A DNA stretch of 36,196 nt from Nitrosospira sp. (GTDB lineage: Bacteria > Pseudomonadota > Gammaproteobacteria > Burkholderiales > Nitrosomonadaceae): assembly GCA_035493655.1 (NCBI GenBank), contig DATJHX010000081.1, positions 1 through 36,196 of the forward strand, read 5' to 3'. Position 1 is the first letter of the stretch; every line of letters starts with the position of its first letter. A program made the translations under genes and the position numbers. Shown here piece by piece: positions 1 through 36,196 of this stretch. The notes beneath the pieces are model-generated. The model saw only the letters and a list, made by a program, of their open reading frames with translations, searched no databases and was not told where the DNA came from.

Positions 1-272
1 TGGTGCAAAAGCAAGGATATCGAGCTACGCTTTATTCAGCCCGGCAAGCCGAATCAAAACGCTTTCATCGAGCGCTTCAACCGATCGTACCGGACCGAGG
101 TACTCATGGCTGGTTATTCACGTCGCTTGAGGAAGTACGAGAAATCACGCATCACTGGCTACAAAGCTATAACGAAGAACGCCCCCAGAACGCGCTGGGA
201 AGCCTGCCCCCGGCTGTGTTCCGTGAGCGATTGCTCGCAGGGAAAAATTCTACTTCTAATCTGTCTACTTGA
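1..272 (+). pseudogene. IS3-family transposase, C-terminal integrase core, frameshifted, partial at window edge
   Basis: Frame 1 reads [35 protein letters not shown]. The protein continues in frame 3 as [35 protein letters not shown]. Both are typical IS3 OrfB motifs; frameshift near 104-110. Confidence 0.9.
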
Positions 273-286
273 TGGGGAAGCTTACG
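262..286 (+). mobile_element. Probable right terminal inverted repeat of the IS3-family element
   Basis: TGTCTACTTGATGGGGAAGCTTACG overlaps the transposase stop and resembles IS3-family ends (normally ...CA). The left IR is outside the window. Confidence 0.55.
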
Positions 287-498
287 CAACTAAAAGCCTC
301 TCGATGTCGGGCTTAATTGTCGAGTTATTTCCTTGATCCTTGAAGCGCTCCTTTATTTTTGGGTTGCTGTCATTATCAGCAAGAAACGGAAATACTATCT
401 CTAGCCGGGGCTGTATATGGCTTATCAATTCAGTATGAGGATTGTCCCTCGCCGCTTTAAACAAGACCCCATACACCAAACCACAGCGCAAATAGTCA

Positions 499-1158
499 TC
501 ATTCCATTGAAATCCGCAACGATAGGGCGGCCGTCCAGGGCGCCAATACCAGCGAAGCCAGCAGAAAAGCACCCAGCAGTGACATATGGGCGCCGGCTCC
601 CAGTCCCGCTGTGCTCGCTTCCACCGCACCCGCACCGAAAATCAGGACTGGTATATACAGCGGTAAAACCAATAGTGAAACCAGGACGCCGCCACCGCGC
701 AATCCCAGCGTCAGTGCGGCACCGATAGCGCCAATAAGGCTTAAAACCGGTGTTCCGAGCAACAGGGAGGCGGTCAACACCAGCAGTGCATCCGCCGGCA
801 GATCATATTGTATGCCCAGAACCGGAGCCATCAGTACCAGCGGTACACCGGTTACCAGCCAGTGGGCCAGTGCTTTTCCCAATACCAGCAGGGAAAGCGA
901 TTGAGGCGAGATCAGCATCTGTTCCAGTGTGCCATCCACATGATCGCCGGAAAACATGCGCCCCAGGGACAGCATCGAGGCCAGCAGAGCAGCTACCCAT
1001 ACCACGCCTGGAGCCATGACCCGGAGCATATTCATTTCGGGGCCTACGCCGAGGGGAAACAGGCTCACTACGATGATGAAAAAGAAAAGTGTGGTCAAGA
1101 CATCCGCTCGCCGCCGCATTGCGAGCAGAAGGTCGCGGCGAATTATCCAGAGGAACAT
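499..1158 (-). CDS. ccmB: Heme exporter permease CcmB
   Basis: RRDLLLAMRR, LFPLGVGP, DGTLEQ and LVLPLYIPVLIFG motifs. Start placed at the ATG of MFLWII, directly after the ccmA stop. Confidence 0.95.
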   Translation of the reverse strand: MFLWIIRRDLLLAMRRRADVLTTLFFFIIVVSLFPLGVGPEMNMLRVMAPGVVWVAALLASMLSLGRMFSGDHVDGTLEQMLISPQSLSLLVLGKALAHWLVTGVPLVLMAPVLGIQYDLPADALLVLTASLLLGTPVLSLIGAIGAALTLGLRGGGVLVSLLVLPLYIPVLIFGAGAVEASTAGLGAGAHMSLLGAFLLASLVLAPWTAALSLRISME

Positions 1159-1159
1159 A

Positions 1160-1786
1160 TCAGGCGAGTTGCAACCGCTGGGTTGCAATGGCGGCTATCT
1201 CAATCTCCTGATGCGTTGTCATCACTATCATGCCACCCTGGCCCAGATGCTGCTCCAGCAGACCTTGCACCAGTTTTACCGCCGCCACATCCAGGGCGGT
1301 CAGTGGCTCGTCCAATATCCACAATACTGTTCCACATACCAATAGACGCGCCAACGTAACCCTGCGTCGCTGCCCTTGCGACAATACCTTGGCCGGCAAC
1401 AGTTCACGGCCTCCCAATCCCATATGCTGCAAGGCTTCATGCGCTTTTTTTTCGTCGATTTCAACGCCTGAGAGTGCACTGGAAATGCGCAGATTCTCAA
1501 TGGCGGTCAGGTCATCCTTGACGCCGCTTGCATGGCCAAGATACGTCATGGTTCCAAAATAAGCTCCTCCTCCCCTGAGGGAGCGTATTTCGGAACCATC
1601 CCAGCGAATTTCCCCATGGGCAGGGGTCGCGAGGCCGCAGAGCATGCGCAGAAGGCTGGTTTTTCCGCTGCCATTCGGGCCTTGAACCTGCATGAGCCCA
1701 CCCGCCTGAAGAGAGAAATTGACGTTTTTAAATAGCTGACGATCGCCGCGCACGCAGGCCAGGTCGCTTCCTTCCAGAGATGGCAT
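1160..1786 (-). CDS. ccmA: Heme exporter ATP-binding protein CcmA
   Basis: Walker A GPNGSGKTS, LSQGQRRR signature, WILDEP Walker B, TTHQ; adjacent to ccmB. Confidence 0.95.
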   Translation of the reverse strand: MPSLEGSDLACVRGDRQLFKNVNFSLQAGGLMQVQGPNGSGKTSLLRMLCGLATPAHGEIRWDGSEIRSLRGGGAYFGTMTYLGHASGVKDDLTAIENLRISSALSGVEIDEKKAHEALQHMGLGGRELLPAKVLSQGQRRRVTLARLLVCGTVLWILDEPLTALDVAAVKLVQGLLEQHLGQGGMIVMTTHQEIEIAAIATQRLQLA

Positions 1787-1947
1787 TTATCGAAGCACAA
1801 AAAAAGCAGGCATTATAGCGCATCAGTAATACTGATGGCCTTGCCCATTGGCTGAAGGCGGGGAACAGCCGGTTGAGGATGGAAATTAAATCCTTGAAAA
1901 AAGCGCGATGTACTTCAACTCTGGCATACCGCCAGCGTCCTTGATAG

Positions 1948-3084
<1,137 letters not shown>

Positions 3085-3172
3085 CTATTTTCCTGAAAAT
3101 CCGGATGAGCGAAAAATTGAATCTGTACTAATGGTTGACTATTGTTCTGGCGGGCAGGCCTACACATATCAC

Positions 3173-3264
3173 GTGATGCCCGCGGAAGCGGGCATCCATG
3201 AGTGCAACGCACACTAGTCGGCTGGAGCTTCGCAATAATCGGTTCGAGTCAAGCTCGGAATGAC
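3173..3264. repeat. Degenerate REP-like inverted hairpin pair (GTCATNCCCGCG...GGAATGAC type)
   Basis: Hairpin GATGCCCGC-GGAA-GCGGGCATC at 3175-3196 and a degenerate partner ending CTCGGAATGAC at 3241-3264. Confidence 0.55.
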
Positions 3265-3351
3265 TAAAATCATGACGGTTTCTTGCCGGATAAATAATAT
3301 GCGCACCGGGTGGAATGAATGCTGCTGTGGTAATGATGAGTGCTCACCAGC

Positions 3352-4173
3352 TTATATTCCACGCAGCAACTCGTTGATGCCCGTTTTTGCCCGGGTTTTG
3401 GCATCCACCTGCTTAACGATTACCGCGCAGTAAAGACTGTATTTTCCGTCCACCGACGGAAGGCTGCCGGAAACCACTACCGAGCCTGACGGGATTCGCC
3501 CATAGCTGACTTCACCGGTTTCGCGGTTATAAATTTTGGTGCTCTGGCCGATATATACGCCCATCGAAATGACGGAATTCTCGCCGACGATAACGCCTTC
3601 AACGATCTCGGAGCGCGCGCCGATAAAGCAGTTGTCCTCGATAATGGTGGGATTTGCCTGAACCGGCTCTAGCACGCCGCCTATGCCTACTCCACCGGAC
3701 AAATGCACGTTCTTGCCAACCTGGGCACAGGAACCGACTGTGGCCCAGGTATCCACCATGGTGCCTTCATCGACGTAAGCGCCGATGTTCACGTAAGAGG
3801 GCATCAGCACGACATTGCTGGCGATAAAGGCACCCTTGCGGACTGCGGCAGGCGGCACCACGCGAAACCCTCCGTTGCGGAAGTCCTTGGAACTGTAATC
3901 TGCAAACTTGGAGGGCACTTTATCGAAATAATTGGAAAAACCGCCCTTGATAAAACTGTTGTCTTCGATACGGAAGGATAACAGGACAGCTTTTTTGATC
4001 CATTGATGCGTTTTCCATTCACCGTTGACCTTGTCCGCTACGCGCAATTTACCGCTGTCGAGCATTTCCAGCACCTGCGCAACAGATTCCTTGAGTTTGG
4101 CTTCGACATTGCGAGGGGTAATCCCGGCACGGCGTTCGAATGCTTCTTCTATCGTATTTTGGAGCTGATCCAT
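3352..4173 (-). CDS. dapD: Tetrahydrodipicolinate N-succinyltransferase
   Basis: [31 protein letters not shown] and [11 protein letters not shown] motifs. Confidence 0.98.
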
Positions 4174-4265
4174 GTTTTTCCTTTTTCTCTTTTTCCTGAC
4201 TACACTATGTTGCAGTCAGATTCTCAAACCGCAAATTCTTAAATCGCTTTACTGCTAATTTACTG

Positions 4266-5462
4266 CTAATTCAAGCGGGATGTCAGTATCGAGATGCGTC
4301 CGGCAGCCTCGATACATTCGGCCAGCGGCGCAACCAGCGCGATCCGAATGAAATCCTCGCCAGGATTAATTCCGTCTGCATATCTCCCGAGGTAACTGCC
4401 GGGCAAAACCGTCACATTATAATCGCGATAAAGCTGGCGGGTGAACTCGACATCGGTCACCGGAGTTTTTATCCATAAATAAAAGGCCGCGTCCGGCATG
4501 GGTGCTGGGAGAGTATTCTTCAGCAATTCCGTGACCGCGGCGAATTTCTCCCGGTACATGCGGCGGTTCTCGATGACGTGCGCTTCATCGCTCCAGGCTG
4601 CCTCGCTCGCGGCTTGTACCGCCGGATTCATTGCGCTGCCGTGGTAGGTTCGGTAGAGCAGGAATTTTTCGAGTATCGCGGCGTCGCCCGCGGCGAACCC
4701 GGAACGCATGCCCGGTACATTGGATCTTTTCGACAGGCTGCTGAGGGCAACCAGCCGGGGGAAGCCTTCTCGGCCGAGATGATGCGCGGCTTCAAGCGCA
4801 CCGAGGGGGGGAGCGGCCTCGTCGAAATAGATCTCGGCATAACATTCATCCGAAACAATGACAAACTCGTGGCGGTCTGATAGCTCGAATAATCGCTGCC
4901 ATTCATCCATCGACATGACCCTGCCGGTGGGATTCCCAGGCGTGCAGACATACACGAGTTGCGTGTGCGACCAGACCTCTCCGGGCAACTGTGCATAGTC
5001 AAGTGCAAAGTTATTCTCCGGCAGCGTATTGAGGAAATGAGGCGTAGCACCTGCGAGCAAGGCCGCGCCTTCGTAGATCTGATAGAAAGGATTCGGGCAC
5101 ACCACGCCGGGGTGCAGGCGGGAGGGGTCAATCACCGCCTGGGCAATCGAGAACAGCGCTTCGCGGCTGCCGTTAACAGGGATAATCTGTGCGTCGGGAT
5201 CAATGGCAGGCAGGCGATAACGCCGCTTCAGCCATTTGGCGATACTCGCGCGCAGCGACCCGGCCCCAAGTGTGGTGGGATAATGGGCCATTGCGGAAAG
5301 GTTGGCTGTCAGCGCATTACGGATGAGCTCCGGTGTCGCATGCTTGGGCTCCCCAATGTGCAGGCTGATCGGGAGATAAGACCGGTTTGGCGTTATGTCT
5401 TCGAACAGCTTGTTGAGCTTCTGGAATGGATAAGGCTGGAGCCGATCAAGGTTGGGATTCAA
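4266..5462 (-). CDS. dapC: Succinyldiaminopimelate transaminase (PLP-dependent)
   Basis: LQPYPF, IGEPKH, NPFYQIYEGA and the SLSKRSNVPGMRSG PLP-lysine motif; directly upstream of dapD; TTG start. Confidence 0.93.
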   Translation of the reverse strand: MNPNLDRLQPYPFQKLNKLFEDITPNRSYLPISLHIGEPKHATPELIRNALTANLSAMAHYPTTLGAGSLRASIAKWLKRRYRLPAIDPDAQIIPVNGSREALFSIAQAVIDPSRLHPGVVCPNPFYQIYEGAALLAGATPHFLNTLPENNFALDYAQLPGEVWSHTQLVYVCTPGNPTGRVMSMDEWQRLFELSDRHEFVIVSDECYAEIYFDEAAPPLGALEAAHHLGREGFPRLVALSSLSKRSNVPGMRSGFAAGDAAILEKFLLYRTYHGSAMNPAVQAASEAAWSDEAHVIENRRMYREKFAAVTELLKNTLPAPMPDAAFYLWIKTPVTDVEFTRQLYRDYNVTVLPGSYLGRYADGINPGEDFIRIALVAPLAECIEAAGRISILTSRLN

Positions 5463-5466
5463 TTTA

Positions 5467-5619
5467 GGACACCTCTATAAATCCAAATTTCGTTGTGATA
5501 CTGGTTGTTCAAGAAATTTAATCGCTTACATATCAAAAACATGCGGCGCGCCAAAATTTCTTTCACGCCCTCAGTTGCCAAACGAGCTCACTTAGAACTT
5601 TAAATTTATAGAGGCGCCC
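5467..5619. mobile_element. MITE (153 bp) with 16-bp terminal inverted repeats and TTA flanks
   Basis: Left end GGACACCTCTATAAAT (5467-5482) versus reverse complement of the right end GGGCGCCTCTATAAAT (5604-5619): 14/16 match. TTA on both sides (5464-66, 5620-22). No transposase inside. Confidence 0.75.
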
Positions 5620-5705
5620 TTAATAGATAACGACTGTTGACAGGAAATCGCTATTTTTACAAGGTAAGCTACTCGATCGAGCTTGGAATTATAAAGGGCG
5701 GGCGC

Positions 5706-6605
5706 TTGCTGACCAAACAAAATAAGCAAAATACCGGAAACCCTATGCCTGTCGCAGCCTTGCTCGCCGGCGCCATCATCTGGGGCCTGCTCTGGTATCC
5801 CTATCGTATTCTGGAGCAGGCCCAGGTACATGGACCGATTGCAACGGCAATCACATACGCTATGGCCATGTTTATGGGGCTGGCCGTATTTCGCAATCGC
5901 CTGCGCAAATCCCTCATATTCGACGGTCAATCCCATTTACTGTTATGCATCGGGTTGTCTGCAGGCTGGGCGAATCTCGCGTACGTACTGGGTGTCGTTC
6001 ATGGCGAAGTCATGCGCGTGTTGCTGCTGTTTTATCTCGCGCCGCTATGGACTATTCTATTCGCGCGCCTTTTGCTGAACGAGCAATTAAGCCTGCACGG
6101 GTATCTGGTCATTGCCCTTTCACTGACCGGCGCGGTGATAATGCTGTGGCAGCCTGAAAGCGGATTTTCACTGCCGTCCACCTATAGCGATTGGATGGGA
6201 TTATCGGCGGGCTTTATGTTTGCACTGTCCAACGTGCTGAGCCGCAGGGACCAGACCCATGATATCCAGTTGAAGTCGCTGGCCGTATGGATAGGTGTGG
6301 CGCTGACAGCGGCTGGTTATAGCCTGATCCTGCGTGAGTTGCCAGTTTTGACTGATATTTCGGCTGGCGCATATCTGCTTCTGGCGGGAGTGGGACTCAT
6401 CGTATTTGGCCTGAGCCTTGTGATGCAATATGGGTTGACGCATGTGCCCGCGAATCGGGCCATCGTTATCATGTTGTTCGAGCTGGTGGCCGCGGCCGTG
6501 GCAGCATATTTTCTGACGGATGAGGTCATGACGTTGAGGGAGTGGATTGGCGGGGCGATGATTATTTCTGCAAGCCTGTTTTCAGCAAGGATGAATCGCA
6601 CCTGA
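5706..6605 (+). CDS. DMT/EamA family transporter
   Basis: About 10 hydrophobic segments, IWGLLW, LLFYLAPLW, ELVAA. Start uncertain (5637, 5706 or 5745). Confidence 0.88.
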   Translation: MLTKQNKQNTGNPMPVAALLAGAIIWGLLWYPYRILEQAQVHGPIATAITYAMAMFMGLAVFRNRLRKSLIFDGQSHLLLCIGLSAGWANLAYVLGVVHGEVMRVLLLFYLAPLWTILFARLLLNEQLSLHGYLVIALSLTGAVIMLWQPESGFSLPSTYSDWMGLSAGFMFALSNVLSRRDQTHDIQLKSLAVWIGVALTAAGYSLILRELPVLTDISAGAYLLLAGVGLIVFGLSLVMQYGLTHVPANRAIVIMLFELVAAAVAAYFLTDEVMTLREWIGGAMIISASLFSARMNRT

Positions 6606-6752
6606 ACTGGGTTCGTGCTTCTGCTGAAACAGTTGCACCCGGCGCTGAGGGAAGTAAACTCTCGTTTTACATCTCGGGGTACATTGTTTACGCATCGCTT
6701 ACGTGTCTGTTTTTGCATCGTTTATGTTACCGGTTGAAAGGAGCGAGTGAGC

Positions 6753-7703
6753 ATGAGCCATCACGTAGTTTTTCTGGAGCGGGATTCGCTCAAGGCGCAT
6801 GTGCGCCGGCCGAGATTCGAGCATGCATACGAGGAATATGCTCACACGCCGTCCGATCAGATAGTGCCGCGCCTGCGCCATGCCACCATAGCGATCATCA
6901 ACAAAGTGCAATTGAGTAATGAAACGCTTGCGCAACTGCCCAAGCTGAAAATGGTGGCAATTTCCGCAACCGGATATAACGGTATCGATATCGCAGCTTG
7001 CCGCAAGCGCGGTATTGCGGTGGCGAATATCCGCAATTATGCCATCCATACTGTGCCGGAGCATGTGTTTGCGCTGATGCTTGCACTACGTCGGAATTTG
7101 CTGGCCTATCGGCGCGAAATCGAACAGGGAGCTTGGCAGAAATCGGAGCAATTCTGTCTGTTCACCCATCATATGAGCGAACTGTCCGGTTCCACCATGG
7201 GCATAATCGGCGAAGGTGCGATTGGGCAGAGCACTGCCGCAATTGCACGGGGTTTTGGAATGCGAGTACTGTTTGCCTATCATGACTCGCCCAAAAAGAA
7301 AGAGGTCGTGCTTACACCATTGGATCAGGTGCTAGCCGAATCGGATGTTCTCTCCCTGCATTGTCCGCTAACACCCGCCACGCAGAATATGATCGGCATT
7401 GACCAACTGCGCAAGATGAAGCGCAGCGCCCTGCTGATCAATACGGCGCGGGGTGGGTTGGTCAATGAGATGGCACTGGTTCAGGCGCTGGATGAAGGTT
7501 TGATTGCTGGGGCCGGTTTTGACGTGCTCACCGAGGAGCCGCCGATAAATGGCAATCCCTTGCTCGACCTGCGTCGCCCCAATTTCATCCTGACTCCCCA
7601 CATCGCGTGGGCTTCGGATGAGGCGATGCAGGTACTTGCGGATCAACTGATCGATAATGTCGAAGCCTGGGTGGCGGGAAGGCCGCAAAATCTGGTTACA
7701 TGA
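6753..7703 (+). CDS. D-2-hydroxyacid dehydrogenase (glycerate dehydrogenase / hydroxypyruvate reductase-like)
   Basis: GIIGEGAIG NAD-binding motif, SLHCPLT, INTARGGLV, TPHIAW; AGGAG RBS upstream. Confidence 0.92.
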   Translation: MSHHVVFLERDSLKAHVRRPRFEHAYEEYAHTPSDQIVPRLRHATIAIINKVQLSNETLAQLPKLKMVAISATGYNGIDIAACRKRGIAVANIRNYAIHTVPEHVFALMLALRRNLLAYRREIEQGAWQKSEQFCLFTHHMSELSGSTMGIIGEGAIGQSTAAIARGFGMRVLFAYHDSPKKKEVVLTPLDQVLAESDVLSLHCPLTPATQNMIGIDQLRKMKRSALLINTARGGLVNEMALVQALDEGLIAGAGFDVLTEEPPINGNPLLDLRRPNFILTPHIAWASDEAMQVLADQLIDNVEAWVAGRPQNLVT

Positions 7704-7710
7704 ATGCTTC

Positions 7711-7740
7711 GTCGGGTTACGCTGCGCTAACCCGACCTAC
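7711..7740 (-). repeat. GTAG-family REP palindrome
   Basis: Minus strand reads GTAG-GTCGGGTTAGCG-CAG-CGTAACCCGAC: a GTAG foot plus an imperfect hairpin, just after a stop codon. Confidence 0.75.
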
Positions 7741-8006
7741 TGCTCTGCATAAGTCATAAGTATCGGTAGCTTGGGTTGCGTAGGGGGAAAAATACAGAGA
7801 TAGAGTTCGTGTTTACGTAGGGTAAACGCTCCACCGGACGTGGTTGACAAGCCATGCCCCCTTCGATAGTCTCCTACGGTTCGGTTTTGGCCTGATTAAC
7901 CTTCGCGGCCAGTTCATGTCAACGCATGCATGATTCATACGATTGAGTATTCGGCTTCGAATATCTTAAAATATTTCACTATAACCATTAACCACAGGAG
8001 AGAGTA

Positions 8007-8426
8007 ATGGAACTTAAGGGATCGAAAACGGAAGGAAATCTGAAAGCGGCTTTTGCCGGGGAATCTCAGGCGAACCGCCGCTACCTCTACTTTGCAAATA
8101 AAGCGGATATCGAAGGCCAAAATGATGTGGCGGTAGTATTCCGTTCCACGGCGGAAGGCGAAACCGGCCCTGCCCATGGTCATCTGGAGTATCTCGAAGC
8201 GAGTGGCGACCCGGCTACCGGCCTGCCGATCGGCTCATCGCGGGAAAATCTCCATGCAGCCATCGCCGGTGAAACTCATGAATACACCGATATGTATCCG
8301 GGCATGGCCAAGTCCGCGCGGGAAGAAGGTTTTGATGAAATCGCCGACTGGTTTGAAACATTGGCGAAGGCTGAGCGCTCTCATGCCAACCGCTTCCAGA
8401 AGGCCCTCGACAATCTGGCTGAATAA
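8007..8426 (+). CDS. Short rubrerythrin without rubredoxin domain; His ligand replaced by Pro55
   Basis: [38 protein letters not shown]; AGGAG RBS. Confidence 0.93.
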
Positions 8427-8561
8427 CATTTCTCGGTAACATTTCTCGGGCGAAATAACGCATGGTCCGGGCCGGCGCCGTTCTGACCGGTCCGTCCAGC
8501 CCACTCATCCTGAAGTTTTATTAGTTTCGGTTTTATTCCTCATCTGATTTTCACTTAAAGC

Positions 8562-9905
8562 ATGACCACCCGAGAAGGCAGCCTTGAGGCTCCAAAACGT
8601 CATCCGCTCGATTGGGAAAATCCCGATTTTTACGACGAACCAAAGCTGTTCGCCGAGATGGAGCGTGTATTCGATATCTGCCACGGCTGCCGCCGCTGCG
8701 TCAATCTGTGCACAGCATTTCCCAGCTTGTTCGACCTGATAGACGAGGGGTCCACCGGCGAGCTGGATGGAGTCGAAAAGCAAAAATTCTGGGAGGTGGT
8801 CGATCGCTGCTACCTCTGCGATATGTGCTTCATGACGAAGTGCCCTTATGTTCCACCCCACCCCTGGAATGTCGATTTTCCGCATCTCATGCTGCGCGCC
8901 AAGGCGGTCAAGCACAAAAAAGGGGATATCCGTTTCCGCGATAAATTGCTCTCGAGTACTGACGCCGTAGGCAAGCTGGCGAGTATTCCCGTGGTTGCGC
9001 AGACAGTCAATGCCGTAAATAAAGCGCCAGCGGCGCGCAAGCTGATGGACAGCATGCTGGGTATCCATGCCGAGCGGAAATTGCCCGAGTATGACAGCCA
9101 TAAATTTCGCCCTAATGCACGACCCAATTCTTCTCACGAGGTTCGCGACGGCGCCCGAACACCGGGCAAGGTGGCGATCTATGCCACCTGCTACATCAAT
9201 TACAATGAACCGGGCATTGGTCACGATTTATTGAAAATACTGGATCACAACGAGATTCCGGTGCGGCTGGTGGAAAAAGAGGCTTGCTGCGGCATGCCGA
9301 AGCTGGAACTGGGTGATCTGCCGGCAGTAAAGGAGCTTAAGACGAGGAATATTCCTCCTTTAGTGAAACTGGCGAAAGAAGGGTATGCGATACTAACCGC
9401 TGTGCCATCATGCACCCTCATGTACAAGCAGGAATTGCCGCTCATGTTTCCCGGGGATGAAGATGTGAAGGCTGTGGCGGAGGCGATGTTCGATCCGTTC
9501 GAGTACCTGATGTTGCGGCACCGGGACAGGTTATTGAAAACCGACTTTACACAGCCTCTAGGCAACGTTTCCTATCATATCCCCTGCCATTTGCGGGTGC
9601 AGAATATCGGGCAGAAAACCCGGGAAATGCTGCAACTGGTACCGGGAACCAAAGTGAACGTGGTGGAGCGCTGCTCCGGTCATGATGGCACCTGGGGAGT
9701 CAAGACCGAGCATTTTGCCGAATCAATGAAGATCGGCAGACCGGTTTTCAAGCAGATGGCGGCGTCCGCCCCAGACTACATCAGCTCCGATTGCGCCATT
9801 GCCGCCCGCCATATCAAGCAGGGAATGGATGCTACAGGCACTACCAACGCTCAGAAACAGCATCCGCTGACTCTCATGCGCATCGCTTATGGTCTGGCTG
9901 AATGA
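8562..9905 (+). CDS. Rubrerythrin-associated Fe-S oxidoreductase (GlpC/heterodisulfide reductase-like, CCG domains)
   Basis: CHGCRRCVNLC and CYLCDMCFMTKC clusters, ACCGMP, CSGHDG. Confidence 0.9.
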   Translation: MTTREGSLEAPKRHPLDWENPDFYDEPKLFAEMERVFDICHGCRRCVNLCTAFPSLFDLIDEGSTGELDGVEKQKFWEVVDRCYLCDMCFMTKCPYVPPHPWNVDFPHLMLRAKAVKHKKGDIRFRDKLLSSTDAVGKLASIPVVAQTVNAVNKAPAARKLMDSMLGIHAERKLPEYDSHKFRPNARPNSSHEVRDGARTPGKVAIYATCYINYNEPGIGHDLLKILDHNEIPVRLVEKEACCGMPKLELGDLPAVKELKTRNIPPLVKLAKEGYAILTAVPSCTLMYKQELPLMFPGDEDVKAVAEAMFDPFEYLMLRHRDRLLKTDFTQPLGNVSYHIPCHLRVQNIGQKTREMLQLVPGTKVNVVERCSGHDGTWGVKTEHFAESMKIGRPVFKQMAASAPDYISSDCAIAARHIKQGMDATGTTNAQKQHPLTLMRIAYGLAE

Positions 9906-9998
9906 TATTCAAACTCCGCCTATTCAAACCCTGCCTTATGTAACCTTATGCAACCTTATGCAATCACATTAAAAAAATGCCAGGAATATGCCAGGAAT
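9906..9998. repeat. Cluster of short tandem repeats in an intergenic spacer
   Basis: 15-bp TATTCAAAC..GCC x2 (9906-9935), CCTTATG(T/C)AA x3 (9934-9963) and ATGCCAGGAAT x2 (9977-9998). Confidence 0.85.
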
Positions 9999-10587
9999 TA
10001 GCCGCGATAGCCTGTTGACCCTTGAGGCCTACGCCAAAGCACGGCAGGATTTCCGTGCTCACGTTATGGCCCACAAAAAAAACCGCAAGATCCATCTCGG
10101 GGAAAATGTAACGCTCATTTTTGAGGATGAGCTGACGATACGGTATCAGATTCAGGAAATGCTCCGGGCGGAAAGGATTTTTGATGAAGCGGGCATACAG
10201 GAGGAGCTGGAAGCGTACGACCCCCTGGTTCCCGATGGCGCCAACTGGAAAGCAACCATGATGATTGAATTTCCCGACCCGGTGGAGCGCGCTGCGCGGT
10301 TAAGGGAATTGATCGGAATACAGGATAGAGTCTGGGTAAAAGTTGACGCTCATGATCCGGTTTATGCTATTGCCGATGAGGATATGGACCGCCAAACCGG
10401 GGAAAAGACCTCATCAGTGCATTTTCTGCGTTTTGAGCTAAATTCGGACATGATTGCCGCGCTACGCCAGAATGCCTCCTTGAGCATGGGTATCGATCAT
10501 CCCGCTTATGATGTGTCATCGGGGCCGATAACGGGGCCGGTGAAAGATTCCTTGATCGGCGACCTCGCTTCGAATACCGTTGCATAA
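9988..10587 (+). CDS. DUF3501 family protein
   Basis: YQIQEMLRAERIF, WKATMMIEF and KTSSVHFLRF motifs; canonical neighbour of the rubrerythrin/Fe-S oxidoreductase pair. Confidence 0.9.
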   Translation: MPGISRDSLLTLEAYAKARQDFRAHVMAHKKNRKIHLGENVTLIFEDELTIRYQIQEMLRAERIFDEAGIQEELEAYDPLVPDGANWKATMMIEFPDPVERAARLRELIGIQDRVWVKVDAHDPVYAIADEDMDRQTGEKTSSVHFLRFELNSDMIAALRQNASLSMGIDHPAYDVSSGPITGPVKDSLIGDLASNTVA

Positions 10588-11123
10588 TGAAGAGCCTTCT
10601 GAAGAGCTTTTTACTGCTGTGCTCGGTTGCCATTATGGTCCCGATCGCGTATGCCCAGAAAAAAGGGGTGGACTACGAGTTTGATAATGAAAAACCCTGG
10701 GTCGAGATACAGGCGGAACTGCCGCCTTACCCCCAGACTGAAAACCTCCTGAAATTCGATGCCGGTCCGGCGAGCGACAATTCGCATTACGTGGATGCGC
10801 CATCCATCTCTCTGGGAGAGGACGCGGTGGTGCGTTTTACCCTCGTGACCAAATCACCGTCGGGCGCCATGAATGTGAGCTATGAGGGCATCCGTTGCCA
10901 GACTGCGGAAAAAAGAACTTATGCCTACGGTCGAAACAATGGTACGTGGATGCAGGCACGAGTGTCCAAATGGGTTAACCTTGAAAATATTGCCCAGAAT
11001 TATCCGCAGCGAGCGCTTTACCGGTATTTTTTCTGCCCGCTTGGAGTGGATATGATAGCGGATGCCGATGAGGCTATTCGCGCCTTGAAAGCTGGGGTTC
11101 ATCCAAGAGCGGTAAAGTATTAG
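10587..11123 (+). CDS. CNP1-like family exported protein
   Basis: Signal peptide, LPPYP, DAVVRFTLV, GAMNVSYEGIRC, FFCP. Confidence 0.8.
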   Translation: MKSLLKSFLLLCSVAIMVPIAYAQKKGVDYEFDNEKPWVEIQAELPPYPQTENLLKFDAGPASDNSHYVDAPSISLGEDAVVRFTLVTKSPSGAMNVSYEGIRCQTAEKRTYAYGRNNGTWMQARVSKWVNLENIAQNYPQRALYRYFFCPLGVDMIADADEAIRALKAGVHPRAVKY

Positions 11124-11227
11124 CGGTAGCCTCCCGTTTAAAAATCTCCGGCGGGCTTTTTGCTTCTGAATCTTGCCCCTTTGGGGCTTTCGCCTTCAAT
11201 AGCGACAGCTCTTCTTCTGTTACTTGA

Positions 11228-11560
11228 TTACCTCGACCGCTCGTAAAGCGCCTTGGCGCGCATACCCATGCGGCAATAGCCCAGCACCGGACCGGGCAAC
11301 TCGTCAATCAAGGTCTTGAACTGGGCGACATGTCCGTCATTTATCTGCCCCGGTATGACAGGCAGATAAACAAACTCCAAGCCCAGTTTCCGTGCTTCCG
11401 ATTCAAGAAAATTATGATCCGCGTGAGCGCCGCCATCTTCATTGTCCGGCCGATTGCAGATCACGCTTTTGAAGCCTGCCGCCTTGATCTCGGGTAAATC
11501 CTCGACATCGATCTGCGGGCTAATCGAAAAATTGGCGTCAATTTCGGTACAAGGTTTCAT
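11228..11560 (-). CDS. TIGR01244 family sulfur transferase / phosphatase-like protein
   Basis: ISPQI, GFKSVICNRPDNE, PVLGYCRMGMR. Confidence 0.85.
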   Translation of the reverse strand: MKPCTEIDANFSISPQIDVEDLPEIKAAGFKSVICNRPDNEDGGAHADHNFLESEARKLGLEFVYLPVIPGQINDGHVAQFKTLIDELPGPVLGYCRMGMRAKALYERSR

Positions 11561-11709
11561 GAGTATCCCTCCGAGATATCAAAATATTGGATGCAATTTT
11601 TAATGGGTGGAAGCATTTTACCCCAGCTCCCGATACCTGACTAAAGGGTTGATTACAGTAGAACCAATTAAAGCAGAATGGGTTGCAGCAGAACCGTTAG
11701 TAGAATCAG

Positions 11710-12828
11710 TTACAGCAGGACCAGATTATCCCTGTGGATGAGCTCCGGCTCGCCGACATAACCGAGAATGGCTTCGATCTCATTGCTTGCCCGCCGCAAT
11801 ATTCTGCGTGTTTCTGTAGCGCTGTAATTGACCAATCCGCGCGCTATTTCCCTTCCGAGGGGATCAAGACAACCCACAACCTCGCCCCGTTCAAAGCTGC
11901 CGCTGACGCTTGTTACGCCAACGGACAAGAGGCTCTTGCCGCCGTCGGCGAGGGCTTTCACAGCACCTTCATCCAGGGTGACGTTCCCGCGCATTTGCAA
12001 ATGATCCGCGATCCACTGCTTGCGTGCTGCCAACGTCATGGTTTCAGCCAATAGTTGCGTGCCAACTGCTTTCCCTTCAGCAAGTTGAATCAGGACGTCG
12101 GGCTCATGCCCCGATGCAATCACAGTATGAGCGCCGCTACGGGCCGCGCGCCTGGCGGCCAACACCTTCGTCAGCATGCCGCCGCGTCCGATGTCACTGC
12201 CTGCTCCCCCCGCCATGGCTTCAATCGCTGGGTCCCCGGCCCGTGCTTCTTCCACCAGCCTCGCCTGGGCATCTTTGCGCGGGTCGGCGGTAAACAGCCC
12301 GCCCTGGTCGGTGAGGATTATCAGCACATCAGCTTCGATCAAATTGGTGACGAGCGCAGCGAGGGTGTCATTATCCCCAAAGCGGATTTCGTCGGTCGCT
12401 ACGGTATCATTCTCGTTGATGACAGGAATTACGCTCATGCCCAGTAGCGTAGTCAAGGTCGAACGGGCATTGAGGTAGCGCTTACGATCAGACAGATCTT
12501 CATGAGTGAGCAGCACTTGCGCAGCATGCAGGGCATGAGTTCGAAAACAGGATTCGTATGCCTGCACCAATCCCATTTGGCCTACAGCGGCAGCAGCCTG
12601 CAATTCGGACAGCGCATGCGGTCGCTTCTTCCAGTTCAGGCGCTGCATGCCTTCCGCTATCGCCCCGGAAGATACCAGCACGACTTCCTTACCCAATTCC
12701 TTGAGTTTGGCGATCTGCTCCGCCCAGCGTGCAAGTGCCGCATGGTCGAGCCCCTGTCCCTGGTTGGTGACCAGACTGCTGCCGACCTTGATGACGATGC
12801 GGCGGGAATTTTTTACGATTGATTGCAT
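11710..12828 (-). CDS. proB: Glutamate 5-kinase with PUA domain
   Basis: VIKVGSS, VSSGA, NENDTV, FGDNDTL, GGMLTKV, IHRDNLV. Confidence 0.97.
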
Positions 12829-12941
12829 GGATGGTTGGTATTAATCAATGCCTGTTTGTACCTATGCGATTTTATCGATAGCGAATTTGCGGTAACTGTA
12901 ATGCATGCGCGTCCTGCTTGGGTCAGGCCCTCTCTTTCCTG

Positions 12942-12980
12942 CCCTCTCCCCCTGCCCCTCCCCCACAACGGGGGAGGGGA
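12942..12980 (+). repeat. CCCTCTCCC-type REP-like element, copy 1
   Basis: CCCTCTCCCCCTGCCCCTCCCCC-ACAAC-GGGGGAGGGGA; same family as the copies at 13167, 19019 and 19213. Confidence 0.75.
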
Positions 12981-13092
12981 GTTAATCGAGCGCAGAGCGG
13001 GAAATTACTGCTGAGGTAGTGGCCGCGTTCGGATTATTTTACCGCAACCGTGAGGCAGGACTCATTTTCTGCAGAACATTCGTCTTGGGCGT

Positions 13093-13605
13093 TTATTTTG
13101 TTTCCTTCTCTCGAAACGGGAGAGGCGGCTGGTCGGCATTATGACTACTGTCCGGGCAGCTACTCTTCCCCTCGTCCATGAATGGGAGAGGGGGCGGGGG
13201 AGAGGGAATTTCGAGCGGAATCAGCTTGCGCCGCAATAGAGCCAGCGTCATCCGTCGTCCGGCCGCGAGCAAAGGATAGGCTGCCGCGGCGATTTTCCTA
13301 TTGCGGAACAATAACTGGTTCAACATGCCAACCACGCCAGAGTCGTTACCGAGTATGGCCAAAAGGTGCATGCCTTCCGCGCCAAAATAATGGCGCCCGC
13401 GCCAGGTCACAATCATGCCCTCATTGATTTCCATCCCTTTGGATCGAAACTCGCGCACCAGAGCGGGTCTTTGCCTCGCATTGATCAGTTCGATGCCACT
13501 CACTTTTTTGCTGATGGAGTAGAGTTTTACAAAGTTAGCGCAGAAGGGACACTCGCCGTCATAAACGATGGATAATTGGTTCGAGCCAATATCACCCGGC
13601 ATCAT
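13093..13605 (-). CDS. DCC1-like (DUF393) thiol-disulfide oxidoreductase
   Basis: VYDGECPFC CxxC motif; ATG overlaps the upstream stop codon (ATGA); C-terminal tail runs through a REP copy. Confidence 0.85.
   Translation of the reverse strand: MMPGDIGSNQLSIVYDGECPFCANFVKLYSISKKVSGIELINARQRPALVREFRSKGMEINEGMIVTWRGRHYFGAEGMHLLAILGNDSGVVGMLNQLLFRNRKIAAAAYPLLAAGRRMTLALLRRKLIPLEIPSPPPPLPFMDEGKSSCPDSSHNADQPPLPFREKETK
13167..13206 (-). repeat. CCCTCTCCC-type REP-like element, copy 2 (inverted relative to copy 1)
   Basis: Minus strand reads CCCTCTCCCCCGCCCCCTCTCCCATTCATGGACGAGGGGA. Confidence 0.7.
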
Positions 13606-14417
13606 GCCCATCCCAGCCAATCAAGCGCCAGCGAGTTCATCACTATGACAGACGGATAGGTGGCGAGGAAGGGCCAGACAAACGCATTCAATCCCATGAA
13701 ATAGGCATTGGAGAGATGAAAGGCGGCAAAGCACAAGAGGCCAGCAGCCACCAGCGCGGGTGGTGCAAACAAGAGGAGTGGAAACAGCGTTTCCGTCAGG
13801 ATGGTCGTCCAGCAAACGAATGAGCAAAAACGGGGGTGCTGTTCACCAAAATAAACTGCAGACAGGTGTCCGTATGACTGTGTCTTCATTACTCCCATCA
13901 ACGCGCTTCCATTGCGCCAAACGGGCGAAGCAAGCTTTGCCGCTCCCGCGGCGAAGTAGGCCAAGGTCGCTTGTCCGGCGATTGCCAGGACTCCGCATAA
14001 AGCAAGGTTGTTATCGCTCAGAACCATGCCGGCTGACATGATAACCACTCCCACTGCAATGACCATCCCCATCTGATCCGATCCATCACCGCCGAGCCAC
14101 GTGCGGCGGGACATATAAAAACAGGAAAGCAGAATCATTACGCTGCACGGGAAATCCATCGGGCTGGAGTAGGGCGTGAGCAACGCAAAGGCGGCGACAA
14201 TACGGCACAGCAGGACCGATATCACAACCGTTTGGGAATGTATGTAAGGGCGAATGGCGGGAGAACTGATCAGAGCGGGCCGCAGACGCAGGATGTTCCA
14301 GGACAACAGACCGCCGGAACGGAAGAGATGAAGATTGGAGAACCACTCCGCCGCGGAGAGCAGCGACCATGCGGCCAGCAGGATCTTCGTTATGACGAGG
14401 CAGGAAGCGATCTCCAT
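13602..14417 (-). CDS. HTTM-domain / SdpB-like integral membrane protein
   Basis: Multi-pass hydrophobic profile; GGDGSDQ, YFAAGAAKLASPVWRNG and FHLSNAYFMGLNAF motifs characteristic of HTTM/SdpB/VKGC-like proteins; TAAGGA RBS. Confidence 0.75.
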   Translation of the reverse strand: MEIASCLVITKILLAAWSLLSAAEWFSNLHLFRSGGLLSWNILRLRPALISSPAIRPYIHSQTVVISVLLCRIVAAFALLTPYSSPMDFPCSVMILLSCFYMSRRTWLGGDGSDQMGMVIAVGVVIMSAGMVLSDNNLALCGVLAIAGQATLAYFAAGAAKLASPVWRNGSALMGVMKTQSYGHLSAVYFGEQHPRFCSFVCWTTILTETLFPLLLFAPPALVAAGLLCFAAFHLSNAYFMGLNAFVWPFLATYPSVIVMNSLALDWLGWA

Positions 14418-14432
14418 CGCGTATTCCTTATA

Positions 14433-14945
14433 TTACCTGCCATGGAAACCGGAGAGGAAGGAGCATTCCAGTGTTCGTGCATCATGTCCCGACGATTCGA
14501 TAATGGCGATTTGAAATTCCACGGCATCCGGTTCCGGCGGCACGGCATGAGCTGCGTAATGCAGGAGAAGCAGGTAAGGCACGGTGAAGGGAATTCCGGA
14601 AATTCCAATATTTTCGCGCTTCAACAGCAATTTTATCGCCTGGACCGCGTCGTTCAGAATTTTGGATGAGCGCTTTTGGGGATTCCAGAAATATCCGAAT
14701 TTTGGCCGCGGCGAATAGACAGGTACGCTTTTCCAGCTTGCCAGGCGCCCATCGCTGCAACGGTCCCTTATTACGAGGTGATAATCCCTGACGCCGGGGT
14801 TGGGTGCGAAAAAAGTCCAGCGAGGAATAATGTGCAGCGCATTGAATGCATTAATAAAAGGCTGAAAGTGCCGGTGTTGCGCCAATAATGTAATAACCAG
14901 CCACAGAATTACTATCGAATACGCCAGAATGGCGACCAGCGACAT
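14433..14945 (-). CDS. SdpA-like membrane-anchored protein (WTFFAPNP motif)
   Basis: N-terminal transmembrane helix, PRWTFFAPNP and WNPQKR; the gene type usually found next to HTTM genes. Confidence 0.65.
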   Translation of the reverse strand: MSLVAILAYSIVILWLVITLLAQHRHFQPFINAFNALHIIPRWTFFAPNPGVRDYHLVIRDRCSDGRLASWKSVPVYSPRPKFGYFWNPQKRSSKILNDAVQAIKLLLKRENIGISGIPFTVPYLLLLHYAAHAVPPEPDAVEFQIAIIESSGHDARTLECSFLSGFHGR

Positions 14946-14961
14946 CGGGGTTAATGCTGGC

Positions 14962-15180
14962 TTAGCGTCGGTTTAACGCACTCTGGCGAAGCCTCATGAG
15001 CGCATCGAGTGACATCCCTTCACCGCCCTTCAGCCCTGCATTATCGCCGGCTTGAGACTCGCCCGCGTTGCCGATGGGTATGACAATATTCTCGTATTTG
15101 TCCGAAACGTCGGATGTCATCTTCCGTGCATCGATAACAGGCTCCAGCCCGGCAAGCTCCACTTCGGTAAGTCCGATCAT
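14962..15180 (-). CDS. 72-aa hypothetical peptide, candidate precursor/substrate
   Basis: Strong GGAGG RBS 4 nt before the ATG; first gene of the operon; 16-nt gap to the next gene. Confidence 0.7.
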   Translation of the reverse strand: MIGLTEVELAGLEPVIDARKMTSDVSDKYENIVIPIGNAGESQAGDNAGLKGGEGMSLDALMRLRQSALNRR

Positions 15181-15263
15181 AGTTCCTCCAAAAGATTAAT
15201 GGCAAAAGATGGTTCTTCGTCGAGGCTGTAAGCAGCAGCCGTAAAAACATCCAGATAGCGGGA

Positions 15264-15333
15264 GCTTCAAGACCTCGCTTCAAGCCCTCGACTGCCTGGC
15301 ATTGCAACCTGGCCTCTTAATTCAGTTATAGCA
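15264..15333 (-). promoter_or_regulatory. Putative extended -10 promoter and 13-bp direct repeat upstream of the peptide operon
   Basis: TGCTATAAC on the minus strand (15325-15333); GCTTCAAG(A/C)CCTC x2 at 15264-15289. Confidence 0.35.
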
Positions 15334-15408
15334 AAACATGATACCTACGCTTGCACGCTTTCGGATATATCTGCCTTGAGGCGGGCCTGCAGAGAATCCC
15401 CGGTAAAT

Positions 15409-16482
<1,074 letters not shown>

Positions 16483-16501
16483 CTATATATTTACTACAAA
16501 C

Positions 16502-16533
16502 AAAAAAGCCCTATCGTATTTGACAGGGCTTTT
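16502..16533 (-). terminator. Rho-independent terminator after rpmA
   Basis: Minus strand AGCCCTGTC-loop-GATAGGGCT followed by a T-run. Confidence 0.75.
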
Positions 16534-16554
16534 GAGCGGGGATTGCTAAAAAAT

Positions 16555-16821
16555 CTAGACGGGGGCGACGGGTATAATACTGACTGTTTTGCGTCGTTCC
16601 GATCCTTTGAAGCCGAAGCTGACCGTGCCGGTGGCTTTGGCAAAAAGTGTGTGGTCCTTGCCCATGCCCACATTATCGCCGGCGTGGACTCTGGTGCCGC
16701 GCTGACGGATGATAATGCTCCCGGCCGGGATCAGTTCTCCGCCAAAACTTTTGACGCCCAGACGCTTGGAATTTGAATCGCGACCGTTTCTGGAGCTGCC
16801 GCCTGCTTTTTTATGTGCCAT
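16555..16821 (-). CDS. rpmA: 50S ribosomal protein L27
   Basis: [24 protein letters not shown]. Confidence 0.99.
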
Positions 16822-16832
16822 GACAAATTCTC

Positions 16833-17144
16833 CTAGGCCGAAATGCCGGTGATTTGAATCTGGGTATAATTCTGCCGGTGCCCCTGGTGTTTCTGGTAGT
16901 GTTTACGCCGGCGCATTTTGAAGATACGTATCTTTTCGTGCCTGCCCTGTTCCAGCACGGTCGCTTTGACTGAGGCGCCATTCACGAGAGGCTTGCCCAT
17001 CGATATATTATCGCCATCGGCAATCATCAACACCTGATCGATTACGAGTTCGCTACCGACATCCGCCGGGACCTGCTCAATTTTAAGTTTCAGCCCGTTC
17101 TCAACGCGGTACTGCTTCCCGCCGGTTTTTATGATTGCATACAT
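16833..17144 (-). CDS. rplU: 50S ribosomal protein L21
   Basis: [19 protein letters not shown]; GGAG RBS before ATG 17144. Confidence 0.99.
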
Positions 17145-17225
17145 ACTGAACTCCATTGTCCCTGACTGATTGCTGCAAAAAGGTCGCTAAAGGCGAAAAA
17201 GCAGTGCCTGAAAAGGCAAACGGCA

Positions 17226-17254
17226 ATTATACATCGCCATCCTTCTGCGGTCAA
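17226..17254 (-). promoter_or_regulatory. sigma70 promoter of rplU-rpmA
   Basis: TTGACC-N17-TATAAT on the minus strand. Confidence 0.75.
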
Positions 17255-17308
17255 AGGGCTGCTAAGGATGAGTTTTGTGCGGAAACCATGAATGCTGCAA
17301 TGCCGAAC

Positions 17309-17338
17309 TTGACACGTTGGCGGCTAGGTTTCTACCAT
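17309..17338 (+). promoter_or_regulatory. Putative sigma70 promoter of ispB
   Basis: TTGACA-N18-TACCAT. Confidence 0.5.
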
Positions 17339-17361
17339 GGCAGCTTTTTCCGGGAACCTTT

Positions 17362-18330
17362 GTGTCAATTGAACGTATCAGGAGTCTGATCGCCCGCGAT
17401 ATGGTTGCGGTGGATGCGGTCATCCGCGAGAAGCTTTATTCGGATGTAGGGCTCATCCGGCAGGTAAGCGAATATATCATCAACAGCGGCGGAAAGCGCT
17501 TGCGCCCCGCGCTGGTCATTCTTTCCGCTGGTGCGTTTGGCTATTCCGGGAAATATCAATATGATCTCGCGGCAATCGTCGAGTTCATTCATACCGCGAC
17601 CCTGCTGCACGACGACGTCGTGGATGCGTCCGAGCTACGGCGGAGCAAGGCGACGGCAAACGCCCTGTTCGGGAACGCCGCGAGCGTCCTGGTCGGTGAC
17701 TTTCTTTATTCCCGTGCGTTCCAGATGATGGTGGCAGTAGACAACATGCGCGTCATGCGAGTGTTGGCAGATGCCACCAATACCATCGCCGAAGGCGAAG
17801 TATTGCAATTACTTAATGTTCGCGATCCCGACGTTGACGAGGAGAACTACCTGAGAGTGATCCGTTACAAAACTGCAAAACTGTTCGAGGCGGCGACGCG
17901 GCTTGGCGCTATCCTCGGCAATGCAACTCAGGCGGAGGAGGAAGCCATGGCGGTGTACGGCATGCATCTGGGCACGGCGTTTCAACTGACGGACGATATG
18001 CTGGATTATTCCGGTGATTATCAGGAAACCGGTAAAAACCTGGGGGATGATCTGGCTGAAGGCAAGCCTACTCTACCGCTTATTTATGCGATGAGAACGG
18101 GTTCAAGTGCCCAGGCCGCGATCATTCGCAACGCCATTGAACAGAGTGGGGAGGGAGGCTTTCAACCGGTCCTGGACGTTATCCAGCAAACTGGTGCGCT
18201 CGATTACGCGCGGCAGCGCGCGCAAACAGAATCCGACATCGCGTCCAGGATGATTTCACTGCTGCCTGACTCCGAATATAAGGAATGCTTGCTGCAATTG
18301 AGCACTTTCGCTGTGGCGCGAAACTATTGA
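17362..18330 (+). CDS. ispB: Octaprenyl diphosphate synthase
   Basis: GGKRLRP, LLHDDVVD, GKNLGDDLAEGKPTLP; divergent from rplU; GTG start at 17362. Confidence 0.95.
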   Translation: MSIERIRSLIARDMVAVDAVIREKLYSDVGLIRQVSEYIINSGGKRLRPALVILSAGAFGYSGKYQYDLAAIVEFIHTATLLHDDVVDASELRRSKATANALFGNAASVLVGDFLYSRAFQMMVAVDNMRVMRVLADATNTIAEGEVLQLLNVRDPDVDEENYLRVIRYKTAKLFEAATRLGAILGNATQAEEEAMAVYGMHLGTAFQLTDDMLDYSGDYQETGKNLGDDLAEGKPTLPLIYAMRTGSSAQAAIIRNAIEQSGEGGFQPVLDVIQQTGALDYARQRAQTESDIASRMISLLPDSEYKECLLQLSTFAVARNY

Positions 18331-18351
18331 GGGAGCCGTAGCAATTTGGAT

Positions 18352-18380
18352 TTGCTCGGATACCTCTTCCTCAGTACAAT
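18352..18380 (+). promoter_or_regulatory. Putative sigma70 promoter of tRNA-Pro
   Basis: TTGCTC-N17-TACAAT. Confidence 0.5.
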
Positions 18381-18464
18381 TGCTGCCCACGCGCTGAAGA
18401 ACGGAACTCAGCATTAATTAGGGATCAGTGCGCTAAAATGATATAAAAAAGCTGGATCACAGCT

Positions 18465-18544
<80 letters not shown>

Positions 18545-18661
18545 TTTTCACATCGACCTTCCAAATGACTGGAACGGTTCTTGATCAATCCGAGAAATCC
18601 TCGCATTGCCTCATTGAAATCCTTTTCAGCCCCCTCCACCTCTCCGGCTGAAAGGTAAAAG

Positions 18662-19018
18662 ATGACTCTGCTGGAGCGCGCCAGGGTATTACGCTCAAAT
18701 CAGACCGAGGCCGAGCAGCGGTTGTGGTATCACCTGCGCGCTCGCCGCTTTTTCGGCCTGAAATTCAAGCGGCAAAAGCCTGTTAGGAATTTACATCGTC
18801 GATTTCGTCTGTTCTTCTCCCAAACTGATTGTCGAAGTTGACGGCGGGCAGCATCAGGAACAGATGGAATATGATAGCCGCCGTGATCAGTGGCTTCGTC
18901 GTGAAGGCTTCGTAGTTTTGCGTTTTTGGAACAACCAAGTTTTGGTGGATTCAGAAGGTGTTCTTGAATCAATCCGGGAAACAGTGTTGAGTCTTGACGT
19001 ACTACTTAATAAATCGCG
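18662..19018 (+). pseudogene. DUF559 / Vsr-like endonuclease, frameshifted
   Basis: MTLLERARVLRSNQTEAEQRLWYHLRARRFFGLKFKRQKP, then one extra base near 18783, then GIYIVDFVCSSPKLIVEVDGGQH...DSRRDQWLRREGFVVLRFWNNQV. The downstream frame stays open to 19334 through the REP copies. Confidence 0.85.
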
Positions 19019-19251
19019 CCCTCTCCCCTGCCCCTCCCCCAAGCGGGGGGGGGTTAACAGAGAATATGGCAACGGCAGAGCTTTCGATAGTGATTTGTCG
19101 TACAGGCGCCAATTACCTCTCAATCTTTTTTCGTTTCCATCTTTGGTAAGCGGGAAATTAGGAAAGTCCAGTGAGAAGGTTGCTCGCTCACCTTCTTTTG
19201 ATTACTTTCGCGTCCCCTCTCCCACGCGGGAGAGAGGGGTAGGGGAGAGGG
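19019..19251. repeat. Inverted pair of CCCTCTCCC-type REP-like elements (copies 3 and 4)
   Basis: 19019-19053 CCCTCTCCCCTGCCCCTCCCCCAAGCGGGGGGGGG and 19213-19251 TCCCCTCTCCCACGCGGGAGAGAGGGGTAGGGGAGAGGG. Confidence 0.8.
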
Positions 19252-19355
19252 CAGAAGGCCACACCAGGCTTGCGCCTTGCGATGCAAGCGGTAGAATGCC
19301 TGCATGCTTAAACGTTATCTACATCTCTTCGTAATGCAGCATAGGGGGTTACCCA

Positions 19356-19592
19356 TTGGGTAGAATCCTGTTCTTCGTTCTTATTGCCGTGCTCTTCTTG
19401 TGGCTGATAGCCAGCTACCGCCGGGCGCTTAAAAAGCGGCAGGAAGAACGAAAAGGCCCGGCCTCGCTAGAGGGTGAGGATATGGTGCGTTGCATTCACT
19501 GCGGCGTGCATTTGCCCAGAAGCGAGAGCATCACTTCGGAAGGAAAGTATTTCTGTAGTGATGAGCATCGGCGTTTGCATTTGCAGGGGTAA
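19356..19592 (+). CDS. PP0621 family small membrane protein with zinc-finger motif
   Basis: N-terminal TM helix, EDMVRCIHCGVHLP...FCSDEH. Confidence 0.85.
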   Translation: MGRILFFVLIAVLFLWLIASYRRALKKRQEERKGPASLEGEDMVRCIHCGVHLPRSESITSEGKYFCSDEHRRLHLQG

Positions 19593-20227
19593 TGCATATG
19601 AATTCTGGTGGAGCGGTCACGGCTCTAAACGGGGCTCTAAATGGAAATGCAGAAGATGCGTTTCAGAAAATCCAGCTCAGTAAATGCAGGTACGCGGCGG
19701 AGGGGCGACTCAAAATACGTTTTATCCCTTCGCCCAATTTTGACGAGCGCCCGTTAGGATGCGACATCAGCCTGCTGGTAATTCATAACATCAGCCTGCC
19801 TCCGGATGAGTTCAAGGGCGACGGGGTGATCGAATTCTTCACGAATTCACTTGATTTCGAAGCTCACCCCTATTATTCGCAACTTCGCGGTCTCAAGGTT
19901 TCGGCTCACTTCTTCATTCGGCGGGATGGTGAAATCATTCAGTTCGTTCCCTGCGAGAAGCGGGCCTGGCATGCGGGAGAATCCTGCTGGCAGGGGAGGA
20001 ATCGCTGCAATGATTATTCCATTGGCATAGAGCTTGAGGGGGCTGATACCATACCGTTTACGGACGCGCAATATGCTGAGCTGGTGACGCTCACGCGCAC
20101 ACTGCAAAGAGTCTATCCCATTAGCGACATTGCTGGTCATTCCGATATTGCGCCGGAACGCAAGACCGATCCGGGCCCTTGTTTTGATTGGGCCCGTTAT
20201 CGCGCGGCATTGGACGTCGCCCATTGA
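19592..20227 (+). CDS. ampD: 1,6-anhydro-N-acetylmuramyl-L-alanine amidase
   Basis: SPNFDERP, IHNISLPP, VSAHF, RAWHAG, GIELEG, GHSDIAPERKTDPG. The true start may be further downstream. Confidence 0.95.
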   Translation: MHMNSGGAVTALNGALNGNAEDAFQKIQLSKCRYAAEGRLKIRFIPSPNFDERPLGCDISLLVIHNISLPPDEFKGDGVIEFFTNSLDFEAHPYYSQLRGLKVSAHFFIRRDGEIIQFVPCEKRAWHAGESCWQGRNRCNDYSIGIELEGADTIPFTDAQYAELVTLTRTLQRVYPISDIAGHSDIAPERKTDPGPCFDWARYRAALDVAH

Positions 20228-20281
20228 CCCTGTTGCCTGTTCAACCCGGGAAGAATGCCGAAGACCTGGCGCAAAAGCGGA

Positions 20282-21961
20282 TTAACGGGCGAATACGCGA
20301 AGCTTTTCTTTTTCCTGCTTGACGTTGGAATTGCTGGCACGGGGTGGAGGACTGATGGATAAGACTCCTTGGCCTTGCAGGTAGTCTTCGTAGCTGCCCT
20401 TGAAATCGGTGATCCCATCCGGTTTCATTTCGATGACGCGGGTAGCCAGTGAGGAAACAAACTCCCTGTCGTGGGAAACGAAAATCAGCGTCCCGCTATA
20501 TTTCTCCAGCGCGGTATTCAGCGATTCGATGGATTCCATGTCGAGGTGGTTGGTGGGTTCGTCCATGAGCAGGACATTATTCCGCTGCAGCATGAGCTTG
20601 CCAAAGAGCATACGGCCTTCCTCTCCGCCTGAAATCACCTGGATCGATTTTTTCACCTCATCCCCGGAAAAAAGCAGCCTGCCGAGAACACTGCGCACAG
20701 CCTGATCATCATCGTTTTGGGTGCGCCACTGCGTCAGCCAGTCTGTAAGCGACAGATCAGTTGCAAAATCGGCGGAATGATCCTGTGCAAAGTAGCCGGG
20801 ACGCGCTTTTTCCGCCCACTTCACTTCTCCCGCATCGGGCGCCAAGCCGCCGGCAATACAGCGCAGCAGGGTAGTCTTGCCGATACCGTTGGGGCCGATA
20901 ATGGCAATTTTTTCCCCCGCCTCGACGTTAAGGCTGAATCTGTGGAATAACGGTTTCTCCATACTAGGAAAACGCTTGCTGATGCTTTGCACCGACACCG
21001 CAAGGCGATGCAATTTCTCCCGTTCATCCACCTCGAGGCGGATATAGGGGTACTGGCGGCTGGAAGGCTTCACATCTTCCAGTTTGATTTTCTCGATCTG
21101 GCGAGCGCGGCTGGTGGCCTGCCGCGCCTTGGAAGCATTCGCGGAAAAGCGGCTTACAAATGCCTGTAGCTCGGCAATCTGAGTCTTTTTCTTGGCGTTA
21201 TCGGCCAGCATGCGTTCGCGCACCTGCGTGGAGGCGGTCATGTAGTCATCATAATTCCCCGGATAGATGCGGATTTCGCCATAATCCAGGTCCGCCATGT
21301 GGGTGCAGACGCTGTTCAGGAAGTGGCGATCGTGGGAAATAATGATGATTGTGCTTCTGCTCTGGTTAATGACATCTTCCAGCCAGCGAATCGTGTTGAT
21401 ATCGAGATTATTGGTGGGTTCATCCAGCAGCAGAATATCGGGATCGGCAAACAGCGCCTGTGCCAGCAACACTCTCAGCTTAAACCCCGGAGCTATCGCG
21501 CTCATCAGCGCCTGATGCTGCGACAGAGGAATGCCCACGCCCAGCAGTAGTTCTCCTGCACGCGCTTCCGCTGAATAGCCGTCCAGCTCGGCGAAGCGTG
21601 CCTCGAGCTCCGCGGCGTGCATATAATCCGCCTCGGTAGCGTCAGGGTTGGCATAAATTGCATCGCGTTCTTCTTTCACGCGCCATAATTCATCATGGCC
21701 CATCATTACAGTATCGATCACGATGCAATTCTCGAAAGCGAATTGGTCCTGGCGCAGTTTGCCGACCCGCTCACCGGAATCGACACTGACGTTCCCGGAT
21801 GTCGGCTCCAGATCACCCCCCAATATTTTCATAAAGGTGGACTTGCCCGAGCCGTTGGCCCCTATAAGGCCATAGCGGTTTCCGTCACTGAACTTGACGG
21901 AAACGTTTTCGAACAGAGGCTTGGCCCCGAACTGCATGGTAATGTTGGCAGTGGTAATCAA
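20282..21961 (-). CDS. ABC-F family ATPase (YbiT-like)
   Basis: Two ABC domains ([24 protein letters not shown]) and no transmembrane segments; TTG start. Confidence 0.93.
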
Positions 21962-22222
21962 AGCTTGCGTCCTGAAAAGAGTTGAGTTGAAGCGAAAAAA
22001 CCGTATATTTTATCCTATTTTTCAAGCAATTCGGAATATATTTAAAGCTATTCCCTTGTCTGTCATGCGGGCGAAAAACGTGAGGAGAAACGTTGCTCCG
22101 GAGAAGATAAACGGGTGAGGAGCTACAGGCAGGAGCTTTATGCCGGTGGAGCTTTAGTCAGTTGGGAAAACCGGTAAATTTTTTAATGCCTCGAATTTAT
22201 CACGTGAGCTGGCGGGAATTCA

Positions 22223-23344
22223 TCAAAAATTGACAGCTAATGATGTTGTCACAAACAGGCTGCTGTCTGCGCTGCTGCCATCGTTCCTGGTAAAGATCTT
22301 GTCCTTGCTGCGCAACGTTCTCGCTTCGACTCGCCATAATATGTTCTTTGTAAGGTTGTAATCAAAATTGGTCGAGAATCCCAATGTCTTAAAGCCATTG
22401 GGCGTATTGGATGTAATAATCACGCCGTGGCGGTCATCATAATATTCAGCCCTGAGCGCGATAGCCGTTTTTGGCGTCGGCTTATACCTCAGCATCGCTT
22501 CCGGGTTGAACCACATGTTCATTTCAGAAGAATCCCTGCTCTTCTGTTCGAAACCGACATCGAAACCGGCCATTGCGACAAGCTTATCGGTAAGTTCCAA
22601 AACTCCATAGAAGTTATGGAAATAGCGCATCTGCCTGCTGCTATCCGGCTTGTCGCTGCCTATGAATGTGCTGCTATTCAGGAATATCCGTGGGGAAGGC
22701 TTATAGGTAATCTGTGTGCCGAACGCGGGGATACTATTTCCGGGGACCGGCTTGATGTGCTGCCAACCGTTTATAACTAATGCGCTTAAAAACCATTTTT
22801 CATTCTCCGCTGTGTAGCTGATTTTAGCGCCAGTTTCAAAATAGGGCGTGTTATCCGCGCCGATGCTCCGTGTTAAAGTCCAGTTGTCCCTGCCTACCGG
22901 ACTTTCAAAACCGATATGTGAAGGGAAGACGCCCACATCCAGCCACAGATTGTTTTTTCCCGCGAGCTTTATGCCTACGTTCGCCTCGTAGAGATGCTTC
23001 AATATTTCCGGTTCGGCGGCATAATTGGCCCTTACATAGCTTCCGGCTGCAAATGCAAGATTAGCCCGGGCATTATGTGTTGCGTACGATCCTTTTATAA
23101 AAGCCAGATTTAGCGAAAGATCATTATTTTTATCGTAGCTGACCATAAATGACGGTTTTCTGTCTCCAACAAGCCTATCGTCAGCAAAACCATAGTAGGT
23201 CTCGGCGTAAGCGCGTACGGCAAATGGTAATGCAGAGCCAGTTGTATTATTGGCCTGATCTTGTGCACGAGCGTTCAGGCTGGCCAGCAGGAAGACGCCT
23301 GACGTAGTGAGTATCGTTACCCCCCGGCTTAAATATCTCAACAT
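22223..23344 (-). CDS. Outer-membrane beta-barrel porin (BBP2/DUF1597-like)
   Basis: Signal peptide, SHIGFES, PYFETG, NGWQ, amphipathic strands, C-terminal Phe. Confidence 0.8.
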   Translation of the reverse strand: MLRYLSRGVTILTTSGVFLLASLNARAQDQANNTTGSALPFAVRAYAETYYGFADDRLVGDRKPSFMVSYDKNNDLSLNLAFIKGSYATHNARANLAFAAGSYVRANYAAEPEILKHLYEANVGIKLAGKNNLWLDVGVFPSHIGFESPVGRDNWTLTRSIGADNTPYFETGAKISYTAENEKWFLSALVINGWQHIKPVPGNSIPAFGTQITYKPSPRIFLNSSTFIGSDKPDSSRQMRYFHNFYGVLELTDKLVAMAGFDVGFEQKSRDSSEMNMWFNPEAMLRYKPTPKTAIALRAEYYDDRHGVIITSNTPNGFKTLGFSTNFDYNLTKNILWRVEARTLRSKDKIFTRNDGSSADSSLFVTTSLAVNF

Positions 23345-23421
23345 TTGAGTACTCCGGGTTGCCTGTGATCCTGGGCCTGTGATCCTGTATCATTGCGGTT
23401 TCAAAATTTCAGTCCCGCTTC

Positions 23422-24390
23422 ATGAAAATCACCTTCCTGGATTTCGAGCAGCCTATCGCCGAGCTTGAGGCAAAAATCGACGAATTGCGTTTTGCCCAGG
23501 ATGACTCGGCGGTGGATATCTCAGCCGAAATCGCGCGCCTCCAGAAGAAAAGCCATTCTCTCACCCACGGCATTTATGCAAAACTGACTCCGTGGCAGAT
23601 ATCGCAGGTGGCCCGGCATCCCCAACGTCCATACACCCTGGATTATATTCAGCATCTGTTCACCCATTTCGATGAGCTTCATGGCGATCGCAATTTTGCC
23701 GATGATTACGCCATAATTGGCGGATTGGCCAGGTTCAACGGCCAGACTGTAATGGTTATTGGCCACCAGAAGGGACGGGATACGAAGGAAAAAATCCATC
23801 GCAACTTCGGTATGCCCAAGCCCGAGGGGTATCGGAAGGCGCTGCGCTTGATGCGTCTGGCGGAGAAATTTTCCGTGCCTCTGTTTACCTTTATTGATAC
23901 GCCGGGCGCCTATCCCGGCATCGGCGCCGAGGAGCGCGGGCAATCGGAGGCCATCGGGAAAAATCTTTATGTTCTGGCGGAGCTCAAGGTACCGGTGATT
24001 TGCACCATCATCGGCGAAGGCGGCTCTGGCGGAGCGCTGGCTCTGGCGGTTGGCGATGTGGTGCAGATGCTGCAATATGCGACCTACTCAGTCATTTCTC
24101 CCGAGGGCTGTGCTTCCATTTTATGGAAAAGCGCTGACAAGGCTCCGGAAGCCGCCGAGATCATGGGCATCACCGCCCATCGGCTTAAAACGATGGGACT
24201 GATTGACAAAATCATTAATGAACCAGCCGGCGGCGCGCATCGTGACTACCTGGGCATCATGCAATCAGTAAAAAAGGCCTTGCAGGAATCGCTCAGGCAC
24301 CTCCAGGAGCATTCGACCGAAGCGTTACTGGAGAAGCGCTTCGAGCGGTTGATGGGATATGGCAAGTTCAAGGAAGTCAAAGTCAAGTAG
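23422..24390 (+). CDS. accA: Acetyl-CoA carboxylase carboxyltransferase alpha subunit
   Basis: [40 protein letters not shown]. Confidence 0.98.
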
Positions 24391-25774
24391 TTTACCCGCC
24401 ACTGTCGAAAATGTATTGCGTGAACAGGTTCGGGCCGGCGACCATCTGGTGGTCGCGCTGAGCGGCGGCGTTGATTCGATCGTTCTACTGAATTTGCTGG
24501 TTCCATTGTCGGCTCAAATCCCATTCTCGCTTTCCGCCATTCACGTCAATCATGGCATCAGCGCCAACGCGACTGAGTGGAGTACCTTTTGCCGCAATCT
24601 GTGCCGTTCCATGACTATCCCTCTCAGAGTCGCCCAACTGAAAATCCGCAGGGAACCTGGCATCAGCCTTGAAGCGGCTGCCCGCGAGGGACGTTATAGG
24701 GAATTTCGCAAACTTGAGGCGGATTATGTCGTGCTGGCGCAGCATCTGGATGATCAGGCTGAAACACTGCTCCTCCAGTTGTTGCGCGGCGCGGGTGTGA
24801 AGGGGCTCAGCGCGATGCCCATCGCGGGCAACATTGCATCCAGTATGGAGAAAGGTATACCGAATGCGAGACCAAAGCTGTTGAGGCCAATGCTCGATGC
24901 ATCACGGCGCGAGATCGAGGAATATGCTCGAGAGCATGGCTTGCAGTGGATCACCGACGAAAGTAATGTTGACGTTTCTTTTGATCGAAATTTCCTCCGC
25001 CACAAAATTTTTCCTCTGCTGGAAACACGTTTCCCATCCTATCGAAGCACGCTATTGCGGGCAAGCCGCCATATGGCGGAGGCATCGATCCTGCTGGATG
25101 AATTGGCCGAGGCTGACAGCGCAGGATGTGCCGCTTCGGGAAAGCTTCACATCGACGAATTGCGCAAATTGAGCTTCCCCCGGGCAAGGAATCTCCTGCG
25201 TTACGCCTTGGCGCAGCGCGGGGCCATATTGCCCAGTACCGTAAAACTGGACGAAATGCTGCGGCAACTTCTATTGTTGCGCCCGGATGCAAAAATGCAT
25301 GTGGTTTTCGGAAATACCGAAATCCGCTGCTTCCGGGGAGAGGTTTACGTGGATAAGGCGAGAGTAGGTAAGGCGAGAATAAGGAGAACAAGCGCATATG
25401 AAGCAGGCCCATCCGATGTCGTGGAAGGGTGGCCGCAATGGCATGGGGAAAAAGAACTCGCTATCGGCGAGCTCGGCGTCATCCGGTTCGTGCGCCGTAA
25501 AAGTGCCGGAATCAACGTGAAAAAGCTTGTCGAGTCGCCAGTGACCATCCGTTTTCGTCAGGGGGGGGAACGCCTGCGTCCCGATTGCAATCGGCCGCGG
25601 CGCAGTCTCAAAAATCTGTTGCGGGAAGCATCGCTCCCTCCGTGGGAGCGTGAAGCATTGCCACTGATATACAGCGGCGAACATCTGGCTTGCGTGCCTG
25701 GCATCGGGATTGAATGCGATTTTCAGGCCGTGCCCGGCGAGCAGGGACTGTTAGTGAGCTGGGAACGAGGCTGA
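24359..25774 (+). CDS. tilS: tRNA(Ile)-lysidine synthetase
   Basis: SGGVDS PP-loop, [22 protein letters not shown]; follows accA. Confidence 0.95.
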
Positions 25775-25800
25775 GCAGGTTGTAAGCAGGTTGCGCGAAC

Positions 25801-26499
25801 TTATTCCAGCTCGAAAACAAGCACTTCCGCGTTCTTTCCCTGGTTGAAGATGAGCTGTTCTTCGCCTGTCAGCATTGCGCCATCGCCGCCATGCAGGGGC
25901 GTACCATTCAGTGAGACATTGCCACGCGCGATGTGAACGTACGCATACGCGCCTTGTGCAAGCGTGCGCTCGAGCTTTTCGGCGCCATCCAGGAGAGCGG
26001 CAAACATTTTTGCATCCGCATGGATTTTAACCGACCCCTCCGCACCATCAGGCGAAGCAATCAGACGCAGCCTTCCGCGCTTTTCGGCATCGCCAAAATA
26101 GCGTTCTTCATAGCTCGGTTGAATTCCTAGTACGTTTGGAAGAAACCAGATTTGCAGAAAATGGACCTTCTCGTCCTTGGAAGCATTAAATTCGCTATGT
26201 TGTACGCCTGTGCCGGCGCTCATGCGCTGCACGCTGCCCGGGCGGATGACCGAACCGGTTCCCATACTGTCCCGGTGCGCCAGCGCCCCTTCCAGCACAT
26301 AACTGACGATCTCCATGTCGCGGTGGCTGTGCGCGCCAAAACCGCGGCCAGGCTCGACGGTATCATCATTGATGACGCGCAGCGCGCGAAACTGGATATG
26401 TTTAGGATCATGATAATCCGCGAAAGAAAAACTGTGCCAGGAATTCAGCCAGCCGTGATTGGCATGGCCCCGCTCCCGGGCATAGCGTAGTTCCATCAT
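25801..26499 (-). CDS. Pirin family protein (YhhW-like)
   Basis: GWLNSWHSFSFA, HSHRDMEI, HSEFN, LQIW. Confidence 0.92.
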   Translation of the reverse strand: MMELRYARERGHANHGWLNSWHSFSFADYHDPKHIQFRALRVINDDTVEPGRGFGAHSHRDMEIVSYVLEGALAHRDSMGTGSVIRPGSVQRMSAGTGVQHSEFNASKDEKVHFLQIWFLPNVLGIQPSYEERYFGDAEKRGRLRLIASPDGAEGSVKIHADAKMFAALLDGAEKLERTLAQGAYAYVHIARGNVSLNGTPLHGGDGAMLTGEEQLIFNQGKNAEVLVFELE

Positions 26500-26556
26500 G
26501 ATTATCCTCCTCTCAAATAAAATGGAAATGGAAATGGAAATTGCATATGCTCTTCC

Positions 26557-28206
26557 TCATGCGTTGGTAGCCAGGGAGCTATCCGTGGGTGCCGGTGGGG
26601 CGCCACCGATATAGTGTGACACTCTGGGTGGCGCGCTGCCAATATGAAATTGGTGAACAATTTCCTGAACACGCTGATCCTCGCGGGTCACGCGTTCGTG
26701 CTGACGTAGATGATCGACCCATGAGGCATCCTGGAATATTTCGATATAGCATCCCGGCCTGGCAACATTCTCGAAAATCCCCCAGCCGAACGCGCCATCC
26801 CTCCGTCTTATTGCGCCAAGTTGCTGCATCGCATTCAGGAAGGTCTCGCGCTGGTCGAGCGCAATCTCGTATTCGACGGTTATCAGTACAGGACCTCGGT
26901 CGGTATCCGGTTCTTCCACAGCGGTGGGGTGCGGCCAATGATATGACGGGGCGAGATCAGGCATCGGGCCGGAACCAAGGTTGAATCTGCGCACCGCCAG
27001 CGCTGACAGTACCGCTCCGGCGGCCGAAATCAGCAGTGCTGCTGGAATTCCGGCATGCGTCGCGACCCAGCCCCACAGGAGGCTGCCAAGCGTCAGACCT
27101 GTGGAGAATACCATGAGGTAGAGGGATAGTCCGCGACCACGAACCCAGGCCGGAACAGAGATTTGGGCGGCAACCTGCAAGGACGATAAAACACTGACCC
27201 ACGCTGCACCCGAAAAGATCATTACTGCGTACAGGGCGGTTTCGTTGTGGACTGTGGCGAGGGCTGCGGTGGCTGCCGCATATACCACAGTGGCGGTGAA
27301 CACCAGGCGATCTCGTGAGATGTGCCTGAGCAGGCGCGGCAGAATAATGATGGCGCCCACAGCACCGACACCGACGAAGGTCAGGAGAAGCCCGTAGGTT
27401 CCCGGCCCACCCTGAAGTTCGTACCGGGCGATCAGGGGCAGAAGCGCCCATGCCGAAGTGGCAAAGACGATGAAGGCGGTTGTACGAAAAAGGACCGCGT
27501 GGAACGGTGAGGCCATGCGGGCATAGCGCAGCCCGGCACGCAGGGCCTGAAAGAAGCGCTCCGGCGGTAAGGCTCGCTTCTGGGGCTCATGCTTCCAGTA
27601 CCATAGCATCAGCACCATGCCCACGAATGATATCGCGTTGAGGCCATAAGCAGCCCATGCGCCGAATTGTGCCAGGAGCACGCCCGCCACCGCGGGTCCA
27701 ATCGAGCGCGAAACGTTCATCGACAGCGAGCCTAGCGCAACTGCTTGCGGCAACAGATTTTTTGGAACAAGTTCCGGCGCTGTAACGTTCAGTGCAGGCA
27801 TGGCCATCGCTCCACCGATTCCCAGGGCGAAGGTCAGAATCAACAGATTCCAGGCATCGAGCCGATCGGTGGCGGCAAGAAACGCCAGCGCGGCCGAGGA
27901 AAACACCAGCCATACCTGCGTGACGAGCAGATAGCGGCGACGATCCACGATATCTGTCAGTGCGCCGGCAATCAAAGTGAACAGTACCATCGGCAGCGAA
28001 GCGGCCGATTGTACGAGCGATACCATGACCGGAGAGGAGGACAGATCGGTCATTACCCAACCGGAGGCTGTGCCGTTGATCCACGTGCCAATGTTGGAGC
28101 CAAGTGAAGCCAGCCAGAAAGTCCGGAACACCGATACCTTCAGAGGCGCCCATGCGCTTGAATGCGGCGTTTCCTGCGATATGTTTTCCTCGGCAGGCTT
28201 GCTCAT
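26557..28206 (-). CDS. MFS transporter (MFS_3 type with C-terminal soluble domain)
   Basis: About 12 TM helices, SNIGTW, DIVDRRR, C-terminal RRRDGAFGW...HLRQHER domain. Confidence 0.9.
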   Translation of the reverse strand: MSKPAEENISQETPHSSAWAPLKVSVFRTFWLASLGSNIGTWINGTASGWVMTDLSSSPVMVSLVQSAASLPMVLFTLIAGALTDIVDRRRYLLVTQVWLVFSSAALAFLAATDRLDAWNLLILTFALGIGGAMAMPALNVTAPELVPKNLLPQAVALGSLSMNVSRSIGPAVAGVLLAQFGAWAAYGLNAISFVGMVLMLWYWKHEPQKRALPPERFFQALRAGLRYARMASPFHAVLFRTTAFIVFATSAWALLPLIARYELQGGPGTYGLLLTFVGVGAVGAIIILPRLLRHISRDRLVFTATVVYAAATAALATVHNETALYAVMIFSGAAWVSVLSSLQVAAQISVPAWVRGRGLSLYLMVFSTGLTLGSLLWGWVATHAGIPAALLISAAGAVLSALAVRRFNLGSGPMPDLAPSYHWPHPTAVEEPDTDRGPVLITVEYEIALDQRETFLNAMQQLGAIRRRDGAFGWGIFENVARPGCYIEIFQDASWVDHLRQHERVTREDQRVQEIVHQFHIGSAPPRVSHYIGGAPPAPTDSSLATNA

Positions 28207-28539
28207 CAGAGTAATGCTGCGTTTGGCGCGAGGAAATCTATGCTTCTACCGGCGGCCCCTGTCAAGGTTTCTCCTGTCTGGAAATCGAATTCAGCAGCGT
28301 GGATTTTCCGCTGCAGGCCCAGATAATTCCTTCCAGCCTGATCTGGCCGCCGAGATACCGGCCAGTTCCAACGGTTTCAGGTATCGGCACCAAGGGAGTG
28401 GGTAGAGCGTAAATCGCATCTTCTTTGTCATGTTTCCACAGAATATTCCAGCGCAGGATTGATTGGATCGGCTTGAATGCCTAATAAACCTTAACCGGGT
28501 AACCGCCACGTTCTTCAGCATTAAATATTTAATTATCGC

Positions 28540-28890
28540 TCAATACAGAGCGTAGAACCGGTCACTATTGATCTTCCCATCCTTCCAATGCTGAACAGCG
28601 ACCTGATCGAATTTCTTATATCCGAAATCCTTGTGCTTGTACTCGTAATGCCACTCGGTCATAGTCACGTTTTCACCCACGGCGGTCGATTTAACCTCTG
28701 ACTTGAGCCACGCTTCAACTCCCGAAAAAATATCCGACTCCCGGTCTTTGGCTTCTTTTAAACCTCTTGCTACCACATCATTCTTTTCCGTAACAACACA
28801 ATCCGGATCGTAATATTTATCCATGGATTCCAGTATCTGGCCCTTCAGAATCATGTTATTCAAATCGTTTAGCTTCTCTTCCAAACTCAT
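28540..28890 (-). CDS. SnoaL-like / NTF2-fold protein
   Basis: 116 aa ending QVAVQHWKDGKINSDRFY; AGGAG RBS before ATG 28890. Confidence 0.8.
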   Translation of the reverse strand: MSLEEKLNDLNNMILKGQILESMDKYYDPDCVVTEKNDVVARGLKEAKDRESDIFSGVEAWLKSEVKSTAVGENVTMTEWHYEYKHKDFGYKKFDQVAVQHWKDGKINSDRFYALY

Positions 28891-29053
28891 TTTTACTCCT
28901 CCTGGATTGTGATTCACCCATAAAAGTAGGTCTTATCTCCTGCCTGGTTCGAGCGAGTATTTATCGAAGCCATCGGTGGGAGGAGTGTCGCTAATGCAGC
29001 CGGCGAGGGCCAAAATTTATCGTTATTATCGTTATGGGTAATGTTTCGAGGCG

Positions 29054-29959
29054 TTAGGACACATGCCCCACGTGCCCCATCTTGCCGCTTTGGTAATCCA
29101 CAATAGCCTGGCGAATCTCCTCGTCATTGTTCATAACGAAAGGGCCGTGACCTACAATCGGCTCGTCTATCGGTTCGCCACAGAGCAGAAGCGCCGTTGC
29201 GTTTTGCGCGCTGCCGATCCGGATACATTCGCCCACCCGGTCAAAAAGACCAACTTCCGCCGGACCGATGGTCTCGCCGCCTTCTCCTTCTATATGCACT
29301 GAACCTCTGAACACCGCCAGTATAGTGGTATAGCCCTCCGGCACGGGAAGGTCGATCTGTTGCTTGCTATCCAGGCGCAGATCCCACACGTTGATCGGGG
29401 TGAACGTGTGGGCCGGGCCTGTAACGCCATTGAATTGACCTGCAATGACCCGTACGCTTCCCTGATTGTCAAGTAAGCTCAAAGCAGGAATCTGACTATT
29501 CGCAATTGGTTGATAGTGCGGTGGCGACATTTTGTCCTTGGCAGGGAGGTTGACCCACAACTGCACCATTTCAAACATGCCGCCACGGCGTGCAAAATCG
29601 CGGCCATGAAATTCTTCGTGAACCAGACCGGATGCTGCAGTCATCCATTGCACATCGCCGGGACCAATTTTGCCCCCACCGCCGGAACTGTCACGATGCT
29701 CCACCTCGCCGCTATAGACAATGGTCACCGTCTCAAAGCCGCGATGCGGATGCCCACCCACGCCGAGCCGTTTCGTTGTTGGCTGGAACTCGATGGGGCC
29801 AGCATAATCAAGCATCAGGAAAGGGCTGATAGCCGATCCCAGACTTGAATAACCAAAAAGTGTTCGCACGGGAAACCCATCGCCTACCCAGTGGCGCTCT
29901 GTGCTGCGCTGTACGCGCTGCAGCTTCTTGGCTGATGTTTCAGATTGTTTTGCCAGCAT
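29054..29959 (-). CDS. Pirin family protein
   Basis: HWVGDGFPV, HPHRGFETVT, GDVQWMTA, HEEFH, GPFVMN. Confidence 0.95.
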   Translation of the reverse strand: MLAKQSETSAKKLQRVQRSTERHWVGDGFPVRTLFGYSSLGSAISPFLMLDYAGPIEFQPTTKRLGVGGHPHRGFETVTIVYSGEVEHRDSSGGGGKIGPGDVQWMTAASGLVHEEFHGRDFARRGGMFEMVQLWVNLPAKDKMSPPHYQPIANSQIPALSLLDNQGSVRVIAGQFNGVTGPAHTFTPINVWDLRLDSKQQIDLPVPEGYTTILAVFRGSVHIEGEGGETIGPAEVGLFDRVGECIRIGSAQNATALLLCGEPIDEPIVGHGPFVMNNDEEIRQAIVDYQSGKMGHVGHVS

Positions 29960-30005
29960 TGGCTACCTCCTCTCTATGGTTAAAAGGTTATGCAAAATGA
30001 CGATC

Positions 30006-30590
30006 TCAAAATTCTCGATCATTAAGCTTTCTTTCGATGCGGGGATCAGGGATCACCCACATTACAGCCACTGCCACATAAAGGCTGAAAGCAATCCACC
30101 GGCTAGCGAACGAGAGTGGAATAGCGGCGGCATAGATAACTAAAGATATCTTTCCTTTAAAGTCTTGACCGACAGCTTTGGCCAACTGGGAATTCGTCCC
30201 TTGATACCTGATGAGTGCAAGCTCCAGGATGGAGTAGGCAATGGCAGCCATCAACAGAACCGTGCCATAGACCGCAACCGGCCACGTGGAAAAATGATTC
30301 TCGCCCATCCAGCCGGTGACAAATGGGAGAAGAGAAAGCCAGAATAGCAGGTGCAGATTGGCCCAAAGAATGGGCCCATTAATCTTTTGCACGGCATGAA
30401 GCAGATGATGGTGATTGTTCCAATAAATACCGACATAGACAAAGCTGAGCACATAGCTGATAAATACCGGAATCAAGGGGCGCAGTGCGGAAAGATCATC
30501 TCCATGCGGCACCTTCATTTCCAATACCATGATGGTAATGATGATGGCAATGACGCCGTCGCTGAACGCTTCCAGGCGATTTTTTCCCAT
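30006..30590 (-). CDS. TMEM175 family potassium channel (DUF1211)
   Basis: RLEAFSDGVIAIIITIMVL signature, YWNNHHH, LLPF. Confidence 0.9.
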   Translation of the reverse strand: MGKNRLEAFSDGVIAIIITIMVLEMKVPHGDDLSALRPLIPVFISYVLSFVYVGIYWNNHHHLLHAVQKINGPILWANLHLLFWLSLLPFVTGWMGENHFSTWPVAVYGTVLLMAAIAYSILELALIRYQGTNSQLAKAVGQDFKGKISLVIYAAAIPLSFASRWIAFSLYVAVAVMWVIPDPRIERKLNDREF

Positions 30591-30871
30591 CAACGATTTA
30601 CCTTGGGAGGCTTGGCCCGATGCGAAACTTTCCCTGCGGTTCGAAACAGGTGTTTCCGATATGACATATTGCATCACCGGCGTAAAGTACCATTTGAGGG
30701 GGTCGTTGCTGCTAGTAGCGCCGCCATATTGTTCATCCGGGCAATTCGGCTTGACCGTTAATCCACCTTCGCCATATTGCAGTTTTAATATAGCCTATAC
30801 AAAGGTTACGCTTTTCCGGATCGATTCGAAACTAGCCTTTTCTCGAATTCAGCGTTCGGGAAAACAGAACA

Positions 30872-31081
30872 ATGCAATATCGGCTTGATAATATTTCTGC
30901 CTTTCTACAGGCGGTAGAAACCGGGAGCGTCAGCGCCGCGGCCCAGCGCATGGGTTTGTCAAAGTCGGTTGTCAGCAAACATATCAGCGAGCATTCGTAT
31001 CGCGGACTACCCCATCCGGACTACCCCATCCTCAAAAAATTCATATCCATTCCTCTTGTAATGTCTTTTATTAAGGGATAG
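30872..31081 (+). pseudogene. Truncated LysR-family regulator (HTH fragment only)
   Basis: FLQAVETGSVSAAAQRMGLSKSVVSKHISE; similarity ends near 30992 and there is no substrate-binding domain. Confidence 0.85.
31003..31030. repeat. Exact 14-bp tandem duplication
   Basis: CGGACTACCCCATC x2. Confidence 0.9.
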
Positions 31082-31088
31082 AATTAAG

Positions 31089-31125
31089 GTAGACTGTTCG
31101 GTCTACAGTAGACTGTTAGGTCTAC
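31089..31125. promoter_or_regulatory. Tandem palindromic operators, probably TetR autoregulation
   Basis: GTAGAC-TGTTCG-GTCTAC and GTAGAC-TGTTAG-GTCTAC, 1 bp apart, about 30 bp upstream of the TetR gene. Confidence 0.75.
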
Positions 31126-31154
31126 CAAGGAACCGTTATGACTGGAGGAAGGGA

Positions 31155-31787
31155 TTGACGAAGGCAGCACGCAAATCAACGGAGGAAAAGCTGCTCTTGG
31201 CCGCGCGCCGCTTGTTCTGCCAGGCCGGGATCCATGCAACCGGCATTTCACGGATTCTTGAGGAAGCAGGTGTCGCCCGCCGCAGCCTCTATACGCACTA
31301 CGGCTCGAAAGAAAATCTGCTCAAGGCGGTGCTCGATACGGAAGCGAGCATGTGGTTTCATTGGTTTGATCTGGAGCTGCCGGATCTGAAGTGTTCTGCC
31401 AGGGAGCGCATCCTGGTGCTGTTCGATCTGCTGGGGAAATGGTTCGAGAAAGAAGATTTCTTTGGTTGCATATTCATTAATGCCGTGGCGGAGCATGAAA
31501 AGGATAGCGGCTGGGTAAAGGATATGGCCGGTGCGTATCGGTATCAAATAATTGCCCGGCTCCAGTCGCTGGTTGTGGAAAGCGGGGCCGGTAATGCGGA
31601 TATGGTCACCCAGAAACTGGGCCTGATCATCGAGGGCGCGATCGTCACTGCCATGGTCACCCAAAGCAGCAAGGCCGCGCATATCGCACGGCTTGCCGCC
31701 GAGGATATTCTTCGTTGCATGGAATGTTCACCCTCCCAAGCGGAAGCTGCATCCTCCGCCACAACCGCTGCCATGGAATCGGCTTAG
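31155..31787 (+). CDS. TetR/AcrR family transcriptional regulator
   Basis: GIHATGISRILEEAGVARRSLYTHYGSKENL HTH, FFGCIFINA; GGAGG RBS. Confidence 0.93.
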   Translation: MTKAARKSTEEKLLLAARRLFCQAGIHATGISRILEEAGVARRSLYTHYGSKENLLKAVLDTEASMWFHWFDLELPDLKCSARERILVLFDLLGKWFEKEDFFGCIFINAVAEHEKDSGWVKDMAGAYRYQIIARLQSLVVESGAGNADMVTQKLGLIIEGAIVTAMVTQSSKAAHIARLAAEDILRCMECSPSQAEAASSATTAAMESA

Positions 31788-31899
31788 CCACCCATTCCTA
31801 CATGGACAGATTCAGGCAAATTTATCGACAGGAATGCGGTGTTCGTAGGCGGCAAAAGCGTGATTATTCTTGATTACTTAAGTAGAGGAGCTATTTCCC

Positions 31900-32670
31900 A
31901 TGAAATTTAAACAACTACGAAATGCAACGATCATTATCGAATATGCGGGGAAGAAATTTCTGGTTGATCCAATGCTGGCAGAAAAGGAGGCCGTCCCAGG
32001 ATTCGAGGGTACTATCAATAGTCACAAACGTAATCCGCTGGTCGATCTGCCTGTTTCCATGGACGAGATCCTCGATGTTGATGCAGTGATTGTTACCCAT
32101 ATTCATCCCGATCACTGGGACGAGGCAGCCATAAATCTGGTGCCCAAGGATATGCTGATTTTTGCGCAAAACGAGAAAGATGCAGCGGAAATCCGGGCGC
32201 AAGGATTCAGCAATATTCGGGTTCTGGGGGAGAATACTGTTTTTGATGGTATCACTCTCATCAAAACTCCTGGTCAGCATGGCAGAGGAAAAACTCTTGA
32301 AGACCTGGCGGATCTATTGGGGCATGTATCCGGTGTTGTATTCAAGCATCCCGATGAAAAAACGGTATATATCGCGGGCGATACGGTCTGGTATGAGGGA
32401 GTCGAGGAAAATCTGAAGAAATATGAGCCCGATGTCGTCATCCTTAACAGTGGAGACGCCCAGGTCCTGGATTATGACCCGATTATCATGGATAAAAAGG
32501 ATGTTTACGAGGTTTATAAGGCAGCGCCCAAGGCAACTATTATTGCCAGCCACATGGAATCGGTGAACCATGCGATGCTGTCGAGAAAAGAACTGCGGGA
32601 GTTCCTCAGCGAAAAGAATATGACGCAACGAGTATTGGTGCCTGAGGATGGCGAAGTCTGTACTTTTTAA
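31900..32670 (+). CDS. Metallo-beta-lactamase-fold hydrolase
   Basis: LRNAT, LVDPML, THIHPDHWD, AGDT, HMESVNH. Confidence 0.92.
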   Translation: MKFKQLRNATIIIEYAGKKFLVDPMLAEKEAVPGFEGTINSHKRNPLVDLPVSMDEILDVDAVIVTHIHPDHWDEAAINLVPKDMLIFAQNEKDAAEIRAQGFSNIRVLGENTVFDGITLIKTPGQHGRGKTLEDLADLLGHVSGVVFKHPDEKTVYIAGDTVWYEGVEENLKKYEPDVVILNSGDAQVLDYDPIIMDKKDVYEVYKAAPKATIIASHMESVNHAMLSRKELREFLSEKNMTQRVLVPEDGEVCTF

Positions 32671-32859
32671 TGGGATTCGCAATTTGATGCCTGGGCGGAT
32701 TCCACAGAAGCAGGCGGTTAGCGCCTGCAAGCGCCTAGAGCGGGCACCGCGACGTTTTACAATCCGTTGAAATGCGCGATCAAGCCCGTTGCATTTGTCC
32801 TTCATTTGTTGCATTTAGTGGAGAATTATCAATGCCAGGTTATGTTGGCGATGTCGCCG

Positions 32860-33192
32860 TCGCTTACGATCGTTCGATGCCTTCATCGAAGAGGGACTGG
32901 CTGAGCACCGGAGTGGACGAACAACTCAACTTTAAGCATTGAAGATTTCACAACGATTCGTTTCTGGCATTGCTATCAACAATTGCCAGCAACGGTTCGT
33001 GGCCTTGCCGCCAAGAATTTCCTGCTTTTGCAACAGATTCCTTCTACCCATCGTTGCAATTCAAAAAGATCGGAAAAGTTTGGTCCGCCAGAGTCGATAC
33101 GGCATTATCGTGCTATTGCCGCAGAAACTGATGAAGGATTTATCTGGTTCTGGATCGGTAGTCACGCGAACTACGACAAATTGTTTCCTTGA
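32860..33192 (+). pseudogene. Degraded type II toxin-antitoxin pair (antitoxin C-terminus plus ParE/RelE-like toxin)
   Basis: FDAFIEEGLAEHRSGRTTQL* followed by toxin segments in shifting frames: RFWHCYQQLP..AAKNF, YPSLQFKKIGKVWSARV, HYRAIA..FIWFWIGSHANYDKL. Confidence 0.75.
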
Positions 33193-33193
33193 T

Positions 33194-34561
33194 ATGGCTA
33201 AACCGAAATCCACATACTTCTGCACTGAATGCGGCGGGCAGACATTGAAATGGCAGGGACAGTGCCCCCATTGCCAGGCATGGAACACTTTAGTGGAGAC
33301 TGTTGCTGAAAAGACAGCATCCCGCTTCATCCCTGTATCCGAGAGTGGCCAGGTACAGAATCTGAGCGAAGTGGAAGCGGGGGAGGAGCCGCGTTACTCC
33401 AGTGGCATGGCGGAATTCGATCGGGTGCTCGGTGGTGGCCTGGTGCATGGCGGCGTCATACTGTTGGGAGGGGATCCGGGTATTGGCAAGTCGACACTGT
33501 TGCTGCAGGCGTTATGCCATATGTCTCTTGGTTTCGGCGTAACACCCGCCCGTCATGTGCTGTATGTGAGCGGGGAGGAATCCGCGCGACAGGTTGCCTT
33601 ACGCGCAAAGCGCATGGCGTTGGATGCGAAAGCAGTGCATTTGCTGGCGGAAATCCGCCTGGAAAAAATCCAGGCTGTGCTGGCGGAACGCAAGCCGGAT
33701 ATAGCGGTAATCGATTCGATTCAGACGGTGTATTCGGATGCGCTGCAATCAGCGCCGGGTTCGGTCGCCCAAGTGCGCGAGTGTGCCGCACAATTGACGC
33801 GACTGGCAAAGGCCAGCGGTACCTGCATCATTCTTGTCGGCCATGTGACCAAGGAGGGAGCCCTGGCAGGCCCGCGCGTCCTGGAGCATATGGTGGATAC
33901 AGTGCTTTATTTCGAAGGGGATACGCACTCCAGTTTTCGCCTGATCCGAGCCTTCAAGAACCGCTTTGGCGCGGTAAACGAACTGGGCGTATTTGCCATG
34001 AGTGAAAAGGGTTTGCGCGAAGTGAGCAACCCATCGGCGTTGTTTCTATCCCATCATGGCGGGCAGGTACCAGGTTCCTGTGTGATGGTGACACAGGAAG
34101 GAACACGCCCCTTGCTGGTGGAAATTCAGGCTCTGGTGGATGATGCTCACTCCCCCAATGCCAGACGGTTGAGCGTCGGGCTGGAACAGAACCGGCTCGC
34201 CATGTTGCTCGCGGTATTGCACCGGCACGCGGGCATTGTATGTTTTGATCAGGACGTGTTCGTCAATGCCGTGGGCGGCGTGAAGATTACTGAGCCAGGA
34301 GCAGACCTTGCGGTGTTGCTGGCGATCGTTTCATCGCTCAAGAACAAGCCTCTGCCGGAAAAAACAGTGGTATTTGGCGAAGTGGGTCTGGCCGGAGAAG
34401 TGCGCCCGGTGCAGCGGGGGCAGGAACGGTTGAAAGAAGCGGCGAAACTGGGCTTCGTCCAGGCTATCGTCCCTAAGGCCAACAAGCCAAAGCAGTCAAT
34501 CCCGGGAATAGAGGTCATTGCGGTGGAACGGGTAGATGAAGCGGTTGCCAAGGCTCGCTGA
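33194..34561 (+). CDS. radA: DNA repair protein RadA/Sms
   Basis: CTECG..CPHC zinc finger, GDPGIGKSTL, KNRFG; start at ATG 33194 (MAKPK). Confidence 0.97.
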   Translation: MAKPKSTYFCTECGGQTLKWQGQCPHCQAWNTLVETVAEKTASRFIPVSESGQVQNLSEVEAGEEPRYSSGMAEFDRVLGGGLVHGGVILLGGDPGIGKSTLLLQALCHMSLGFGVTPARHVLYVSGEESARQVALRAKRMALDAKAVHLLAEIRLEKIQAVLAERKPDIAVIDSIQTVYSDALQSAPGSVAQVRECAAQLTRLAKASGTCIILVGHVTKEGALAGPRVLEHMVDTVLYFEGDTHSSFRLIRAFKNRFGAVNELGVFAMSEKGLREVSNPSALFLSHHGGQVPGSCVMVTQEGTRPLLVEIQALVDDAHSPNARRLSVGLEQNRLAMLLAVLHRHAGIVCFDQDVFVNAVGGVKITEPGADLAVLLAIVSSLKNKPLPEKTVVFGEVGLAGEVRPVQRGQERLKEAAKLGFVQAIVPKANKPKQSIPGIEVIAVERVDEAVAKAR

Positions 34562-34596
34562 AGAATCGATTCGGAAGGTCTCCACTCGCGTTCATC

Positions 34597-35382
34597 ATGA
34601 GCAGCAGGCATAAATTAAGAGTACTCGCCATCCTTTCGCTCGGCATGTTGTTGATTGCGGCGATTGCTCCTCCGATTCCCCAGCCCCTCGAATATCATCA
34701 GTTTGCTGATCAGCGCGATTATTTCGGAATACCGAATTTTTTTAATGTGGTATCCAATCTTGCTTTCCTCTTTGTAGGAATAGCTGGTCTGACATTCCTG
34801 TTGTCCTCGCGCGTATCATCGCCATACCGGTCTTTCATCAAGCCGTGCGAACGCTGGTCTTATATGATTCTGTTTCTGGGCGTGACGCTGACGGGAGTAG
34901 GCTCTGCCTATTATCACCTTGCACCGGACAACGATAGCCTCGTATGGGACCGGCTACCGATAGCGATTGCCATCATGGCCTTGCTTTCAGCGACGATAAC
35001 AGAGCGCGTCAGCGTCAAAACAGGGCTGCGGTTGTTGCCTGTTCTGATTGCGGCAGGTAGCTTTAGCGTGATGTATTGGCACTGGAGCGAGCAGCGCGGA
35101 GCTGGTAACCTGAACTTTTATATCATTGTTCAATTCTATTCCATTTTACTTATTGTTCTGCTGGCAATATTCTTCCCATCGCGCTACACCCGCGGAGCCG
35201 ATATCTACATCGTATTTGCATGGTATGGAGCCGCCAAGCTGGCGGAAATCGCCGATCGGGAAGTCTATGATGCAGGACATCTGGTAAGCGGCCATATGGC
35301 GAAGCACCTGCTTGCAGCAGGTGGCGTCTATTGGCTCTTGCGCATGTTGAAAAAGCGTAAACCCTCGACGAGGTCTGGATAG
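34597..35382 (+). CDS. Ceramidase-like (CREST superfamily) membrane protein
   Basis: YHQFAD, NVVSNLAF, GSAYYHL, WDRLP, SGHMAKHL. Confidence 0.8.
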   Translation: MSSRHKLRVLAILSLGMLLIAAIAPPIPQPLEYHQFADQRDYFGIPNFFNVVSNLAFLFVGIAGLTFLLSSRVSSPYRSFIKPCERWSYMILFLGVTLTGVGSAYYHLAPDNDSLVWDRLPIAIAIMALLSATITERVSVKTGLRLLPVLIAAGSFSVMYWHWSEQRGAGNLNFYIIVQFYSILLIVLLAIFFPSRYTRGADIYIVFAWYGAAKLAEIADREVYDAGHLVSGHMAKHLLAAGGVYWLLRMLKKRKPSTRSG

Positions 35383-35430
35383 TCCGGTAGCGTTAGACTT
35401 ATTCAGAGGTTGCTTAACAGGAGAATCAGG

Positions 35431-35817
35431 ATGCACCTTATTGAAGCTTATGAAGTGATGGGTGGCGAAACAGTTTTGCGCCGCCTGGTGGACCGCTTTT
35501 ATGACTTGATGGATGAAGATCCGGATTATTATGGGATACGAAAACTTCATCCGCAAAGCCTGGTCAGCTCGCGGCAAAAGTTGTTCATGTTCCTGTCGGG
35601 ATTGACGGGCGGCCCATCCTTATACACGGAGAAGTACGGTGAACCGCGCATGCGCACTCGTCATATGCCTTTTGCCATTGGCATCCCCGAGCGCGATCAG
35701 TGGCTATCCTGCATGAACCGCGCCATGGCGGATGTTGGGCTAAACGAGCAACTGTCGAAAAAGCTTGCGATGGCGTTTTATCAAACAGCCGATTTCATGC
35801 GTAATCAGCCAGAATAA
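35431..35817 (+). CDS. Group II truncated hemoglobin
   Basis: MGGE..LVDRFYDLM, GGPSLY, RMRTRHMPF, ERDQWL, ADFMRN; AGGAG RBS before ATG 35431. Confidence 0.9.
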   Translation: MHLIEAYEVMGGETVLRRLVDRFYDLMDEDPDYYGIRKLHPQSLVSSRQKLFMFLSGLTGGPSLYTEKYGEPRMRTRHMPFAIGIPERDQWLSCMNRAMADVGLNEQLSKKLAMAFYQTADFMRNQPE

Positions 35818-35933
35818 TAGCCGGAGTAGCGGCCGGGATAACCGGTGGTCTAACAGCAAGAACGGGCAAGATTAAGCAAATTCAGGCAAGCACGTTTGAC
35901 GCAGTCAAGCACAGGCACGGAAAGAAGGAAGTC

Positions 35934-36080
35934 ATGTCTCGCATTACAATTTGTTTGTTTGCTTCTTGCCTGATTCTTCTGAATGCCTGTATTTCGACGG
36001 CACCAGGAACGTCTCACAAGACCGAAGTTGAAGAGGTCATACGTAAAAAGGATTTCCGCTTGTATTCATCACCGGTATAG
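35934..36080 (+). CDS. Small lipoprotein-like ORF (48 aa), probably truncated by an IS5 fragment
   Basis: AAGGA RBS; MSRITICLFASCLILLNAC with lipobox LNA-C; the last codons overlap the antisense strand of the IS5 sequence. Confidence 0.5.
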   Translation: MSRITICLFASCLILLNACISTAPGTSHKTEVEEVIRKKDFRLYSSPV

Positions 36081-36196
36081 CCTGCATCGCCAAAAATGAC
36101 TTCGTCTTGCTCCCGCAGCAGCTTGGGCAGAACGTTGATGTCGGCCTCGTTGGCGGCAGTGACGGTTACGCTGTGCACGGCCCCGGAATCCACATC
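36056..36196 (-). mobile_element. IS5-family transposase fragment, partial at window edge and 3'-truncated
   Basis: Minus strand reads DVDSGAVHSVTVTAANEADINVLPKLLREQDEVIFGDAGYTGDEYKR, containing IS5 DDE motifs (TAAN..D, GDAGY). Confidence 0.85.

What the first reader, a model, noticed from the sequence alone, without database searches (positions are those of the whole stretch)
13093..15180. Candidate peptide-modification system: small peptide + SdpA-like + HTTM (VKGC/SdpB-like) + DCC1 oxidoreductase, inserted between obgE and proB
Seen: four co-oriented, tightly coupled genes (gaps of 16 and 15 nt, then an ATGA overlap), led by a 72-aa ORF with a strong GGAGG RBS. The operon splits obgE-proB, which are commonly adjacent in beta- and gammaproteobacteria. 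Known: an HTTM membrane protein plus a small partner matures peptides in the Bacillus SdpABC toxin system and in linaridin RiPP clusters (CypH/CypL-type). HTTM is also the N-terminal part of vitamin K-dependent gamma-carboxylase. Inference: this is a compact RiPP-like or post-translational-modification cassette. The peptide has no Cys, no signal peptide and only 2 Thr, so it matches neither SdpC nor linaridin precursors and may belong to a new class. The operon encodes no protease, exporter or immunity gene.
Basis: partly seen in the sequence, partly recalled or inferred. Interest (0 to 1): 0.82.

Follow-up and report, generated by a model that had tools for sequence, protein, structure and literature searches.

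The report
Linaridin-like peptide cassette with clamped cores
An ammonia-oxidising bacterium carries a four-gene operon whose small peptide belongs to a large unnamed family with two conserved end helices around a variable middle, which a two-part membrane enzyme related to linaridin-antibiotic enzymes likely remodels chemically, although the operon has no cutting or export gene.

Summary
The operon is real: 72-aa peptide, LinL/DUF5819-like protein, LinG/HTTM-like membrane protein, DCC1 (CxxC). Closest relatives are Nitrosospira. The peptide is under purifying selection (dN/dS 0.11-0.18). It occurs in 11 of 12 relatives that have the HTTM gene and 0 of 24 that lack it. The enzymes are LinG/LinL homologues: 28-35% identical over nearly full length to HTTM domains of linaridin-type Streptomyces clusters, versus about 16% to human GGCX and no hit to SdpA/SdpB models. 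New here: in loci from eight phyla the gene before LinL usually encodes a precursor with a conserved N-helix (LT..EL..LD) and C-terminal follower (LS...L..LR) around a hypervariable core. 179 clusters at 50% identity match this profile, and no sampled member belongs to a Pfam or NCBIfam family. These cassettes lack the linaridin hydrolase, mostly add DCC1 (41 of 51), and form a separate HTTM branch. The likeliest chemistry is cytoplasmic L-to-D epimerisation with possible Thr dehydration (inferred). Vitamin-K carboxylation is disfavoured because no menaquinone pathway was found. Expression, binding and product are unshown. This scan earlier noted a related LinG/LinL operon with a secreted peptide on other DNA.

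The parts
14962..15180 (-). 72-aa precursor-like peptide: N-terminal helix motif, variable core, C-terminal follower motif
   Evidence: 60-88% identical orthologue in 11 of 12 relative loci, the twelfth cut by a contig end; dN/dS 0.11-0.18; family of 179 clusters
15185..15189 (-). GGAGG ribosome-binding site of the peptide gene
   Evidence: sequence; similar GGAGG before most orthologues
15133..15171 (-). conserved leader motif L-[TS]-x-x-E-L-x-x-L-[DE]-x-x-I (residues 4-16), predicted amphipathic helix
15025..15123 (-). approximate core (residues 20-52): conserved within Nitrosospira, unrelated in sequence and length between lineages
   Evidence: boundaries inferred
14986..15018 (-). conserved follower motif G-[LM]-S-x-x-x-L-x-x-L-R (residues 55-65); L61 and R65 invariant in 18 aligned precursors
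   Evidence: same motif ends PxxxTP precursors of a subset of actinobacterial clusters
14433..14945 (-). LinL-like (DUF5819-like) protein, one N-terminal TM helix, PxWxFFAPxP motif
   Evidence: about 28-38% identity to the LinL-position protein of linaridin-type Streptomyces clusters; invariant P41 F45 F46 P48 P50 K95 D99 Y124 Q145 S165 H168; AF2 pLDDT 85.5
13602..14417 (-). LinG-like HTTM membrane protein with GGCX transmembrane-domain fold
   Evidence: 28-35% identity over about 250 aa to LinG/LinH domains; VIA Z 16.1, rmsd 3.9, 236 aligned to GGCX 59-318; K161 W167 H234 in 82 of 82 rows
13093..13605 (-). DCC1-like thiol-disulfide oxidoreductase (DGECPFC); about 40 extra C-terminal residues compared with most orthologues
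   Evidence: PF04134 E 5e-9, above cut-off; lengths and repeat
15409..16473 (-). obgE GTPase (upstream flank, not part of the system)
   Evidence: PF01018
11710..12828 (-). proB glutamate 5-kinase (downstream flank, not part of the system)
   Evidence: PF00696 + PUA

Best explanation
This is a hydrolase-less, linaridin-type cassette in which the LinG-like membrane protein and its LinL-like partner likely bind the peptide by its two conserved end helices and probably convert residues of the looped-out core from L to D, possibly also dehydrating Thr. Shown: gene order, co-inheritance, purifying selection on the peptide, the two-motif precursor architecture across phyla, homology of both enzymes to LinG/LinL, and the GGCX-like fold. 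Inferred: (1) the active site faces the cytoplasm, because the loops next to K161 and the DGxDQ motif are the K/R-rich ones, which fits a precursor without a signal peptide; (2) K161, which lines up with the catalytic GGCX K218, and the invariant D111/D114/H234 supply acid-base chemistry for C-alpha deprotonation; (3) DCC1 is an accessory reductant for the complex or a bound quinone; (4) with no protease or exporter in the operon, the product stays intracellular, intact or trimmed by host proteases. The whole-length conservation and polar core in Nitrosospira point to a cell-internal or signalling role rather than a membrane-lytic toxin.
For: Homology: window proteins match linaridin-architecture Streptomyces clusters (fused or split HTTM + alpha/beta hydrolase, LinL, methyltransferase, PxxxTP precursors) at 28-35% for HTTM (E 2e-35 to 4e-20) and about 28-38% for LinL. 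Literature: LinE/G/H/L are the linaridin-defining proteins (bioRxiv 2020.07.09.196543); type-A linaridins carry several D-amino acids and grmL may encode the epimerase (PMC10373908). Substrate-like precursor: motif HMMs trained only on 13 Sphingobacteriaceae peptides ranked the ORF upstream of LinL above all 4,619 background ORFs in 19 of 30 loci from other lineages (13 of the 19 are the Nitrosospira clade), within the top 2 background scores in 3 more, and missed 8. In metagenome loci picked by LinL alone, 51 of 64 with enough upstream DNA passed, and the 4 best 'background' hits were themselves family members. The same follower ends PxxxTP precursors of actinobacterial clusters: 9 of the top 11 of 1,479 ORFs scored were such precursors. 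One locus has tandem copies (L031). Cores differ freely, some lacking Glu (L117, L119) or Thr (L085), which suits residue-tolerant chemistry. Co-occurrence: 11 of 12 versus 0 of 24 in the genus; all 4 LinL-positive genomes of 151 Sphingobacteriaceae have a two-motif precursor next to LinL. Topology: mean K+R 5.6 and 5.5 in loops 1 and 5 against 0.4-0.6 in loops 2, 4 and 6.
Against: No modification, binding or translation is shown. The N. multiformis orthologues (Q2Y806 peptide and neighbours) are absent from the supplementary tables of a published proteome in which Obg, L27 and L21 appear (PMC5960693). The window's core has one Thr and no PxxxTP, and 0 of 130 parsed family cores have PxxxTP. 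The type I HTTM proteins lie on a separate branch (99/98) from all hydrolase-containing clusters, so the chemistry may have diverged. I could not confirm that any Streptomyces cluster used is an experimentally characterised linaridin; they are classed by architecture. That CypH and CypL together epimerise and dehydrate is recalled (Xue 2023, title seen only). DCC1 is not a linaridin core gene, and it persists alone at this site in one relative (L225). Loop 7 (240-256) is not K/R-rich, so the side of H234-F246 rests on helix counting.
Confidence: 0.55

Rival explanations
1. Quinol-dependent Glu carboxylase like GGCX: HTTM + DUF5819 rebuild a GGCX-like enzyme, the end helices act as propeptide, and DCC1 recycles the cofactor as VKOR's partners do.
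For: Only GGCX structures match the model (13 Foldseek hits at E<=0.001; Z 16.1). The aligned range offsets (+57 to +52/53) put K161, A157, F233, N237 and F246 on GGCX K218, A214, F286, N290 and F299, which are catalytic or vitamin-K-pocket residues (mapping inferred from ranges and spacing). A preprint models a DUF5819 + HTTM-DCC1 pair with menaquinol and proposes carboxylation (bioRxiv 2026.08.19.745780). DCC1 is adjacent in 41 of 51 GTDB type I loci and 27 of 37 metagenome loci.
Against: menB and menD 0 of 5 over cut-off and the MqnA/D family 0 of 5 in G000 plus four 99-100% complete cassette-bearing relatives, while UbiG passes in 4 of 5. Identity to GGCX is 15-19% against 28-35% to LinG. 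No conserved Asn-His pair like GGCX's Glu pocket appears among invariant columns. Some cores have no Glu, although 126 of 130 parsed cores with linkers have at least one.
Confidence: 0.12
2. The peptide is not a substrate but a small subunit or regulator of the membrane complex (for example the missing half of the GGCX-like clamp), and the real substrate is encoded elsewhere.
For: Single copy, conserved along its whole length in Nitrosospira; no protease or exporter; fused to DCC1 in Paraburkholderia (L030); the preprint notes one clamp side is missing.
Against: Core length ranges from about 30 to 110 aa with unrelated sequence; tandem copies at L031; the same follower sits on PxxxTP linaridin-type precursors; strong RBS on the peptide gene only.
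Confidence: 0.13
3. The core is modified (dehydration or another LinG-type reaction), cut out at both ends by host proteases and released as an amphipathic bacteriocin- or surfactant-like peptide.
For: Most family cores are Ala/Val/Thr/Ile-rich (A 17.5%, V 11.7%, T 8.4%; 129 of 130 contain Thr) and often begin with an F-I motif resembling a cut site. Related Sdp/Yit systems make secreted toxins (PMC6818787).
Against: The Nitrosospira core is polar with one Thr; there is no signal peptide, and no hydrolase or ABC ATPase was detected near the cassette in the 51 type I loci (ATPase test was a motif regex); purifying rather than diversifying selection.
Confidence: 0.2

Closest known systems
Linaridin maturation pair LinG (HTTM part of LinH/CypH) + LinL
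   Same: Both enzymes homologous over nearly full length; same invariant Lys/Trp/His and FFAP motifs; small precursor next to them; follower shared with a subset of actinobacterial PxxxTP precursors.
   Different: No LinE hydrolase, methyltransferase, ABC transporter or PxxxTP; order peptide-LinL-LinG-DCC1; leader plus follower with an internal core; eight phyla, whereas Georgiou et al. found all but two linaridin clusters in Actinobacteria; separate HTTM branch (99/98).
Bacillus SdpABC / YitPOM
   Same: Small DUF5819-type protein + HTTM protein + peptide in one operon (architecture recalled; SdpA/YitP, SdpB/YitO pairing seen).
   Different: No NCBIfam SdpA/SdpB hit for window proteins; relatives reach at most 29 bits against the 178 cut-off of TIGR04033; SdpC/YitM have secretion signals and yitPOM has an antitoxin, this peptide has neither.
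[quoted passage not shown]
   Same: TM-domain fold (Z 16.1, rmsd 3.9, 236 residues) and probable counterparts of K218, A214, F286, N290, F299.
   Different: 15-19% identity; split into two small proteins; predicted cytoplasm-facing site; host lacks menaquinone pathway genes.
DUF5819 + HTTM-DCC1 pair of Melghirimyces (bioRxiv 2026.08.19.745780)
   Same: Same three domains; Lys/Trp/Phe spacing (K189, W195, F273) matches K161, W167, F246 within one residue.
   Different: The passages seen name no substrate peptide and propose carboxylation; DCC1 is fused there, separate here.

Membership tests
Linaridin BGC | LinG (HTTM) homologue | tested here: met
   28-35% identity over about 250 aa to HTTM domains of linaridin-architecture clusters; these clusters are classed by architecture, not as named characterised ones
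Linaridin BGC | LinL homologue | tested here: met
   E 8e-22 to 7e-8 to LinL-position proteins in those clusters
Linaridin BGC | LinE alpha/beta hydrolase (alone or fused as LinH) | tested here: not met
   none in the operon; 0 of 51 LinL-upstream loci have one within -2.5 to +3 kb
Linaridin BGC | precursor with PxxxTP and C-terminal core | tested here: not met
   absent in the window peptide and in 0 of 130 parsed family cores
Linaridin BGC | dehydrobutyrine / D-amino acids in the product | not testable with these tools
   needs LC-MS/MS and Marfey analysis
SdpABC | SdpA and SdpB family models | tested here: not met
   no NCBIfam hit at E<=1
SdpABC | signal-peptide-bearing SdpC-type precursor | tested here: not met
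   72 aa, maximum hydropathy 0.67, no Cys
GGCX-type carboxylase | HTTM fold with catalytic Lys (K218) | tested here: met
   K161 in 82 of 82 rows; residue match inferred from range offset and spacing
GGCX-type carboxylase | Glu pocket N159/H160/Y395 | tested here: inconclusive
   no residue-level structural alignment available; no invariant Asn-His pair, DGxDQ conserved instead; Y395 is outside the aligned range 59-318
GGCX-type carboxylase | menaquinone available in the host | tested here: not met
   menB, menD, PF02621: 0 of 5 genomes over cut-off; uptake from outside not excluded
DCC1-like oxidoreductase (PF04134) | Pfam match and DxxCxxC | tested here: met
   37.8 bits against cut-off 27.8; DGxCxxC in all 17 loci printed

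The most novel reading that the evidence does not exclude
A new, phylum-spanning RiPP class: precursors whose leader and follower helices pair to clamp a hypervariable core, processed by a minimal LinL/LinG/DCC1 machine that uses redox-recycled quinol chemistry like GGCX's to deprotonate unactivated backbone carbons. Classical linaridins would be a derived actinobacterial offshoot that gained a hydrolase and lost the follower.
Probability: 0.2. Interest if true: 0.9.

Novelty: new variant of a known kind. Interest (0 to 1): 0.72.

Why it matters
How LinG/LinL (and SdpAB) act, and what bacterial GGCX-like proteins do, are open questions. This cassette reduces the problem to two enzymes, one redox helper and a soluble peptide in Gram-negative hosts, including cultured Nitrosospira multiformis and Pedobacter strains, so it can be tested in E. 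coli. The leader-plus-follower design with freely varying cores would be a plug-in scaffold for making D-amino-acid peptides. It also adds an unannotated precursor family of at least 179 divergent clusters and extends linaridin-type enzymes well beyond Actinobacteria. It points to an unknown peptide product in soil ammonia oxidisers.

Tried and rejected
Complex prediction (HTTM + LinL + peptide) never ran because the queue was full, so binding is untested. Sequence search of the HTTM profile against PDB gave 0 hits even at E 10. Fold searches with the LinL-like model found nothing clear (Foldseek 0 at E<=0.001; best Z 4.8); this does not show a new fold. ESM Atlas gave no hit of 0.8 or more for the peptide. 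Pfam/NCBIfam scans of family peptides gave nothing above cut-off (24 proteins; peptides). RNA evidence: five runs held small shares of a relative's locus; four were laid and gave low-depth contig pieces over peptide, LinL and HTTM, which cannot show transcription. The best sigma-70-like site (15205-15176) has its -10 box over the peptide start codon, so it was rejected as the operon promoter; 4 sites were found against 1.7 expected. GC is level with the flanks (0.51-0.55), and no flanking direct repeats were found, so there is no sign of recent insertion. SdpB membership was rejected. 0 of 399 other genomes scored in the class carry the LinL-like gene at E<=1e-8 (one more genome not scored). 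The tree root, and so the order of events, was not tested. Genomic context of the 137 short peptides could not be fetched, so their linkage to LinL/LinG is assumed from the loci I could read. bioRxiv supplements (linaridin HMMs and precursor lists of Georgiou et al.) were not seen and may already list some follower-bearing actinobacterial precursors.

Full report
Observation. The four ORFs, the 16- and 15-nt gaps, the ATGA overlap and the GGAGG site are as described. Flanks are obgE and proB. Named close homologues are Nitrosospira/Nitrosovibrio. Pfam recognises only DCC1 above cut-off. The membrane protein has a weak LMF1 hit and the small protein a DUF5819 hit at E 0.26. NCBIfam finds nothing.

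The peptide is a real, linked gene. An orthologue (60-88% identity) precedes the small protein in 11 of 12 relative loci; the twelfth is cut by a contig end. Pairwise dN/dS against the window is 0.11-0.18 in 5 of 7 pairs; the other two are saturated at synonymous sites (pS 0.78, pN 0.17-0.18). Of 36 same-genus genomes, 12 carry the membrane protein. The peptide is found once in 11 of these and in 0 of the other 24. Kin are not independent, so this shows co-inheritance only. In ten cassette-less genomes about 99% complete, obg-proB is adjacent in 4, holds DCC1 alone in 1, and has other genes in 5. The site is variable, and loss from an ancestor is as plausible as insertion. The LinL-like gene was not found in 399 other genomes of the class. 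The N. multiformis orthologues are annotated hypothetical and do not appear in the supplementary tables of one proteome study where neighbouring Obg does (PMC5960693; supplements searched).

What the enzymes are. AlphaFold2 on an 82-row alignment gave pLDDT 94.7. The only significant structural matches are human GGCX (Foldseek E 2e-5, TMq 0.61-0.67, 15-16% identity; VIA Z 16.1, rmsd 3.9, residues 2-266 on 59-318). By sequence the pair is much closer to linaridin-type clusters. A LinL profile hit 54 of 301 Streptomyces genomes. I fetched 20 of these regions; 17 showed HTTM, alpha/beta hydrolase and LinL, mostly with a methyltransferase and PxxxTP precursors, one with the FANxxL leader motif described for linaridins (motifs from bioRxiv 2020.07.09.196543, Results parts 1-2 of 3 read). 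The window's membrane protein is 28-35% identical to their HTTM domains over about 250 residues, and its small protein about 28-38% to their LinL. I therefore call them LinG-like and LinL-like.

Two architectures. A GTDB scan found 309 relatives and kept the best 80. In 51, LinL lies directly upstream of the HTTM gene and no hydrolase is nearby (type I). These come from Pseudomonadota, Bacteroidota, Acidobacteriota, Actinomycetota, Myxococcota, Chloroflexota, Gemmatimonadota and Eremiobacterota, several being MAG labels. DCC1 is adjacent in 41 of the 51. The other 29 are actinobacterial, with LinL downstream and a hydrolase in 28. In a tree of 62 rows (19 near-duplicates dropped) the two types separate at 99/94. 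In a 49-row tree adding 11 classical follower-less domains, type I is split from all hydrolase-containing clusters at 99/98. The root was not tested.

The precursor family. The ORF upstream of LinL in type I loci has a conserved N-terminal motif (L-[TS]-x-x-E-L-x-x-L-D-x-x-I) and a conserved C-terminal motif (L-S-x-x-x-L-x-x-L-R) around an unrelated middle. Motif HMMs trained on 13 Sphingobacteriaceae peptides alone placed the upstream ORF above all 4,619 background ORFs in 19 of 30 loci from other lineages (13 Nitrosospira-clade), near the top in 3, and missed 8. Two misses are contig ends; others carry recognisable variants. In 80 metagenome loci chosen by LinL alone (best of 431), 7 were hydrolase-type. 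Of the other 73, 64 had at least 450 nt upstream and 51 passed; many are kin of training sequences. HTTM followed in 54 of 60 and DCC1 in 27 of 37 with room. The four best background hits were displaced family members. An 18-row profile matched 179 clusters at 50% identity. Of the 146 newly listed, 137 are peptides of 150 aa or less and 130 parsed into the three parts, none with PxxxTP; seven long repeat proteins were false hits to the C motif. Their context is unknown. A long subtype (258-331 aa) puts an unknown domain before the same two motifs. The follower also ends PxxxTP precursors of Amycolatopsis-type clusters but not the classical ones printed.

Mechanism. K161, W167, H234, Y154 and Q149 are present in 82 of 82 rows, D111 in 81 and D114 in 80. 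Range offsets and spacing put K161, A157, F233, N237 and F246 on GGCX K218, A214, F286, N290 and F299, which a GGCX structure preprint describes as catalytic or cofactor-pocket residues (passages); this mapping is inferred. K/R distribution puts loops 1, 3 and 5, and so K161 and DGxDQ, in the cytoplasm. Carboxylation needs a naphthoquinol, yet menB, menD and the MqnA/D family are not found over cut-off in G000 (81% complete) or four near-complete cassette-bearing relatives, while UbiG is found in those four. One type I Bacteroidota genome also lacked menB; the futalosine route was not tested there. Reviews state that type-A linaridins hold several D-amino acids and that grmL may be the epimerase (passages). 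That CypH and CypL jointly epimerise and dehydrate is recalled; the paper is not held. Epimerisation is residue-tolerant and fits cores without Glu or without Thr, so it is my lead reading (0.55). Against it, 129 of 130 cores have Thr and 126 have Glu, so composition does not exclude the rivals. The recurring DCC1 hints at redox chemistry that linaridin models do not include.

Novelty. Searches for HTTM + RiPP + epimerase (0 papers), HTTM + linaridin (2), linaridin + CypH/CypL (2), linaridin + D-amino acid (7), SdpA/B/C, GGCX + bacterial homolog/HTTM, linaridin + follower peptide (12 listed, mostly general reviews; passages of two read) and DCC1 + HTTM showed no description of this precursor family or of hydrolase-less LinG/LinL cassettes. 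The library lacks most subscription journals. A 2026 preprint models a DUF5819/HTTM-DCC1 complex without naming a substrate in the passages seen. Verdict: works like a linaridin maturase, fails linaridin membership on hydrolase and precursor, and defines a new variant with a new precursor family; interest 0.72.

Noticed in passing
L225 (G008) about 1067-1459: A relative keeps the DCC1 orthologue alone between obgE and proB, without peptide, LinL or LinG.
   Followed up: partly
window 13093-13215 and 12926-12990: The DCC1 ORF runs about 40 residues beyond most orthologues into a short C/G-rich repeat with look-alikes on five other contigs; an inverted partner lies at 12942-12965. L017 has a similar extension.
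   Followed up: partly
L030:4704-5492 (Paraburkholderia kirstenboschensis): DCC1 domain fused in frame in front of the two-motif peptide, upstream of LinL; radical-SAM/B12, PhyH-type and methyltransferase genes flank it on the other strand.
   Followed up: partly
L066:4549-5466, L089:4561-5406, L217:4046-5038, L236:1841-2614: Long precursor subtype: an unknown domain of about 180 aa (no Pfam hit in the three scanned), mutually homologous, precedes the leader motif, core and follower.
   Followed up: partly
L039, L048, L050, L053, L057, L067, L093: Actinobacterial linaridin-like precursors carry a C-terminal follower after the PxxxTP core, implying a second cleavage; some of these clusters also have DCC1 downstream.
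   Followed up: partly
L116, L124: Precursor with a core of tandem ADHEAA repeats between the two motifs.
   Followed up: no
L227, L229, L231, L233 downstream of obg: A conserved 413-420-aa opposite-strand ORF follows obg in four cassette-less relatives; it looks like a PepSY-associated TM protein (recalled, not scanned).
   Followed up: no
P0215, P0227, P0233, P0243, P0290, P0298: A His/Asp/Glu-rich subfamily of the precursor with a second long helix, unlike the Ala/Val/Thr-rich majority.
   Followed up: no
window 8562-10587: Fe-S oxidoreductase-like ORF followed by a conserved 199-aa ORF, resembling the rubrerythrin-associated cluster (recalled, not scanned).
   Followed up: no
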